Below are positions 1-64,000 of a DNA stretch of 64,000 nucleotides, in pieces (within the stretch, counting starts at the first letter, position 1; every line of letters begins with the position of its first letter). The stretch is from positions 416,001-480,000 of the forward strand of contig OZ242005.1 in the NCBI GenBank assembly GCA_965204725.1. Direction: 5' to 3'. Under the pieces are notes generated by a model. It was not told the origin of the DNA and did not search any database. It saw only the letters and a list, made by a program, of their open reading frames with translations. Both the position numbers and the translations under genes were made by a program. This stretch comes from Candidatus Latescibacterota bacterium (lineage in GTDB: Bacteria; Latescibacterota; UBA2968; UBA8231).

Positions 1-2
1 AT

Positions 3-1814
3 CTGGCGCGGCGCGCCGATGTTGCGCAGATCGTACGAAATCGTGGTTTGATCGTTGATCCCGTCGCCATTGGGCGTCAGCGTCGCCGGATGGGCCAAGA
101 CCTTCCGCACGAGTTCGCCGCCTACGGGCGTGCGCACCGATAGGGCGTCGCCGGCAAAGCGGAACGTCGAGTTGCCGGGCCGCACTTGCTGCTTGAGCTC
201 GGGCTCGGCGCTGTCGTACACCCAGCCGGTAAATTCCGCGCCAAAGCGCAGCACCTTGGCGTCGAAGACGACCTCAATGCGGCGCTCGTTGTCACGCGGC
301 GCGACAAACGGCTCAAAGCCAATGACGACCCGGTCTTCCTCTATCGTGGGCGGGAAGCGGTCGATGATTTCCCGGCCATCAATCGCGACCGAATGCACGG
401 CTTCGGCCGGGACTTGGGTAAAGATCTCCAGCCGGTCGAAGCCCCGGTCGCCGTCTTCGAGGATGGGCCGCACCACATAGGTAAAGGTCTGCGGCTCAAA
501 GCCCTCGGTCTCAACCGGCCAGATCTCAGCGATCACGCTTTGGGCTGCGGGGTTTTCGGCCAACAGCAGGGCTAGCTCGTCGATGCGCGGCGCTTGGTCC
601 CCGTCTGAAAACATGACCACCTCTAGCTGCAAGTAGCGGCTGGGACCCGGCGAAAGCAGGGGCGTTCCGTCCTCCCAACCCGCAGCCTCTAAGTCGCGCC
701 GGCCGGCCGCAAAGTCGTAGGGCGTCGACCAGAAGCTCCAGTTTTCCACGTCGTAGGTCTTTTGGATCTGGTCGAACCGACCCACTTGGTAGGTCGTGGT
801 GTACTCGTCTTTGGACACCCGTTCAAAACTGCCGGTGCTGCCGATTTTCCAAAACAGATTGGGCTGAGGAGTGGTGCCGGTGCGCGTACGCAACACCAGC
901 CGAGTGCCAGCGGGCACCTCGCCCTGCCAGCGAATTTTGCTCCAAGCCACCGGGCGGCCAAAGTCCAACACGCCGGTGCGATAGGAGGTCTTGGTGACGA
1001 AGCCTTCGCCGTACACCTCCATTTCGGCGATCTCCCAAGTGCGCTCGGGGTTGATCGGGCGAATGGCTACCCAGCGCAAGTCGCGGGTGAGAAAGCGCAA
1101 ATCCACGACGTGGTCGAGGTTTTCGACGTTGCGCTCTAGGATGTCGAATTCCGGGTCGTTGGTCGAGGAGAGCGAGCGGGTGATGTCGTGATACCAGCGC
1201 TTGCCCGGGGCGCGCTCTTGGGGCGAGGACATAAAAGGCGCGGAATTGTCGGCCACGCCGATTTCGTACCAAGCCAAGTAGTTTTCCTCAAAGCCCGGGC
1301 GCGGATAGAAGCGGATGCGGTTGACCGGCATCTCGGCCCCGAGGTTGACGACCGTATTCTTTACGTAGCCGATATTGAGGCCAGCCAATCGCGGCGAAAT
1401 ATCGACCTGCCGCAAGGTCGCCGTGTCTGAGTCGCCGTCGATCATCACTTGCACCTCTTTGGCCGCCTCGCGGGTATAGCCGACCGAGACGCTCGTGTAG
1501 AGGTTGCCGCCGCGCTCGGCCAAGTTCGCGTCCAACGCGAGGTTGACCGACGGATCGATCCATATTGGCCGGATGGCGTTGTCGTCGTAGGCGATCATGG
1601 TATCGGCCCCCGCTTCCTCCGCGCCAACGGCGATGGGCAGCGCACCCAAAACCGCACCTTGGTCGTCAACGAGGTTATACTCGGCCTGCTCATCGGCGAT
1701 CAGCCCCTGCCAAGAAGCCCCGGTCGGCCCGCCGATGTGAAACTCGGCCCGGCCCCAAGCCGCGCTGGCGCAACAAGCGGCGAGCACTCCGTTCAACAAC
1801 ATTCGCTTTAACAT
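3..1814 (-). CDS. Large secreted protein with discoidin-like region and C-terminal TPNGDG/FlgD-Ig-type domain; runs off the left edge
   Basis: Absent from the ORF track (no stop in window). Hand translation from ATG at 1814 (AGAGGAG upstream) gives MLKRMLLNGVLAACCASAAWG (signal peptide)...NLGAEMPVNRIRFYPRP...LSPGPSRYLQL...TLTPNGDGINDQ, the same motifs as 3618-5687 and 10306-13368. Confidence 0.85.
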   Translation of the reverse strand, partial: MLKRMLLNGVLAACCASAAWGRAEFHIGGPTGASWQGLIADEQAEYNLVDDQGAVLGALPIAVGAEEAGADTMIAYDDNAIRPIWIDPSVNLALDANLAERGGNLYTSVSVGYTREAAKEVQVMIDGDSDTATLRQVDISPRLAGLNIGYVKNTVVNLGAEMPVNRIRFYPRPGFEENYLAWYEIGVADNSAPFMSSPQERAPGKRWYHDITRSLSSTNDPEFDILERNVENLDHVVDLRFLTRDLRWVAIRPINPERTWEIAEMEVYGEGFVTKTSYRTGVLDFGRPVAWSKIRWQGEVPAGTRLVLRTRTGTTPQPNLFWKIGSTGSFERVSKDEYTTTYQVGRFDQIQKTYDVENWSFWSTPYDFAAGRRDLEAAGWEDGTPLLSPGPSRYLQLEVVMFSDGDQAPRIDELALLLAENPAAQSVIAEIWPVETEGFEPQTFTYVVRPILEDGDRGFDRLEIFTQVPAEAVHSVAIDGREIIDRFPPTIEEDRVVIGFEPFVAPRDNERRIEVVFDAKVLRFGAEFTGWVYDSAEPELKQQVRPGNSTFRFAGDALSVRTPVGGELVRKVLAHPATLTPNGDGINDQTTISYDLRNIGAPRQ

Positions 1815-1851
1815 AATCGCATTCTCCTCTTTCAATAGTACCTATTGCTAC

Positions 1852-2628
1852 TTACGCCCTAATTCCCGCGGCCTTATACGATCCCGACACATCGGAAACC
1901 ATCTCGAAATCAAAGCCGAGTTGGCCGATCTGTTGCTTCAACCTGTTGTCGGCAGCCGCAAAGTAGTCTTTGTCAATTTCAACACCCATAAACTCCCTTC
2001 CTAGATTTAACGCAGCAACTCCTGTTGAACCCACTCCCATGAATGGGTCGAATACGAGGTCGTCGGGTTTTGATGCTAGTTGTATGATGTGTTCCAAAAC
2101 CTTCACGGGCTTCTGCGTCGGATGTTTGGGATTTTTTAAGCGCTCGGCTCCCATACAGATAGGTGTTTCAATGAAGTTGTGCATTTCGTTTTGCTTAGTA
2201 AAATTCCAAGTATGGTTTTTGTTCCACATGCAGACAATCAGTTCGCAACTGTTGAGGAAGCCGGCACGTCGAACCTTCGGTGGCGGATTGGTCTTATGCC
2301 AGACCATGAATTGAAACGTGTTGAACTCAGGATCAAACGCTTCGTGCCATTTGCCGAGTAGATTGTAACTCGTGAAGGCAAAAATGTTTCCCGTAGGTGC
2401 TAGTATTCGCTTGAATTCTTCAACCCAATCGCTCGGTACAAATTCTTTTTTATCCCATTGCGCCAAGTCGTTGTTAAAATCCTCGCGCCAAGAAAATTTT
2501 ATGTTCCCAGTAGAGTAAGGACTCAAATTATAGGGCGGATCGGTCAGTATCAAATCTACGGAGTTATCGGGAATGTATTTGATATAATCGTAACTGTCCG
2601 CCCAATGGGTCCAACAATTCTTTTTCAC
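1852..2628 (-). CDS. Site-specific DNA amino-methyltransferase (N4-C/N6-A, beta class)
   Basis: LTDPPY precedes HPTQKP and DPFMGVGSTG (beta motif order); lower GC than flanks. Confidence 0.93.
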   Translation of the reverse strand: MKKNCWTHWADSYDYIKYIPDNSVDLILTDPPYNLSPYSTGNIKFSWREDFNNDLAQWDKKEFVPSDWVEEFKRILAPTGNIFAFTSYNLLGKWHEAFDPEFNTFQFMVWHKTNPPPKVRRAGFLNSCELIVCMWNKNHTWNFTKQNEMHNFIETPICMGAERLKNPKHPTQKPVKVLEHIIQLASKPDDLVFDPFMGVGSTGVAALNLGREFMGVEIDKDYFAAADNRLKQQIGQLGFDFEMVSDVSGSYKAAGIRA

Positions 2629-3440
2629 GGATGACCTCCTAGATAGGTGTTCTTGATGGAGTCCAACGCCTTGCTAATGTGAGATGCGCTGGAGCGATAC
2701 GCTTCCACAACCCAATCGTACCCTGAGCAATCTTGACAAATGAAGTTCCAAAAATCTCGTCCAATCAATAATTCATCGTCTGCGAAGAATTGTCGCACAC
2801 GCTGTTGTTGCCAAGGCTTTCCCTCACCAAATCGGTTATAGGCGGTAGCAAAAAATACTTGTATTTTATAGTCAGATGGCAGTGTGTTAGAAAGGATCGA
2901 AAACTGCTCTAGAATGGCCTCTTTCTCTGACCGAGCTTTCTTGTTGTCCAAATCACCGCCAATTTTTAACTCAATGAGGTAATGACTGTTTGTTTCGGTA
3001 TCAATCAGATAATAGTCTGAGCTGTGTCGTCTTGTATTCTGTGCGACAACATCTGAATTTCTTAGAACTTGGTAGTCTCGGACGCTAGGCGTCCTTTCCC
3101 GGCTCTTGTACAATTCCAAGAGTTTGGCGATTATTCTGGTCTGATCATCACTGAGCGGTCCTTCTACATTTCGACTAACTTCAAAAGAAAATTTGGCTAT
3201 GCTTATCGCTAGATCCTCAATCATGTTTCCAAGTGAACTATCTAAGGAACGGACGAGCGAAGCATAATACTGAATATCTGTACCGAGTGCCTCAATGAAT
3301 ACATTATGAACTTTCATGTTGATAACGCCGTTTGGATCATCAACCTCGCTTTCGTGGCGGCACCTAAAGCCTGTGGCGTAGTTTTTGACCGCCGATTCGA
3401 CTAATACTTGGATTGCCTTCTTTTTTGTAATGTTTTCCAT
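2625..3440 (-). CDS. Type II restriction endonuclease, TdeIII-like PD-(D/E)xK
   Basis: RSLDSSLG, D...IELKIGGDLDNKKA, FATAYN, LIGRDFWNFIC; 4-bp overlap with the MTase. Start placed at MENITKKK (3440) because the longer ORF reads through a MITE. Confidence 0.78.
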   Translation of the reverse strand: MENITKKKAIQVLVESAVKNYATGFRCRHESEVDDPNGVINMKVHNVFIEALGTDIQYYASLVRSLDSSLGNMIEDLAISIAKFSFEVSRNVEGPLSDDQTRIIAKLLELYKSRERTPSVRDYQVLRNSDVVAQNTRRHSSDYYLIDTETNSHYLIELKIGGDLDNKKARSEKEAILEQFSILSNTLPSDYKIQVFFATAYNRFGEGKPWQQQRVRQFFADDELLIGRDFWNFICQDCSGYDWVVEAYRSSASHISKALDSIKNTYLGGHP

Positions 3441-3461
3441 GACATCGATCCAAATCATTAA

Positions 3462-3596
3462 GAGGCTGTCTGAAAACTCTGGTGGTCGTCCTTTGCGTCT
3501 AAACGATCCCGTCTGGATTCCCGCTTTCGCGGGAATGACGGATCCTGTCTCTACGGCGTGTTCAACAGGACCCAAGGTGGGTCTTCAGACAGCCTC
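3462..3596. mobile_element. 135-bp MITE with 13-bp terminal inverted repeats and TAA target duplication (IS5-family/IS1031-group-like ends)
   Basis: TAA|GAGGCTGTCTGAA ... TTCAGACAGCCTC|TAA; internal palindrome GGATTCCCGCTTTCGCGGGAATGAC. Confidence 0.85.
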
Positions 3597-3617
3597 TAAA
3601 GAGATTTACCCATAAAG

Positions 3618-5687
3618 CTAATAGGCCACGCCGACGGTGCGCGTACTCGCGCTGGCCCTCGCATCGCCTTCGATATTGAGTTGGACTAGATAGAGGCCCG
3701 GGGCCACGTTCTCGCCCCGATTGTCGGTCCCGTCCCACCGCAGTTGAGGCAGGTCTTCCGAGCCATACACGCCGCTCTGCCCTTCGATGTTGAAGAGGCG
3801 GCGCACCCGGCGGCCCCCTAAGTCGTATATGTCAACCGCAATTTGGGCCCCCCCGCCGACGGCGAGGACCTCGCACTCCATGTCCAAGACGTCGTTGACG
3901 CCGTCGCCATTGGGCGTGATAACGGGCGCGGCGAGGTCAAAGCTGCCCACGAGGCTGCCGCTGTTGACGGCCGGGCTTAAGACGATAGTCCCCGACTTAA
4001 ACGAGATGTCTCCTTCGTCTAGCGCGGTGGCGTCGCCCGCTTGGACGCCCTGAAAGGCGTCTTCCTGCAACAGCAATCCCCGGCCCTCAAAGGCCGTGCT
4101 GTACGAGAGGATGCGGCTGACGAAGTGGATCTTCAACACGGTGTTGTGCGCCGCCACTCGCGGGAAGCGCACCGCAAAGCTATGCTCCGCGATTTCGGTG
4201 ATCGCCACGTCGCCCTCGTCGGCAACCGCGTCTTGCACGGCAAAGTCGTGCGCTAGGACGAACTCGCCCTGCGCGTCAATGATTTCAATGCGCTCAATGC
4301 GATCGATGCGGCTGCCGGTGACCAACTCAAACCCGTCAAAGCCCTGCAAATCCCCGCTCTCCATCTCAGCGCGCACGGCATAGACAAAGGGAATATCCGC
4401 GGCCGCGAGCACCTCGCGCGGAAAGACTTCGCCGACGAGCGCATCGGCCAACGGCGGCGTTGTGAAGTCAAAGGAAAACTGCCGCAGGATTTTGGCCGCC
4501 TCTAGGTCGTCGGACAGAAAGTCAACCCGGAACTGAAAGTAGCGGCGCGGCCCGGGCGAGAGCACCAACGCGCCCTCGCGGCTGGTGCCCGCGGCTGGAT
4601 TATAGGGCGACGTCCACGGGCTCCAATGGGCCAAATCGTCGCGCACCGCGCCGCGTTCCCACACATCGCTGGGGCCGCCCCGCGCCGGCAGGTCGAGGTA
4701 CTCGTCGCGCAAGAGCGGCTCGTCGAGGTTATCGACCGAGAGCGCGATCTCCTCGGCGTCTTGACGCCCCACGCGCTTGCGCGTATAGGCAAAGGGCGAC
4801 GGGTCGCGGCCGCTGCGGGTGCGGATGTGCATCTGCACGGCGCTCGCCTGCCCAACCGTCTCCTCCAGCCAGCGCAAGCGCCCCCAGTTGGCCGGAGTGC
4901 CCATGTCGATGATCGGGGAAATGTACTGCACGGTGGGGAAAAACCCCTCGCCAAAGACTTGGAATTTCTCCACTTCAAAGGGGATGGCCGAGGCGGCGCG
5001 CAGGCGGATGAAGCGCAAAAAGCGCGGCGGGTTGATCGCTATGACAGAGACCGGGTCGGTGTTGTTGGTCCGCACCGCAAAGGTCTCCCAGATCGGGTTG
5101 CCGGCCTCGGTCAACACTTGGCCATCGTTGACATGGACCTCGAAGTTTTTGAGAAAATCTTCCTGAAAGGGCGTCGAGGGCGACGGAAAGACCGTATTGC
5201 GCGGGAAGAAGCGAATCTGGTTGACGCCAAAGCGCGCCCCCAAATCCAGCACCAGCAACGTGCCGTGGACATCGCGCCCCTTGCGCTCAAAGGCGATGCC
5301 CGTGGGATCGGGCGACACGATCTGCGCGAGGATGTTTTGTAGCTGGGACTCAGGGAGGTCGAAAACGGTCGGAGCGCGGATGCTGCCGCCGCGCTCGGCG
5401 ATTTCAGCGGCGAGGTTCTGGCCCTCTTGGACGCGGCGAGGCAGGATGCTAGCGGGAAAATCCGCGTTGGCAAAATCGACGAGATTAACCGGCGCGACGC
5501 CGAGCTCGGTGATGTTGGGATCCAACGTGGAGCGGTACTCCGGCTCAATGGTTTGCACGGCGGCCCCGGCCTCCACCGCCCCCTCCCAGCTAATCTGGCC
5601 GTCCTGGCCGATGGTCAATTGTTGACGCCCTTGCGAGTCGCCGCTGTGCAAAAGCACCATCACCCCGATCAGAGCAAGTACTTTCAT
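3618..5687 (-). CDS. Secreted protein with discoidin-like region and C-terminal TPNGDG/FlgD-Ig-type domain
   Basis: 689 aa; signal peptide; DLGARFGVNQIRFFPR, RTRSG, SPGPRRYFQ, ITPNGDGVND, WDGTDNRGENVAPGLY; ends VGVAY. Confidence 0.85.
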   Translation of the reverse strand: MKVLALIGVMVLLHSGDSQGRQQLTIGQDGQISWEGAVEAGAAVQTIEPEYRSTLDPNITELGVAPVNLVDFANADFPASILPRRVQEGQNLAAEIAERGGSIRAPTVFDLPESQLQNILAQIVSPDPTGIAFERKGRDVHGTLLVLDLGARFGVNQIRFFPRNTVFPSPSTPFQEDFLKNFEVHVNDGQVLTEAGNPIWETFAVRTNNTDPVSVIAINPPRFLRFIRLRAASAIPFEVEKFQVFGEGFFPTVQYISPIIDMGTPANWGRLRWLEETVGQASAVQMHIRTRSGRDPSPFAYTRKRVGRQDAEEIALSVDNLDEPLLRDEYLDLPARGGPSDVWERGAVRDDLAHWSPWTSPYNPAAGTSREGALVLSPGPRRYFQFRVDFLSDDLEAAKILRQFSFDFTTPPLADALVGEVFPREVLAAADIPFVYAVRAEMESGDLQGFDGFELVTGSRIDRIERIEIIDAQGEFVLAHDFAVQDAVADEGDVAITEIAEHSFAVRFPRVAAHNTVLKIHFVSRILSYSTAFEGRGLLLQEDAFQGVQAGDATALDEGDISFKSGTIVLSPAVNSGSLVGSFDLAAPVITPNGDGVNDVLDMECEVLAVGGGAQIAVDIYDLGGRRVRRLFNIEGQSGVYGSEDLPQLRWDGTDNRGENVAPGLYLVQLNIEGDARASASTRTVGVAY

Positions 5688-7624
5688 AAGTTTTCCCCGA
5701 GAATTTTTTTCGCCAGAGCCTTCTGCTCGGCCTCGACCCGCTGCTGGAGTTGGGCGCGCCGCCTTTCCCGCTGATAGCGCTCCTCGGCGGCCCGCGCTTC
5801 AGCGGTCTGTCCCAACTCGCGATACGCCCGGCTCAAGTGGCCTTGGACCCGCCAGTCGTGCGGCGCGAGTTCGGCGAGGCGTAGCCAATGGGTTAGGGCC
5901 TCGCCGGGCCGCCCCTGCGCTAAGAGCACCTCCCCGAGCAGCAGCAACCCCGTGCGATGGTCTGGCGTGTGCGCCAAGGCTTGCACTAGCAGCGGCTCGG
6001 CCGCCGCGAGCTGGCCGTTGTGCCGCAAGAGCGCGGCCGCTTCCACCCGCGCCTCAACGCCATAAGCCGGGCTGTCCAAGAGCTGGCGATAGGTGCGCTC
6101 GGCGTCGGCGGCCCGGCCGGTCGCCGCGTACGCACGCGCCAGTTGGTAGCGCACCCGACTGCTATCCGGGCGCGACGCAAGCAGCCGCCGGTAAGATTGC
6201 ACGGCCTCGTCGCGGGCACCGCTGGTCAGTTGCGCGTCCCCCAAGCGTCCGAGCAAAGCCTCCTGCCCGCCCGCGACGAGCTCTTGGTAGATCGGGCGGG
6301 CTTGCTGGGGCCGGCCCAGCACCATGTAGCGGTCGCCGAGGGCGCGTTGCCCGCGCTCATCGGTCGGCCAGCGCGCGACATACTGCCGACTAATCCCCAA
6401 GGCGCGCTCGGGTTTGCCGCTGGCGTCGTACAGCCCCGCCAAGGCCCAATACACATCCTGATCGGGGCTGCCCGCGGTCACGGCCTGTTCGTACGCGGCA
6501 ATCGCCGTGGCCGTCATGCCCAACGCCCGATAGGCATGCCCCAAAGAGCGGTGCTGCGCCGCTTGCGCCGCCCGGTCCATAACGGGCGTACTAGCGTTGA
6601 CCCAAGCTGCGACGAGGACCAAGCCCGCCACGGCGACCCCACGCCTCGCCCAAGACAACGGCACCAGTTGCCCGGCCCCGCGCACGGCAAAGAGCAAGAG
6701 CGCGGGGACCAGCACCATGCGCGTCTCGGCCTGAGCACCGTAGAGCACCGTCCCGAGCGCACCGGTGGCGACCAACAGCAACGCGAGCACCATACCCCGC
6801 TCTCGGGCCGCCAAGGCCAGCACCACGCCCAAGAGCGCGAGCGGCAGCACCACGCCAAAGGGAAACGCAAGGCCCCATTTCCACAACAGGGCCGCCAAGA
6901 CGGCTGAATCGCCCCGCCCGTGGTACATATCCAGCGCGGGCAAGTGTTCCCCACCGCGCACGAGGAGGTCGGGCGAGCCGCCCGCATGGGTCGCCACCCC
7001 GAGAAAATGCCCCAACGCCAGCGCACCAGCCGTTCCCAAGGCACAGGCCCAACCCGCCCGTTGCCGGCCGCCGACCCACAGCCACCCCAACGCGACCGGC
7101 GCGAAGAGCGCGACCTGCGGTGCAGCCAGCAAGCAGAGCATCAGCAAAAGCCCCACCCCTAACGACGCTTTCCCACCGCCTTGCTGGTCGACCCACAACA
7201 GCGTCGCCCACAGCGCGAGCACCAGAAACACCGCGATGACCGGAGGCAATAAAGCCCCGGTGAAATAGATGGCCGGCCCGTACAGGGCCATGCCCACCGC
7301 GGCGATGAGGCCCGTGCCCGGCCCCCAAAGCGCACGGCCGATTAGGGCCACGAGCACGCAACTCGCCGCGCCTAGCAGGACTTGGACGTATCGGGGCGCC
7401 AGCCCAGCGGCGACGAGGCCGCGCAAAAAGAGCGGGTACAAGGGGCTGGCAACCGCTGCGCCGTGCTCCCCCCGAGCGGCTTCGATATAGGGCTGGCTCG
7501 CCGCGGTCGGCACTTCCCAGAAGGGGGTTTGCTCGACCTCGCTTAGATAGGTCAGGCGCGGCCAAAGGGCCATGAACGCGATGCCGATGACGGCTGCGCC
7601 GAAGTTGTCGTCGCGCCAAATCAC
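5684..7624 (-). CDS. Polytopic membrane protein (ArnT/PMT-like GT-C fold) with C-terminal TPRs
   Basis: 646 aa; hydrophobic N-half with PLYPLFL and YGPAIYF; C-half helical TPR-like repeats. Confidence 0.72.
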   Translation of the reverse strand: MIWRDDNFGAAVIGIAFMALWPRLTYLSEVEQTPFWEVPTAASQPYIEAARGEHGAAVASPLYPLFLRGLVAAGLAPRYVQVLLGAASCVLVALIGRALWGPGTGLIAAVGMALYGPAIYFTGALLPPVIAVFLVLALWATLLWVDQQGGGKASLGVGLLLMLCLLAAPQVALFAPVALGWLWVGGRQRAGWACALGTAGALALGHFLGVATHAGGSPDLLVRGGEHLPALDMYHGRGDSAVLAALLWKWGLAFPFGVVLPLALLGVVLALAARERGMVLALLLVATGALGTVLYGAQAETRMVLVPALLLFAVRGAGQLVPLSWARRGVAVAGLVLVAAWVNASTPVMDRAAQAAQHRSLGHAYRALGMTATAIAAYEQAVTAGSPDQDVYWALAGLYDASGKPERALGISRQYVARWPTDERGQRALGDRYMVLGRPQQARPIYQELVAGGQEALLGRLGDAQLTSGARDEAVQSYRRLLASRPDSSRVRYQLARAYAATGRAADAERTYRQLLDSPAYGVEARVEAAALLRHNGQLAAAEPLLVQALAHTPDHRTGLLLLGEVLLAQGRPGEALTHWLRLAELAPHDWRVQGHLSRAYRELGQTAEARAAEERYQRERRRAQLQQRVEAEQKALAKKILGENL

Positions 7625-7627
7625 GCG

Positions 7628-10288
7628 CTATTCCAATCCTGCGTAGATCGTTATAAAGGTCTGACTCGTGTACCGCGCCTTGGCCTCTTTGAAGGCTTCG
7701 CGCTCAATGCGCACCCCGGCTAGGGCGTGGAGGCTGTACCCCAAGTACTGAGACTGATTGGTAAACTGAACCGCGCCGGTAATGGCGTTGAAATCATTGG
7801 CATCGTCGTCAAAGTCGTTAAAAATCAGGTACTCGACGCCCGCTTGGAGCCGAGTGGCTCTGAGGAGGCGCGTTTCGACGACCGCGGAAAAAAGCTCGTT
7901 CAGACTCGTGGAATGATCTAGGGTGAACAGGCCGCGCGACTGCTGGCGGAACTCGCTCTTCCAGCGCGGCTCCAAACTCAGCCGGCCCAAGGCATAGCGA
8001 TAGCTGGCCTTGTTGATCACCCCAAAGAAGAAGTCCTGCTCGTCGAGCGCTAGGGCCTGCCGACGGGCCTTGCTCATGAGTTGACGGAAGCGCACGTAGT
8101 TGACTTTGGTCTGTACGCGATAGGAGGCCGACTGCAAATTGTGCCCCACAAACAACTGGTTGATCCAAGTGTCGCGGGCCAACAAGGGGTCTTCGACCTT
8201 GTCCAACTCGCCGCCGCGCAAGGTATTGTCCGGCGCCCACTGCAACAGGGGATTGGGGATGTCGTCCGCGGCCAATTTGCTCATTTCAAACACGCGCAAC
8301 CGCCCAAAGCGCGGGGAGTCAACGTCGTACGTCACGAGGGCGTAGGTGCTGTTGTTTTGCTGGTTTGACGAGATGAGTTCCTCGCGCAACGCACCGACCA
8401 TCACTTTGAGTTGCGGCGTCAGATCGACCCCGCCGTACACATTGTACCCGCGGTGGTCGCGGCGGTAGGGATAATCGGGTTCTTCGTCGTTTTCGTATTG
8501 GTCGACCCAGAAGTTGTTGTTCATGTCCATCCCGAAGAGGAACTCCGGGCGGTCGGAGTGGAAGCGGAGGAAAGGCTCTTCGTAGTCGGGCACGGCGTTG
8601 GAGCGCACGAAGTTGTCGTTTTGGTTGATGTCGGGCACGAAGTCGTTGTTTTGGTCCCAACCTGGGAAGACCTGCGAGTCGCCCTGTAGCCAGTCGAAGC
8701 GCACCGTGTCGGGGAAGCGGTCTTGGTCGTCGTTGTCTTCGACGAGCTCGACGATGCCCTCGCGCTCACTGTCGTAGTTGATCTCGCCCGTGCCCGTGGT
8801 GACAAAAGTCCGCGTGTTGTAGAGCGGATCCATGCTGTACGCCTCGCCAAAGGCAAAGAAGGGAGCGGCCTTTTTGGACGCATTCACCATCCACGCCGGC
8901 GCCCGGCGGCGACTGCCGATGCCGGAGGCCGTGTGGTGCTCGTCGCGCAGGACGTTGGGATACTTGCGGTAGCTCATGCTCAGGTCGTATTCGGCATACA
9001 GGTCAAAGCCCTTGTAGTCGCGCAACTCAAGGCTGCCGCCGAAGATGTGGGTCGCGGTCGGCAGGCCGTACTCAAAGCGGACGGTCTGCAAATTGGTGAT
9101 GTCTTGCACGTTGCCCTCGGCTTGGGCGACGAGCAAGAGCACGGCCTCCCCGTCGCGGTTGACTTGGCGGTCGGAGGTCATCCACACTTGGTAGTCGTTG
9201 CCGAGCACGAGCCGGAATTCGACTTTGACGATGTCCTCTTTGGGAAACGAGGCCCGATCGACAAAGGCCGGGCTGTCAAAGTCGTAGCTCAGGCGTATTT
9301 CCTCGGGGCCGTTGGCGGCGATATAGCCCTGCTGGACGAAACCCCCCTCGATAACCGGCTCAAACTGAATGTCTTTGCCGACATCAACCGTGCCGTCCTC
9401 GTAGGTAATCAGGATGTCGGAACCCGCCTCAAAAAAGGCGGCACCGCCCGTTTCGTCGCCGGGAGAATCGTCGCGCAGGACGATCTGAATCAGGGACACG
9501 GTCTTGTTTTGGGCCACGGTCAAGGCACCGGAAAACGGGTTGCCCACGAGCCGATCCGAAAGCGTGTTCGACTGGTGGGCGTTGACCGCATGTAGGCCCA
9601 ACTGCAAGGCGTCGCTGAGTTGGAACGCGAAGCGCCCGCCAAAGAGCGTGGTGTTGTTGGTGCGGAGTACCTCTTGGTCTTCGGTCGTCGAGCCGCCCGG
9701 ATTGCTCAAGCGCGAGTAGATGAGCGTCCCTTCGTAGCGGTCGGTGGCGAGGTCGAACTGCACGCCGTCCATGCGCGGCTTGGAAAAGACCATCGGCGAG
9801 ATCACCGAGCGCATCTGCGCGCTCGTCGTCAAGGTGTAGAAGTATTGGCCCTTGGCGTCTGAGGCGATGACCACGTCGGAAAACCACTGTTGGAAGCGGT
9901 TGGACTTGAGCAGCGAGTTGCCGAACTGCTGGGGCTTGCTCTGGGAGTTGTTGAAAATTAGCCAGCCTCGGGTGAGAAAATTGCCGTACAGGTCGTAAAA
10001 GTAGTCGCCTTCAAGGCTAATATCGACGTAGCGCTGGTAGGGGTTGCGGGCGTAGTTGGTGTACTGCCACTGACGCCACTGGTACTCCTTATAAAGCTCC
10101 TGCGGCACGTACCAGCGGCGCACCGCCGGATCGAGGACGCCGAGCATGACGGCCGGCCCTTGGGGCGAAAACGAGGTCTCGTCGCCCTGTTGCAGCCCGA
10201 GGCGCGTGCTGTAATCGACTTGGCCGACCACCTCTTGGGCGACGGCGACGACGAGTAGCAAAACGACGCTTGTTCTAATCGTGTCCAT
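7628..10288 (-). CDS. Exported, probably outer-membrane protein with D/N-rich putative Ca-binding loops
   Basis: 886 aa; signal peptide; EDNDDQDRFPD, DQNNDFVPD, DMNNNFWVD; alternating beta-strand pattern toward the C-terminus. Confidence 0.6.
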   Translation of the reverse strand: MDTIRTSVVLLLVVAVAQEVVGQVDYSTRLGLQQGDETSFSPQGPAVMLGVLDPAVRRWYVPQELYKEYQWRQWQYTNYARNPYQRYVDISLEGDYFYDLYGNFLTRGWLIFNNSQSKPQQFGNSLLKSNRFQQWFSDVVIASDAKGQYFYTLTTSAQMRSVISPMVFSKPRMDGVQFDLATDRYEGTLIYSRLSNPGGSTTEDQEVLRTNNTTLFGGRFAFQLSDALQLGLHAVNAHQSNTLSDRLVGNPFSGALTVAQNKTVSLIQIVLRDDSPGDETGGAAFFEAGSDILITYEDGTVDVGKDIQFEPVIEGGFVQQGYIAANGPEEIRLSYDFDSPAFVDRASFPKEDIVKVEFRLVLGNDYQVWMTSDRQVNRDGEAVLLLVAQAEGNVQDITNLQTVRFEYGLPTATHIFGGSLELRDYKGFDLYAEYDLSMSYRKYPNVLRDEHHTASGIGSRRRAPAWMVNASKKAAPFFAFGEAYSMDPLYNTRTFVTTGTGEINYDSEREGIVELVEDNDDQDRFPDTVRFDWLQGDSQVFPGWDQNNDFVPDINQNDNFVRSNAVPDYEEPFLRFHSDRPEFLFGMDMNNNFWVDQYENDEEPDYPYRRDHRGYNVYGGVDLTPQLKVMVGALREELISSNQQNNSTYALVTYDVDSPRFGRLRVFEMSKLAADDIPNPLLQWAPDNTLRGGELDKVEDPLLARDTWINQLFVGHNLQSASYRVQTKVNYVRFRQLMSKARRQALALDEQDFFFGVINKASYRYALGRLSLEPRWKSEFRQQSRGLFTLDHSTSLNELFSAVVETRLLRATRLQAGVEYLIFNDFDDDANDFNAITGAVQFTNQSQYLGYSLHALAGVRIEREAFKEAKARYTSQTFITIYAGLE

Positions 10289-10305
10289 GGTGCTCTTTTC
10301 GCCCC

Positions 10306-13300
10306 CTAATAGGCGACCGCGATGAGGTGGGATCGCCGTTGTCCGACGCGGTCTTCAACGTCGGTATCCACGTCAACTTGGCAAATATAAAGGCCCGGCG
10401 GCACGACGCGGCCCCGGTCGTCCTTCCCGTCCCAAGTAAAGCGCTGGTGACCGCCTTGGGCCGTGCCCGCTAGCCGGCGCATGGGCCGGCCATCAAGCGT
10501 CCATATACGGACGGTCGCCGGCCGCTCGGCATAGACCTTGAACAGGGAAAACTCGATTTGGGCGACGTCGTTTACGAGGTCGCCGTTGGGGGTGAAGGGG
10601 TTGGGCGCGACCGAGAGGTCGGCGACGATTTGCTCCGCGCCGAGCGCGGCGATTGACAGGGTTTGCGACGGCCGCAGTGCGGTTGCGTCGGCCGCGTCGG
10701 CCGGCTGATAGGGCGTGCTGGCCGCTTGGTTGCGCACGGCCACCTTCAGCTTGGTGCCGTGGAGAAAGACTTTGGCCGCAAAGCGCAGGCGCACCAGTCG
10801 GCCTTGGCCGACGACCCACCCTCTGGCCCGGCCCAGCCGGCTGTACTGGGCCGCGCTGAGCGTGTCGCCGGCCGCGTCGAACAGCGTCTGGCTGCCCAAG
10901 CCTACGACCTTGCGGAAGTAGCGCACCGGCCCTTGGGATTCGGGCGGCAGCGCGTCGTAGGTCGCCCGGTCGTCCACTTCTGCACCGTCGTTGCGGAAGT
11001 AGCGCACCGCGCCGCGCACCGCGTCTGGCAGCAGGGCATGTGAGGTCGCGGTCAAAAGCTGACCATCGATACTGGTGGGCACTTCCTCGCCGTCGGCCGC
11101 CGTGCGGAAGTATAGCTGCGGCAGCGTCTCGGCCGCGCTGCTGGCGACCTCCGGGAGGCGCACTAAGAGCGAATCGCCTTGCAGTATGTGGCCGCCGGTA
11201 CTCGCCAAGTCCAAAAGCACTTGCGGCGCGCCAGCAGCAAACTGATCCTCGGTCCCTATCGCCACGTCAATGAGCTGCATATCGAGGCCCGGATCGGCGC
11301 TGATGAGCATCTCGTCGAACCCGAGGCTGCGGATTGCGGCGGGCCGCTCTAGAAACTGGGGTTGGACGAAGACCTCAAAAGTATCCAAAACGCCCACTTG
11401 GGCCTCGGGCGGCCAGACCTCGGCCCGCAGCCCGAGTGCGACCGGAGTGTGCAACTCGACGGAAATGCTCTGCAACGCGGGGCCGACCGCGCGGTCCTCG
11501 CTGAGCAGGCGGGCTTGGATTTGCAGGAACCGGCGCAGGCTGGGCGATGCAACCGGATCGCCGGACCGCTGGTACTGCTGGCTCCAAGCACTCCAGCCCG
11601 GGCCGATGGCAAAGGAGGTATCAATCGGCCCTTTGAGGAAGGCGAGGAGCTTTTTGTGCTCGGCCGCGGTCTTTTCAATGCCATTGCTATCGTAGAAGCG
11701 CACCTGCTGGATGAGTTGGCTGCCCGTGCGGGTGCGAATCTCGACCTTAGTGCCCGGCGGCGTGGCGGCCTCCCAGTGGATCCGGCCCAAGGTCACCAGC
11801 CCGGGCAACTCAATTAGGTTGGACGCCAACTCGACTTCTGCGGGCACGCCCTCGGCAAACAGCATCAGCTCGCTGAAGCGCGACCAGAAGCGGTCCGAGC
11901 GGTTTTCCGTGTCGCCGATGAAGTTGGCCAAGGTCAGCAGGTCGAGGAAGCGCACCTTGCGCACGGGGTCCTGCACATCGTTGAGATAGCCAAAGAACCC
12001 GTTATCGACGTTGGTCACCCGCTCCGGCGGGGTGATGGCGCGCCAGCGCAGCTTGCCTTGGGCGTCGCGTTCCCCGGTGGATGACCGCATCTGATAGCCG
12101 CGGATGTTGCCGCCGATGACGCGAACTTGGTCCAACCACACCGTGCCGCCCATGTCGATGGTCAGGACGTTGGCGCCCGGATTGAGGGGGTCTTGGGTGG
12201 CGTGCGAATAATTGCTGCCAATGTCGCCATCAAAGGCCGGGGTCGGCGTCTTGCCGGCCGAGGTCAGGGCCAAGGTGCCGCCGCCTTCGACCAAGCCGAG
12301 GCCGATGTTGTCGCCCCAGCCCCACGCCTCGACCTCGGCCAAGCGCGGCAATTCTCGGCGGTAAAACTCCCGCCGCCCGCGGCGTTCCTCGGCCAACCCC
12401 TCGTAGGTCTCCGCATCCACCGGCTCTTCGCGGCCGGCAAAGTCGCGCACGAAGTGGACGATGTCGCCGCGTTCACGCGCCGGCAGGGCCTCCCACGCAG
12501 CTTGGTCAATTTGCTCGGCCCGCCCGCCGCGCGTGTCGGTGATGACGATGCGGATGGTTTCGATGATCTTGCCGGTCCAAGCCGGGTCGGCGCTGATTTG
12601 TTGCAGCCTCTTGACGCTGCTGATCCCGCCGGTGGGCACGGTGAGGCCGGGGTTGACCGGCGCGGCAAGGGTCGCGCCCCCGGTTGCGGCTGCACTTTCA
12701 AAGAAGAAGGTGCGCTGCTCAATGTTGGGACCTTCGTGGGGGACGAATAGCTCGAAGTTGACCTTGCGGTCGTCGTTGCGCGATAGCGTCTGGTTCGGCG
12801 CCAACAGGAGGAGGTACTTCAAGAAGGGATCGCCCAAGCCCTCCTCGACGAAGCGCACGGAAATGCCCTCCACGGGAACCGCCCGGCCCAGATCTACCTC
12901 AACCCACCACTGCTCAATGGGGTCGTGCGGGTCAGGCTCCCAAAAGGTAGTTGGATCGCCGTCGATAATGCGGGCCGCCTGTTCGACGTTGGAGCCAGCG
13001 CGGCTGATCCCGGCCCGCACCAAATAGTCGTACACGAACTTTTTCTGGGCGTTTTGGATGGGTTGGCCGAGCACATCGACCTTCAGGGTGCTATCCACGT
13101 TGAGGATGCGCGGGGCTTTGTTGGTGATCACGACCGGCCGGGCGATGCTGGGGTCGGCGAGGATGTTGTAGATCGAGCGCAGATGGCGCGGACGCACCGC
13201 GCCCGAGGGGTCGATGGTCGTCAAGTGTTCGGGTTTTTTCCAATGTTCCCAGTGGCGTCCCGCGACGACGATGCGGTCGTCGTCGATGTCGTACCCTTGC

Positions 13301-13368
13301 TGCGCACGGGCTGGCAGCCCGGCCCACAACAGGCAGGACGCGAGGGCCGCCCATTTTATGGTAGCCAC
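10306..13368 (-). CDS. Large secreted protein with discoidin-like domains and C-terminal TPNGD/FlgD-Ig-type domain
   Basis: 1020 aa; signal peptide; IDGDPTTFW...WVEVDLG, RTRTG, SPSLRRFLQ, PNPFTPNGDLVND, WDGKDDRGRVVPPGLY; ends IAVAY. Confidence 0.85.
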   Translation of the reverse strand: MATIKWAALASCLLWAGLPARAQQGYDIDDDRIVVAGRHWEHWKKPEHLTTIDPSGAVRPRHLRSIYNILADPSIARPVVITNKAPRILNVDSTLKVDVLGQPIQNAQKKFVYDYLVRAGISRAGSNVEQAARIIDGDPTTFWEPDPHDPIEQWWVEVDLGRAVPVEGISVRFVEEGLGDPFLKYLLLLAPNQTLSRNDDRKVNFELFVPHEGPNIEQRTFFFESAAATGGATLAAPVNPGLTVPTGGISSVKRLQQISADPAWTGKIIETIRIVITDTRGGRAEQIDQAAWEALPARERGDIVHFVRDFAGREEPVDAETYEGLAEERRGRREFYRRELPRLAEVEAWGWGDNIGLGLVEGGGTLALTSAGKTPTPAFDGDIGSNYSHATQDPLNPGANVLTIDMGGTVWLDQVRVIGGNIRGYQMRSSTGERDAQGKLRWRAITPPERVTNVDNGFFGYLNDVQDPVRKVRFLDLLTLANFIGDTENRSDRFWSRFSELMLFAEGVPAEVELASNLIELPGLVTLGRIHWEAATPPGTKVEIRTRTGSQLIQQVRFYDSNGIEKTAAEHKKLLAFLKGPIDTSFAIGPGWSAWSQQYQRSGDPVASPSLRRFLQIQARLLSEDRAVGPALQSISVELHTPVALGLRAEVWPPEAQVGVLDTFEVFVQPQFLERPAAIRSLGFDEMLISADPGLDMQLIDVAIGTEDQFAAGAPQVLLDLASTGGHILQGDSLLVRLPEVASSAAETLPQLYFRTAADGEEVPTSIDGQLLTATSHALLPDAVRGAVRYFRNDGAEVDDRATYDALPPESQGPVRYFRKVVGLGSQTLFDAAGDTLSAAQYSRLGRARGWVVGQGRLVRLRFAAKVFLHGTKLKVAVRNQAASTPYQPADAADATALRPSQTLSIAALGAEQIVADLSVAPNPFTPNGDLVNDVAQIEFSLFKVYAERPATVRIWTLDGRPMRRLAGTAQGGHQRFTWDGKDDRGRVVPPGLYICQVDVDTDVEDRVGQRRSHLIAVAY

Positions 13369-13380
13369 GATGACACCTCC

Positions 13381-14982
13381 TTACAGCCGCTCGGCGAACA
13401 AGGCGACTTGGCTTGCGCGCTCGGCGCGTAGGCGTTGGATCAGTTCGTCCATGAGCGCGTCCCGGTTCCTTGCTGTTAGGATGGCCTGCGCCCGCGCCCG
13501 CGCTTGGGCAAAGGGTTGGATGTCGCCGCCCTCCTTGTGGCGCACTCGGAATACGGCAAAGCGATCTAGCACCGCTACCGGCCCGCCCCATTCTCCGATC
13601 TCGGCCGCAAAGGCCGCATCTACGAGCTGGGGATAGCGCGGCCGCACCACCTTGCGCAGACGCAGTGTCCCGTCGTGCGGGTCGCCGTGGGTTTCAACGT
13701 CCGGTCGGGCCAACAGCTCGGCGATGGTGCTGCCGGTTGCGAGGGATTCGCGCAGCGCCTCGGCTTGGGCGCGGCTGGGCGCGAGGAGCTGGTTGATGAG
13801 GACGGATTCGGCCGTGCGGAAGCGCGTCTTGTTCGCCTCGTAGTACGCAACGACGGCCTCCTCGCTGGGGACGGCTCGCACGGCTGTTTCGGCCTTGGTA
13901 AGCTGCTGCAAAACGAGAGTCTTCCGCTCGCGCTCGCGCCACTCGACGAATTCGGCCTCTCGGTCCCAGCCGCGACGCTGGGCCGCCGCGGCCATCAGAT
14001 AGGCCGGCAAGAGCGCGGCGCGGGCCAACGAGACGACCTCGGCGCTGTCTTGCAACGCGGCCTGAAACCCGAGCGAGCGCAGGCCGTAGAGGCCTTCGCC
14101 CACGGAAATCGCCCCGCCGTCAAAGCGGTAGAGGAAAAGCGCGGCGAGCGAGTCGGCGGGATTCGGCTGGGCCAGCAAGGCGTGTAGGCCCTCGCGGTCC
14201 AACCGCAAGCCCAAGGAGCGGCTCAGGGCTTCCACCTCGATTTGCCGGCGACTTTCCCATTTTTCGCGGTACGCCGCGCTGGCGGCTTCCTCTTGGTACG
14301 CGGCCTCGTCGGCCGCTCGGTCTTCGATAAAGCGATAGATTTGCCAGCCGCCCGCGAGCGGCAAAGGCGCGGCAATTTGCCCGACCGGCAGGGCGAGGAA
14401 GGTCTGCGGCGGAATGGCCAAGCGCTGGGCTTGGGTGCGCCCAATCCAGCCGACGACTCCGTCGCCCTGTGGGGCAAAGAGGTCGTTGGCCGCAAAGCGC
14501 TGGGCTAGCTCGGCGAAAGGCTCGCCCTCGTGCAGTGCTCGCAATACGCGGTCCACCTCTTGCTGCTGCCGCACCAGAATCCGCGCCAAGAGCCGCTCGC
14601 GGTCAAAGCCCATATCGACGACGGTGCGCTCTACTTCCTCGGGCGTCACCTCGACTTGCGGAGCGAGCACTTCGGCTTGGTAGCGCTGGGCGAGTTGCTT
14701 GCGGACGAGGGCGTTTAGCGAGTAGCGAACCGCGTCGCTTTGCTCAATCCCGCGAGCGCGGGCCTCTTGCAGCAGCAACTCCTGATCGACGAGGGATTGT
14801 AAGTGATCGCGTGGGTCCTCGCTCTGCAAGCTGGGCGGCAAACGCTCGACAAAGCGCCGGTACTCGGCCTCGGTGAGGGCCACGTCGCCGACTTGGGCCA
14901 CGACGGGATCGTCTGGGGCGCAGCCGAACCAAGCCAAGAGAGCGACAGCGCACCACAGGGAGCGGGGAGTAGCGATAGACAT
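13381..14982 (-). CDS. SurA/PrsA-like parvulin PPIase-type chaperone, probable lipoprotein, internally duplicated
   Basis: 533 aa; lipobox-like WFGC; VAQVG, LVDQELLLQEA, GEPFAELAQRF, YYEANKTRF. Confidence 0.8.
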   Translation of the reverse strand: MSIATPRSLWCAVALLAWFGCAPDDPVVAQVGDVALTEAEYRRFVERLPPSLQSEDPRDHLQSLVDQELLLQEARARGIEQSDAVRYSLNALVRKQLAQRYQAEVLAPQVEVTPEEVERTVVDMGFDRERLLARILVRQQQEVDRVLRALHEGEPFAELAQRFAANDLFAPQGDGVVGWIGRTQAQRLAIPPQTFLALPVGQIAAPLPLAGGWQIYRFIEDRAADEAAYQEEAASAAYREKWESRRQIEVEALSRSLGLRLDREGLHALLAQPNPADSLAALFLYRFDGGAISVGEGLYGLRSLGFQAALQDSAEVVSLARAALLPAYLMAAAAQRRGWDREAEFVEWRERERKTLVLQQLTKAETAVRAVPSEEAVVAYYEANKTRFRTAESVLINQLLAPSRAQAEALRESLATGSTIAELLARPDVETHGDPHDGTLRLRKVVRPRYPQLVDAAFAAEIGEWGGPVAVLDRFAVFRVRHKEGGDIQPFAQARARAQAILTARNRDALMDELIQRLRAERASQVALFAERL

Positions 14983-15019
14983 GACTGTTTGATTTAATCA
15001 ACGGCTAGGCGAGTGTCAA
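14983..15019 (-). promoter_or_regulatory. Candidate sigma70 promoter of the surface-protein operon
   Basis: Perfect TTGACA (15019-15014); weak -10 region TGATTAAAT; ATG 31 nt downstream, no SD. Confidence 0.4.
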
Positions 15020-15092
15020 GTTTTTTGCCGATATGACTAACTGTATGTAATTCTTGGCTTTATTTACAACTCCAGCGGCTCCCACTGCGTCC

Positions 15093-15171
15093 GGGATCGA
15101 GGGCGTCCCGCCCTCAACGAGGGCAAGATGCCCTCGATCCTGAGAGGACGGAGGGCTGGTGTCGTGTAGTA
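15093..15171. repeat. Palindromic repeat family B, copy 1
   Basis: GGGATCGAGGGCGTCCCGCCCTC..GAGGGCAAGATGCCCTCGATCC followed by GGTGTCGTGTAGTA; related copies at 25430, 38374 (inverted) and 59721 (partial). Confidence 0.85.
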
Positions 15172-15189
15172 CAAGCGGCGCATCTACTT

Positions 15190-18100
15190 CTACTTAATCA
15201 GCAGGATGCGCCTAATTTGGGCGTCCTCGCGCAGGCGCAAGCGCACCAAGTACACGCCGCTGGCCAAGGTGCTTGGTGCTTCCCAGCGGACGTGGTACAC
15301 CCCCGCGGCCTGATAGCCATCAACCAAGCGGGCGACGACTTGCCCCAATACATTATAGATGGTCAAGCGCACCGGCTGGCCGTGTGCGAGGGCGTAGTGG
15401 ATCATCGTGCTCGCGTTAAAGGGGTTGGGGTTGTTGAGCAGCGAGGCGTTGGGCGTCCCGGTCGCCTCAGCTGAGGGCATGCCGTCGTCGGCGAGGGTGC
15501 GGGTGGCGATCACGCGCACGGTGTATTGGGTGTCAGCGGCCAGCCCCGGAATGATGTAGCTCGTCGGTATGGGGACGGCGGCTTGGCGAGTGGTGCGGTC
15601 GTAGGCTGCCTCAACTTCCACAGTGCTGTCGGGGACGGTGGCTTGGCGGGTGGCTGGGTCGTAGGCTTGTGCGCCGGTTTTCCACTGCACCTTGTAGCCA
15701 TCGGCGCCGGGGACCGCCGTCCAAGACACGTGCAACTGGCCGACCCCAGCCATCACTTGCACTCCTGTCACCTGTCCCGGAGGGGCCGCCCTCGGCATGT
15801 CTGTCGAGGGGGTCGAGGCCGTGCCATCTCCCGCGTCGGTCTCGGTGGCAATCACCTGCACTGAGTAGGTCGTGCCAGCGGTTAGGTTCGGGATCGTCGC
15901 TGTAGTCGTGGTGCCGCTGATGATGGTCATCTGCCGGACATCGTCGAAGGCTTGGTCGTCGGTTTTCCACTGCACCTTGTAGCCATCGGCGCCCGGCACC
16001 TGCTCCCACGATACGACCAACTGTCCCGCCCTCGGCGTTATCTCCACGCCCGTTACTTGACCCGGGGGCCGCCGCACCAAGACGGTGTAGTATCGTGCGG
16101 TGGTTCCGTCGGAGGCCGTTACCCGGAAGATGATGGCCGTCGTCCCGACAGCCAGATCGACCTGATGGCCGGCCGTTTCGGGGTCGGCATCGTCGGGCGT
16201 GATGATAGCGACTTGGCCGGTGGCGGCGGCAGCCGCGCCCGTCAGGCGGCTCTCGGCGTGAGCTACATCTGCGGTGTAGGTCAGGGTGGTGGGATCAAAC
16301 GCTTCGTTGATCCCGACCGAGAGCTCCTCGGCCGAAAAGGTGATCTCGTTGAGCATGACCTCAGCGGTCGTCACGACAAAGTCCGCGCTCACGCCGCCGA
16401 TGGTGACGGTGGCGATGGTGGTCGTGTTGAAACCGACACTGGCGGTCACTTGGACGGCGACGGTCTGCCGGTTGGTGATCGTCGAGCCGGAAAAGGCGCG
16501 GCCATTCACGACCAAGGAACCGCCGGAGACGGAGATGGATGTGGGCGCTTCGAGGCCGCGGACGGTGATGGCATTGCTGGTGACTGTTGCGCCCGGGTCC
16601 ACTCCGGTTTGCGCCGTGAACGAGAAGGAGCCCGGCGTGGTGTTCGGCGTCCGGGTGGTCACCGAAAAGTCCGCGCTCACCCCGCCGATGGTGACGGTGG
16701 CGGTGGTGGTGGCGGCGTACCGGGAACTGGCTCGGACTTGGACAGCGACGGTCTGCCCGTTGGAGACCGTCGCGCCCGTGAAGGTGCTGCCGTCCACGAC
16801 CAACGTACCGCCCCGAACCGAAATGGACGCGGGGGCTTCGAGGCCGCTTACAGTGATGGCGTTGCTGGTGACTGTTGCGCTCGGCGACACTTGGGTGCGC
16901 GGCGTGAACGAGAAGGCGTCCGGCGTCGTTTCCGGCGTATGCGCGGCTTGGATCACGGCCACCTCAATCGTCTGTTCCGCCTTCAAGGTGCCATCGTTCG
17001 CGGTTACCGTGATCGTGACGTCACCCACTGCCACAGGGCGAATAGTCACTATCGCCCCCGCCACGCCGACGGTTGCAATGTCGGTTTCGCTCAAACGGGC
17101 AGTGTAGGTCAGCGCATCGCCATCCGGGTCGCTGAAGTGGTTGGCCGCGTTGACCGTGATGTTGGGACCGCCCACGGTCAAGGTTTGCGCCGCAATCGCG
17201 CTTGAGGCGACGGGTGCCCGGTTGGGGTCGGCCGTGACGGTGATTGCAACGGTATCCGTGCCATTCGAGTTCCCATCGCTGACTGTTAGGGTAAACGTCA
17301 GCGTCGCATCGGTAGTCAAATCGGGCGCGGTGAACGAGGGCGTCTGCGTCGTCGCCCCTGTCAACGTCACGTTCGGACTGCCGCCCGTCTGAGTCCACAA
17401 ATACGTCAGAGCACCACTCTCCGGATCGCTGCCGCTGCCCGAAAGAGACACCTCCGCGCCTTCGGCCACGGTCCGGTCAGTGCCGGCGTTGGCTGTCGGC
17501 GCGTCGTTGTCCGCCGTGATGGTGATGTCCACCGTATCCGTGCCGTTCAAGGTCCCATCGCTGACCGTCAGGGTAAATGTCAGCGTCACGTTGGCGGTCA
17601 ACTCCGGCGCGGTGAACGAGGGCGTCTGCGTCGTCGCTCCCGTCAACGTCACGTTCGGACTGCCGCCCGTCTGGCTCCACAAATACGTCAAGGCACCACT
17701 CTCCGGATCGCTGCCGCTACCCGAAAGGGACACCGCGTCGCCTTCGTCCACCGTCTGGTCAGTGCCCGCGTTGGCTGTCGGCGCGTCGTTATCGGCGCGG
17801 ATGGTGATTTCTACGGTATCCGTGCCGTTTGAGTTTCCATCGTTGACCGTCAAGGTGAACGTCAGCGTCACGTTGGCGGTTACATTCGGCGCGGTGAACG
17901 AGGGCGTCTGCGTCGTCGCCCCGGTCAACGTCACGTTCGGACTGCCCCCTGTCTGAGTCCACAAATACGTCAGCGCACCACTCTCCGGATCGCTGCCGCT
18001 GCCCGAAAGAGAGACCTCCGCGCCTTCGTCCACGGTCTGGTTCATGCCCGCTTCGGCTGTCGGCGCGTCGTTGTCCGCCGTGATGGTGATTTCTACGGTA

Positions 18101-21100
18101 TCCGTGCCGTTTGAGTTTCCATCGTTGACCGTCAGAGTGAACGTCAGCGTCACGTTGGCGGTTACATTCGGCGCGGTGAACGAGGGCGTCTGTGTCGTCG
18201 CGCCGGTCAACGTCACGTTCGGACTGCCCGCCGTCTGAGCCCATGAATACGTCAGGCCCTGACTCTCTGGGTCGCTGCCGCTGCCCGAAAGAGACACCGT
18301 GTCCCCTTCGTTCACGGTCTTGTCAGTGCCGGCGTTGGCCGACGGCGCGTCGTTATCGGCCGTGATGGTGATTTCTACGGTATCGGTGTCCGTCGAGTTC
18401 CCATCGCCGACCGTCAGAGTGAATGTCAGCGTCGCGTTGGCGAGCAACTCCGGCGCGGTGAACGAGGGCGTTTGTGTCGTCGCGCCCGTCAACGTCACGT
18501 TTGGGCTGCCCCCCGTCTGACTCCATGAATACGTCAGGCTCTGCCCCTCTGGGTCGGTGCCACTACCGGAAAGGGACACCGTGTCGCCTTCGTCCACGGT
18601 CTGGTTCGTGCCCGCTTCGGCTGTCGGCGCGTCGTTATCGCCTCGGACGGTGATTTCTACGGTATCCGTGCCGTTCAAAACCCCATCGTTGACCGTCAGG
18701 GTAAACGTCAGCGTCACGTTGGCGACTACATTCGGCGCAGTGAACGAGGGCGTCTGCGTCGTCGCACCCGTCAAGGTTACGGTCGGGCTGCCCCCCGTCT
18801 GACTCCATGAATACGTCAGGTTCTGACTCTCCGGATCGCTGCCACTGCCCGAAAGGGACACCGTGTCGCCTTCGTCCACCGTCTGGTTCATGCCGGCGTT
18901 GGCTGTCGGCGCATCGTTGTCCGCCACGATGGTGATGTCCACCGTATCCGTGCCGTTTGAGGTCCCATCGTTGACTGTCAGGGTGAACGTCAGCGTCACG
19001 TTGGCGACTACGTTCGGCGCAGTGAACGAGGGCGTTTTTGTCGTCGCGCCCGTCAACGTCACGTTCGGGCTGCCCCCCGTCTGAGCCCACGAATACGTCA
19101 GGGTCTGCCCCTCCGGATCGGTGCCACTGCCCGAAAGGGAGACCTCGGCCCCTTCGGCCACGGACTGGTCATCACCGGCGCTGGCCGACGGCGCGTCGTT
19201 ATCGGCGCGGATGATGATGTCCACCGTATCCGTGCCGTTTGAGGTCCCATCGTTGACCGTCAGGGTAAACGTCAGCGTCGCGTTGGCGAGCAACTCCGGC
19301 GCGGTGAACGAGGGCGTTTGCGTCGTCGCGCCGGTCAACGTCACGTTTGGGCTGCCCCCCGTCTGACTCCACGAATACGTCAGGTTCTGACTCTCCGGAT
19401 CGCTGCCGCTGCCCGAAAGAGACACCGTGTCGCCTTCGTCCACCGTCTGGTCAGTGCCCGCGTTAGCCGACGGCGCGTCGTTGTCGGCGCGGATGATGAT
19501 GTCCACCGTATCCGTGCCGTTTGAGGTCCCATCGTTGACCGTCAGGGTAAACGTCAGCGTCGCGTTGGCGAGCAACTCCGGCGCGGTGAACGAAGGGGTT
19601 TTCGTCGTCGCACCCGACAACGTCACGTTTGGGCTGCCCGGCGTCTGAGCCCACGAATACGTCAGATTCTGACTCTCCGGATCGGTGCCGCTGCCCGACA
19701 GGGACACCGTGTCGCCTTCGTCCACCGTCTGGTCAGTGCCCGCGTTGGCCGACGGCGCGTCGTTATCGGCCGTGATGGTGATGTCCACCGTATCCGTGCC
19801 GTTTGAGGTCCCATCGTTGACCGTCAGGGTAAACGTCAGCGTCGCGTTGGCGAGCAACTCCGGCGCGGTGAACGAAGGGGTTTTCGTCGTCGCACCCGAC
19901 AACGTCACGTTTGGGCTGCCCGGCGTCTGAGCCCACGAATACGTCAGGTTCTGACTCTCTGGATCGGTGCCGCTGCCCGAAAGGGACACCGTGTCGCCTT
20001 CGTCCACCGTCTGGTCAGTGCCCGCGTTAGCCGACGGCGCGTCGTTATCGGCCGTGATGGTGATTTCTACGGTATCCGTGCCGTTTGAGGTCCCATCGTT
20101 GACTGTCAGGGTGAACGTCAGCGTCACGTTGGCGAGCAACTCCGGCGCGGTGAACGAAGGGGTTTTCGTCGTCGCGCCGGTCAACGTCACGTTTGGGCTG
20201 CCCCCCGTCTGACTCCACGAATACGTCAGGTTCTGACTCTCTGGATCGGTGCCACTGCCCGAAAGGGACACCGTGTCGCCTTCGTCCACCGTCTGGTCAG
20301 TGCCCGCGTTAGCCGACGGCGCGTCGTTATCGGCCGTGATGGTGATTTCTACGGTATCCGTGCCATTTGAGGTCCCATCGTTGACTGTCAGGGTGAACGT
20401 CAGCGTCACGTTGGCGAGCAACTCCGGCGCGGTAAACGAGGGCGTCTGCGTCGTCGCCCCCGTCAACGTCACGGTCGGGGTGCCCCCCGTCTGACTCCAT
20501 GAATACGTCAGGGCACCACTCTCTGGGTCGCTGCCGCTGCCCGAAAGAGACACCGTATCGCCTTCGTCCACGGTCTGGTTCATGCCGGCGTTGGCTGTCG
20601 GCGCGTCGTTCTCAGCTTGGATGGTGATGTCCACCGTATCCGTGCCGTTCAAGGTCCCATCGTTGACCGTTAGGGTGAACGTCAGCGTCGCGTCGGTGGT
20701 CACCTCGGGCGCGGTGAACGAAGGGGTTTTCGTCGTCGCACCCGTCAACGTCACGTTTGGGGTGCCCGCCGTCTGGCTCCATGAATACGTCAGGCTCTGT
20801 CCCTCCGGGTCGGTGCCGCTGCCCGAAAGGGACACCGAGGTGCCGTCGGCCACGGTCTGGTTCATGCCGGCGTTGGCTGTCGGCGCGTCGTTATCGGCTT
20901 GGATGGTGATGTCCACCGTATCGGTATCCGTCAAGCTCCCATCGCTGACCGTCAGGGTGAACGTCAGCGTCGCGTCGGCGATTAGATTCGGCGCGGTGAA
21001 CGAGGGCGTTTGCGTCGTCGCGCCCGTCAACGTCACGGTCGGAGTGCCCCCCGTCTGCGTCCACGAATAAGTCAGAGCACTACTCTCCGGGTCGGTGCCG

Positions 21101-23934
21101 CTACCCGAAAGGGACACTGCGTCGCCTTCGGCCACGGTCTGGTCATCACCCGCGTTAGCCGTGGGTATGCCGTCCACTGCGATGGTGAACGTCAGCGTGG
21201 CGGGGTCGTTGTCGATATCGGTGACTTTCCACGTGTAGGTGGTCGCCGCTTGGTTCACGCTCGGCGTACCGGAGACCCTCTGGGTGGTCGTGTTCCGGGT
21301 CACGCCCCTCGGCAAGCTCGGCGACAGGGTGTAGGTCAGCGTGCCATTGCCACCGCTGGCCGTGGGCAGGGTGAACGCGGTAATCGCTTGGTTCTGACTC
21401 CACGCTTGGTTGGAAATGGTCTGTTGGCCAAAGGTCGGCATCCGGTCCGTGGCCATTGAGAAGTCCGTGGTCACCGAGAAGTTCGCGCTCACCCCGCCGA
21501 TGGTGACCGTGGCGGAGGTAGTCGCGCGGAAAGCACTACTGGAGGTGACCTTGACGGCAACGGTCTGCGCGTTGGTGATCGTCGCGCCGGTGAAGTCGTT
21601 GCCATCGACGACTAAGGTGCCGCCGGTGACCGAGATGGGCGCGGCTCCGTTGAGGCCGCTTATGGTGACGGTATTGCTGGTGATCGTCGTGCTGGGCATC
21701 ACCCCGTTTTGCGCGGTGAACGTGAACGCATCCGGCGCGGTGTCCGCGACCGAGTATGAGCCATTGACCTTCACCTCAGCCATGTGCAAATAGTTGCTAC
21801 CCGTCAACTGCACCCGTACATAACGGCCCGTGCGATTAACATTGGCGATCGTCGTCGGGCGACCCGCCCTACCGCTCTGGTGATATTCCGCAACCCCCGA
21901 CTGTGCCCGACTCGCCGCTACGGAAGTACCGGTAAAACGCACGTCCGAGACAAACACATAATAGTTCGATAACCGATCAGGGCACTCGGACGGGCAGTCA
22001 GTACGGTTGTATATCTGGATATTGTCGATATAGCTGACCGTACCCAGATCCACTTCCCACCAGTTTTCAGAACCGAACCTCGTGTGAGAAACCTCATTGC
22101 CGGACCCTGCGGTATTGCCATCCACCGCTATACTCGCAACAGAGCGCCCCTCCGTACCCGACTGATAGGCGGGCTTGCCCTGTGCCAAGTTACTAACAGT
22201 GGCTGTATCCACTTGGAAACGTTGCGTCACTTCATCGGCATAGTACGTAACATCGCCGCTGTTCTTGGCCTTGATCACCACTTCCCCGGTCCCAGTGCCT
22301 ACCGTCACCTTGTTACCCACAAGGGTGGCCGGACCCGATACCACTTCATAGCTAACGGTCAAACCGAACGCATCCGTGGTGGCATTCAGGTAGAACACCT
22401 CATTGGGGTATTTGTTCGGAATCGCCGGAAAGGTAATACGCTGCACAGTCTTGCCATCGTTGATCCGACCCAGCAGGTCATAGCGGGTCATTAGGCTCCA
22501 GCTTGACCCGCCATCGGTGGTCGAGATCAGCGGGGTCGGATACGCCGAGAAGTACTGAGTGGGGCTGATAGTCTGGTTAGTGCCTTCGTCCAGCCCCACC
22601 AGATAGAGATTACGACGCCCGGATTGGCGGTCCATAAACAAACGCTGATGCGGCACCGAATGATTGGCCTTCACCTCCACATCCGGGGCCAGCAATACCT
22701 TCTCGTTGTCCCAAGCCGTCGCACTTCTGGGACGCCGTGAATAGCCGACACCCCTATAGAGGCCAGGACTCGCCAAGGGTCCAGTATAGGTCCGGTAGCT
22801 GGTGTGCAGGGTATCGCCGTCATCAATTACCAGATCGACATAGGTCGTCGCCTTGTTGACATTGGGCACGTTGGAATTCTGGTTGGTTAGGGTCGAGGTG
22901 GTATTGGTACTGGTCGCCTTATAGTAAGGAAAGGTCTCCCCGTGGGTGCCCAAAATAACAATCACAGTATCCGTTGAAGTAATACCGATGACCGGCATAG
23001 AGTGGGGATCGGCCCAATAGTGCGGCCGCTCGGGAATTCCGTGGGTTTGCGCGAGATGGGCATGATGGTCAATGTTTTTCGTTGCCCGGTCTATCGTCGC
23101 CACCCAGATCCGCGAACTGTTGGAAGGGTTGCCACTGGCGTCTTTCTCCGACAAATAGGTAACATGTATTTTGCCGTTCTTGCTAACCACCGAGGGTGTT
23201 CCGCCAGAATGCGAAGAATGCGATTCTGCACGGGTCTTTGCCAGAGTAAGAGTATCACTCAAGCTCAGGGTGCCATTGCTGTTTTTAGAGGGTATATACA
23301 GGCGCAGTTTATGCCGATTCGCAAGACTGACCCAAGGCCATGTTATAATCACGGGGGGGTTGGAATTGTCGCCATGGCTCATGTTTTTTTCGATGTTAAC
23401 AGGACCAGGAATCTCGTAGATATGGAAAACTGGGGAAGATGCGGTAATATCGGGCGAGTACAGCAAGCGCCATTCGTGGTTAGAAATCTGCAAAGGCGCA
23501 TAGAGCGCATCGTTGCTATCAATGGTTATCTCGGTATAAAAAAGCTTACTGTATCCTGTCCAATCCGCCGTACTGCCGGACGCCGTACTATAATCAATAT
23601 CGTGCCACAGCCCATTGCGCAGCGTCCTGATCTTGCCTGTCAACGTGCCTGTCCGGTCTGCTAAAAAATAGGGGCGGTTTTTGGAATCAAAGGCAATAGC
23701 AAGCCCCATGGGCGTATCCACACCTTCTACCTGTATCGGTTGCTGCGAGTGGGGCGGATAGGTCCAAACCGGAAACGCAGCATGAGCGGTGGTGCTCACA
23801 CTCAACAGGCCCAATAGCAAAAGCAGGGACCACCAGACACCAGATAAGGCACGAAATGTTGATCCGCAGCGTCCTTTCGCACATAAGGCGTCATCCCGCG
23901 CAAGCGGGAAACGCCCGCGCTTCCCACCCGTCAT
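15190..23934 (-). CDS. Giant surface adhesin A: BNR_4-like propeller, F-type lectin, Ig-like domains, 14 PKD-like repeats, cadherin-like domain, 2 FN3, C-terminal T9SS-A/FlgD-like sorting domain
   Basis: About 2900 aa ORF; signal WWSLLLLLGLLSVSTTAHA; DPHSMPVIGI..LGTH; WWEVDLG..IYNRTDC; NNPNPFNAST...SGVYLVRL. Start uncertain (lies in a repeat). Confidence 0.85.
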   Translation of the reverse strand: MTGGKRGRFPLARDDALCAKGRCGSTFRALSGVWWSLLLLLGLLSVSTTAHAAFPVWTYPPHSQQPIQVEGVDTPMGLAIAFDSKNRPYFLADRTGTLTGKIRTLRNGLWHDIDYSTASGSTADWTGYSKLFYTEITIDSNDALYAPLQISNHEWRLLYSPDITASSPVFHIYEIPGPVNIEKNMSHGDNSNPPVIITWPWVSLANRHKLRLYIPSKNSNGTLSLSDTLTLAKTRAESHSSHSGGTPSVVSKNGKIHVTYLSEKDASGNPSNSSRIWVATIDRATKNIDHHAHLAQTHGIPERPHYWADPHSMPVIGITSTDTVIVILGTHGETFPYYKATSTNTTSTLTNQNSNVPNVNKATTYVDLVIDDGDTLHTSYRTYTGPLASPGLYRGVGYSRRPRSATAWDNEKVLLAPDVEVKANHSVPHQRLFMDRQSGRRNLYLVGLDEGTNQTISPTQYFSAYPTPLISTTDGGSSWSLMTRYDLLGRINDGKTVQRITFPAIPNKYPNEVFYLNATTDAFGLTVSYEVVSGPATLVGNKVTVGTGTGEVVIKAKNSGDVTYYADEVTQRFQVDTATVSNLAQGKPAYQSGTEGRSVASIAVDGNTAGSGNEVSHTRFGSENWWEVDLGTVSYIDNIQIYNRTDCPSECPDRLSNYYVFVSDVRFTGTSVAASRAQSGVAEYHQSGRAGRPTTIANVNRTGRYVRVQLTGSNYLHMAEVKVNGSYSVADTAPDAFTFTAQNGVMPSTTITSNTVTISGLNGAAPISVTGGTLVVDGNDFTGATITNAQTVAVKVTSSSAFRATTSATVTIGGVSANFSVTTDFSMATDRMPTFGQQTISNQAWSQNQAITAFTLPTASGGNGTLTYTLSPSLPRGVTRNTTTQRVSGTPSVNQAATTYTWKVTDIDNDPATLTFTIAVDGIPTANAGDDQTVAEGDAVSLSGSGTDPESSALTYSWTQTGGTPTVTLTGATTQTPSFTAPNLIADATLTFTLTVSDGSLTDTDTVDITIQADNDAPTANAGMNQTVADGTSVSLSGSGTDPEGQSLTYSWSQTAGTPNVTLTGATTKTPSFTAPEVTTDATLTFTLTVNDGTLNGTDTVDITIQAENDAPTANAGMNQTVDEGDTVSLSGSGSDPESGALTYSWSQTGGTPTVTLTGATTQTPSFTAPELLANVTLTFTLTVNDGTSNGTDTVEITITADNDAPSANAGTDQTVDEGDTVSLSGSGTDPESQNLTYSWSQTGGSPNVTLTGATTKTPSFTAPELLANVTLTFTLTVNDGTSNGTDTVEITITADNDAPSANAGTDQTVDEGDTVSLSGSGTDPESQNLTYSWAQTPGSPNVTLSGATTKTPSFTAPELLANATLTFTLTVNDGTSNGTDTVDITITADNDAPSANAGTDQTVDEGDTVSLSGSGTDPESQNLTYSWAQTPGSPNVTLSGATTKTPSFTAPELLANATLTFTLTVNDGTSNGTDTVDIIIRADNDAPSANAGTDQTVDEGDTVSLSGSGSDPESQNLTYSWSQTGGSPNVTLTGATTQTPSFTAPELLANATLTFTLTVNDGTSNGTDTVDIIIRADNDAPSASAGDDQSVAEGAEVSLSGSGTDPEGQTLTYSWAQTGGSPNVTLTGATTKTPSFTAPNVVANVTLTFTLTVNDGTSNGTDTVDITIVADNDAPTANAGMNQTVDEGDTVSLSGSGSDPESQNLTYSWSQTGGSPTVTLTGATTQTPSFTAPNVVANVTLTFTLTVNDGVLNGTDTVEITVRGDNDAPTAEAGTNQTVDEGDTVSLSGSGTDPEGQSLTYSWSQTGGSPNVTLTGATTQTPSFTAPELLANATLTFTLTVGDGNSTDTDTVEITITADNDAPSANAGTDKTVNEGDTVSLSGSGSDPESQGLTYSWAQTAGSPNVTLTGATTQTPSFTAPNVTANVTLTFTLTVNDGNSNGTDTVEITITADNDAPTAEAGMNQTVDEGAEVSLSGSGSDPESGALTYLWTQTGGSPNVTLTGATTQTPSFTAPNVTANVTLTFTLTVNDGNSNGTDTVEITIRADNDAPTANAGTDQTVDEGDAVSLSGSGSDPESGALTYLWSQTGGSPNVTLTGATTQTPSFTAPELTANVTLTFTLTVSDGTLNGTDTVDITITADNDAPTANAGTDRTVAEGAEVSLSGSGSDPESGALTYLWTQTGGSPNVTLTGATTQTPSFTAPDLTTDATLTFTLTVSDGNSNGTDTVAITVTADPNRAPVASSAIAAQTLTVGGPNITVNAANHFSDPDGDALTYTARLSETDIATVGVAGAIVTIRPVAVGDVTITVTANDGTLKAEQTIEVAVIQAAHTPETTPDAFSFTPRTQVSPSATVTSNAITVSGLEAPASISVRGGTLVVDGSTFTGATVSNGQTVAVQVRASSRYAATTTATVTIGGVSADFSVTTRTPNTTPGSFSFTAQTGVDPGATVTSNAITVRGLEAPTSISVSGGSLVVNGRAFSGSTITNRQTVAVQVTASVGFNTTTIATVTIGGVSADFVVTTAEVMLNEITFSAEELSVGINEAFDPTTLTYTADVAHAESRLTGAAAAATGQVAIITPDDADPETAGHQVDLAVGTTAIIFRVTASDGTTARYYTVLVRRPPGQVTGVEITPRAGQLVVSWEQVPGADGYKVQWKTDDQAFDDVRQMTIISGTTTTATIPNLTAGTTYSVQVIATETDAGDGTASTPSTDMPRAAPPGQVTGVQVMAGVGQLHVSWTAVPGADGYKVQWKTGAQAYDPATRQATVPDSTVEVEAAYDRTTRQAAVPIPTSYIIPGLAADTQYTVRVIATRTLADDGMPSAEATGTPNASLLNNPNPFNASTMIHYALAHGQPVRLTIYNVLGQVVARLVDGYQAAGVYHVRWEAPSTLASGVYLVRLRLREDAQIRRILLIK
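17230..21165 (-). repeat. 14 tandem 282-bp (94-aa) PKD/K319L-like coding repeats
   Basis: P[TS]ANAG.DQTV.EG..VSLSGSG.DPE...LTYSW.Q...TPSFTAP...LTFTLTV.DG...DTV counted 14 times in the translation. Confidence 0.92.
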
Positions 23935-24006
23935 CCCGCGAAAGAACGTCACCCCGCGCCTCGACACGGGGCGGGAATCCAGCCTTGAATGATATGGAGT
24001 AGCTTA
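23884..24006. repeat. Degenerate MITE with palindrome family A (GTCATtCCCGCG..GCGGGAATCCAG) and a nested second palindrome
   Basis: Matches 30528-30644, 42507-42553 and 59491-59551. Confidence 0.75.
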
Positions 24007-24019
24007 AACACTAGGGGAC

Positions 24020-24228
24020 CTAGTCTTCCGGGTTAAACTCCAAAGCGAGGATCGACGCCCTAAGCTGGACGTTTCTTCTGACTTCAGCGGCGATTTTTTC
24101 GGGATCGAGCTCCGGCTCGTCCCAACTCGCTCGCCAGATACTATACTCGGACTCTATATCGAATCCACTTCGACGCGGCTCGCTCTCAACCACATAGAAC
24201 AGCCGACTCCCGGCCATATCAAGGGCAA
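24020..24228 (-). pseudogene. 3' remnant of the propeller gene that is intact at 30659-32716
   Basis: MAGSRLFYVV...LEFNPED almost identical to the last 65 aa of that gene; the rest is deleted. Confidence 0.88.
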
Positions 24229-24243
24229 AGAGAGGGAACTATA

Positions 24244-24300
24244 CAGAAGATCGCGCTCGGTGGCCTGCAACATCGCCCTTGCACATTTAGGATCGCTCAT
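24244..24300 (-). pseudogene. Truncated HEPN-like gene start
   Basis: MSDPKCARAMLQATERDL overlaps the MNT stop as in MNT-HEPN pairs, then breaks off. Confidence 0.6.
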
Positions 24301-24622
24301 AAAGCACCTTCCCCTCGCGCAGTGCCCGCGCCAAAACGTGGTTGAGGGAATCGCGCCAGTAGGCGACGTCTGCACGGGAATAGACCAAGACATCGGCCGG
24401 GACGGAAAATCCCGCTAGCGCGTGATAGAGCCGGACCATCTCTTGGCGGCGACTGCGCCCCGGACCAAACGGCTCGGCTTCCAAGACGATCAGATCGACG
24501 TCCGAGTCTTCCCGCTCGTCGCCCCGGCCACGAGAGCCGAAGAGGATTACCTGCTCGGGATCGACTTCGGCGACGATGGCCTGGACCATCTGCTCAATGA
24601 GGGTGTCGGTGATGTAGGTCAC
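24287..24622 (-). CDS. Minimal nucleotidyltransferase (MNT) antitoxin
   Basis: VILFGSRGRGD..EDSDVDL motif; 111 aa. Confidence 0.9.
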   Translation of the reverse strand: MTYITDTLIEQMVQAIVAEVDPEQVILFGSRGRGDEREDSDVDLIVLEAEPFGPGRSRRQEMVRLYHALAGFSVPADVLVYSRADVAYWRDSLNHVLARALREGKVLYERS

Positions 24623-24726
24623 GGGCGGGGTCTCGGGTGTGCGGCTCCTATATAATGCTCGGCTTTACATCTATCGACTGAGCAGCGGGCGGAAGGACCT
24701 GCTCCTAGGGAGACGACACCATAGAA

Positions 24727-25047
24727 CTAGCCGTCAAATCCCAATGCAAAAAGCAACGCACCGCGCAATTCTTCCAGCTTTGCCAAGGGGAGAGATACGA
24801 TTAAGGTGCCTATTTTACCCTTGGACACGGTCTGGATGTGATCGAGGTTGATCGCACACTCTTTGGGCATTCCATCTCGTTGAGATAGCAGTACTTCTGA
24901 GGGAATGTCCCGAATGGTTGACGTCACCGGCGCTACAGTGATTTCGCCCAGATATTTAATCGCCGAATCCCTAGTGAGAATAACAACGGGTCTCCTCTTG
25001 TCTGGCTGGGCGAATCGGTACCAACGAACTTCACCGCGCCGCATCAC
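24727..25047 (-). CDS. mazF: PemK/MazF family toxin
   Basis: MRRGEVRW..PDKRRPVVILT, VAPVTSTIR, INLDHIQTV. Confidence 0.92.
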   Translation of the reverse strand: MMRRGEVRWYRFAQPDKRRPVVILTRDSAIKYLGEITVAPVTSTIRDIPSEVLLSQRDGMPKECAINLDHIQTVSKGKIGTLIVSLPLAKLEELRGALLFALGFDG

Positions 25048-25274
25048 TCAACCCACACTTGTTCGTCTTCCCAAGAGCTAAATTCGCCAGATTGAACCGG
25101 CTTGCGGGCATATCCCTCCCGGTGTTTTTGCTCCTTTTCTTTTATTTCTTCATACCTGAGCGCAACGTATAGAGCCTCGCGCGCAAAAGCCGATCGCGTT
25201 GTACCTGTTTTTTTTACGACCTTATCAACCGCCTCAATCAGTTCCTCGTCGAGGGTCATTTGGACTGTTCGCAT
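25044..25274 (-). CDS. Ribbon-helix-helix (CopG-type) antitoxin
   Basis: MRTVQMTLDEELIEAVD...TRSAFAREAL; ATGA-type overlap with the toxin. Confidence 0.88.
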   Translation of the reverse strand: MRTVQMTLDEELIEAVDKVVKKTGTTRSAFAREALYVALRYEEIKEKEQKHREGYARKPVQSGEFSSWEDEQVWVE

Positions 25275-25307
25275 GTCTTGGCCTCCAGCATTGATTGCAA
25301 CAGAATG

Positions 25308-25375
25308 GCTATTTATAGCGATAACCTATGTCGCGTTGCCTGTCAAGCAGTCCACACCCCCTACAAGCGGCGCAT
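25308..25375 (-). promoter_or_regulatory. Probable promoter segment of the TA genes, duplicated at 33282-33349
   Basis: TTGACA followed by a TATCGCTATAAAT region on the minus strand; near-identical second copy. Confidence 0.45.
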
Positions 25376-25405
25376 AAAGTACGCGTCCCTTGCTTTGCGT
25401 CCGCC

Positions 25406-25508
25406 TTTTCTGGTGTTGCCGTTGCGCCTGGGATCGAGGGCGTCCCGCCCTCGGCGAGGGCAAGATGCCCTCGATCCTGAGAGGACGGAGGGCTGGTGTC
25501 GTGTAGTA
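25406..25508. repeat. Palindromic repeat family B, copy 2 (junction of the tandem duplication)
   Basis: Near-identical to 15093-15171. Confidence 0.85.
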
Positions 25509-25520
25509 CAAGCGGCGCAT

Positions 25521-28500
25521 CTACTTAATCAGCAGGATACGCCTAATTTGAACGTCCTCGCGCAGACGCAGGCGCACCAAGTACACGCCGCTGGCCAAGG
25601 TCCTTGGTGCTTCCCAGCGGACGTGATACACCCCCGCGGCCTGATAGCCGTCGACCAAGCGGGCGACGACTTGCCCCAATACATTATAGATGGTCAAGCG
25701 CACCGGCTGGCCGTGTGCGAGGGCGTAGTGGATCATCGTGCTCGCGTTAAAGGGATTGGGGTTGTTGAGCAAAGAGGCGTTGGGCGTCCCGGTCGCCTCG
25801 GCTGAGGGCATGCCGTCGTCGGCGAGGGTGCGGGTGGCGATCACGCGCACGGTGTATTGGGTGTCGGCGGCCAGCCCCGGAATGATGTAGCTGGTTGGTA
25901 TGGGGACAGCGGCTTGACGGGTGGTGCGGTCGTAGGCTGCCTCGGCTTGCGCGGTGGTGTCGGGGACGGTGGCTTGGCGGGTGGCTGGGTCGTAGGCTTG
26001 GGCGCCGGTTTTCCACTGCACCTTGTAGCCGTCAGCCCCGGGGACCGCTGTCCAAGACACGTGCAACTGGCCGACCCCAGCCATCACTTGCACTCCCGTC
26101 ACCTGCCCCGGAGGCGCCGCCCTCGGCATGTCTGTCGAGGGGGTTGAGGCCGTGCCAGCCCCCGCGTCGGTCTCGGTGGCAATCACCTGCACTGAGTAGG
26201 TCGTGCCAGCCGTTAGGTTCGGGATCGTCGCCGTGGTCGTGGTGCCGCTGATGATGGTCATCTGCCGGACGTCGTCGAAGGCTTGGTCGTCGGTTTTCCA
26301 CTGGACCTTGTAGCCATCGGCGCCCGGCACCTGCTCCCACGATACGACCAACTGTCCCGCCCTCGGCTCTATCGTCACGCCCGTTACTTGACCCGGAGGC
26401 CGCCGCACCAAGACGGTGTAGTAGCGTGCGGTGGTTCCGTCGGAGGCCGTTACCTGGAAGATGATGGCCGTCGTCCCGACAGCCAGATCGACCTGATGGC
26501 CAGCGAGTTCGGGATCGGCATCGTCGGGGGTGATGATAGCGACTTGGCCGGTGGCGGCGGCAGCCGTGCCCGTCAGGCGGCTCTCGGCATGGGCTACATC
26601 TGCGGTGTAGGTCAGGGTGGTGGGATCAAACGCCTCGTTGATCCCGACCGAGAGCTCCTCGGCCGAAAAGGTGATCTCGTTGAGCATGACCTCAGCGGTC
26701 GTCACGACAAAGTCCGCGCTCACCCCGCCGATGGTGACGGTGGCGATGGTGGTCGTGTTGAAACCGACACTGGCGGTCACTTGGACGGCGACGGTCTGCC
26801 GGTTGGTGATCGTCGAGCCGGAAAAGGCGCGGCCATTCACGACCAAGGTGCCGCCGGAGACGGAGATGGATGTGGGCGCTTCGAGGCCGCGGACGGTGAT
26901 GGCATTGCTGGTGACCGTCGCGCCCGGGTCCACGCCGGTTTGCGCCGTGAACGAGAAGGAGCCCGGCGTGGTGTTCGGCGTCCGGGTGGTCACCGAAAAG
27001 TCCACGCTCACGCCGCCGATGGTGACGGTGGCAGTGGTGGTGGCGGCGTACCGGGAACTGGCCCGGACTTGGACGGCGACGGTCTGCCCGTTGGCGACCG
27101 TCGCACCCGTGAAGGTGCTGCCGTCCACGACCAAGGTGCCGCCGCGGACCGAGATGGACGCGGGGACGCTGAGGCCGCTTACAGTGATGGCATTGCTGGT
27201 GACCGTCGCGCTCGGCGACACTTGGGTGCGCGGCGTGAACGAGAAGGCGTCCGGCGTCGTTTCCGGCGTGTGCGCGGCTTGGATCACGGCCACCTCAATC
27301 GTCTGTTCCGCCTTCAAGGTGCCATCGTTTGCCGTCACCGTGATCGTGGCGTCGCCTACCGCCGCAGGGCGAATGGTCACGACGGCCCCCGCCACGCTGA
27401 CGGGGACAATATCGGGTGCGCTCGAACGGGCGGTGTAGGTCAGCGCATCGCCATCCGGGTCGCTGAAGTGGTCCGCCGCGTTGACCGTGATGTTGGGACT
27501 GCCCACGGTCAAGGTCTGCGCCGCAATCGCGCTTGAGGCCACGGGTGCCCGGTTGGGGTCGGCCGTGACGGTGATTTCTACGGTATCGGTCCCCGTCAAG
27601 CTCCCATCGCTGACTGTTAGGGTGAACGTCAGCGTCGCATCGGTGGTCAAATCGGGCGCGGTGAACGAGGGCGTCTGCGTCGTCGCGCCCGTCAACGTCA
27701 CGGTCGGAGTGCCCCCCGTCTGCGTCCACGAATAAGTCAGAGCACTACTCTCCGGGTCGGTGCCGCTACCCGAAAGAGACACCGCGTCGCCTTCGTCCAC
27801 CGTCTGGTCATCACCCGCGTTGGCCGTGGGGATGCCGTTCACCGCGATAGTGAACGTCAGCGTGGCGGGGTCGTTGTCGATATCGGTGACTTTCCACGTG
27901 TAGGTGGTCGCCGCTTGGTTCACGCTCGGCGTACCGGAGACCCTCTGGGTGGTCGTGTTCCGGGTCACGCCCCTCGGCAAGCTCGGCGACAGGGTGTAGG
28001 TCAGCGTACCATTGCCACCGCTGGCCGTGGGCAGGGTGAACGCGGTAATCGCTTGGTTCTGACTCCACGCTTGGTTGGAAATGGTCTGTTGGCCAAAGGT
28101 CGGCATCCGGTCCGTGGCCATTGAGAAGTCCGTGGTCACCGAAAAGTCCGCGCTCACCCCGCCGATGGTGACCGTGGCGGTGGTAGCCGTGCGGAAAGCA
28201 CTACTGGAGGTGACCTTGACGGCGACGGTCTGCGCGTTGGTGATCGTCGCGCCCGTGAAGTCGTTGCCATCGACGACTAAGGTGCCGCCGGTGACCGAGA
28301 TGGGCGCGGCTCCGTTGAGGCCGCTTATGGTGACGGTATTGCTGGTGATCGTCGTGCTGGGCATCACCCCGTTTTGCGCGGTGAACGTGAACGCATCCGG
28401 CGCGGTGTCCGCGACCGAGTATGAGCCATTGACCTTCACCTCAGCCATGTGCAAATAGTTGCTACCCGTCAACTGCACCCGTACATAACGGCCCGTGCGA

Positions 28501-30548
28501 TTAACATTGGCGATCGTCGTCGGGCGACCCGCCCTAGAGCTCTGGTGATATTCCCCAACCCCCGACTGTGCCCGACTCGCCGCTACGGAAGTACCGGTAA
28601 AACGCACGTCCGAGACAAACACATAATAGTTCGATAACCGATCAGGGCACTCGGATGGGCAGTCGGTACGGTTGTATATCTGGATATTGTCGATATAGCT
28701 GACTGAACCCAGATCCACTTCCCACCAGTTTTCAGAACCGAACTCCGTGTGAGAAACCTGATTGCCGGACCCTCCGGTATTGCCATCCACCGCTCGACTC
28801 GCAACAGAGTAGTTCAACGTACCCGACTGATAGGCGGGCTTGCCCTGTGCCAAGTTACTAATCGTGGCGGTAGCCACTTGAAAACGTCGCGTCACTTCAT
28901 CGGCATAGTACGTAACATCGCCGCTGTTCTTGGCCTTGATCACCACTTCCCCGGTTCCACTGCCTACCGTCACCTTGTTACCCACAAGGGTGGCCGAACC
29001 CGATACCACTTCATAGCTGACGGTCAAACCGAACGCATTCGTGGTGGCATTCAGGTAGAAGACCTCGTTGGGGTATTTGTTCGGAATCGCCGGAAAGGTA
29101 ATACGCTGCACGGTCTTGCCATCGTTGATCCGACCCAGCAGGTCATAGCGGGTCATCAGGCTCCAGCTTGACCCGCCATCGGTGGTCGAGATCAAGGGAG
29201 TCGGATACGCCGAGAACCACTGGAAGGGGCAGTTGTGGCAGATCCCCTGGTTCGTGCCTTCGTCCAGCCCCACCAGATAGAGATTACGACGCCCGGATTG
29301 GCGGTCCATAAACAAACGCTGATGCGGCACCGAATGATTGTTCTTCACCTCCACATCCGGGGCCAGCAATATCTTCTCGGCGTCCCAAGCCGTCGCACTT
29401 CTGGGACGCCGTGAATAGCCCACACCCAGATAGGGGTTAGAAGAATAGGACCGGTAGCTCGTGTGCAGGGTATCGCCGTCATCAATTACCAGATCGACAT
29501 AGGTCGTCTGCCTACTGACATTGGGCACGTTGGAATTCTGGTTGGTTAGGGTCGAGGTGGTATTGGTGCTGGTCGCCTTATAGTAAGGAAAGGTCTCCCC
29601 GTGGGTGCCCAAAAGAACAATCACAGTATCCGTTGAAGTAATACCGATGACCGGCATAGAGTGGTTATCGGCCCCACTGTGCGCATTGGGATATCCGTGG
29701 GTTTGCGCGAGATGGGCATGATGGTCAATGTTTTTCGTTGCCCGGTCTATCGTCGCCACCCAGATCCGCGAACTGTTGGAATCGTTGCCACTGGCGTCTT
29801 TCTCCGACAAATAGGTAACATGTATTTTGCCGTTCTTGCTAACCACCGAGGGTGTTCCGCCGGAATGCGAATAATGCGGTTCTGCATGGGTCGATGCCAG
29901 ATCAAGAGAATCACTCAAGCTCAGGGTGCCATCGCTGTTCTTAGAGGGTATATACAGGCGAATTCTAGCCCGCTGGGCAGACTGAAGACCTCTCGCATCC
30001 CATGCTATAATCGCGGGGGGGTTGGAATTGTCGCCATGACTCATGTTTTTTTCGATGTTAACAGGATTAGGAAGATCGTAGGTATGGAAAACTGGGGAAG
30101 ATGCGGTAATATCGGGCGAATACAGCAAGCGCCATGTGCCAGTAGTCGACATAGACGCATAGAGCGCATTGCTGCTATCAATGGTTACCTCGGTATAAAA
30201 CTTCTCAGCGAATCCTGTCCAACCCGCCGTACTATAATCAATATCGTGCCACAGCCCATTGCGCAGCGTCCTGATCTTGCCTGTCAACGTGCCTGTCCGG
30301 TCTGCTAAAAAATAGGGGCGGTTTTTGGAATCAAAGGCAATAGCAAGCCCCATGGGCGTATCCACACCTTCTACCTGTATCGGTTGCTGCGAGTGGGGCG
30401 GATAGGTCCAAACCGGAAACGCAGCATGAGCGGTGGTGCTCACACTCAACAGGCCCAATAGCAAAAGCAGGGACCACCAGACACCAGATAAGGCACGAAA
30501 TGTTGATCCGCAACGTCCTTTTCGCACATAAGGCGTCTTCCCGCGCAA
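25521..30548 (-). CDS. Giant surface adhesin B, paralogue of A with a single PKD-like repeat
   Basis: 1675 aa; same domain order and largely the same sequence as adhesin A; start uncertain (TTG 30548 or the GTG six codons downstream). Confidence 0.87.
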   Translation of the reverse strand: MRGKTPYVRKGRCGSTFRALSGVWWSLLLLLGLLSVSTTAHAAFPVWTYPPHSQQPIQVEGVDTPMGLAIAFDSKNRPYFLADRTGTLTGKIRTLRNGLWHDIDYSTAGWTGFAEKFYTEVTIDSSNALYASMSTTGTWRLLYSPDITASSPVFHTYDLPNPVNIEKNMSHGDNSNPPAIIAWDARGLQSAQRARIRLYIPSKNSDGTLSLSDSLDLASTHAEPHYSHSGGTPSVVSKNGKIHVTYLSEKDASGNDSNSSRIWVATIDRATKNIDHHAHLAQTHGYPNAHSGADNHSMPVIGITSTDTVIVLLGTHGETFPYYKATSTNTTSTLTNQNSNVPNVSRQTTYVDLVIDDGDTLHTSYRSYSSNPYLGVGYSRRPRSATAWDAEKILLAPDVEVKNNHSVPHQRLFMDRQSGRRNLYLVGLDEGTNQGICHNCPFQWFSAYPTPLISTTDGGSSWSLMTRYDLLGRINDGKTVQRITFPAIPNKYPNEVFYLNATTNAFGLTVSYEVVSGSATLVGNKVTVGSGTGEVVIKAKNSGDVTYYADEVTRRFQVATATISNLAQGKPAYQSGTLNYSVASRAVDGNTGGSGNQVSHTEFGSENWWEVDLGSVSYIDNIQIYNRTDCPSECPDRLSNYYVFVSDVRFTGTSVAASRAQSGVGEYHQSSRAGRPTTIANVNRTGRYVRVQLTGSNYLHMAEVKVNGSYSVADTAPDAFTFTAQNGVMPSTTITSNTVTISGLNGAAPISVTGGTLVVDGNDFTGATITNAQTVAVKVTSSSAFRTATTATVTIGGVSADFSVTTDFSMATDRMPTFGQQTISNQAWSQNQAITAFTLPTASGGNGTLTYTLSPSLPRGVTRNTTTQRVSGTPSVNQAATTYTWKVTDIDNDPATLTFTIAVNGIPTANAGDDQTVDEGDAVSLSGSGTDPESSALTYSWTQTGGTPTVTLTGATTQTPSFTAPDLTTDATLTFTLTVSDGSLTGTDTVEITVTADPNRAPVASSAIAAQTLTVGSPNITVNAADHFSDPDGDALTYTARSSAPDIVPVSVAGAVVTIRPAAVGDATITVTANDGTLKAEQTIEVAVIQAAHTPETTPDAFSFTPRTQVSPSATVTSNAITVSGLSVPASISVRGGTLVVDGSTFTGATVANGQTVAVQVRASSRYAATTTATVTIGGVSVDFSVTTRTPNTTPGSFSFTAQTGVDPGATVTSNAITVRGLEAPTSISVSGGTLVVNGRAFSGSTITNRQTVAVQVTASVGFNTTTIATVTIGGVSADFVVTTAEVMLNEITFSAEELSVGINEAFDPTTLTYTADVAHAESRLTGTAAAATGQVAIITPDDADPELAGHQVDLAVGTTAIIFQVTASDGTTARYYTVLVRRPPGQVTGVTIEPRAGQLVVSWEQVPGADGYKVQWKTDDQAFDDVRQMTIISGTTTTATIPNLTAGTTYSVQVIATETDAGAGTASTPSTDMPRAAPPGQVTGVQVMAGVGQLHVSWTAVPGADGYKVQWKTGAQAYDPATRQATVPDTTAQAEAAYDRTTRQAAVPIPTSYIIPGLAADTQYTVRVIATRTLADDGMPSAEATGTPNASLLNNPNPFNASTMIHYALAHGQPVRLTIYNVLGQVVARLVDGYQAAGVYHVRWEAPRTLASGVYLVRLRLREDVQIRRILLIK

Positions 30549-30644
30549 GCGGGAAACGCCCGCGCAAGCGGGAAACGCCCGCGCTTCCCACCCGTCATTC
30601 CCGCGAACGCGGGAATCCAGCCTTGAATGATATGGAGTAGCTTA
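30528..30644. repeat. Degenerate MITE with palindrome family A and an internal ~19-bp tandem duplication
   Basis: CCGCGCAAGCGGGAAACGC twice, then GTCATTCCCGCGAACGCGGGAATCCAG. Confidence 0.78.
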
Positions 30645-30658
30645 AACACTAGGGGGGC

Positions 30659-32716
30659 CTAGTCTTCCGGGTTAAACTCCAAAGCGAGGATCGACGCCCT
30701 AAGCTGGACATTTCTTCTGACTTCGGCGGCGATTTTTTCGGGATCGATCTCCGGCTCGTCCCAACTCGCTCGCCAAATACTATACTCGGACTCTATATCG
30801 AATCCACTTCGACGCGGTTCGCTCTCAACCACATAGAACAGCCGACTCCCAGCCATATCAAGGGCAATGCGCCGAGGCCCCCCCACGAAACGGGGGTAGG
30901 AGATGGCGAATACGTCTTCGACGCTACGACCATCCAAGCCACTCCCATCCAAGTTGGCACACTGCACTACCCTGCGGTCTCTATCGCGGTGCCTCACCCC
31001 CACCCAACACGCGCGATTCTCGGATAAATCCACGGTAAATTCTATCACATCTACTATGTCATAAGCACGGACGTTTCCGACGCCAGTATGGGAATAACGG
31101 ACGATTTCTTGGGGATCGCTTCCATCTATATTGGTGCGCCAGAGGCCAAATCTAGAATTCCAGTATATGCGGTCCTCAACCGTCCACAGGCTTTGTACCC
31201 ACGGAGACAAGTCTCCCAAGGGGTTGACCTCGTCCGCATCAAAATCCGTGAGCGCAACTATTCCATAGTATGTATCGCCAATCCTCTTCTCGTCCGTCCA
31301 ATATACTACGGACCCCTTGGCGGACCCTACGATGCTAAAAGTGGCTCCCACAGGCACGTCGCTGGGAATGAGTTCCCTATCTCTCCCGTCGAGACTTTGT
31401 CGATAGAAAACGTAGTTTCCCGAAAACTCCACCGCCCAAAATATCCGACCTTGTGCCAAATTTATATAGGGGGGAGCAATCGAGTGGGAGGCGATCTCTT
31501 GAGGTGCGCTTCCATCAAGGGTAGCCGACCAAATGTGGTATGTCCATCGCTCGTTGTTTTGCTGGTACTCTGTCCACCAGTAGAATATGCGGTTCCCAGC
31601 TACATCTAAAGCATAGGACGCGACATGGCTACTCTCTGGGGCCGAAACGATTTCTTCCGCTCCGCTTCCGTCTAACTTGGCCCGCCAGACGGACGTCTGA
31701 TCCACAGGACCTTGTAACCAGTACATATAGCCCCTACCCACATCCAAGGTAAAATTTTCACGGAAAAATTGGCCTGCGGGGAAGAGGTACACTCGCTCCT
31801 TATTGCTCCCGTCTAAGTTGGCGCGATAGATAACATACTTGTCCTCCGTCCTTCTGCCCGTATCGGTATCCCGCCAAGTGTTCTCAAGCCACCATATCCG
31901 GCCCCCACCCGGGTAGGACTGAGCAGAAGCGACGCTATCGGTGCTAGCTTCGGGCGGGTCACTTGGCTCGCTCGGCGGGGGGGTCGCCTCCTCGGCACAT
32001 TCTTCAAGGATCTCAAAAAGGTTGGTCGCCCCTTCGTGGCACGTAGTCGCCTTTCCCGCAGCCACCGGCTCAACTACGATGGCGATTCGCCCCGGTCCCA
32101 CGCGGAAGGCCGGGTCCACATAAGGCACCAAGCCCTCGCCGGAGACAGTCAATCCATAAACAGGGTCATCCGCGGCCCCCGCCGCTCGCATCGGCCCCCC
32201 AGCCCCCGCCACAGGCACCCCGGCCTGCCCATCCACCAACACCATCCGCCGCGTCACCGTCGCGCCGCCGCTACTCAACCGATAGAGGTACACGCCCGCC
32301 CCCACGGCCCGGCCCGCCGCATCCGTGCCGTCCCATTGCGCTGTATGCGCCCCGCCGACCAGTTCGCCATCAACGACCGTCGCCACCCGCTGCCCCATCA
32401 TATTGAACACTTCGAGCCGCACCTCGCCAGACGTCGGCAGATGAAAGGGAATGAGGGTGGAAGGATTGAACGGATTGGGGTAATTCGGCCCCAGCGCAAA
32501 GGCCGTACCCGCTGAGAAGGCTTGCAGCACAAAACGCCCAGCCGCGTCCGTCGTCGTGCCGACGAACCGATCCCGATCGGCCAAATCAAACAGCCGCACC
32601 TGCACCCCAACCGCCGGCTCCCCAGACGCCAAGCGCACACGCCCTTCGAGCAGCGGCTCCGCCCCAACGCTCACGCTCAACACCAGACCAACGAAACAGC
32701 CGATAAACGACGTCAC
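30659..32716 (-). CDS. Secreted protein with N-proximal T9SS-A/FlgD-like domain and C-terminal LDLR class B (YWTD)-like propeller
   Basis: 685 aa; NYPNPFNPST..WDGTDAAGRAVGAGVY near the N-terminus; repeated YW..R.NLDGS units. Confidence 0.8.
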   Translation of the reverse strand: MTSFIGCFVGLVLSVSVGAEPLLEGRVRLASGEPAVGVQVRLFDLADRDRFVGTTTDAAGRFVLQAFSAGTAFALGPNYPNPFNPSTLIPFHLPTSGEVRLEVFNMMGQRVATVVDGELVGGAHTAQWDGTDAAGRAVGAGVYLYRLSSGGATVTRRMVLVDGQAGVPVAGAGGPMRAAGAADDPVYGLTVSGEGLVPYVDPAFRVGPGRIAIVVEPVAAGKATTCHEGATNLFEILEECAEEATPPPSEPSDPPEASTDSVASAQSYPGGGRIWWLENTWRDTDTGRRTEDKYVIYRANLDGSNKERVYLFPAGQFFRENFTLDVGRGYMYWLQGPVDQTSVWRAKLDGSGAEEIVSAPESSHVASYALDVAGNRIFYWWTEYQQNNERWTYHIWSATLDGSAPQEIASHSIAPPYINLAQGRIFWAVEFSGNYVFYRQSLDGRDRELIPSDVPVGATFSIVGSAKGSVVYWTDEKRIGDTYYGIVALTDFDADEVNPLGDLSPWVQSLWTVEDRIYWNSRFGLWRTNIDGSDPQEIVRYSHTGVGNVRAYDIVDVIEFTVDLSENRACWVGVRHRDRDRRVVQCANLDGSGLDGRSVEDVFAISYPRFVGGPRRIALDMAGSRLFYVVESEPRRSGFDIESEYSIWRASWDEPEIDPEKIAAEVRRNVQLRASILALEFNPED

Positions 32717-32720
32717 GAGT

Positions 32721-32807
32721 CTACTCCTTTAGAAAAGAGAGGGAACTATACAGAAGGTCGCGCTCGGCGGCCTGCAACATCGCCCTTGCACATTTAAGGT
32801 CGCTCAT
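32721..32807 (-). pseudogene. Truncated HEPN-like gene start, copy 2
   Basis: MSDLKCARAMLQAAERDL then LYSSLSFLKE-stop. Confidence 0.6.
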
Positions 32808-33144
32808 AAAGCACCTTTCCCTCGCGCAGCGCCCGCGCCAAAACGTGGTTGAGGGAATCGCGCCAGTAGGCGACGTCTGCACGGGAATAGACCAAGACAT
32901 CGGCCGGGACGGAAAATCCCGCTAGCGCGTGGTAGAGCCGGACCATCTCTTGGTGGCGACTGCGCCCCGGACCGAACGGCTCGGCTTCCAAGACGATCAG
33001 ATCGACATCCGAGTCTTCCCGCTCGTCGCCCCGGCCACGAGAGCCGAAGAGCATTACCTGCTCGGGATCGACTTCGGCGACGATGGCCTGGACCATCTGC
33101 TCAATGAGGGTGTCGGTGATATATAGCTGTTCTACATCCTTCAT
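32794..33144 (-). CDS. MNT antitoxin copy 2, with start region replaced by MITE sequence
   Basis: Nearly identical to 24287-24622 from YITDTL onward; nearest in-frame ATG (33144) lies in the MITE. Confidence 0.8.
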   Translation of the reverse strand: MKDVEQLYITDTLIEQMVQAIVAEVDPEQVMLFGSRGRGDEREDSDVDLIVLEAEPFGPGRSRHQEMVRLYHALAGFSVPADVLVYSRADVAYWRDSLNHVLARALREGKVLYERP

Positions 33145-33281
33145 AAGGGATGGTCTTTGGGTATGAGATACTTCGCTACGCTCAGTATGACAAGTCTGGG
33201 GCACGAGGCTCCCGTCTCTGTGTCATGCTGAGCGTAGCGAAGCATCTCTACATGCTTGCAAGTCATTTAGGACGGCTAATA
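33122..33281. mobile_element. MITE with TATAGC..TCCTA-type ends carrying an inverted pair of palindrome family C (GTCATGCTGAGCG.AGCGAAGCATCT)
   Basis: TATAGCTGTTCTACAT ... ATTTAGGACGGCTA; homologous to 59550-59719. Confidence 0.82.
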
Positions 33282-33355
33282 GCTATTTATAGCGATAACC
33301 TATGTCGCGTTGCCTGTCAAGCAGTCCACACCCCCTACAAGCGGCGCATTCAGGG

Positions 33356-35335
33356 TCAATACATGCGGATTACATTGCCCGTCATTCCGGTGAAGCCATC
33401 CACGACCAGCCACGCCCCGCCCGAAGCGAACTGCCCGAGGATCACCCCCAAAAAGAACCAGCGCGTCGAGCGGTAGCCGCCCGGCCCCATGTACTTCAAA
33501 ACGACGGATTTAATCAGCCAAGCGAGAAAGATGCTGAACCAGATATTGCCGAGGATCCAAGTGCCGCTGGTCACGTAGCCTATCGGATGCAAAGGCCACC
33601 ACAACAAATGGTGGCGCGCCCACAGCAACAGCGCCATCACCGCGGCCCCGACTCCGTTCCAGAGCCACCCCAGCCAATAGGGGCCGGTCGGCGTCTCGAT
33701 GAAACGGGCGGCAAAGCGAAAAGGCTCCAAGGCGAAAAGCCCGGAGAAGTACTGCCGGTGCAGGTTGAGCGCCCCGTATTGGTAGCCCAAGTTCAAGGTC
33801 GCATAGATCGAACCCAAGAGGCCGATAGCCAGCGCCGCGGCTAGCATCGCCAAGACGCGCCGCGGCCCGACCTTGAGGCCGTGCAACAGGCGGATGCCGT
33901 TGGCGCAAGGGGCCATCATAAAGACCAGCAGATCGCCCGCCCAAGCGAGGGTAAAGCCCAGCGCCATCATCCCGGTCGCCCCCAGCGCGGTCGAGCCGAC
34001 GCCCGAGACCACAAAGCCCGCGCCCGAAAGCCCCTCCACAGCCGACGAAAGCCCGGCTTCGACTATCACGCGGGTGAGGGCGAAGAAGATGGCGAAGGCC
34101 GCGCCGAGAAACAGCACCACCGCCCACCAAGGCAACCCGGTCTGCCACAGCCACAAGCCCATGACGGCCAAGCCCACGACCAAGCCGCCCACGGCCGTCC
34201 GGTAGGACAACAACTCGCCGGCCGCGCTGCCGCCGGCTCGGGCCTGCTGCCACACGGCCTTTAGGTGCCCGCGCGCCGTCCACAGCCCCAAGACGACCAG
34301 CGCGATCATCGCGCCCATGCTCTGATGGCTCAACATGCCCGTAGTGGGACCAGCATGGCTGAAGGCGTCGAGCTGCTCGGTGGTGAAGACGCCGAGGGTC
34401 GCGCAGGCCCATTCTTGCGCTTTGGCCAGCAGATAGAAAAACCACAAGCTGCCGGAGATGCCTGTGTTGATAAAATAGGCCAAGCCCATCATCAGGTAGT
34501 TGAGTCGGATGCGCAGGACGACCGCGTCGTGCCCCAAAGACAGCGGCAGGTTGAGGTCAACGCGCGGCGCGAACTCGTAGTAGTGGCTAAAGGAATTGAT
34601 CGTATTGAGGATCGCCGGAACCGCAAAGCCAGCCCACATGATTGGATTGCGCAAAAAGGGCTTTAGGCGCGCCGGGCGCGGGCCGTCCTCAATCATCCCC
34701 AAGGGCACCTGCACCAGCGGGTAGAGCAACCGCTCGTGGTCCATCCACTGCCGCCGCATAATCACCATCGCGCATATAAGCACGAGATAAAAAGCGGCCA
34801 TGAAGAACAACCACCACGACAACGGCCCGACCCAAGCACCCCAAGGGATGGATTGGCCGCGCGGCAGCCCTTCGTAAAACTGCTTGATTGCCACCTCGTC
34901 TTGGACGATCAGCGAAGGGGGAATGTGGGGCAGCAGCAGCTCGACCCAGTTGTTTTCTGGCGTCGCGTAGTAGAGCACGCTGGAAATGGCGGGAATGGCG
35001 GCTCCGGTAAAGCCCCTCGACGGGATGGCCGTTGCCAGCATCATCATCGCGGTAATCAGCAGCAACTCGGCGCGGTTGAACGCCCAGTGCCGTCGCACCA
35101 ACCCCAGCAGCGGTTGCACCAGCGCGACCAGCCAGAAGAGCAGGAAAAAGGCGGCTGGTGTCGATGAACTCAACCCCAGCCGAGTGCCCTTGATGACGAA
35201 TTCCCCATAAGGCAGCCCCACCGAGATCAGGGCGCAAAGCCCAAGGCCCGTCAGCATCGCCGGCAGGCGAATTGCGGGGGCAGGTTGGGAGGTTGGGGAC
35301 ATGGGCGGGGGAGGGGGTTGGTGAGCAGTGGCCAC
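33356..35335 (-). CDS. Polytopic membrane protein, DUF6785/DUF6784 type (putative transporter)
   Basis: 659 aa; RRQWMDHERLLYPLVQVP, TRVIVEAG, WWPLHPIGY. Confidence 0.78.
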   Translation of the reverse strand: MATAHQPPPPPMSPTSQPAPAIRLPAMLTGLGLCALISVGLPYGEFVIKGTRLGLSSSTPAAFFLLFWLVALVQPLLGLVRRHWAFNRAELLLITAMMMLATAIPSRGFTGAAIPAISSVLYYATPENNWVELLLPHIPPSLIVQDEVAIKQFYEGLPRGQSIPWGAWVGPLSWWLFFMAAFYLVLICAMVIMRRQWMDHERLLYPLVQVPLGMIEDGPRPARLKPFLRNPIMWAGFAVPAILNTINSFSHYYEFAPRVDLNLPLSLGHDAVVLRIRLNYLMMGLAYFINTGISGSLWFFYLLAKAQEWACATLGVFTTEQLDAFSHAGPTTGMLSHQSMGAMIALVVLGLWTARGHLKAVWQQARAGGSAAGELLSYRTAVGGLVVGLAVMGLWLWQTGLPWWAVVLFLGAAFAIFFALTRVIVEAGLSSAVEGLSGAGFVVSGVGSTALGATGMMALGFTLAWAGDLLVFMMAPCANGIRLLHGLKVGPRRVLAMLAAALAIGLLGSIYATLNLGYQYGALNLHRQYFSGLFALEPFRFAARFIETPTGPYWLGWLWNGVGAAVMALLLWARHHLLWWPLHPIGYVTSGTWILGNIWFSIFLAWLIKSVVLKYMGPGGYRSTRWFFLGVILGQFASGGAWLVVDGFTGMTGNVIRMY

Positions 35336-35475
35336 GGACTAGCGGCGAGAAACGTAGCCAAATCCGCCAATACCCGTCAATAAGCGGCCCGGTTACTTAG
35401 TTGCCGTTACTGGCAAAAAGCCGCTAACTATGCTTCATAGCGAACTGCCCCACTAACTACGGAAAGGACGGACCT

Positions 35476-37434
35476 ATGGAGCGCAAAATATACGCCTTTG
35501 GCATGGACGGCTTTATCGTCCCGATGATGAAACGATTCGCCGCCGAAGGGGCCTTGCCCCACTTTGAACGCCTGTTGCGAGAGGGCGCGGTCAACCAGAC
35601 GCTGCCCTCTTTCCCGGTGTGGACCCCGACCAACTGGGCCACGCTTTCGACCGGAGCGCACACGGGTACGCACGGGGTGACGCGCTGGCGGGTGGAAGTC
35701 GCGCCGGGCCAGCGGATCGACAGTTTCGACGGGCGGGCCAACAACGCCGAGCGGATATGGAACGCCTTGGAGCGGGCGGGCATGCAGAGCGTGGCCGTCC
35801 ACTATCCGGCGGCCCATCCTTCCGGGGTGAAAACGGGCTTTGTCGTCGATGGCTTCGGCCATCCCGGCCACCGCAGCACGGATTTTGAAGTCGCCACCTG
35901 CCAAGCCTATACCACAGATGCCTCGCTGGAAGAGGCCATCGAGATGGACCACGATGGCACGGCCGTGCGGCAGGCCCAGCGCAGCGTCGAGCCGATCCCC
36001 CCGCTGAAGCCGGCGCAAGGGTGGCGGAACTTGCCCGCGAGCAAGGCCCCGCCGCTGGCGAGCCGCATTGAGATAGCCGCTCGGTTGGGCGGCGATGTCA
36101 CGGCGTTCCACCTGCTGGCAGTCGCCACGGCCGGACGAGGGTACGACCGAGTGCTGGTGTGTCGCGATCGGGACGGTGCCAGTTGCGTGGCCGTTGCCGA
36201 GAAGGGCGAATGGAGCGAGTGGGCGGTGGAGAACTTTGCCATCAGTGGGAGCAAACGCCCGGCCTCGCTCCGCTTCAAGCTGATGGAACTGGCCGCAGAC
36301 GGCAGCCGCCTCAAGCTCTACCGCACTCAGGCTACCTATACCGATGGCTTCACCCTGCCCGACGAGTTGGCTGGCGAGTTGGTGGAGCGCTTTGGGCCGT
36401 ATCAGGAACACGCCTCCATGCTGCCCTATACCGCTGGGATGGCCGATTTTGACACGGCCTTGGAAGAATGCGAGTACCAAGGAATGTGGTTTGCCGAAGT
36501 CGCCCGCTACATGCTGCGCGAGCGGGGCTGTTCCTTTTTCATCTGCCACTGGCATTTGTTCGACTACCTCAACCACATCCACCTCGGGGACGTGGACCCC
36601 GTGTGCCCGGGGTACGCGGCCGAGCGCGCCGAACAGTACGTAGATTACTTTCGGCGGGCCTATCAGGTGGGGGACCGCATTTTGGGGCGGCTGTGGGAAG
36701 ACGCAGACGAGCATACGTACGTGGGCGTGGTGTCTGACCACGGGTGCTCGCCCGATGTGCGGGTAGCCAATATCCGGCAGTTTTTGCACGAGCAGGGCTT
36801 TCTGGCACTCAAGGATGGGGCAGAGGGACTGGTGCGCGATCAGGTGCGCGAGGAGGATATCGACTGGGCGCGCACCCGGGCCTACCTCAAGGACGACAAG
36901 GGATTCGACATTTTCATCAACGCCGATCCGGGACCCGAATTCGACCGCATTGAGGCCGAGTTGCTGCTGGCCTTGCGCACGTGGGTTGATCAAGAAGTGC
37001 GGCGCAATCCCGTGGCCGTGGCCCTGCCGCGGCGCGACGCGTACCTCCTCGGCCAGTGGGGGGACCAATGCGGCGATGTGGTCTTTGCTTGGGATCACGG
37101 GTACGTCAGCGGGTACTACGGGCAGTGGCGGGGCATTGCCGGCGGGGGCTGTGTTGGAGCACCCAATGAGTACGGAGCGCATCACGGCGGGTTTCTGCCG
37201 ACCCAGAGCCAGACCTCGTCCAGCTTTGGCTCGTGGTTGCTGGCCGGGCCGGGCGTAAAGCGGGGATACGAGCGGCCGGTTGACACTCTGGGGTACATCC
37301 ACGCCGCCGACGTCGTGCCCACCTTCTGCCAGATGCTGGGGGCCGAGCCGCCGCGCCAAGCGCAGGGGACGGTGGCGCGGGATTTGTTTGCGGGGCACGA
37401 AATGGTCCGGGAGCGGGCGGCTAACCCAGCTTGA
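35476..37434 (+). CDS. Alkaline phosphatase superfamily protein (nucleotide pyrophosphatase/phosphodiesterase type)
   Basis: FGMDG, WTPTNWATLSTG, DYLNH, VVSDHG, DVVPT; AAGGA SD. Confidence 0.88.
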   Translation: MERKIYAFGMDGFIVPMMKRFAAEGALPHFERLLREGAVNQTLPSFPVWTPTNWATLSTGAHTGTHGVTRWRVEVAPGQRIDSFDGRANNAERIWNALERAGMQSVAVHYPAAHPSGVKTGFVVDGFGHPGHRSTDFEVATCQAYTTDASLEEAIEMDHDGTAVRQAQRSVEPIPPLKPAQGWRNLPASKAPPLASRIEIAARLGGDVTAFHLLAVATAGRGYDRVLVCRDRDGASCVAVAEKGEWSEWAVENFAISGSKRPASLRFKLMELAADGSRLKLYRTQATYTDGFTLPDELAGELVERFGPYQEHASMLPYTAGMADFDTALEECEYQGMWFAEVARYMLRERGCSFFICHWHLFDYLNHIHLGDVDPVCPGYAAERAEQYVDYFRRAYQVGDRILGRLWEDADEHTYVGVVSDHGCSPDVRVANIRQFLHEQGFLALKDGAEGLVRDQVREEDIDWARTRAYLKDDKGFDIFINADPGPEFDRIEAELLLALRTWVDQEVRRNPVAVALPRRDAYLLGQWGDQCGDVVFAWDHGYVSGYYGQWRGIAGGGCVGAPNEYGAHHGGFLPTQSQTSSSFGSWLLAGPGVKRGYERPVDTLGYIHAADVVPTFCQMLGAEPPRQAQGTVARDLFAGHEMVRERAANPA

Positions 37435-37474
37435 GGCGAGTTATCCAACCCACGCACCTACTTGAGGAGCAACC

Positions 37475-38359
37475 ATGAACACTTTGACTAAACGCACCCT
37501 AGGGCGCACCGGCCTCGCGGTCACCCAACTCGGGTTTGGAGCGGCCGAGCGCGGCCTGCCGGATGAAGCAGAGTACGACGCTCAGGCCGGCCGCGTATTG
37601 AATGCGGCCCTCGACGCGGGAATCAACCTCTTTGACACCGCCCCGGATTACGGCGCGAGCGAGGAGCGGATTGGCAAGTTTCTCAGCCATCGCCGCGACG
37701 AGTTTTTCCTCGCGACGAAGTGTGGCTGCAACATCGACGCGGCGGGCCAGCGGCTGGAGCCGAGCCACCTGTGGACGGCCGAGCGCTTGCACACCAACAT
37801 CGACCAGAGCCTGCGCCGCCTAAAAACCGACTGCGTAGATCTGCTCCAGATGCACAATCCCACCGTGGAGGAGGTCGAGCGGGGCGGGCTGATCGAAGCC
37901 CTCGAAGATATTCGCCAAGCCGGAAAGACCCGGTTTATCGGCGTGTCTTCTACGGTGCCGCATTTGGCCGCGTTCATAGCGTCGGAGGCGTTTGACGTGT
38001 TTCAGGTCCCTTACTCCGCCTTGGAGCGCCAGCACGAAAGGATGATTCAGCAAGCGGCCGATGCCGGAGCCGGCATTCTCATTCGCGGCGGCATTAGCTT
38101 GGGCCACCGAGCCAACGAGGAGCGCCAGTCGAAGTGGGAGCGGGCCGAGCTCGACGAGCTCACCGGCGGAATGAGTCGGCACGAGTTTGTCCTGCGCTTC
38201 ACCCTCGCGCACCCAGCGTGTCACACGACGATTGTCGGCACGACGAACCTCGCGCATCTAACGTCCAACGTCGCCGCGGCCTCGGCAGGTCCCCTACCGG
38301 CAGATCGCTACACCGCGGCCAAGGCCAAGCTGGCGCGCATCGGCGAGGGGCCGGAGTAG
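37475..38359 (+). CDS. Aldo/keto reductase
   Basis: LGRTG, GINLFDTAPDYG, LATKCG, SLRRLKTDCVDLLQMH. Confidence 0.93.
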   Translation: MNTLTKRTLGRTGLAVTQLGFGAAERGLPDEAEYDAQAGRVLNAALDAGINLFDTAPDYGASEERIGKFLSHRRDEFFLATKCGCNIDAAGQRLEPSHLWTAERLHTNIDQSLRRLKTDCVDLLQMHNPTVEEVERGGLIEALEDIRQAGKTRFIGVSSTVPHLAAFIASEAFDVFQVPYSALERQHERMIQQAADAGAGILIRGGISLGHRANEERQSKWERAELDELTGGMSRHEFVLRFTLAHPACHTTIVGTTNLAHLTSNVAAASAGPLPADRYTAAKAKLARIGEGPE

Positions 38360-38373
38360 ATCGCCCAAACCCT

Positions 38374-38476
38374 TACTACCCGACACCCGAGGCCAACCTC
38401 CCCGGGATCGAGGGCATCTTGCCCTCGTCGAGGGCGGGACGCCCTCGATCCCAGGGACGCAGCCGCAACACCAGAA
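38374..38476. repeat. Palindromic repeat family B, inverted copy between convergent genes
   Basis: Reverse complement of the 25406-25508 element. Confidence 0.82.
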
Positions 38477-38490
38477 AACTTTGCAGAGAC

Positions 38491-39513
38491 TCAGCGCGAG
38501 TTCGCAGTGTGGCGGGAGCGGTGCTTGCACCATAGCCGGAATGGAATTCCCAACAACGGCAGCGACTGCGCCAAGCCGAAAAAGTGAAAGCGCGCCGGCG
38601 CGAGGGGAGAAAACAAGAGGAACATAGCCAAGAAAACGATGTGATGCGGGAAGAGGACGCCGGTCAGCCAGTAGCTTCCCAAGTGAAATGAGATCAGCAC
38701 CATGCCAAAGGGCCGGTGCAAATGCGGCCTGAACAAAGCAAAGAGCGCGAAAAACTGGGTATAAACGATCCCCAAGAACAGGAGCTGAGTCAGGTATGGC
38801 TGCGACGCGACCAGCGGCAGCAACGGAGGCACGGGAATTGTGTCGGACATCAAGCGCGCCAGCAAAATTCGGACTAGGCTATCCGGCTCTAAAAGGGCTA
38901 GTTTGTTGCCCATTACCTTCCAATAGCCGGCGAGGGAATAGCAGAACAGCACGATGCTCTGGATGAACCAGAAGACCATGATGTAGGTCATGGCGGCTTT
39001 GCGCGACATCCGCTCCGGGTGGGCCGAGGTAGGCGGCAGGAACAGCAGCGCGAAGCTGATGAACAGGTAGAGATGGACCCCGTGATTGATGGAACCATAG
39101 GAATTGTTCACCGCGCCCACGAGGAAGAGATACAGGAAAACGCCGAGCCGCCAGACCAGCGCACCCGGAAAAGTGAACGCCAGCACCGCGACCGACGAAC
39201 CCGCGACCGATATAACGGTTACATGGGCCAGCCATTCGGTGCCGGTCAGATAGTTCAGGAGGCTGATCGGCCACAGCGGGTCCGTGGGCAGATGCCCGCG
39301 GAAGGCTTTACTGTATTCTAGAAAAGATACAGCTATCGTAAAAAACACGAACAGGTAGTAAAACCGGACCAGATAGGCGACTCCGACCGCAGCCCGCGAA
39401 AAATCGGCCGGGGTGCGGCGGTCCCCAGCGTCGAATTGCAGAACATTGCGCCGCAGCCAGCGGCCAGACCCGCGGGTCCTTAGCCTTCGGAGGCCGAGCG
39501 AGGCGTAGCGCAA
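38491..39513 (-). CDS. HTTM-like polytopic membrane protein
   Basis: Multiple TM segments; NSYGSINH, YSLAGYWK, SFHLG; start assigned to the TTG just after the upstream stop. Confidence 0.62.
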   Translation of the reverse strand: MRYASLGLRRLRTRGSGRWLRRNVLQFDAGDRRTPADFSRAAVGVAYLVRFYYLFVFFTIAVSFLEYSKAFRGHLPTDPLWPISLLNYLTGTEWLAHVTVISVAGSSVAVLAFTFPGALVWRLGVFLYLFLVGAVNNSYGSINHGVHLYLFISFALLFLPPTSAHPERMSRKAAMTYIMVFWFIQSIVLFCYSLAGYWKVMGNKLALLEPDSLVRILLARLMSDTIPVPPLLPLVASQPYLTQLLFLGIVYTQFFALFALFRPHLHRPFGMVLISFHLGSYWLTGVLFPHHIVFLAMFLLFSPLAPARFHFFGLAQSLPLLGIPFRLWCKHRSRHTANSR

Positions 39514-39514
39514 G

Positions 39515-40408
39515 TTACTCGTCCTTTCCCGCAGCCGGGGCGAGCTCAATATCGACTTCCCAGAGATGGCGATATTGACCTTGCTCGCTTGTGAACTGGC
39601 CGGTTTGAATGCGACGGATTGCATAGGCCGGGACAGGCCGCACCGTTATACATTCCTCGTCCAACCGGAATTGATAATCGCCGAAATTAAAGTCGAGGTT
39701 GTCCGTAGCGTATTTTTTGCGATGGCTGGGCAGGTCGTTTTCATCCGCCGGATATAGGTGTAGAAAGAAGCGCGCGTCCAAGTCCGCTTCGTCGCAGGAG
39801 TCCCTGACGTAAATCAGGTCGTTCTCGTAGAGGAAAACGTCAAAATGGGAGCGGGCCAGCAATTTTGCGGCCTCGTAACTGCCGTCCCAATTTCCGGTCT
39901 GGCTCCGGCCCCCACCCGTGGTCCAGCGGCCTATTGTGTTTTCCGGTCGGAGCTGAAAAAAGTCGGTGCGTTTCGCTTCGCCTTTGGCCAAGCCGTAGAT
40001 GCCGCGTTGCACCTCGCGCAGGTCAATGCGAGCCTCGATGATGCTGAACTCAACGTCGTTTCCCTCGGCTAGCCTGTTCACAATCGGGTAAAGCCTTTGT
40101 TTTACGGCGTCATTACAGGCCGCTAAGCGGACGCAGTCGTTGACAGTGGTCCCTAGGGCTTTCTGGTCTCTTATATTTCCTGTGGGGATCAAGTAGCGCG
40201 TGCCGGAAACCGGCTCACCGTCTATCGAGTGGACGACGAGGGCATTTTCCGTAACGTACCACTCAGGGATGACATCAAATAGCGTCCAAGCAAAAAACGG
40301 GAATACCTCATCGTGAGTGACCCCAATAACGGGCTTCAGCCAGATCACGATCACGTAGAACCCGAGGAAAAACGGAATCAGAAACTTCAACAGCCGATAG
40401 CGGCTCAT
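39515..40408 (-). CDS. Membrane-anchored hypothetical protein, partner of the HTTM-like gene
   Basis: N-terminal TM then EVFPFFAWTLF; C-terminal RFFLHLYP..DNLDF..IQTGQF module. Confidence 0.65.
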   Translation of the reverse strand: MSRYRLLKFLIPFFLGFYVIVIWLKPVIGVTHDEVFPFFAWTLFDVIPEWYVTENALVVHSIDGEPVSGTRYLIPTGNIRDQKALGTTVNDCVRLAACNDAVKQRLYPIVNRLAEGNDVEFSIIEARIDLREVQRGIYGLAKGEAKRTDFFQLRPENTIGRWTTGGGRSQTGNWDGSYEAAKLLARSHFDVFLYENDLIYVRDSCDEADLDARFFLHLYPADENDLPSHRKKYATDNLDFNFGDYQFRLDEECITVRPVPAYAIRRIQTGQFTSEQGQYRHLWEVDIELAPAAGKDE

Positions 40409-40415
40409 CGAGATA

Positions 40416-40440
40416 CCTTGAATGATGTAGGACGGCTATA
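40416..40440. repeat. Isolated right end of the TATAGCCGTCCTA MITE family
   Basis: CTTGAATGATGTAGGACGGCTATA, compare 59528-59551. Confidence 0.7.
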
Positions 40441-40540
40441 GAAGCAGGCGATCAGTCCGTTGTGTCGAAAGCGGACAATCATTCGTGCAATGTAACCTAT
40501 CACTTCCCAGCTTGCCATTCTTCTTGGCGGCCTAACCACA

Positions 40541-41224
40541 ATGAAACTAATCGTCACCAACGACGACGGCATTGAAGCAGAGGGCCTACAGACCTTAGTC
40601 GGTCTGGCGTCGCGGTGGGGCGAGGTCGTCGTTGTCGCACCGGCCGAGCCTCAGTCCGGTGTTGGCCATCAGTTGACGACCGATAAGGCTATTCGCGTGG
40701 ACAAACTGGCGGAAGACCGCTACCGGATATGGGGCACCCCGGCTGACTGTACCCGTCTGGCATTGAGCACGCTAGCACCCGACGGCGACTGGGTGCTCTC
40801 CGGGATCAATCACGGCGGCAACCTTGGGGTGGATGTGTACGAATCCGGCACGGTAGCGGCCGCTAGGGAGGCGGCTATTCACGGGTGTAAGGCCATCGCC
40901 CTGTCCCACTATACAGTAAAAGGCCGGTCCATCGACTGGCCGCTGGCCGCGGCACGGCTTAGGCCGGTGTTGGATACCGTGCTGAACGAGACGCTCGAAG
41001 CCGGGTGTTTTCTAAACGTGAACCTGCCTCATCCCAACCACGACGAGACCCACTTGAAAACCAAACAGGCCCCGGTGGACCCAAGCCCCCACAAAACCAC
41101 CTTCGCGCAAACCGGCGACGGCTTTCTATACACCGGCGTCTATCAGGAACGCGGGCGCCTACCCGGCAGTGACATAGACCACTGCTTCAAGGGGCGTATC
41201 TCGCTGTCGAAAATCGCCGTTTGA
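40541..41224 (+). CDS. surE: 5'/3'-nucleotidase SurE
   Basis: VTNDDG, GTPADC, VLSGINHGGNLG, SGTVAAAREA. Confidence 0.95.
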   Translation: MKLIVTNDDGIEAEGLQTLVGLASRWGEVVVVAPAEPQSGVGHQLTTDKAIRVDKLAEDRYRIWGTPADCTRLALSTLAPDGDWVLSGINHGGNLGVDVYESGTVAAAREAAIHGCKAIALSHYTVKGRSIDWPLAAARLRPVLDTVLNETLEAGCFLNVNLPHPNHDETHLKTKQAPVDPSPHKTTFAQTGDGFLYTGVYQERGRLPGSDIDHCFKGRISLSKIAV

Positions 41225-41328
41225 ATGGGCCGCATCGCCAGCCCAGTTCCTCAGCGGGTGGCGGATAGTGCGGTATATACATTTATTCCATCCCCGTCGT
41301 CTATTGACAAACAGGACGGAGCAAACCA

Positions 41329-42465
41329 ATGAAAATTGCCGATGTCAGAGCGTTCCCATTGCGGATCGGTGAGAAGCCCGACGAGGCCGGCGGCGATTAC
41401 CACGTGGATCGCTCGGCATTCACCACGATCTACTCGCGCCATCACGAGACCACAGTCATCCGCGTTGAAACGGACAACGGAATTGTCGGATGGGGTGAGG
41501 CGCAGTCGCCGGTGTCGCCGAACACGACTGCGACGATAGTGCGCGAATTGGTGCGGCCGCTGGTCATGGGGTGCGACCCGTTCGACATCGAGGCGATTTG
41601 GACGCGCAACTATGCGGCGATGCGGGAGCGCGGCCATCCAACGGGTTTCTACATCGACGCGCTCGGAGGGACTGACATCGCGTTGTGGGACATCGTGGGA
41701 AAGGCCGTTGGGAAGCCGGTACACAAAATTGCGGGAGGGCGGTATCGAGACGCGATCTTGCTCTACGCAGGAATTGGCGGCACCGACCCGGGGCAGGTTG
41801 CGGATGCGGCTGAGGAGCATCTAAGCTACGGGTACAAGGCGTTGAAGTTGCACTTGCTGCTCGATGGGGAGGGCGTCGCCGAGATTTGCCGCGCCGTGCG
41901 CCAGCGCGTCGGCCCGAGCATCATGCTCATGGTCGATACGCATACGCGGCAAACGGTCGCGAGCGCCATATTGCTCGGTCGCGAGCTTGAGAAGCTAGGT
42001 TGCACTTGGCTGGAGGCGCCGATCATGCCGGAGGATATCCCCGGGCAGGCCGAGATAACCCGGGCATTGGATATGGCGGTGGCGATAGGGGAGTGGTCGC
42101 GCACTCGGTACGAGATGCGCGAGCAGTTCGAGCGCCGGGCCTACGACATCTTAATGCACGACATCGCTCGGACGGGGATTACCGAGGGGCATCGGATTGC
42201 GACGCTAGCCGACACCTACAACATTCCGGTCGCCCCGCATATCGGCGGGGGTGGAATCTTGGCGACTGCGGCGACCGTCGAGTGGTCGGCGTCGTGCCCG
42301 AACTTCATGATCATGGAGCACGCCCACCACGCCAACGCGATCAAGAGTCGGATCCTCAAGGAGCCGTACGAACCCGAAAGCGGCTACTACAAAGTTACCG
42401 ATCGGCCGGGTTTGGGTGTTGAGGTGGATGAGGCCGCGTTGGAGATATATAGCCGTCCTAAATGA
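41329..42465 (+). CDS. Mandelate racemase/muconate lactonizing enzyme family protein
   Basis: TDNGIVGWGE, DIALWDIVGK, KALKLH, LMVD, WLEAP, AIGE, PGLGV. Confidence 0.92.
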   Translation: MKIADVRAFPLRIGEKPDEAGGDYHVDRSAFTTIYSRHHETTVIRVETDNGIVGWGEAQSPVSPNTTATIVRELVRPLVMGCDPFDIEAIWTRNYAAMRERGHPTGFYIDALGGTDIALWDIVGKAVGKPVHKIAGGRYRDAILLYAGIGGTDPGQVADAAEEHLSYGYKALKLHLLLDGEGVAEICRAVRQRVGPSIMLMVDTHTRQTVASAILLGRELEKLGCTWLEAPIMPEDIPGQAEITRALDMAVAIGEWSRTRYEMREQFERRAYDILMHDIARTGITEGHRIATLADTYNIPVAPHIGGGGILATAATVEWSASCPNFMIMEHAHHANAIKSRILKEPYEPESGYYKVTDRPGLGVEVDEAALEIYSRPK

Positions 42466-42553
42466 CTCGAAAGCATGGAATGTTGATAGGCACGGTCTTT
42501 TTGCTTATAAGGCGTCATTCCCGCGAACGCGGGAATCCAGTCTTGAACGATGT
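42448..42553. mobile_element. TATAGCCGTCCTA MITE carrying palindrome family A, right end eroded
   Basis: TATAGCCGTCCTAAATGAC...GTCATTCCCGCGAACGCGGGAATCCAGTCTTGAA. Confidence 0.78.
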
Positions 42554-42612
42554 TCGGAAACAGGGCAAAACACAAATTGGACCGACGGAGCAACCAACAA
42601 AGGAGGATACGC

Positions 42613-43377
42613 ATGCAGAATTCAAAAGTGAACGTTGCAGCCGTCTTAATGGCTGCGGCGTTATGCCTTACTCATGCCGTCCCCGGGCGGTCGGAGCCGG
42701 TCGAGAACAAAAGAAAGGTGTACGTCGGCACCATGGTCGCCGTCTCCCTCGCCCAAGATCTGCACCACCAAACCTCTTTTACCGTCTTGGACAACGAGCT
42801 GACAGCTTCGGGCGACCTCGCCATTGGCTACGGCTACGGCTTCGCGGCTGTTGTGGGAAGGGGGATTTCCGATTACGCGGCCCTTGAACTGACCGGCTCT
42901 TGGTCGAAACAGTCATCTGTCCTCGGGGTTTCCCTGCCCGCCGTCTTGCAGGAATTTTCTAGCGGCGATTTTGAGCTGCCTGCTGGTTTTAGCTACGACG
43001 GGAAATTAGTATCACTCCAGTCGAAAATCGATCTGCTGGTCTATCCGACAAAAATGGCCATGACGCCCGGAGACGGCGTGAAGCCGTACCTCGGCGGCGG
43101 CGTGGGCATCGTGCGCCCAAACATGGACATGGATATTGAGCGGGATGAGCCAACGCAGGCATTTATCGAGACTTTGGAGGAGCTCGGTTTTGCAGAACTG
43201 CTTCCCGAGAAGATAGACGACCGTGGAACCGACTTGCAGTTGACCTTGCGCGCCGGCGTAAACGTGCCTTTCAACGAAATGGATTTGGACTTGGGATGGC
43301 AGTTCTACAGAACGTATATCGAAGGGGAAAACAACAGTTCCCACATAGCGAGCGGCAGCCTGAAGTACGCGTTTTGA
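42613..43377 (+). CDS. Small outer-membrane beta-barrel protein (OmpW/OmpA-TM like)
   Basis: AGGAGG SD, signal peptide, KPYLGGGVG, C-terminal LKYAF. Confidence 0.8.
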   Translation: MQNSKVNVAAVLMAAALCLTHAVPGRSEPVENKRKVYVGTMVAVSLAQDLHHQTSFTVLDNELTASGDLAIGYGYGFAAVVGRGISDYAALELTGSWSKQSSVLGVSLPAVLQEFSSGDFELPAGFSYDGKLVSLQSKIDLLVYPTKMAMTPGDGVKPYLGGGVGIVRPNMDMDIERDEPTQAFIETLEELGFAELLPEKIDDRGTDLQLTLRAGVNVPFNEMDLDLGWQFYRTYIEGENNSSHIASGSLKYAF

Positions 43378-43437
43378 GTCGCCGCGCATTGCCCCGAGTG
43401 AGGGCTTGGCCTATATTGTAAAACCTTGAGAATAGCT

Positions 43438-43519
43438 TCCGTTGGGGGTGGCCCGGTCGCGGGCCTGAGATCAAAACCCTTTGAACCTGAACTGGATCGT
43501 GCCAGCGTAGGGAAACGGA
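43438..43519 (+). ncRNA. TPP riboswitch
   Basis: GGGGTG..CTGAGA..ACCCTTTGAACCTGAACTGGAT..GCCAGCGTAGGGAA consensus; P1 TCCGTT/AACGGA; upstream of thiamine genes. Confidence 0.95.
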
Positions 43520-43540
43520 TGTCGTACGCACCGCGTACGC

Positions 43541-43573
43541 ACCGCTGGCCCATCCGGGGCGAGCGGTTTTTTT
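43541..43573 (+). terminator. Riboswitch expression-platform terminator
   Basis: ACCGCT...AGCGGT hairpin followed by a T run. Confidence 0.75.
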
Positions 43574-43649
43574 ATGCGCCCTCAACGGAATTTTCCGCAA
43601 GAGCGACCCCAAATCGCCCTTGCCCATGCGAAACGAGGGAGCATACCTA

Positions 43650-46001
43650 ATGAGAATTCCACTGCCGTCGGCCAGCTTGCTGGCCGGTTTATTGACGCTG
43701 GCGACGCTATCTTGGGCGCGGGCCGAAGAGGTGCCCGGCCAAGTGTTGGACGCGGCCACCGGGCACCCCTTGGCCGGGGCCAATGTGCAGGCCGGGAACC
43801 GAGCCACCACCACCGACGCCGAGGGCCGCTTCAAGGTGGAGGCGGCCCCGGGCGACTCCCTCGACATTTCCTTTATCGGCTACCAGAGCGTGCGGGTAGC
43901 GGCCATCGCGCCGCTGATCGTGGCCTTGGAGCGCCATATTTTGCAAGCACCCGAAGTGGTGGTGGAAGGCGGCCTAACGCGCCAGCGGCTCGACCGCTTG
44001 GCCGCCAGCGTCACGGTGGTCGAGGGCGACCGTTCCCAAGCCAGCGGGGCCGGGCACTTGCAGGACGCGACCCATGCTGTGCCCAATTTGAATTGGGCCG
44101 GTGGATCGTCCCGGCCGCGCTATTTCCAGATCCGCGGCATTGGCGAGCGCAGCCATTACGCCGGCGAAGGGCCGCCCAGTTTTTCAGTGGGATTCGTCCT
44201 GGACGATATCGACTTGAGCGGCATGGGCACGGCCGGTTTGCTCTTTGACCTCGATCAGGTCGAAGTCTTCAAAGGCCCCCAGTCAACCATTTTTGGCCCC
44301 AACGCCTTGGCCGGTCTAATCAATTTGCGCTCGGCCAACCCTCAGCCGGGGCTTGCCGGGATGGGTCGCGCCGAAGTGGGCAGCGATGGTTTAGGGCGGT
44401 TTTCCGGAGCGGTGAATGTGCCGGTAGGGACCGATCTAGCCCTGCGCGTGGGGTACGAGAACGGCCGCGCCAATGGCTTTCGCGCCAACGCCTTTCTCAA
44501 CGCCGACGATACCAATCACCGGCGCGAGCAGTTGCTGCGCGTCAAGCTAGGCTGGACGCCAGCGGCCGGCCCCGAGGTGTTGGGCACCTTCTTTTGGGCC
44601 GATATGGACAATGGGTACGACGCTTGGGCACCCGACAACAACGAGGGGCTGACCACCTATTCCGACAAGCCGGGCAAGGACCGCCAGCAGACGACCGGGG
44701 CCTCGCTCAAAAGCACTTGGGGGCTGGCCGGAAGCGACGCCGAATTGGTGGCGATTACCGCGTTTTCGCGCAGCGAACTGGAGCACAGCTTTGACGGCGA
44801 TTGGGGCAACGACGCGTACTGGCTGCAAGAACACGGCTTCGACCCAGAGGCCGAGGGATGGAGCTACGACTTTTTCGATCGCAACGTGCGCGATCGCACG
44901 GTTTTGAGCCAAGAGGCCCGGCTCTTGGTCGAGGAGCTGGTAGTGGGAGCCTATTGGAAGCGGCTCGAAGAGGAAGACCATGCAGCGGGCTATTTGTTCG
45001 GCGGCGACGCCACAGACCTGAACGGGCGCTACGAAATCGATAATTTGGCCTTTTACGGCCAGTACGGGCTGGTCTTGGGTGCAGGGTTGCGGCTCGAAGT
45101 CAATGCGCGGCTCGACCGCAACGATACGGCCTATAACGGGACGACGACGAACTACGGGGCCGATAGCACGCGCACCGCGTTTGCCGTCGATCAATGGCTG
45201 GGCGGTGGCAAAGCCTCCCTGAGTTACAACTGGCGTCCGGGCCAAACCCTGTACGCTTCGGCCTCGCGTGGCTACCGCTCGGGCGGGGTCAACCAGCACC
45301 CGTACTTGGCTGCGGAGAACCGCCCCTACGACCCCGAATACCTAGTCAACCTCGAACTCGGCTGGCGCGCCAGCGGGCCGCGTTATTCCACCAGTCTGAC
45401 CCTGTTCCACGCCCTGCGCTCGGCCCAGCAGGTCGAGTTGTCGAGCCAGCAGGACCCGGGCGACCCCAACAGCTTTTTCTACTTCACGGCCAATGCCGTC
45501 ACAGGCCGCAACAGCGGCTTGGAATGGGAGCAGACCTTCCGCCCTCTGCCCTCAGTTGAAGTCTTCGGGTCGCTGGGCTTGCTGACCACCCACATTGATA
45601 CGTACACCTTCCCCATCGCAGCAGGTGAGGAAGCGACCTTGGGCGACCGGGCCGCCGCCCACGCCCCCAACTACACCTTTAGCTTGGGCGGCGAATACCG
45701 CCATCGGTCGGGCTTGGAAGCGCGGCTGGCCCTGACCGGCATGGACCAATTCTTCTATTCTGATAGCCACGACCAAGTCTCCGAGCCGTACCAATTAGTC
45801 AACGCCCACCTCGCCTACGAGCGAGAAGCATGGTCCGTGCAGCTTTGGGGCCGCAACCTGCTCGACGAGCGCTATGGGGTGCGCGGCTTCTACTTTGGCT
45901 TGGAGCCGCCGGATTACGCCGATAAGCTGTACAAAACCTACGGCGACCCGCGCCAAGTCGGCGTGCGGCTGACGACGCGGTTCTCCTCCTTGGGCAACTG
46001 A
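43650..46001 (+). CDS. TonB-dependent receptor, probably for thiamine
   Basis: Signal peptide, N-terminal carboxypeptidase-regulatory-like domain, FQIRGIG, VEVFKGPQ, NLLDERY..GDPRQVG; follows TPP riboswitch. Confidence 0.92.
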   Translation: MRIPLPSASLLAGLLTLATLSWARAEEVPGQVLDAATGHPLAGANVQAGNRATTTDAEGRFKVEAAPGDSLDISFIGYQSVRVAAIAPLIVALERHILQAPEVVVEGGLTRQRLDRLAASVTVVEGDRSQASGAGHLQDATHAVPNLNWAGGSSRPRYFQIRGIGERSHYAGEGPPSFSVGFVLDDIDLSGMGTAGLLFDLDQVEVFKGPQSTIFGPNALAGLINLRSANPQPGLAGMGRAEVGSDGLGRFSGAVNVPVGTDLALRVGYENGRANGFRANAFLNADDTNHRREQLLRVKLGWTPAAGPEVLGTFFWADMDNGYDAWAPDNNEGLTTYSDKPGKDRQQTTGASLKSTWGLAGSDAELVAITAFSRSELEHSFDGDWGNDAYWLQEHGFDPEAEGWSYDFFDRNVRDRTVLSQEARLLVEELVVGAYWKRLEEEDHAAGYLFGGDATDLNGRYEIDNLAFYGQYGLVLGAGLRLEVNARLDRNDTAYNGTTTNYGADSTRTAFAVDQWLGGGKASLSYNWRPGQTLYASASRGYRSGGVNQHPYLAAENRPYDPEYLVNLELGWRASGPRYSTSLTLFHALRSAQQVELSSQQDPGDPNSFFYFTANAVTGRNSGLEWEQTFRPLPSVEVFGSLGLLTTHIDTYTFPIAAGEEATLGDRAAAHAPNYTFSLGGEYRHRSGLEARLALTGMDQFFYSDSHDQVSEPYQLVNAHLAYEREAWSVQLWGRNLLDERYGVRGFYFGLEPPDYADKLYKTYGDPRQVGVRLTTRFSSLGN

Positions 46002-46005
46002 AACC

Positions 46006-46659
46006 ATGCGCGGTCGGTCTGCTCTAATCGTCGGCAATGGGGAGCCGCCCAAGCGAGAATTATTCGCCGCTTGCGCCCAAGAAGCCGAGCTTATTCTGTG
46101 CGCCGATGGCGGGGCCAATACCGCCCGGCGCTATGGGTACGCGCCCGATTACACCGTCGGGGATCTCGACTCGATTACCCACCCGCTCGCCGCCGACCGC
46201 CTCGTCCTCGTCGATCCCTCCGGCCATCTGGGCACGGACGGCCAAAAGGTCCTCAACCACGCGGTCACCTTGGGCGTTACGCACGCCGTCCTCCTCGGTT
46301 TTACCGGGCGGCGCACCGATCACCTGCTGGGCAATTTGAGCCTGCTCAAGACCTTTGCTGACCGCCTCGCCTTGCGAATGGTTGACGACTACTGCGACAT
46401 CCGCCTCATCCATCGCGGCATCCGCTTTCGCGCTGCTATAGGCCAGAAAATTTCCCTGTGCCCACTCAACGGCGCGGCGACCGGCATCACCACCGAGGGG
46501 CTGAAATGGCCCTTGCAGTCCGAGAGCCTCATCCCAGGCGTCCGCGAAGGCATCTCCAACGAGGTGGTGGCTAGTCCGGTTGAAATTCGGGTGGAGGGCG
46601 GCGATCTGCTGTTGTGCGTACAGCGGGAGGAGGGTTGCGGCGCGATTATCTTGGAGTGA
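46006..46659 (+). CDS. thiN: Thiamine pyrophosphokinase
   Basis: CADGGAN, VGDLDS, TD, GRRTDHLLGN, GLKWPL, GISNE. Confidence 0.93.
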   Translation: MRGRSALIVGNGEPPKRELFAACAQEAELILCADGGANTARRYGYAPDYTVGDLDSITHPLAADRLVLVDPSGHLGTDGQKVLNHAVTLGVTHAVLLGFTGRRTDHLLGNLSLLKTFADRLALRMVDDYCDIRLIHRGIRFRAAIGQKISLCPLNGAATGITTEGLKWPLQSESLIPGVREGISNEVVASPVEIRVEGGDLLLCVQREEGCGAIILE

Positions 46660-46718
46660 TTATATTCGTAAAAGCATTAGGACAGATAGCGATGACCGAT
46701 ACATGCAAGAGCCGTAAA

Positions 46719-47549
46719 ATGACAGGGAGACATAAGCCGCTACCAGAGTTTGCAAGCCCACCCGTCGTCGAAGTCGCTGTCTCGGTGCGGTTTGACGCGC
46801 CGGTCCTCGATGGTCCACTGATCGCGCTTAGATGGGGGCAGGTTCGAGATCGGTTCCCACTGCGTGAAGAGGCTTCTCCCCTAACCTCAACAATCGAGAC
46901 GTTCGGGGGGCCACAAGAGCCTCGGATCGAAATTCAGTTTAGTGGTATTTCTCCTACCCAACGGCTTTTGATGCTGAGCAGTTCTAAAACGAAACTATTG
47001 CAGATCCAAAAAGATCTATTCGGGTACAGTTGGCGAAAGCTCCAACCACAACATGAGTATCCGCGCTATGAGAAAATACGGAACGACTTCGAGTGCGAAC
47101 TCGCCAACTTCCAAACTTTTCTCTCGGCAGAAAGGCTCGAACATCTATCCTCGGTCCAATGTGAAATAACCTACGTCAACCTCATCTTGCCCGAAAAAAA
47201 TGTCTGGAGCAACCATTCGGAGTTGGGAAAAGTGATTCCTTCGGCGGAATCCCGCCTCACCGAAGGCTTTCTGCCACCGCCCGAGCAGACGAGATACGTT
47301 TCTCAATATGTCATTTCCGGCGAGGATGATATTCCTCAAGGCAGACTATATGTAAGCGTCGAACCAACTTACCACATGCCGGACAAGACGCCGATGTACC
47401 TGATGAAACTCACATTTCGAGGGGATCCCCAAGGCGATGGCCCGGATGGTATCATCAAGGCTATGGACCTTGGGCATGAGTGGATAGTCCAAGGGTTTGC
47501 CACGCTAACTTCGAGTAAGATGCACCGCGTTTGGAGGAGGACGAATTGA
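46719..47549 (+). CDS. TIGR04255 family protein
   Basis: PPVVEVAVSVRF, LLQIQ..SW...YPRYE, YVNLI, F..LT C-terminal pattern; lower GC. Confidence 0.8.
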   Translation: MTGRHKPLPEFASPPVVEVAVSVRFDAPVLDGPLIALRWGQVRDRFPLREEASPLTSTIETFGGPQEPRIEIQFSGISPTQRLLMLSSSKTKLLQIQKDLFGYSWRKLQPQHEYPRYEKIRNDFECELANFQTFLSAERLEHLSSVQCEITYVNLILPEKNVWSNHSELGKVIPSAESRLTEGFLPPPEQTRYVSQYVISGEDDIPQGRLYVSVEPTYHMPDKTPMYLMKLTFRGDPQGDGPDGIIKAMDLGHEWIVQGFATLTSSKMHRVWRRTN

Positions 47550-48073
47550 CAATTATCGCACCTAGCCCCACCCCGGAGGTACGGGAATGGTCCTTCTCAG
47601 ACAGTGCTACTTTCGATGATTTTCTAGGGGCTCCCTCTTTAGTGCCTACGAGTGAAACAATCTCCCCGCCCACCATTGAAATGGTAAGTGTTGAGGTGCG
47701 GCATAGTAGGAAACAAGAACCACACGCGATGGAATGGCTCTATCCCACGCTTCGTGCAATGGCCGCTCTGCCGTGGTGGACGGACAATTGGGGTTCCGGT
47801 GCTACGCGTACTCAAATTAGGGCGATGGCCGGTATGTTGGAGATATTGGTTGCGATTCTCGATAGCCAAGCTCCGCCTCCCGCTGTCGTGCCCACTTGGA
47901 ATGGAGGAGTACAAGTTGAGTGGCATCGCAGTGGCATTGACCTTGAGATCGAAGTGGATCCAGCGGGAAATATAGAGTACTTCTTTAAGAGTCCTGACGA
48001 AGAATGCGAAGGGCGAAGCAACGGCGATTTTAGTCAGTTGTCTGAGTATGCTCGGGCAGTGATTGAACGCTAG
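47546..48073 (+). CDS. Conserved hypothetical protein, middle gene of the TIGR04255 module
   Basis: GGAGGAGG SD then TTG overlapping the upstream TGA; DNWGS..A, P.VVPT..GGVQVEW..LEIE. Confidence 0.72.
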   Translation: MTIIAPSPTPEVREWSFSDSATFDDFLGAPSLVPTSETISPPTIEMVSVEVRHSRKQEPHAMEWLYPTLRAMAALPWWTDNWGSGATRTQIRAMAGMLEILVAILDSQAPPPAVVPTWNGGVQVEWHRSGIDLEIEVDPAGNIEYFFKSPDEECEGRSNGDFSQLSEYARAVIER

Positions 48074-48094
48074 AAATCACTGCCCGAGTGAACG

Positions 48095-48469
48095 ATGGAA
48101 CTCGACGACGCCAGCATCAGCGACGATGAAGTCGTGCTCCGCCGCATCGCTGAGGATTTCGTTACTGACGATCAAAACCTCCAAAGGCTTCGGCCTTCAA
48201 CCCAAGCGTTCAAACAGGACGGCCCTGATGGACTCGTTTCCGTGTATCTGATTTCGGAGACCGAGCCAGCTACGGTTGCGGATGAGGGCCCAGAGAAATT
48301 CCTAGCCTCTATAAGAGTGGGTGTATTACGCGAGTTGGGATTAGGGGTAGTGCGCGATCCCTCGTCGGGTGGCCTTGGGCACTGCGTTATCACGGGCAGA
48401 AAGACTAAGGGAACGCTAAACCAGATCGTTCGCAAGGCCAAGTGGATCGACGGATACGCGCCGGCATAA
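48095..48469 (+). CDS. Small hypothetical protein, possible ADP-ribosyltransferase/RES-like fold
   Basis: 124 aa; VVLRRI, RPSTQAF, VSVY, GHCVITG. Confidence 0.6.
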   Translation: MELDDASISDDEVVLRRIAEDFVTDDQNLQRLRPSTQAFKQDGPDGLVSVYLISETEPATVADEGPEKFLASIRVGVLRELGLGVVRDPSSGGLGHCVITGRKTKGTLNQIVRKAKWIDGYAPA

Positions 48470-48564
48470 GCGAATTAGTGCATCCCGCCCCAGCTCCTGC
48501 TTTCCCCTCAACCCAAGCCAGCAAGAGCCTCATCCCGGGCGTACGCGACGGCATTTCCAACGAG

Positions 48565-49515
48565 TCAGGCTGAGCAGCGAGCACCCCCGAGGACGCAAAA
48601 TTGGGCGCAGTGCGGATGGTTGAGCTTGACCGGGTCCCAGGCTTCGGCTAGGGTCTGGCCCATCTCAAAGGCCGCGTCATAAGGCAGCAAGGTGCAGGCG
48701 AGCACGACCGGAGAATCCGCGCCCTTGCGCCGTACTACCATGCGCGACGAGGCGCACATGATGTCGTCGGGCGACCGGCCGAGGAGGGCCCAGCAGCCGG
48801 TGGTAATCTCGGGCACGTCAACCGAGGGGTCCATCTCTGGGAACAGCAGGAGTTGGCTGGGGTCGGTCGCGTCAATGCGGACGCCGAGCTCGGCGAAGAG
48901 CCGGGCGAAGCCAGCGCGCAGCTCGCCTTCTTCGCCGCCCCAGCGCGTGCGGCTGGCGACCGCTAGGCAAAAGCCGCAATCGGCGAGCCAGCGCAAGCCC
49001 TCAATCATCGGCGTCCAAGAGCGGTCGCCGCGCTCGGCCTCGTGCAGCACCGGATCGTAGTGGTCAATGGAGACGCGAATCGCCAGCCGGTCACCGTGCG
49101 CTTGGCGCAACCGCAGCAGGCCATCGGCGCACTTCATCATCGGCCGCATGGCGTTGGTCAGCACCAAGCTCTCAAAGCCTCGCTCCAGCACGGCCGCGAG
49201 CATGTCGAGCATCTCGGGATTCATAAAAGGCTCGCCGCCGGTGAAGCCAATCTGGCGAGTGCCCAGCCCGTTGCGCTCAATCTCGTCGAGGTACGCGGCG
49301 ACCTCCGCTGTCGTGAGGTACACCAAGCGGTCGTTGCGCGGGCTCGATTCGATGTAGCAGTTGGCACACGCTAGATTGCAGAGGGTGCCGGTGTTAAACC
49401 ACAAGGTTTCTAGCCGCGTCAACGCGACGCGAGCACGCTCCTCCCCGTCGGCGGTGACGTCCGGGTCTTGGAACTTGAGTGGGTCTAGGCCGGGCCGAGC
49501 TTGCACTTGCGTCAT
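48565..49515 (-). CDS. Radical SAM protein
   Basis: CNLACANC, FTGGEPF, C-terminal HPHCAQFC..RC. Confidence 0.9.
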   Translation of the reverse strand: MTQVQARPGLDPLKFQDPDVTADGEERARVALTRLETLWFNTGTLCNLACANCYIESSPRNDRLVYLTTAEVAAYLDEIERNGLGTRQIGFTGGEPFMNPEMLDMLAAVLERGFESLVLTNAMRPMMKCADGLLRLRQAHGDRLAIRVSIDHYDPVLHEAERGDRSWTPMIEGLRWLADCGFCLAVASRTRWGGEEGELRAGFARLFAELGVRIDATDPSQLLLFPEMDPSVDVPEITTGCWALLGRSPDDIMCASSRMVVRRKGADSPVVLACTLLPYDAAFEMGQTLAEAWDPVKLNHPHCAQFCVLGGARCSA

Positions 49516-49669
49516 GGTGTCTCCGGTCTGGGCTGGTCCCCAAGGGGACGGGGAGGCGTCGTGCGGCTGTACAAAGAGTCAATAGCTCAATAGACTGTCA
49601 AGGCGGGCGGCTCTGGCGAAATTGGGGTGGGATGAGTAGGTTGTCTGCTATCTAGAAAGGAGAACCACC

Positions 49670-50746
49670 ATGGAGAAGCACACCGTAGCGATCATCGGCC
49701 TCGGGCGCATGGGCAGCACCATCGACGACGAGGGACACGGCGACGTACCCTATTCGGTAGCGGCCGCGACTAGGGCGAGCGAGCGGCTCGAACTCGTGGC
49801 CGGCGCAGACCTCTTGCCGGACAAGCGCGCTGCGTTCCAAAGCCGCTGGGGCGCGGCCGTGTACGAGGACTTCCGCGACATGATCCACCGCGAAAAGCCC
49901 GATCTCGTCGCCATCTGCACAGCGGCCTGTTTGCCCAAGCCCGCCCGAGAAGCCCCGGACGCGCACTTCCGCGGCGACTCGCACGCCGATCTAGCAGTCG
50001 CTGTGGCCGATATGGGCGTACCGATGATATACCTCGAAAAGGCCATGGCCAGCTCAATGGAGCGCGCCGACGAAATCCGCGCGGCCGTACAGCGCAATAA
50101 TGCGCTCTTCAACACGGGCGTCCTGCGCCGCTTTGACAACCGCTACGAGGCGGTCAAGGACGCGGTCGCCGCAGGTCGGGTCGGCGAGGTCCGGGCCGTG
50201 ATTCACTACGCCAGTTCCAGCTTGATGCACGGGCACATCCACTCCATTGACACCGTATCCTATCTCATCGGCGACCCGGCGATTGCGGCCGTCCGCGGCG
50301 AGCTTTTGCCCCCCGGCTTGCAAGTCGAGGGCAATCACATTCCGTCCGATCCGTTGGCAACCTATCAACTGCGCTTTGCCAACGGCGTGGAGGCGTGGTC
50401 CATTCCAGCGGCCCCGTGGGAATTTGAGGTCATCGGCTCGGAGGGCGCGATTCGCTCGTGCAACAACGGGGCCGACGTTTTGCTGCGCCGGCCCGGCGTC
50501 CCCCAAGGGCGGCGCGTGTCGTGGGAGGAGGAGCTCGTAGAGCCTGTGACGCCGCGCAGTACGACCCAGTGCTGCTTAGAGGATTTGGTTGCGGCCCGCG
50601 AATCCGGCCAACCCACGCGCGGCCATATTGACGTGACCCACCACATCACAGAAGCCACCATCGCCGTCGCCGAGAGCCACCGCCAAGGCGGCGCTTGGGT
50701 CGAGTTGCCGCTGCCTTCCCGCGACCTATACATTTTTCACGTCTAG
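49670..50746 (+). CDS. Gfo/Idh/MocA oxidoreductase
   Basis: IIGLGRMG, LEKA, HSIDT. Confidence 0.87.
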   Translation: MEKHTVAIIGLGRMGSTIDDEGHGDVPYSVAAATRASERLELVAGADLLPDKRAAFQSRWGAAVYEDFRDMIHREKPDLVAICTAACLPKPAREAPDAHFRGDSHADLAVAVADMGVPMIYLEKAMASSMERADEIRAAVQRNNALFNTGVLRRFDNRYEAVKDAVAAGRVGEVRAVIHYASSSLMHGHIHSIDTVSYLIGDPAIAAVRGELLPPGLQVEGNHIPSDPLATYQLRFANGVEAWSIPAAPWEFEVIGSEGAIRSCNNGADVLLRRPGVPQGRRVSWEEELVEPVTPRSTTQCCLEDLVAARESGQPTRGHIDVTHHITEATIAVAESHRQGGAWVELPLPSRDLYIFHV

Positions 50747-50781
50747 GAGGCCCCTTAACACTTACCACGAAAAGGATATAC

Positions 50782-51567
50782 ATGTTAAAAGCAGGCATAT
50801 TTCTCGATATGGAAAATCTCAACCGCTGCGGCGGCTACGCCATCCGCTTTCGCCAGATCAAGGCCCTAGTGGAGGCGCAGCAGGCGGTTGTAGTGCGAGC
50901 CAACGCCTATATGGCCGTTGACCGCGAGCGCGAAGGTATGGACGCCGAGTACCGCCAAAAAAGGGAAACGTATCGCAATCGAGCGCGGCGGGAGGGCTAC
51001 CATCTAATTCTCAAGGAAGTGCGGCGCTATCTCACTTCGGAGGGCGAGACCGTCGTCAAGGCCGACGCCGACCTAGAGTTGGCTGTTGATGCCCTGTTGC
51101 AGTCGGAAAATCTGGACTACGTGCTGTTGGGCAGCGGCGACGGCGATTTCGTGCGCTTGGTGCGCGCCCTGCAAAACCGGGGCAAGCGGGTTGATCTGCT
51201 CTCTTTTATGAACACTAGCACCGAACTGCGCCAAGAGGTAGATTACCACTTTTCCGGGTACTTGGTGCCCGACATTTTGTTCTCGGACCGCGGCCCAAAC
51301 CACCGCCTGCGCGGCATCCTACACGCGGTCAACGAGGAGAAGGGCTACGGGTTTTTGACCGTGCAGACCGGCTTGGGCGTAGATACGATATGCGAGGATA
51401 TTTTTCTGCACATTACCGACCTGCGCACGGCCCGCGGCGGGGTGGTGTCCAACTCGGACTTTGCCCACTTGAGGATGCGCGGCGCGATCATTGAGTTTGA
51501 GGTAGAAAACGACAGTGACCGGAAAAAGGCCGTCAACGCCGTGGAGTTTCAGCCCGAACTGTTGTGA
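50782..51567 (+). CDS. NYN (LabA/DUF88) domain protein with C-terminal cold-shock-like domain
   Basis: FLDMEN, DLELAVD, GSGDGDF; KGYGFL..DIFLHI. Confidence 0.88.
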   Translation: MLKAGIFLDMENLNRCGGYAIRFRQIKALVEAQQAVVVRANAYMAVDREREGMDAEYRQKRETYRNRARREGYHLILKEVRRYLTSEGETVVKADADLELAVDALLQSENLDYVLLGSGDGDFVRLVRALQNRGKRVDLLSFMNTSTELRQEVDYHFSGYLVPDILFSDRGPNHRLRGILHAVNEEKGYGFLTVQTGLGVDTICEDIFLHITDLRTARGGVVSNSDFAHLRMRGAIIEFEVENDSDRKKAVNAVEFQPELL

Positions 51568-51583
51568 TCGGTTGACCCCTAAT

Positions 51584-52003
51584 TTACTCGCAGTACACCC
51601 GGACCTTGTCGTCCCCGTCGTGGATGTTCACCTCGATCTCGCTTAGTGCGTCTATGAGCGGGTCGAGCTCCTCGGTTCGCAGGTTGTGAATGTCGAGGTC
51701 AATGCCGTTTCTCTTCAGTGTCTTGTTGATGCCCTGCGCCGCCTGCTCTGGAAGCAAGGTGTGCAGCCGGACGCCGGCCTTGATCAGCGCCAGCGGCACC
51801 CGGACATCGACGTGCTCCTCCCCGTCCGAGTCAATGGCTACCCTCAGATACCGGGCCGTTCCCGTGCGAGTAGGCACTATTGGCTGCACCGCTGCGGTCG
51901 CCTCTGGCCCCTCATCGACGAGGGAAATCAGGCGCTCGGCCTCATCGACCGACACCTTGCCCTCCGCTAGCATCTCTAGTACGCGTCTGCTGTTTTCGTT
52001 CAT
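51584..52003 (-). CDS. SHOCT-like domain protein (DUF2089-associated)
   Basis: VLEMLAEGKVSVDEAERL; VRVPLAL. Confidence 0.8.
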   Translation of the reverse strand: MNENSRRVLEMLAEGKVSVDEAERLISLVDEGPEATAAVQPIVPTRTGTARYLRVAIDSDGEEHVDVRVPLALIKAGVRLHTLLPEQAAQGINKTLKRNGIDLDIHNLRTEELDPLIDALSEIEVNIHDGDDKVRVYCE

Positions 52004-52020
52004 GGCTATCCTCCTGTTTT

Positions 52021-52944
52021 CTACTGAATTGCTATAGAGCCGTTCACGGTCTTGGCGATCAACTCGGCCTCGCCTGCGCCCACTGTCCCTTCGAGCTTGT
52101 CGCGCTTATTGACCGCGGCGACAAAGCCCGGCACCTCGCAACGGACGCGCCCGTTGAGCGTCTCAGCCGCCAGCTTGAGGCTCGGCTCGGCGTCCAGAGC
52201 CACCTTGATGTTGGTGTTTAAGGTGGATAGCCTGTTGTGGCTTTTGGGCGCAATGCTGCCCTGAAACTTTATCGTCCCGTTGACGGTCCGCACATCGAAG
52301 CGGCCGTGGGCGTCCTCAACGGACACGCGGCTGTTCACGTTGGAAAGCGTTGCCGAGCCTTGGAAGGTCTTAACCGCAATTGGGGCGTTCTTGGTCGTCG
52401 CGTTTAGGTCGCCCTTGAATTGTTCGACCCTTACGCGCCCGTTCTTGGTCTGCACCGTTCCACCGCCCTCCGTTCCTTGGACCTCCACCGGCCCGTTGCT
52501 AGTCGCCAAGTCAACGCTCGTTGGGACGGGCACGACCACCTCTATGTTTGCTCCGGCGGATTGGCGGGAAAATCCGGGCAGCGATCCCTCGGCTCGCCGG
52601 TCCGACTTGGCCTTGACCTCGACGAGGTCGCCTTCTTGCACGGCGCTGTACTCGATGCGGTGGGGGTTTTTTAGCTTCGCACGCACGCGAATCGACCCGG
52701 GGCGGCCGGCATGGACCCGGACGCGGCCGTTGAAGCCGCGGACCACGAGGCGCGGGCTGGTTCCCACGGCAAAAGTGTCGTCGCGCATGGCCCTCTTGGG
52801 TTCCTCCTCGGGCGCATCAAAGGATTCAGCGGTGCGCTTGGGCTCCTTGACTCGCAACGCCTCCAACAGACGCTCGGCCTCCTCAACGGTTATCTTGCCC
52901 TCCGAGAGCATGTCGAGAACTCTTCGTCGCTCCTGAGTCATCAC
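52021..52944 (-). CDS. SHOCT-like plus DUF4097 beta-strand repeat protein
   Basis: VLDMLSEGKITVEEAERL; repeated T.NG.[VI]. Confidence 0.85.
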   Translation of the reverse strand: MMTQERRRVLDMLSEGKITVEEAERLLEALRVKEPKRTAESFDAPEEEPKRAMRDDTFAVGTSPRLVVRGFNGRVRVHAGRPGSIRVRAKLKNPHRIEYSAVQEGDLVEVKAKSDRRAEGSLPGFSRQSAGANIEVVVPVPTSVDLATSNGPVEVQGTEGGGTVQTKNGRVRVEQFKGDLNATTKNAPIAVKTFQGSATLSNVNSRVSVEDAHGRFDVRTVNGTIKFQGSIAPKSHNRLSTLNTNIKVALDAEPSLKLAAETLNGRVRCEVPGFVAAVNKRDKLEGTVGAGEAELIAKTVNGSIAIQ

Positions 52945-52950
52945 AACCTC

Positions 52951-53226
52951 CTAGTCGATTGAAACGAACACGCGCTCCGCGCCGGAGACTACGTTGCAGC
53001 GCAGGCCGCGCAACGAGGCCAGCGCGTATAGCAGCAAGGGGGCAGTCCGCAGGATGGGGCGTCCGCAGCCTCGATGCCAGTACAAGGCCGCGGTCAGAAC
53101 CACAACAGGCGTCCCCAGCAGCACCGCGACGACAACGGCCGGCCACAGCACGACGAGCGGGAGCCACAGCCGAATGCGGCGCTTGCCACCCTCGATTCGC
53201 ACTCGCAGTAACACCGGCGGCAGCAT
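52951..53226 (-). CDS. Small membrane protein
   Basis: 91 aa; IRLWLPL plus hydrophobic segments; overlaps the DUF2089 stop. Confidence 0.7.
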   Translation of the reverse strand: MLPPVLLRVRIEGGKRRIRLWLPLVVLWPAVVVAVLLGTPVVVLTAALYWHRGCGRPILRTAPLLLYALASLRGLRCNVVSGAERVFVSID

Positions 53227-53615
53227 CAGGAGAGCCTCCGCAGCGCCTCTTCGATGTCGATCTCGCCGCGTTCGAGGCTGTCGAGAACGGCCGCCGATTG
53301 AGGATTCGAGCGCGGGGTGCCAGCCGCTTCCGCAGTTTGCGACACCGCCTCGACGAACTGCAACTGCTCTGCAATGGCATTCAGCCGGTTCTTGACCGTT
53401 GGGTAGCTGATGCCAAAGACGCGCTCCATCTCCTTGATCGAGCCGTGGACATGGACGAAGGCCATTACGAATACTTGGTCCTCAGCGGAAAGACGCGCTA
53501 GAGCCGGCGGCTCAAATCGCCCTTCAATCGCGATTTCGCTATCCGGCAGATAAACCCGCTCCACCACGATGCGCGCCCCCTTCGTCAGGTCGGTTAGCTC
53601 TTTCCAGTCCTTGAT
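53226..53615 (-). CDS. DUF2089 family HTH protein
   Basis: IEGRF, GSIKEMER..ISYPTVKNRL, LERGEIDIEEAL; start assigned to ATC at 53615. Confidence 0.85.
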   Translation of the reverse strand: MKDWKELTDLTKGARIVVERVYLPDSEIAIEGRFEPPALARLSAEDQVFVMAFVHVHGSIKEMERVFGISYPTVKNRLNAIAEQLQFVEAVSQTAEAAGTPRSNPQSAAVLDSLERGEIDIEEALRRLS

Positions 53616-53648
53616 AACTACACCTCCAAATAATTGGATTTAGCCATT

Positions 53649-53700
53649 ATTATAGAGATATAATCAAAAAAGTCAATTACTAAATTAACAAAGTTAATTT
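53649..53700 (-). promoter_or_regulatory. Sigma70 promoter with upstream inverted-repeat operator
   Basis: TTGACT (53676-53671), 16 nt, TATAAT (53654-53649); AAATTAAC-3nt-GTTAATTT at 53682-53700. Confidence 0.75.
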
Positions 53701-53727
53701 TTGGCGGTCTGCTGAATTGACTCTGGA

Positions 53728-54840
53728 CTAGTCCGTCTCCACGGCAGCGGACACCGCATTGGAAACCCGCCGCAGCAGGCTCCCGTTGGCGACCATCTGG
53801 TTGGTCAGCACCACGCAACTTAGCTGGCGGTCTGCGTCCGCCCACGCCACCGTGCCGGTGGACCCGGTGTGGCCGAAGGTGTGCGGCGACACCAGATCGC
53901 CCCAAAAGGCCCACACCCGCGCCCCGCACACGCCCCACCCCAAGCCCCATGGCGCGTCGAGCGCACCGTTTTGGTCCCGCGTCATCGCCGCGACCACAGC
54001 GCGGCTGAAGATGCGCTGGCCGCCGTACGCGCCGCCGTTGAGCATGGTTTGCAGCAAGATCGCCAAGTCGCGTCCGGTGCTGTGCATGCCGCCCCACGGT
54101 GCCCCAAAATCGCGCCAGTACCGAGAATTCCATCCCCAGCTCCGCCGCTCTTCGTCCTCTTCGGCGTCCGTCCCGCACCACACGGTATCTGCAAGCGACC
54201 AATCGCCCAGGCCCAACGCGCTGCGCTCCATGCCCAACGGCGCGAAAATTTCCTCGCGTTCAAAGTCGCGCAACCGCTGGCCGCTGACGCGCTCGACAAT
54301 CGCGGCCGCCAGCAGGATGCCCTTGCTCTGGTAGCGGAAATCGGTCGCAGGTTTGTAGAGCAGGGGCGTTTGCAGGGCGCGCTCGACAAAGACCTCGACC
54401 GGCTCGTGCGCCCGCCGCAGGCTGACATTCTCCGGCAGCATATCGGGCATACCCGATACGTGCGACAGCAGGTGGCGGACCTTAATGGCAGGCCGGTGGT
54501 CGCCCGTAAACTCGGGCAGGTAGTACGCGGCCGGGTCGTCGAGCGAAATCAGCCCGCGATCGACGAGGATCATCAGCGCACAAGCGGTGACCGGCTTGGT
54601 GATCGACGCGAGGAGAAAGATCGAATCCGCATCAACCGGCCGGCCGGTGCCGGGTTTTTGCTGGCCCGCCCCTCGGGCGAAGACCGCTTTGCCGCGCCGC
54701 GCTACTGTCAGCGAGGCCGCGCTGATCTGGCCCGCTTCAATAGCAGCCGTGAGCAAGCCGAAGGCCCGCTCAAGTTGTGCCGCCGACATGCCGACGACCG
54801 CTGGGTCGCCCGTTTGCAGAATCGTTCCGTCCGTTTCCAT
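53728..54840 (-). CDS. Serine hydrolase, beta-lactamase family
   Basis: ASITK (SxxK), LLSHVSG, FRY, FGHTGSTG. Confidence 0.92.
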   Translation of the reverse strand: METDGTILQTGDPAVVGMSAAQLERAFGLLTAAIEAGQISAASLTVARRGKAVFARGAGQQKPGTGRPVDADSIFLLASITKPVTACALMILVDRGLISLDDPAAYYLPEFTGDHRPAIKVRHLLSHVSGMPDMLPENVSLRRAHEPVEVFVERALQTPLLYKPATDFRYQSKGILLAAAIVERVSGQRLRDFEREEIFAPLGMERSALGLGDWSLADTVWCGTDAEEDEERRSWGWNSRYWRDFGAPWGGMHSTGRDLAILLQTMLNGGAYGGQRIFSRAVVAAMTRDQNGALDAPWGLGWGVCGARVWAFWGDLVSPHTFGHTGSTGTVAWADADRQLSCVVLTNQMVANGSLLRRVSNAVSAAVETD

Positions 54841-55085
54841 CGCGTTCCCTTTCTTTTAATTTTCGGGTTAGGTACTTGTTATCGCCCCGCGCCTCGTCGA
54901 GTTGCTTTTGGCTCTCAATCAGCAATTCCCGCGATTTATCCCGCTGCTTATGCGCCTCTTGTATCTCAGCCCGCACCGCTTCGGGTGTGTTCGCCAGCAG
55001 CCGCTTGATCGTTTCAGCTAAAAACGAGCGGCCCCAAGCCGCAAAGTGAAGAACCGTTGAGCCATTCAAACCTCCTATCTTAGTC

Positions 55086-55673
55086 TTATAAATCATAGGT
55101 CGGACTCCGCCAACTCGAACTAATGGACCATTGAGAAAATGTCCCATCACTAAATACCTGCCGAACTGCCACATACGAAGTATTGTATGAGTTACCCGTA
55201 GCCCTAGGCCGAGTATAATTGGCCCGACCATCCGAATAACTCGCTGTCGTATAAGTTGATCGCGAAGAGACAACACTATTAACGTATCGCACCAGTTGAT
55301 AGGTTTCCCCTGCCGATGCGGCCCAACTTACTCGTATTTCAGGGATCGCACCCGGCAAGTTTGTAAAACTCAAACCCGGCCCCGAAGGTTGATAAACCGC
55401 TTGCTCCGTCGTATCCGTGACCGTAGCAGTCGTGCTGTCCGAAGGAGCCGCCACCGTCTCCGTTGTATCCGTGACCGCGGCGTCCGTACTGTCCGCCAGC
55501 GTCTCTGTCTCTGTCTCGGTACTATCCACGCCCACACCCACAATCGCGCTGCCACCCGCCTTGAACAAGTCAAACAGACCGCCGCCCGCCACCTTACCCG
55601 CCGGCCCCGCCGGCGTCTCCCGATCCCCGCAGCCCAAAACCAACCCAACCAAGACCACCATCAACAAGCGCAT
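55086..55673 (-). CDS. Hypothetical lipoprotein with D/S/T-rich linker
   Basis: LVLGC lipobox; DST/DTT repeats; lower-GC C-terminal beta-rich domain. Confidence 0.7.
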   Translation of the reverse strand: MRLLMVVLVGLVLGCGDRETPAGPAGKVAGGGLFDLFKAGGSAIVGVGVDSTETETETLADSTDAAVTDTTETVAAPSDSTTATVTDTTEQAVYQPSGPGLSFTNLPGAIPEIRVSWAASAGETYQLVRYVNSVVSSRSTYTTASYSDGRANYTRPRATGNSYNTSYVAVRQVFSDGTFSQWSISSSWRSPTYDL

Positions 55674-55916
55674 CCTATCCCCCTACGTGAATAAATGAGT
55701 GATCAGTTACCCAAACGCCAAATTCGCACAAAAAGCACAATTCGCCTAGTCGAGCACCTGATAAACCACCGCCAGAGATCAAAATCGAACCGCGCCCTGC
55801 ATCCAAGGATTTTGACGCTCACAGCACGCAAAACAAAAGGCCGACACCCGATCCAATCAAGTGACGACCTCTTGCGATTCAAGCTGAGAAAAGTCAACTA
55901 AATAAAGAGGGCCTTT

Positions 55917-56075
55917 TTAGAAAGACAACCATGCTTTAAGGTGCTCTTTTGCAGCACCGTTTACATGTGGGGAACGACTTAATTGTTCACGGAGTTTACG
56001 AAGTATATGCCCGTCAAGATTTCCAACGATGCTAAGTCGATTAAAAAGTCTTGGGTTAATCTGATCCTTGATTAG
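55917..56075 (-). pseudogene. Possible 3' remnant of a toxin gene downstream of the Panacea gene
   Basis: Short frame ...GNLDGHILRKLREQLSRSPHV..KEHLK with no credible N-terminus. Confidence 0.3.
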
Positions 56076-56147
56076 GAGCAGAGAGTACAAGAAAAAACAA
56101 ATCAGGCACATCTCTAGCAGAGAGAACTAATCCATCCCAATTCCAAT

Positions 56148-56741
56148 TCATCTGAAACTGTCCAAAAAAGCCTGCCCTTCAAGAGCAAGACGGGCATATT
56201 CTTTTTCTTCTGATGACTTATTCATACCATCAAGGATTTGATCAATGGATAGACGAGATCGACGTTCTCCAAGTTGATCAATAGTCGGGTCACTATACTC
56301 TGGCAATTCGTGACTCTCATCCCTAAGTTGAGTCCACTTCTTCTTACCATGCTCAGAGAAAACCTCACCAATTAAATCAATCTCAAATTCAGATAATTCA
56401 TCGGTGTCAATCTCTCTATCAACAATAAGTTCAACAAAGTATTTACCTTTCCGCCTTATATGCTGAGACCAAAAACCTTCCTCCATCGAACATCTATCCT
56501 TAGCTAAATCAAGAATTTCGCTTACAATAGGCCCATAGGGCAAACAAAAATATGTACCAGTCGAAACCGCGAATCCTCTGCGATCAAGTGCGGCCCTATC
56601 AATAAAATAAATCAGTTTAACAAGTGAAATATAGGGATACGAACCACCTGCATGACGGAGCACTTCAGCCGCAAGTTGAGTCGCTTTCTTCTCATTAAAA
56701 CGCGGCTTGAGAGGTCCTAAATAAGATATGGATGGGCGCAT
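56148..56741 (-). CDS. Panacea (DUF4065/SocA-like) antitoxin
   Basis: KATQLAA, LVKLIYFIDR, LPYGPI, LRDESHELPEY; AT-rich island. Confidence 0.85.
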   Translation of the reverse strand: MRPSISYLGPLKPRFNEKKATQLAAEVLRHAGGSYPYISLVKLIYFIDRAALDRRGFAVSTGTYFCLPYGPIVSEILDLAKDRCSMEEGFWSQHIRRKGKYFVELIVDREIDTDELSEFEIDLIGEVFSEHGKKKWTQLRDESHELPEYSDPTIDQLGERRSRLSIDQILDGMNKSSEEKEYARLALEGQAFLDSFR

Positions 56742-56888
56742 GAGTTAGGCTTTCCTCTGTTAGTCCTTCATGTTTATAGAAAGATTATAATTCCCGACGC
56801 AAAGGGAGGAGGCTTAACAGCAACCTCTTCACCAAGTGATGTATATCCAAAGTATATCCGGTCAGAAACCCAAGGGCAACGCGCCCCG

Positions 56889-57692
56889 TCAGCTTCCCGT
56901 AGATCGGTAATGCCGTACGCCCACCTGCCAGACGCGCAGACAGATCGCAAAAAAGAGCAGGCCAATGGTTGGGGCCAGCCATTGGAATAACGGGCCTGAG
57001 CCTAAAGGGTCGGGGCGCTCCAAAATCCCCAACGCCGGGTAGTAGCTAACGCAGGCGAGGGGGATGACATAGGTGAAAAAGCGGCGGAACCACTCGCGGT
57101 AAATCGCCAGCGGGTACTGAGCCGTCTCCACGCCGCCATACGTTACGGCATTGACGATTTCCAAGCTCTCGGTAGTCCAAAAGGCCAGCGTCGCTTGCAG
57201 GACTAGCAGGCCGTAAAACAGGCAAGCACCGCCGAGGATGGTAAACAAGACGAGGAGCAGCTTGTCCGGCGTCCAAGCCAGTTCTAGAGCATTGGCAGCC
57301 CACAGCAGGACGACCAAGCCTTGGGCGATGCGGCCGATGCGCTTGAGGGTAAGCTCTTGCCCGGCCAACTGCAAAGCCGTGCTGCGGGGGCGCAGTAGCA
57401 GGCGGTCGAAGTCGCCGCTTTTTACGGTGGCGGCGAAGGCGTCAAACCCGCGCGAGCAGGCGTCGCACAGGGCAAAGGCGATGTTGATTAGGCCGTAAAA
57501 GAAGGCCACTTCGGGCAGGCTCCACGTGTCGAGGGCGGCGAAGCGGTCAAAGAGCGCCCAGATGCCCAAAAATTCCAAGCCGGTCATCAGGCCGTGCCCC
57601 ACAGACAGCATGACAAAAGAGGCCCGGTACTGCATTTGGCTGCGGAAGGAAATGTCGATATAGCGGCCATACAGGCGCAGTCCATCGAGCAC
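56889..57692 (-). CDS. ABC-2 family permease (DUF990 type)
   Basis: SQMQYRASF, GDFDRLLLRP, YPLAIY, YRSTGS. Confidence 0.9.
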   Translation of the reverse strand: MLDGLRLYGRYIDISFRSQMQYRASFVMLSVGHGLMTGLEFLGIWALFDRFAALDTWSLPEVAFFYGLINIAFALCDACSRGFDAFAATVKSGDFDRLLLRPRSTALQLAGQELTLKRIGRIAQGLVVLLWAANALELAWTPDKLLLVLFTILGGACLFYGLLVLQATLAFWTTESLEIVNAVTYGGVETAQYPLAIYREWFRRFFTYVIPLACVSYYPALGILERPDPLGSGPLFQWLAPTIGLLFFAICLRVWQVGVRHYRSTGS

Positions 57693-57696
57693 GGCT

Positions 57697-58491
57697 TCAG
57701 CCTCCTTGGACGACCAAGCGGCGCGTGCCGCGGTAGAGGAGGAAGCGGCCCAGCCCCACCAGCGCGAGCGTCCACGCGAGCTGATGCCCGACTACCGACC
57801 AGACTTGAGACGCGGGAATGTGCCCCATGTAGAGGCGGAAAGGGGTGTCGGCCAAGCCGCGGAAAGGCATGAAGTCAAGTATGGGCTGCATCGCGTCGGG
57901 AAACAGCGGCAAGGGGATCACCATGCCGGAAAAGACGTAGATGCAGATCCCCAGTATCTGAATGGAACCTTCTCCGGCAATGGTCCACAGCAAAGAGATG
58001 TTGACCAAGTTGGACAACGCCCCGCCCAAGAGGACTGCACCCACCGTAGCCAAGGCCCAAGCCGCCGCCGCCGCCGGGGACGCCGGAGCTTGCAGGCCCA
58101 AGAAGAGGAAGGCCAAGCAGAACAGCGGCACCGAGCGCAGCAGGGTGGGGGCGATGCGATTGGCGAGGGAGCGGCTGTACCAAAAGGCGTACAAATCAAC
58201 CGGGCGCACCAATTCGTATGCTACCGTGCCCGTGCGGACCATGGTGCGCACGTCGTTGTCGGGCAGCCACGGCAAGAGGGCGAACAGGGCTTGGCCGAGC
58301 CAGACATAATTGACGACCTCGGCGTAGGTCATAGGTTGCGCTTGGGTGGCCGTGCGATAGAACGCTTCAAAGACCATCACCCGAATGAGTCCCCAAAACA
58401 ACTGAGTGCCCATGCCGGCGAGGGCCGCGGCCCGGTACTGCAACAACATGCGGAGACGGGCGCTGAGGACGGACCAATAGGGCCGCATCAA
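57697..58491 (-). CDS. ABC-2 family permease
   Basis: LQYRAA, GTVAYELVRP, FSGMVIPL, VVQGG. Confidence 0.9.
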   Translation of the reverse strand: MMRPYWSVLSARLRMLLQYRAAALAGMGTQLFWGLIRVMVFEAFYRTATQAQPMTYAEVVNYVWLGQALFALLPWLPDNDVRTMVRTGTVAYELVRPVDLYAFWYSRSLANRIAPTLLRSVPLFCLAFLFLGLQAPASPAAAAAWALATVGAVLLGGALSNLVNISLLWTIAGEGSIQILGICIYVFSGMVIPLPLFPDAMQPILDFMPFRGLADTPFRLYMGHIPASQVWSVVGHQLAWTLALVGLGRFLLYRGTRRLVVQGG

Positions 58492-59468
58492 GGGCGATCC
58501 CGGTAGAGTTGGGCGATGACTTCCTCGATCGGCGGGTTTTCCACAAAGAGGTCGCGCACTTCGTGGCGGGCGGTGATGCGGCTGATGAGGGCCGGCGCTG
58601 AAATGCGTTCGGGCGCGAAGCTGAGATGGACCCGGGGGCCATCGCGCTGCACGACGCGAGCGGCCTCGTCTTCGATGGTCGCTGTGGCATCGACTAAATC
58701 GACGATGAGGCGGCGCTCGGACGAGACGCGGGCGCGCAAGTCAGCGAGGCTGCCGTCGGAGAGGATGACGCCGTCGCCGATGACCATGACCCGGTTGCAC
58801 AGGGCTTCAATATCGTCCATGTCGTGGGTGGTCAGGATGACGGTGGTGCCCTCTTGGCGGTTGAGTTCTTTGATGAAATCGCGCATAGCCAGTTTGGAAA
58901 CGGCGTCGAGGCCAATGGTCGGCTCGTCCAAAAAGAGCAGGCCCGGGCCGTGGAGCAGAGCCGCGACTAGATCGCAGCGCATGCGCTGGCCCAAGCTAAG
59001 CTGGCGCACGGGCACGTCGAGGAAGGAATCGAGTTCCAACATGGCGATGAGCGCGTCGCGCCGGCGACCGTAGGCCGCGTGAGGCACTTTGTAGATGTCG
59101 CGCAGCAGATCAAAGGACTCAATCACCGGCAAGTCCCACCACAGTTGGGTGCGCTGGCCAAAGACCACGCCAATGCGGCGGACGTGGCTAATCCGGTCCG
59201 CCCAAGGGACGCGGCCTTGGACCTCGCAGCACCCCGAATCGGGCACGACGATGCCGGAGAGGATTTTGACCGTAGTGGATTTGCCAGCGCCATTGGGGCC
59301 AATATAGCCGACGAGTTCGCCAGCTTCGAGCGAGAAAGAGAGGCCGTCTAAAGCCCGAATGGTGCGGTGCGAGCGCTGCACAACACCGCGAAAGGCTCCC
59401 CAAAGGCCGGGACGGCGCTCGGCAATGCGATAGGTTTTGACTAGATTTTCGACGACGATTTGGGGCAC
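58488..59468 (-). CDS. ABC transporter ATP-binding protein
   Basis: GPNGAGKST, LSLGQ, LFLDEPT; GTG 59468 preferred over the ATG inside the repeat. Confidence 0.93.
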   Translation of the reverse strand: MPQIVVENLVKTYRIAERRPGLWGAFRGVVQRSHRTIRALDGLSFSLEAGELVGYIGPNGAGKSTTVKILSGIVVPDSGCCEVQGRVPWADRISHVRRIGVVFGQRTQLWWDLPVIESFDLLRDIYKVPHAAYGRRRDALIAMLELDSFLDVPVRQLSLGQRMRCDLVAALLHGPGLLFLDEPTIGLDAVSKLAMRDFIKELNRQEGTTVILTTHDMDDIEALCNRVMVIGDGVILSDGSLADLRARVSSERRLIVDLVDATATIEDEAARVVQRDGPRVHLSFAPERISAPALISRITARHEVRDLFVENPPIEEVIAQLYRDRP

Positions 59469-59480
59469 GGGTTGGCACCA

Positions 59481-59771
59481 TCTTTTTTGCTTATGAGGCG
59501 TCATTCCCGCGAAAGCGGGAATCCAGTCTTGAATGATGTAGGATTGCTATATAGCCGTCCTACATCCTTCATACGAGATGTTCTGCATGGCGTTTTGGGT
59601 ATGAGATACTTCGCTGCGCTCAGTATGACAAGGGCTGGGGCACGAAGCTGCCGTCTCGGTGTCATGCTGAGCGAAGCGAAGCATCTTTACATGCTTGCAA
59701 GTCATTTAGGATTGCTATACTCGGCGAGGGCAAGATGCCCTCGATCTTTGGAAGGCTGGCGGCGTGTAGTA
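59481..59771. mobile_element. Stack of three repeat elements: family-A MITE part, complete family-C MITE (59550-59719), family-B fragment
   Basis: ...GTAGGATTGCTA|TA|TAGCCGTCCTACAT...ATTTAGGATTGCTATA, then GAGGGCAAGATGCCCTCGATC..GTGTAGTA. Confidence 0.85.
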
Positions 59772-59863
59772 AAATAACGAATACTAGTTTAACAGGAGCC
59801 ATAGCCGCGTCAAAAAAGGGGCGCGACAACGCGCCGCCTAGACCAAAAAAAGGAGCCGCTTCC

Positions 59864-60757
59864 ATGTCCGTCCGCTTTGCCTTCCTCACCGACACCCACC
59901 ACTACCCCGACGCCCCCAAAGACTACGGCGCGCCCAAAATGCTCACCCGCAGCCAAGAGGTGCTCGACGCGATCCCCCCGGCCCTCAATGCACAGGCTAT
60001 CGACTTCGTCGTCCACGGCGGCGACTTCCTCTGCGGCGGGTCGTCCTTCGACCTGCCCACCGCGACCTACCTGCGCTCAATTGACGAGGCCGCGGCGGCC
60101 TTCGCCCGGATCGAAGCCCCTTTCTACGCAGTCCCCGGCAACCACGACTGCGACGCCCAGAGCGGGTCTTTCGCCGGTTTCGCCGCCCGCTTCTCCTATC
60201 CCGAGCCGTTGACGGTCATCGAGGCCGCTCCGCGCTTGCGCTTGGCTCTGGCTAACGTCTTCCACGACTGCGATGTCTTTGAGCAAGGATCGGGCGTCTG
60301 GACCGACGCGCTCGACGGGGCACTGCGCGCGACCGCGGCTCAAGCACTGGCCGACGGCTGCGCCCTGCTGCTCGTTATCCATCCTTGGATTCTGCCGGAT
60401 TTCGACGGGGACCGCGGCGTAGTTGCCGGCGCACCGCGGCTGGTCAAAACGCTCAACGAAAGCCCGGCCATCGTCGCCGCTTTCACCGGCCACCGCCACA
60501 TCAACCGCATCACCGCCTACCGCGACTATCTGGTCGTCGATACGGCCTGTCTGATTGGCTTTCCCTTGGGCTATCGCCGCGTCGTGCTCTCGACCGATGG
60601 CTTTTTTAAGACGCGCTTCCACACCCTAAACCTGCCGGACTTGCGGCAAACTTCCTACGACCGCTCAACGCCCGAGGAAAATCAGGTCTGGGAAGGCCAC
60701 ATCCCCGACCGCGACGCGGAGATCCTGCTGCCGCGGCTGCGGGCGCTGTGGAGCTAA
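59864..60757 (+). CDS. Calcineurin-like metallophosphoesterase
   Basis: DTH, GGD, PGNHD, GHRH; AGGAG SD. Confidence 0.9.
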   Translation: MSVRFAFLTDTHHYPDAPKDYGAPKMLTRSQEVLDAIPPALNAQAIDFVVHGGDFLCGGSSFDLPTATYLRSIDEAAAAFARIEAPFYAVPGNHDCDAQSGSFAGFAARFSYPEPLTVIEAAPRLRLALANVFHDCDVFEQGSGVWTDALDGALRATAAQALADGCALLLVIHPWILPDFDGDRGVVAGAPRLVKTLNESPAIVAAFTGHRHINRITAYRDYLVVDTACLIGFPLGYRRVVLSTDGFFKTRFHTLNLPDLRQTSYDRSTPEENQVWEGHIPDRDAEILLPRLRALWS

Positions 60758-61777
60758 TCACCGCGGCCCGACCGCGCCCTCTTTGAGCATGGTAATCAGG
60801 GCCGAGTCCTCCGCGTCTAGCGGGAACACCACCCGCCCGCGGCGGCGGCTCGATTCGTAAGTAGCAAAAATCAATTCGGTCGCTTGCAGGGCCTTGCGCG
60901 CCGACAAACGCGGCTCCGCGCCGCTTTCGAGACAGGCGATCAGATCGAGCACCGACAGCACGGTGTCGCCACCCGGCGGGACGACCCCGGCGAGCTCTTC
61001 CTCGGCAAAGTCCTGCCACGCCGCACCCGCGCGCAACAGCCGCAACGGTGCGCGGCCCGCGCCCCCGACTTCGATGACGCCCTCGCTGCCAATGAGGCGG
61101 TTGCGCGGGCCTTGCATGTGCGCGGCCCCCGTGCCGAGCAGGCCCTCAACGCCATTTTGCCAGCGAATCCACGACAGGCCGCTGGTCTCTAAGGGCACGC
61201 CAAAGATCGCGCGCTCGGACTCGACGGCAATCTGGCCCATGACCCATTCGGCCGGCACTTCGTCGTTGTAAAAGAAGAACATGTCAAACCAATGCGTACC
61301 CCAATCAAACAGGTTGGCGCACGCGCCTTCGAGCCGCTGGAGTGCGCCGATGGCCCCTTCGTCGAGCAACTGTTTGGCCTTGACAAACGCAGCACCAAAG
61401 CGGCGTTGGTGGCAAAAGGTGAGGAGTACGCCGCGCTCGGCGCAGGCTTGGCACAGCGCCTTGGCGTCGCCCCACGTGCTAGCCACGGGCTTTTCGCAGT
61501 GGATGGCGCGGACGCCGGCCGTGGCCGCGGCTTCGACCATCTCGCGGTGCAGGCCGGTCCAAGTGCAGACGCTCACCACATCGAGGGCTTCGCACGCTAG
61601 CATGGCGCGGTAATTTCCGTAGGGGGCCGCAACCGCAAAGTCCGCGGCAAAAGACGCCCGGGCCGCTTCCACCGGGTCGGCACAGGCCGCGATTGCGACT
61701 TGGGCGGCTTGATAGCCCTCGGCGTGGGCGCGACCGCGCTGGCCGCAGCCGATTACACCCGCTCTGTACGTAGTCAT
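60758..61777 (-). CDS. Gfo/Idh/MocA oxidoreductase
   Basis: GVIGCG, CEKP, HQRRF, GTHWFD. Confidence 0.9.
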   Translation of the reverse strand: MTTYRAGVIGCGQRGRAHAEGYQAAQVAIAACADPVEAARASFAADFAVAAPYGNYRAMLACEALDVVSVCTWTGLHREMVEAAATAGVRAIHCEKPVASTWGDAKALCQACAERGVLLTFCHQRRFGAAFVKAKQLLDEGAIGALQRLEGACANLFDWGTHWFDMFFFYNDEVPAEWVMGQIAVESERAIFGVPLETSGLSWIRWQNGVEGLLGTGAAHMQGPRNRLIGSEGVIEVGGAGRAPLRLLRAGAAWQDFAEEELAGVVPPGGDTVLSVLDLIACLESGAEPRLSARKALQATELIFATYESSRRRGRVVFPLDAEDSALITMLKEGAVGPR

Positions 61778-61869
61778 ATTCTCATCGCGCTCCTCAGCTT
61801 TGGGGCTTTACGGCCTGAAGGCCGAGCGGTAAAATAAAAAATCAACCTTACTATCAACAGGAGAACGCC

Positions 61870-62700
61870 ATGCCCATCACCGATGCCCTCCCCGACATGG
61901 AGCGCGAGCTCAAGTTTTTCAGCGCGACCAACGACCATCCCCAAAAGCTCACCCACGCCCAGATCCGCCAGTTTAACGAGCGGGGTTATATCTGTCCTTT
62001 GGACGTGTTCACGCCCGAGGAAGCCGCGGCCAATCGCCGCTATTTCGACGCGCTCATGGCCCGCGCCCAAGCGAGCGGGCACAACAGTTATTCGATCAAT
62101 GGCTGGCATCGCCACTGCCGGGGCATCTACGACTTGTTGCACGAGCCGCGCATTCTCGATTACGTCGAAGACCTCCTCGGCCCCAATCTCGTCAGCGTTA
62201 TGACCCACTACTTTTGCAAGGAGCCGGGCGACCAAAAGCAGGTCGTCTGGCACCAAGACGCCTCGTACTGGCCGCTGACCCCGAGCAAGGTGGTGACCGC
62301 TTGGCTGGCCATCGACGATGTGGATGAGGAAAACGGGCCGATGACCGTCGTCCCAAGCTCGCATTTGCACGGGCAGATTCCCTTTGAGCACAGCACCGCC
62401 GAGGAGCAAAATGTCTTGGGGCAGAGCGTGCGCGATCCGCTCCGGTGGGGCGGCGAGCCGGTGGCCTTTACCATGCGCGCTGGCCAAATGTCCCTGCATA
62501 CCGACCTGCTCTTGCACGGCTCGGCCCCCAACCGCTCCACGCGCCGCCGCTGCGGGCTGACGCTGCGCTACATGCCGCCCGAGGTCCGCACCCGCGAAGA
62601 GCGGCGCGCCAATGGCTATATCTGCCGCGGCACCGACCCGAGCGGCTACTGGATTGACCTCCCCGCGCCGACCGACGACGCGGTGCCGCCGAGGCCCTAG
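61870..62700 (+). CDS. Phytanoyl-CoA dioxygenase (PhyH) family protein
   Basis: WHQD, ENG, PSSH, HGS.PN.S..RR. Confidence 0.92.
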   Translation: MPITDALPDMERELKFFSATNDHPQKLTHAQIRQFNERGYICPLDVFTPEEAAANRRYFDALMARAQASGHNSYSINGWHRHCRGIYDLLHEPRILDYVEDLLGPNLVSVMTHYFCKEPGDQKQVVWHQDASYWPLTPSKVVTAWLAIDDVDEENGPMTVVPSSHLHGQIPFEHSTAEEQNVLGQSVRDPLRWGGEPVAFTMRAGQMSLHTDLLLHGSAPNRSTRRRCGLTLRYMPPEVRTREERRANGYICRGTDPSGYWIDLPAPTDDAVPPRP

Positions 62701-62705
62701 CGACC

Positions 62706-63653
62706 GTGTCTTTACCGGAAGCCTTTCGCGCCCGCTTGCAGGCCGTGCTCCCGGCCGAGCACTTTGCCGCCTGCTGGCAGAGCTTGGCCGCCGAGCAACC
62801 TACGGCTTTCCGCGCCAACGCGCTCAAGGGCGCACCGGACGCGCTCCCCGCCGAGCTAGCGGCCGCGGGCTTTGCCCTGACGCCGCTGGGCTGGAAGGCC
62901 GACGCCTTTGTCGTCCCGGCTGATCAACGCCGCGCCCTCACCGAGTGTGCGGCCTGTCGCGAAGGCCGGCTCTACATCCAAAACCCCTCCAGCATGGTGC
63001 CGCCGATCCTCTTGGCACCGCAAAGCGGGGAGTCCATTCTCGACCTCGGGGCCGCCCCGGGCAGCAAGACCTTGCAACTCGCCGAACTCATGGGCAATCA
63101 AGGGCGTATATGGGCTGTGGAGTCCGTGCGCGGTCGCTTCTTTCGCCTGCGGGACAATTTGGCGCGGCACGGGGCCGAAAACGTGCAAGTCCTGCTCGCC
63201 GACGGAACCCGCATCTGGCGTCGCCATCTGGAGCGATTCGACCGCGTCCTCCTCGACGCGCCGTGCTCGTCCGAAGGGCGGTTCCGCGCCCACGCGCCCA
63301 AGACTTATGCCTATTGGAGCGAGAAGAAAATTGCCGAGGCCAGCCGCAAGCAGCGGCGGCTGTGCTACTCGGCCGTACAATGCCTCAAGCCGGGCGGGGT
63401 GTTGATCTACTCGACCTGCACCTTCGCGCCCGAAGAAAACGAGGCCATCATCAGCCGGATGCTGCGGCAGTTTGCCGGTGCTTTAACCGTAGAGGACATC
63501 GCGCTGCCTTTTGACAATGTGGCGTCGGGCTTGAGCCAGTGGCGGGGAAAGGCGTTTGACGCTCAGGTGCAGCGGGCCAAGCGGATTTTGCCGCTGGGAG
63601 GGATGGAGGGGTTTTTCGTGTGCCGCTTGCGGAAGACGGAGAGGACGAGGTAG
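62706..63653 (+). CDS. RsmB/RsmF (NOL1/NOP2) family RNA m5C methyltransferase
   Basis: LDLGAAPGSKT, LLDAPCS, YSTCT..PEENE. Confidence 0.92.
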   Translation: MSLPEAFRARLQAVLPAEHFAACWQSLAAEQPTAFRANALKGAPDALPAELAAAGFALTPLGWKADAFVVPADQRRALTECAACREGRLYIQNPSSMVPPILLAPQSGESILDLGAAPGSKTLQLAELMGNQGRIWAVESVRGRFFRLRDNLARHGAENVQVLLADGTRIWRRHLERFDRVLLDAPCSSEGRFRAHAPKTYAYWSEKKIAEASRKQRRLCYSAVQCLKPGGVLIYSTCTFAPEENEAIISRMLRQFAGALTVEDIALPFDNVASGLSQWRGKAFDAQVQRAKRILPLGGMEGFFVCRLRKTERTR

Positions 63654-64000
63654 GGGGGCGGAGTTCGGGGCGTCGTAGGATGACTTAGACCAATGCTACT
63701 GACTCAGTGTTTCCTCTAATCCGTAAAAAACTCGTGGCCGTCCTGCGGCCGTTTCGTACCGTCGTGAAACAGCGATCGATACAGCCTTCAAATCAAAAAA
63801 GTTACCTCGACGGAACTCTTCTGAATCAAAATAGAGTTGGTCTGTCGTCACTTGGTCTCTCCAAAACTAGCCAGTCAGCTTGATCCCCAACGCAAGAGCG
63901 ATGAATCCACACTGCATTGGTGATCTGATTCACAGCCACAGATCGGCTCCAAGCCAATAGTTGATCCGCAGAGTCACGCGCAATTTTCTTACCACAAACC

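Follow-up and report, generated by a model that had tools for sequence, protein, structure and literature searches.

Among the described counterparts closest to the locus analyzed here is CmdTAC of E. coli ECOR22, a toxin-antitoxin-chaperone defense system whose logic is established in the portion of its description drawn on here (PMC11618068). As presented in that portion, the effector CmdT has the ADP-ribosyltransferase (ART) fold and an H-Y-[EDQ] triad, CmdA carries a C-terminal extension (ChAD) with a ClpX tag, and CmdC is a homolog of SecB. A second relevant case is PDC-M32, which is introduced in the cited part of its source as a candidate system from Sinorhizobium prophages (PMC12429752) and includes two proteins, A (~375 aa) and B (~123–131 aa).

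The locus in question lies in a 64,000-nt stretch of Latescibacterota DNA (hereafter, the window; contig OZ242005.1, positions 416,001–480,000 of the forward strand, assembly GCA_965204725.1), and all coordinates below are positions within it. Compared with the same portion of the CmdTAC description, it likewise consists of three genes: one for an effector of the ART fold, one for a partner that bears a long extension of low complexity, and one for a further protein by which release might be gated. It is likewise mobile and sporadic. Within the same limits, the two systems differ in that gene 3 has Arg, Ser and His instead of the H-Y-[EDQ] triad of CmdT, gene 1 does not match SecB and is closest to another fold, and the extension of gene 2 is N-terminal (residues 1–63), its C-terminus being the conserved domain. 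The gene order differs too, and the PADLOC scan showed no sequence similarity to CmdTAC.

The initial annotation had raised the possibility of an anti-phage system; PADLOC matched no known defense system and gave only partial matches to the candidate PDC-M32. Gene 2 aligns with positions 265–366 of the 375 of PDC-M32A (E 1.2e-12), so that the last ~100 positions of that protein correspond to the C-terminal domain of gene 2, whereas the first ~260 have no counterpart in gene 2; TIGR04255 proteins do not match PDC-M32A. PDC-M32B is of the same size as gene 3 and is weakly matched by two distant gene 3 relatives (E 1.5e-5 and 8e-4), but not by the gene 3 of the window itself. Both PDC-M32 and the present module occur on prophage or viral DNA.

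We propose, with a probability of roughly 50%, that this locus is a horizontally acquired toxin-antitoxin or abortive-infection module, in which gene 3 is the effector, gene 2 its neutralizer and gene 1 an optional third part. Should it serve in phage defense, the module would represent a tripartite system that follows the toxin-antitoxin-chaperone logic with unrelated parts.

Organization and insertion of the locus

Three tightly coupled genes of lower GC content than their surroundings, set between thiN and a radical-SAM gene, had been described in the initial annotation, and this description holds (Table 1). The genes are co-directional; the TTG start of gene 2 (47546–47548) overlaps the stop of gene 1 as TTGA, behind a Shine-Dalgarno-like sequence, and genes 2 and 3 are 21 nt apart (48074–48094). 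Both flanks are identified by profile matches, thiN by TIGR01378 (131 bits, the cut-off being 76.4) and the downstream gene as a radical-SAM protein by PF04055. The coordinates of the unit stand with one exception: gene 1 had been started at 46719, but ATG 46692 is more likely, because the close relatives are 285 aa long and have no internal Met. The TTG start of gene 2 is supported by relatives that have ATG at the equivalent overlapping position and share the beginning M-T-T-I.

Table 1. Features of the three-gene locus (positions within the window)
Feature	Position	Strand	Description
Direct repeat, left copy, 41 nt	46523..46563	+	inside the intact thiN 3' part; copies 90% identical, spacing 2001
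Inserted island	46630..48523	.	~1.9 kb; carries genes 1–3; supplies the last ~10 thiN codons
Gene 1	46692..47549	+	TIGR04255 protein; 285 aa, or 276 aa from 46719; stop TGA 47547–47549
Shine-Dalgarno-like GGAGGAGGA for gene 2	47533..47541	+	within the gene 1 3' end; 4 nt 5' of the gene 2 start
Gene 2	47546..48073	+	175 aa; TTG start; S/T/P-rich N-terminal ~63 aa and conserved ~110-aa C-terminal domain; candidate neutralizer of gene 3
Inverted repeat, perfect 14 nt, 10-nt loop	48051..48088	+	covers the stop codon of gene 2; its end lies 6 nt short of the gene 3 ATG
Gene 3	48095..48469	+	124 aa; divergent protein of the ART fold; putative NAD-dependent toxin
Direct repeat, right copy	48524..48564	+	degraded remainder of the former 3' end of thiN; abuts the radical-SAM gene

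In 300-nt windows, the GC content is 0.46–0.54 across 46650–48449, compared to 0.60–0.68 upstream (43500–46649) and 0.61–0.70 downstream (48450–50699). This low-GC stretch is a bounded insertion, because thiN directly adjoins the radical-SAM gene in 8 of the 9 congeners that have an orthologue of the latter, and a remnant of the thiN 3' end flanks the insert. In one congener (L117), the empty site follows the window collinearly as far as 46629 and resumes at 48563, and longer thiN remnants (residues ~169–216) are found in several relatives (L003/L116, L010 and L022). The complete three-gene module is also present on two IMG/VR viral contigs; patterns derived from gene 3 detected no relative in viral contigs, and HMM searches of the loci fetched via gene 2 did find such relatives. 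The module is accessory and mobile.

The inverted repeat between genes 2 and 3 is predicted to fold with –30.6 kcal/mol (48040–48100) and, in this genome, would cover the ribosome-binding region of gene 3; it is imperfect in close relatives and absent from the loci of Dehalococcoidia. Scans of the locus for promoters and terminators yielded nothing above chance. The sequencing runs listed with this sequence are DNA runs of sponge and marine metagenomes, with no RNA run among them.

Gene 3 and the ADP-ribosyltransferase fold

The AF2 model of gene 3 (pLDDT 93.6) predicts, with high confidence, an NAD-binding fold of the ART type. When all cluster representatives were searched by fold, the 50 best rows included 42 that are ARTs, NADases, Tpt1/KptA, DarT or RES toxins, the superfamily being assigned by title or common knowledge. 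Structurally, gene 3 comes nearest to the C-lobe of Tpt1/KptA (Z 7.9, rmsd 2.7 Å over 87 residues); eight Tpt1/KptA entries score Z 5.0–7.9 and AvrPphF 6.9, with a Z of 7–8 being middling and in a range that the search tool notes as common. Gene 3 had been suggested to encode an ART/RES-like toxin, and the ART part of this suggestion is supported by the fold, whereas the RES part is not: there is no RES match in Pfam and the fold Z to RES toxins, whose signature is Arg-Glu-Ser, is only 3.5–4.6. Pfam, in fact, contains no family for gene 3 at E ≤ 0.1 and none for 30 of its relatives at E ≤ 1 (RES, ART and PTS_2-RNA included), PHROGs and NCBIfam gave nothing for gene 3, and profile searches of the PDB with the alignments of all three gene families returned nothing meaningful (best E 0.69, 0.31 and 0.25). 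A weak lead to DUF6098 from a protein atlas (score 0.92) was not confirmed by Pfam and was rejected; the other atlas clusters are unnamed.

Among 72 aligned relatives, R16, F39 and H96 are kept in all 72, S49 in 71, R33 and V50 in 70 each and S35 in 63. The R..S.AF..SV..H pattern noticed earlier in the sequence corresponds to the conserved residues R33, S35, F39, S49, V50 and H96. Conservation of Y51 is limited to close relatives; across the 72 sequences it does not reach the 80% threshold. These relatives share no invariant Glu, Asp or Gln at a catalytic position, and His96, located after a Gly-rich loop, is found instead. R16 is on the first strand, which carries Arg-Arg, and S49 is on a later strand. 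Arg16, Ser49 and His96 would occupy the three classical active-site positions of the modeled fold, a placement that follows strand order rather than a residue-level superposition.

In cholera-toxin-type ARTs, strand 1 carries the Arg, strand 2 the Ser (STS), and strand 5 opens with the catalytic Glu, and the loss of this Glu from canonical ARTs costs several hundred-fold activity, according to the part of the review used here (PMC8120803). Judged by strand order, gene 3 has the Arg and the Ser of this arrangement, but His96 where the Glu would be expected. In the diphtheria-toxin-type (H-Y-[EDQ]) ARTs, which include CmdT, strand 1 bears His and strand 2 Tyr, and the catalytic residue is acidic or an amide; gene 3 has Arg-Arg on strand 1 and no catalytic acid. 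Tpt1/KptA proteins are characterized, in the same part of that source, by the H-H-h motif and an R-H-R-R tetrad (PMC8120803); gene 3 aligns only to residues ~85–180 of these chains with 11–13% identity, lacks the winged-helix N-lobe, H-H-h and R-H-R-R, and has no invariant His on strand 1. The effectors of DarT-DarG, RES-Xre, MbcT-MbcA and Tse2-Tsi2 and the ART tips of Rhs proteins belong to the same fold class (Z 3.1–5.2), are small as well and have a partner encoded next door. However, gene 3 has no sequence match to DarT, RES, MbcT, Tse2 or Rhs tips, its invariant residues differ, and its partner gene precedes it and shows neither an HTH nor a macrodomain signature.

Gene 3 fits no known ART clade, because Arg16, Ser49 and His96 are conserved and a catalytic Glu is lacking. 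We propose that it is a minimal, divergent ART-fold effector that most likely uses NAD+, either modifying a target or destroying NAD+. It would then add to the ARTs a clade of 124-residue proteins with His where the catalytic Glu usually sits, and bears on the question of what NAD-dependent chemistry is achievable with a minimal fold.

The predicted isoelectric point of gene 3 is 4.8 (family median 5.4) and that of gene 2 is 4.5. Acidic partners on both sides are unusual for a tight toxin-antitoxin pair or for a toxin that acts on nucleic acids.

Gene 2 and the TIGR04255 protein

The long S/T/P-rich N-terminus preceding a compact domain that had been seen in gene 2 is evident from its composition: these residues make up 37% of positions 1–63 but 18% of the remainder. 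The C-terminal domain belongs to a family with 2547 representative clusters (E ≤ 1e-3), in which E125, W126 and E134 are invariant and H127, D132 and Q123 near-invariant among 50 diverse sequences. This family is far larger than that of gene 3 and is also found beside other genes, so the domain may have a function of its own. This very large family lacks a Pfam model, and the only library matches of gene 2 are to PDC-M32A and, weakly, to PHROG 30544 (E 0.084), a family of unknown function; no Pfam, NCBIfam, motif or solved relative provides a function for it, and Pfam detects no HTH or RHH. We propose that gene 2 is the cognate neutralizer, probably acting by binding, that would be made just ahead of gene 3 off a shared transcript, with the C-terminal domain as the constant partner of gene 3 and the N-terminal extension as the part that varies between lineages.

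Gene 1 had been assigned to TIGR04255, which is supported by a match of 65.3 bits over positions 2–251 of the 252-position model (cut-off 30) and by 64.7 bits in a whole-genome search. This is its only NCBIfam match, and Pfam contains no family for it at E ≤ 0.1 (SecB and ATP-guanidino kinase included). The AF2 model (pLDDT 92.5) is a two-repeat alpha+beta structure in which an antiparallel sheet is backed by long helices; hhalign found no internal sequence repeat between the two halves. Residues 7–271 align as a single unit to folds of the kinase type and of the TBP type. The highest scores are obtained with the catalytic domains of phosphagen and protein-arginine kinases, with Z up to 9.1 (creatine kinase, 182 residues) and 7.6 for McsB.

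The identification of kinase-type domains as the best structural matches of gene 1 and the conservation pattern in gene 2 bring up the alternative that one of these proteins is an enzyme. Gene 2 would then, rather than bind gene 3, reverse or pre-empt its chemistry, in the way DarG counters DarT, or gene 1 would be a kinase-like modifier of gene 2 or 3. The invariant and near-invariant residues of gene 2, the size of its family and its presence in other contexts are compatible with such a role, as are the resemblance of gene 1 to phosphagen and McsB arginine-kinase domains over ~180–197 residues and the location of its conserved E18, Q95, Q97, E149, R209, T232 and R234 on strands. However, neither protein has a sequence match to hydrolase or kinase families, the identity of gene 1 to the kinases is only 5–9%, and what it shares with phosphagen kinases and McsB is the sheet fold alone, the N-terminal helical domain being absent. 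Guanidino kinases have an Arg/Glu/Cys catalytic set and several phosphate-binding arginines, and the latter are not evident among the invariant residues of gene 1. We consider this alternative unlikely.

The initial annotation had proposed a chaperone or sensor function for TIGR04255. As a chaperone analogous to CmdC, gene 1 would protect gene 2 against proteolysis of its disordered extension and release it upon competition by a phage protein, and the toxin-antitoxin-chaperone logic of this kind is established in the part of the CmdTAC description cited (PMC11618068). The translational coupling of genes 1 and 2 and the 63-residue S/T/P-rich extension agree with this idea, as does the observation that, in genome loci, the alignment of gene 2 extends from query residue 1 (1–174) only where gene 1 is present and otherwise begins at ~34–64. 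Against it, gene 1 has no SecB sequence match and aligns over its whole length best with guanidino-kinase and TBP-type folds; SecB is absent from the fold matches listed, although such an absence cannot exclude a fold. Furthermore, the extension is N-terminal rather than a C-terminal ChAD with a ClpX tag, long extensions also occur in many loci that lack gene 1, and no motif common to all gene-1-linked extensions was found. The chaperone hypothesis is not supported by these comparisons and appears rather unlikely.

Two candidate motifs of the gene-1-linked extensions were rejected, D-x-[SA]-T-aromatic (1 of 62 metagenome sequences) and the post hoc [DE]-T-x-S, which is too weak, occurring in 6 of 11 genome loci with gene 1, in none of 15 without it and in 12 of 32 metagenome loci, the last count being taken after many had been skipped. 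A complex prediction for genes 2, 3 and 1 gave ipSAE values of 0.06 and 0.02 with gene 1 as a partner against a mark of 0.32; it was run without controls and has no bearing on binding.

The TBP-type matches of gene 1 suggest yet another arrangement, similar to omega-epsilon-zeta, in which gene 1 is an autoregulator that binds DNA through a saddle like that of TBP, gene 2 is an antitoxin that lacks a DNA-binding domain, and gene 3 is the toxin. The regulator-antitoxin-toxin order fits, gene 2 indeed has no HTH or RHH by Pfam, and Foldseek detects TBP and viral TBP-like proteins (E 8e-5 to 1e-3 in the PDB and 2.5e-7 in BFVD). But the proteins of the gene 1 family are acidic (pI 5.58 as the median of 45 aligned sequences), the residues conserved on their strands, Glu, Gln and Arg, are not those of a basic or aromatic DNA face, the TM-scores to TBP are low (0.26–0.44, with rmsd >10 Å), and the kinase domains align better than TBP (Z 5.7), which makes this arrangement quite improbable.

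Under the toxin-antitoxin reading that we prefer, gene 1 would be a dispensable third part whose translation is coupled to that of gene 2, and probably not a SecB-type chaperone. It may be a sensor or regulator, either ligand-binding or enzymatic, and time when gene 2 frees gene 3.

Co-occurrence, decay and other TIGR04255 cassettes

Genes 2 and 3 are adjacent in all 31 genome loci (5 in Latescibacterota and 26 in Dehalococcoidia), in several chromosomal contexts. Conservation of the neighborhood, which the initial annotation had named as a check, applies to this pair and not to all three genes, gene 1 being present in only 12 of the 31 loci; TIGR04255 is therefore an accessory to a core of two genes. 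At least 301 metagenome loci are linked to gene 1. In a set of 80 metagenome loci selected through gene 1, which include near-duplicates and related loci that are not independent, gene 2 is found in 66 of the 68 with room for it and gene 3 in 52 of 56, one of the four exceptions (L071) holding a frameshifted gene 3. At the level of sequence, genes 2 and 3 have the properties of a type II toxin-antitoxin pair, being adjacent, apparently co-transcribed given the 21-nt gap, sporadic and mobile.

Frameshifts or stops affect gene 3 in 5 of the 31 genome loci, some of which may be assembly errors of MAGs, but gene 2 in none of 31 and gene 1 in none of 12. That gene 3 alone is broken fits the expectation for a toxin.

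It is highly improbable that the module lies outside biological conflict and that gene 3 is a Tpt1-like NAD-dependent enzyme of nucleic-acid end processing or repair with genes 1 and 2 as substrate-handling partners: among solved folds, the NAD lobe of Tpt1/KptA is the nearest, and Tpt1 also ADP-ribosylates 5'-phosphate ends in vitro, according to the part of the source cited (PMC8120803), but neither the RNA-binding lobe at the N-terminus nor H-H-h is present in gene 3, the module is sporadic, with an empty site in 8 of 9 congeners and carriage on viral contigs, gene 3 decays selectively, and one sister TIGR04255 cassette ends in a PIN domain toxin (41.5 bits against a cut-off of 23.6).

The name TIGR04255 is used by NCBI to name proteins, and the family is not named in the literature searched, nor did any search reveal a function. 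The present locus and its relatives give it a first functional context: TIGR04255 heads compact three-gene cassettes that end in toxin-type proteins, which yields a testable hypothesis for the family. Tentatively, TIGR04255 proteins, with their sheet fold of the guanidino-kinase/TBP-like kind, might be the common sensor or regulator of a widespread and so far unrecognized class of three-gene immune cassettes composed of TIGR04255, an adaptor and an interchangeable toxin, the toxins being the Arg-Ser-His ART clade, PIN and possibly HEPN. Such cassettes would move between phyla and ride prophages, and the gene 2 family (~2,500 clusters) might be a general adaptor. In one further TIGR04255 locus (L074), the third and second ORFs gave no significant match to the gene 3 and gene 2 profiles (hhalign probabilities 0.7% and 2.2%). 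Two abutting co-directional ORFs follow the TIGR04255 gene in all 19 loci of other TIGR04255 genes, compared to 14 of 57 and 2 of 95 loci in the controls.

Insertion of a three-gene module at the thiN end

Three open reading frames (ORFs) running in one direction occupy the interval between thiN and a convergent radical-SAM gene, and the GC content over 46650-48449 is 0.46-0.54, compared with 0.60-0.70 on both sides. The initial annotation of three coupled, co-directional low-GC genes is thus borne out, as are the TTG start overlapping the gene 1 stop and the short gap between genes 2 and 3. The gene 1 start that it placed at an internal Met (46719) should be moved upstream: because the closest relatives are 285 aa long, share the same beginning and lack this Met, ATG 46692 is the most likely start. 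The gene 2 start is backed by Dehalococcoidia relatives that have an ATG at the identical overlapping position and whose proteins likewise open with M-T-T-I.

Features of the module and its surroundings (window positions)
Feature	Position	Arrangement	Remarks
thiN (thiamine diphosphokinase)	46006-46659	upstream flank	TIGR01378, 131 bits (cut-off 76.4)
thiN 3' segment, first copy	46523-46563		41 nt, 90% identical to second copy
Gene 1	46692-47549		likely start ATG 46692; stop TGA 47547-47549; 285 aa
Shine-Dalgarno-like GGAGGAGGA	47533-47541	ahead of gene 2 TTG start	
Gene 2	47546-48073	TTG start overlaps gene 1 stop	
14-nt inverted repeat, perfect	48051-48088	across gene 2 stop	3' end 6 nt before gene 3 start
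Gene 3	48095-48469	21 nt after gene 2 end	
thiN 3' segment, second copy	48524-48564		
Radical-SAM gene	48565-49515	minus strand, convergent	PF04055
GFO/IDH/MocA oxidoreductase gene	49670-50746	precedes NYN/cold-shock ORF	
NYN/cold-shock ORF	50695-51567		NYN ribonuclease domain (PF01936, E 1.7e-21); weak cold-shock match (21.6 bits, below cut-off)

Among 18 genomes drawn from the same genus, nine have the radical-SAM orthologue; thiN directly adjoins it in eight of them, and the three-gene module is present in one. An empty site aligned to the window is collinear through 46629 and resumes from 48563, the 3' part of thiN is partly duplicated across the module, and module-bearing relatives carry a longer thiN remnant (residues about 169-216) beside the radical-SAM gene. 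On these grounds, the module is an insert of ~1.9 kb (~46630-48523) that supplied its own thiN end, the old end remaining as a scar. The source genome is a metagenome-assembled genome (94% complete, ~10% contamination); despite the latter figure, a single contig contains the module together with the host genes on both its sides, and these show synteny with congeners. No integrase is encoded within the insert, which contains only the three ORFs; Campbell-type recombination via thiN homology and a larger element that has since decayed are both possible routes of entry.

In one congener with an empty thiN/radical-SAM junction (G001, L119:2631-2748), two short thiN C-terminal-like fragments lie past the radical-SAM gene start and may be the scar of a different event. 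Sequencing runs of several studies, labelled as sponge or marine metagenomes, contain DNA near-identical to 46600-48600; none of the runs listed is an RNA run.

Genes 2 and 3 as the core of the module

With each species represented by a single genome, scanning turned up gene 3 relatives at 31 loci, 5 in Latescibacterota and 26 in Dehalococcoidia, so that two phyla share the gene 3 family. All 31 have a gene 2 relative directly upstream of gene 3, and gene 1 is present in 12 (all five Latescibacterota and seven Dehalococcoidia). The two-gene form occupies several neighbourhoods, e.g., after trmD-thioesterase-like genes or an alcohol-dehydrogenase-like gene. Metagenome loci collected by gene 1 (the best 80 of 301 relatives, 34-51% identity, some of them near-duplicates) have gene 2 after gene 1 in 66 of the 68 with at least 450 nt downstream, and gene 3 in 52 of the 56 with at least 1050 nt. 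The four exceptions are L071, with gene 3 split over two frames, L074 and L076, which carry other genes, and L103, which offers only 1072 nt of room. It follows from these counts that genes 2 and 3 are the core, to which one subfamily of TIGR04255 (gene 1) is tightly tied; the expected co-occurrence of all three genes holds for the pair and extends to gene 1 in a minority of the genome loci.

In L074:4807-6181 and L076:1687-2929, other second and third ORFs come after the gene 1 relative, and the third opens with a Tyr-Arg-Arg stretch, as gene 3 does; profile comparison gave no significant match. As a sign of mobility, besides the spread over two phyla, the complete module is also encoded on two predicted viral contigs of IMG/VR, L151:1884-3755 (85.6 kb) and L153:2064-3860 (35.6 kb), in the latter immediately upstream of a 688-aa ORF.

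Within the 31 genome loci, gene 3 is frameshifted at different positions in L010, L022 and L032 and interrupted by an in-frame stop in L026 and L028, while gene 2 is intact in all 31 and gene 1 in all 12. This selective damage hints at toxicity of the gene 3 product. The lesions may be assembly errors; however, such errors would be expected at least as often in the longer genes.

Predicted fold of the gene 3 product and conserved domain of the gene 2 product

Searches of Pfam, NCBIfam, PHROGs and PADLOC gave no match for gene 3, whose 72 relatives in a large protein database are of similar size throughout, none with a Pfam family. The AlphaFold2 model of gene 3 (30-sequence alignment) has pLDDT 93.6 and pTM 0.86. 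A Foldseek search of the PDB gave weak matches only, with AvrPphF ORF2 (E 5.6e-3) and KptA at the top. When 48,161 cluster representatives were searched independently, KptA (Z 7.4) and AvrPphF (Z 6.9) again headed the list. Among the 50 best rows, 42 are ADP-ribosyltransferases (ARTs), NAD glycohydrolases, Tpt1/KptA, DarT or RES-type toxins, as labelled by title or common knowledge. A second structural comparison aligned a KptA chain at Z 7.9 (rmsd 2.7 A over 87 residues), and eight Tpt1/KptA entries (Z 5.0-7.9) match in every case via the C-terminal NAD lobe. On the search tool's own calibration, all these Z values are middling. It is the consistency of the match list, rather than any one score, that makes the case for the ART-type fold proposed in the initial annotation, and structure prediction supports that proposal.

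An alignment of 72 gene 3 sequences (30 close relatives and 42 from metagenome loci, after removal of truncated and two aberrant ones) shows R16, F39 and H96 to be invariant, followed by S49 (71/72) and R33, V50 and G101 (70/72 each). In the model, the first strand holds R16 and strand 48-52 holds S49, and H96 starts strand 96-100 after a Gly-rich loop. Canonical ARTs are described as carrying R-S-E or H-Y-E at three active-site positions (PMC8120803); mapped by strand order, not by residue-level superposition, R16, S49 and H96 would occupy these positions. No acidic residue is invariant in the alignment, which places gene 3 outside the R-S-E, H-Y-[EDQ] and H-H-h clades.

The gene 2 product has, as initially described, an S/T/P-rich N-terminus (37% over ~63 residues, lineage-specific) before a conserved C-terminal domain of ~110 residues. 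Across 50 sequences of this domain, E125, W126 and E134 do not vary, and T117, G120, G121, Q123, H127 and D132 are nearly invariant. The family is very large (2547 representative clusters at E<=1e-3, 287 at E<=1e-10), and neither a Pfam family nor a solved relative was found by sequence. Long extensions also occur in many loci without gene 1, and hence the extension is not simply readable as a gene 1 docking element.

The domain is not confined to this setting: a Hymenobacter plasmid (L113:959-3342) has it behind a DUF4209 gene, and an Acetobacter plasmid (L114:2944-4249) ahead of a gene annotated SspB (ClpXP specificity factor). Nine IMG/VR contigs encode the domain; in L150:1055-3564 and L152:2-3186 it directly follows 643- and 853-aa ORFs, with genes 1 and 3 absent. 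The domain possibly has a role, in counter-defence or structural, in phages themselves.

The nearest relative by sequence is PDC-M32, itself a candidate system only, which has been reported in Sinorhizobium prophages (PMC12429752). Gene 2 matches the last ~100 of the 375 positions of PDC-M32A (E 1.2e-12), and PDC-M32B finds matches (E 1.5e-5 and 8e-4) in two distant relatives of gene 3. The PADLOC comparison therefore links the C-terminal part of gene 2 to a candidate defence protein and leaves gene 3 itself without a match.

A candidate toxin system and the place of TIGR04255

We propose, at a probability of about one half, that gene 3 encodes a small NAD-dependent toxin, that gene 2 would hold it in check, and that gene 1, where present, would sense a signal or modify a partner, thereby determining the release threshold. 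The hairpin that this genome has at the gene 2/3 junction may couple translation of gene 3 to that of gene 2. Its predicted RNA fold is -30.6 kcal/mol. Close relatives have it in imperfect form and other loci lack it, so that it would be a local refinement. A different strong hairpin occupies the same junction position in L007. Against the toxin reading, gene 3 lacks the catalytic glutamate, the gene 2 and gene 3 products are both acidic (pI 4.5 and 4.8), and members of the gene 2 family also occur independently, next to other genes.

Gene 1 matches TIGR04255 at 65.3 bits (cut-off 30). Its model (45 sequences, pLDDT 92.5) consists of two beta-alpha-beta(3-4)-alpha halves forming a single antiparallel sheet with long helices behind. 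Foldseek against the PDB returned the AdoMetDC/prozyme heterodimer (4.7e-5), many TBPs (8e-5 to 1e-3), RepDE and McsB; in a viral library (best overall 2.5e-7), most of the top-ranking matches that carry a name are TBP/TFIID and VETF-like proteins of giant viruses. A wide VIA search was led by arginine and taurocyamine kinases (Z 7.7), with McsB (6.9) and TBP (5.7) after them. In a second comparison all 28 chains with Z>=8 are phosphagen kinases, the best being a creatine kinase (Z 9.1, rmsd 4.0 A, 182 residues), with McsB at Z 7.6. Identity to these fold matches is 5-9% and no kinase family is recognized by sequence, so that our claim is limited to the fold class. Conserved polar residues on the strands (E18, Q95, Q97, E149, R209, T232, R234) suggest that the sheet of the model binds a ligand or carries an active site.

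A kinase-like modifier role for gene 1, or an enzymatic antitoxin encoded by gene 2, is unlikely: the kinase-type fold matches and conserved polar residues of gene 1 and the invariant residues of the gene 2 domain speak for it, the absence of any sequence match to a hydrolase or kinase family against it. That gene 1 is the chaperone of a toxin-antitoxin-chaperone system is rather improbable. CmdTAC, in which an ART toxin is paired with an antitoxin bearing a disordered tail and a SecB chaperone acts as sensor of capsid protein (PMC11618068), is the nearest concept and has the same logic, but every part of the present module differs from it in family, clade or position. The module is thus not a member, and the SecB-like chaperone initially envisaged is not supported, SecB appearing in none of the fold lists and none of the sequence searches. 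An omega-like arrangement with gene 1 as the regulator is distinctly improbable; TBPs recur among the fold matches, and the acidic character of the family (median pI 5.58) argues against a TBP-like DNA saddle. Finally, a function outside conflict, with gene 3 as a Tpt1-like enzyme, is very improbable, the KptA matches being set against the selective lesions.

TIGR04255 is sporadically distributed, occurring in 21 of the 301 Dehalococcoidia genomes sampled and in none of 14 control genomes, and only two of these loci are of the gene 1-2-3 type. We examined 20 full-length loci (within L125-L148, e.g., L136:2207-3129), leaving out four fragmentary matches. All 19 with at least 900 nt downstream have two more co-directional ORFs of at least 100 aa, each starting no more than 80 nt from the prior stop; by the same criterion, such an arrangement turned up in 14 of 57 antisense-strand controls and 2 of 95 shuffled ones. 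The remaining downstream ORFs fall into no family, apart from the third ORFs of five loci: that of L136 is a PIN domain (41.5 bits, cut-off 23.6), that of L128 has a weak PADLOC HEPN match (E 0.0057), and a broad profile of gene 3 picks up those of L138, L140 and L133 as its next-best matches (E 3.5e-4, 0.066 and 0.07). As a lead, this points to a cassette design in which TIGR04255 and a middle gene would be combined with a variable toxin.
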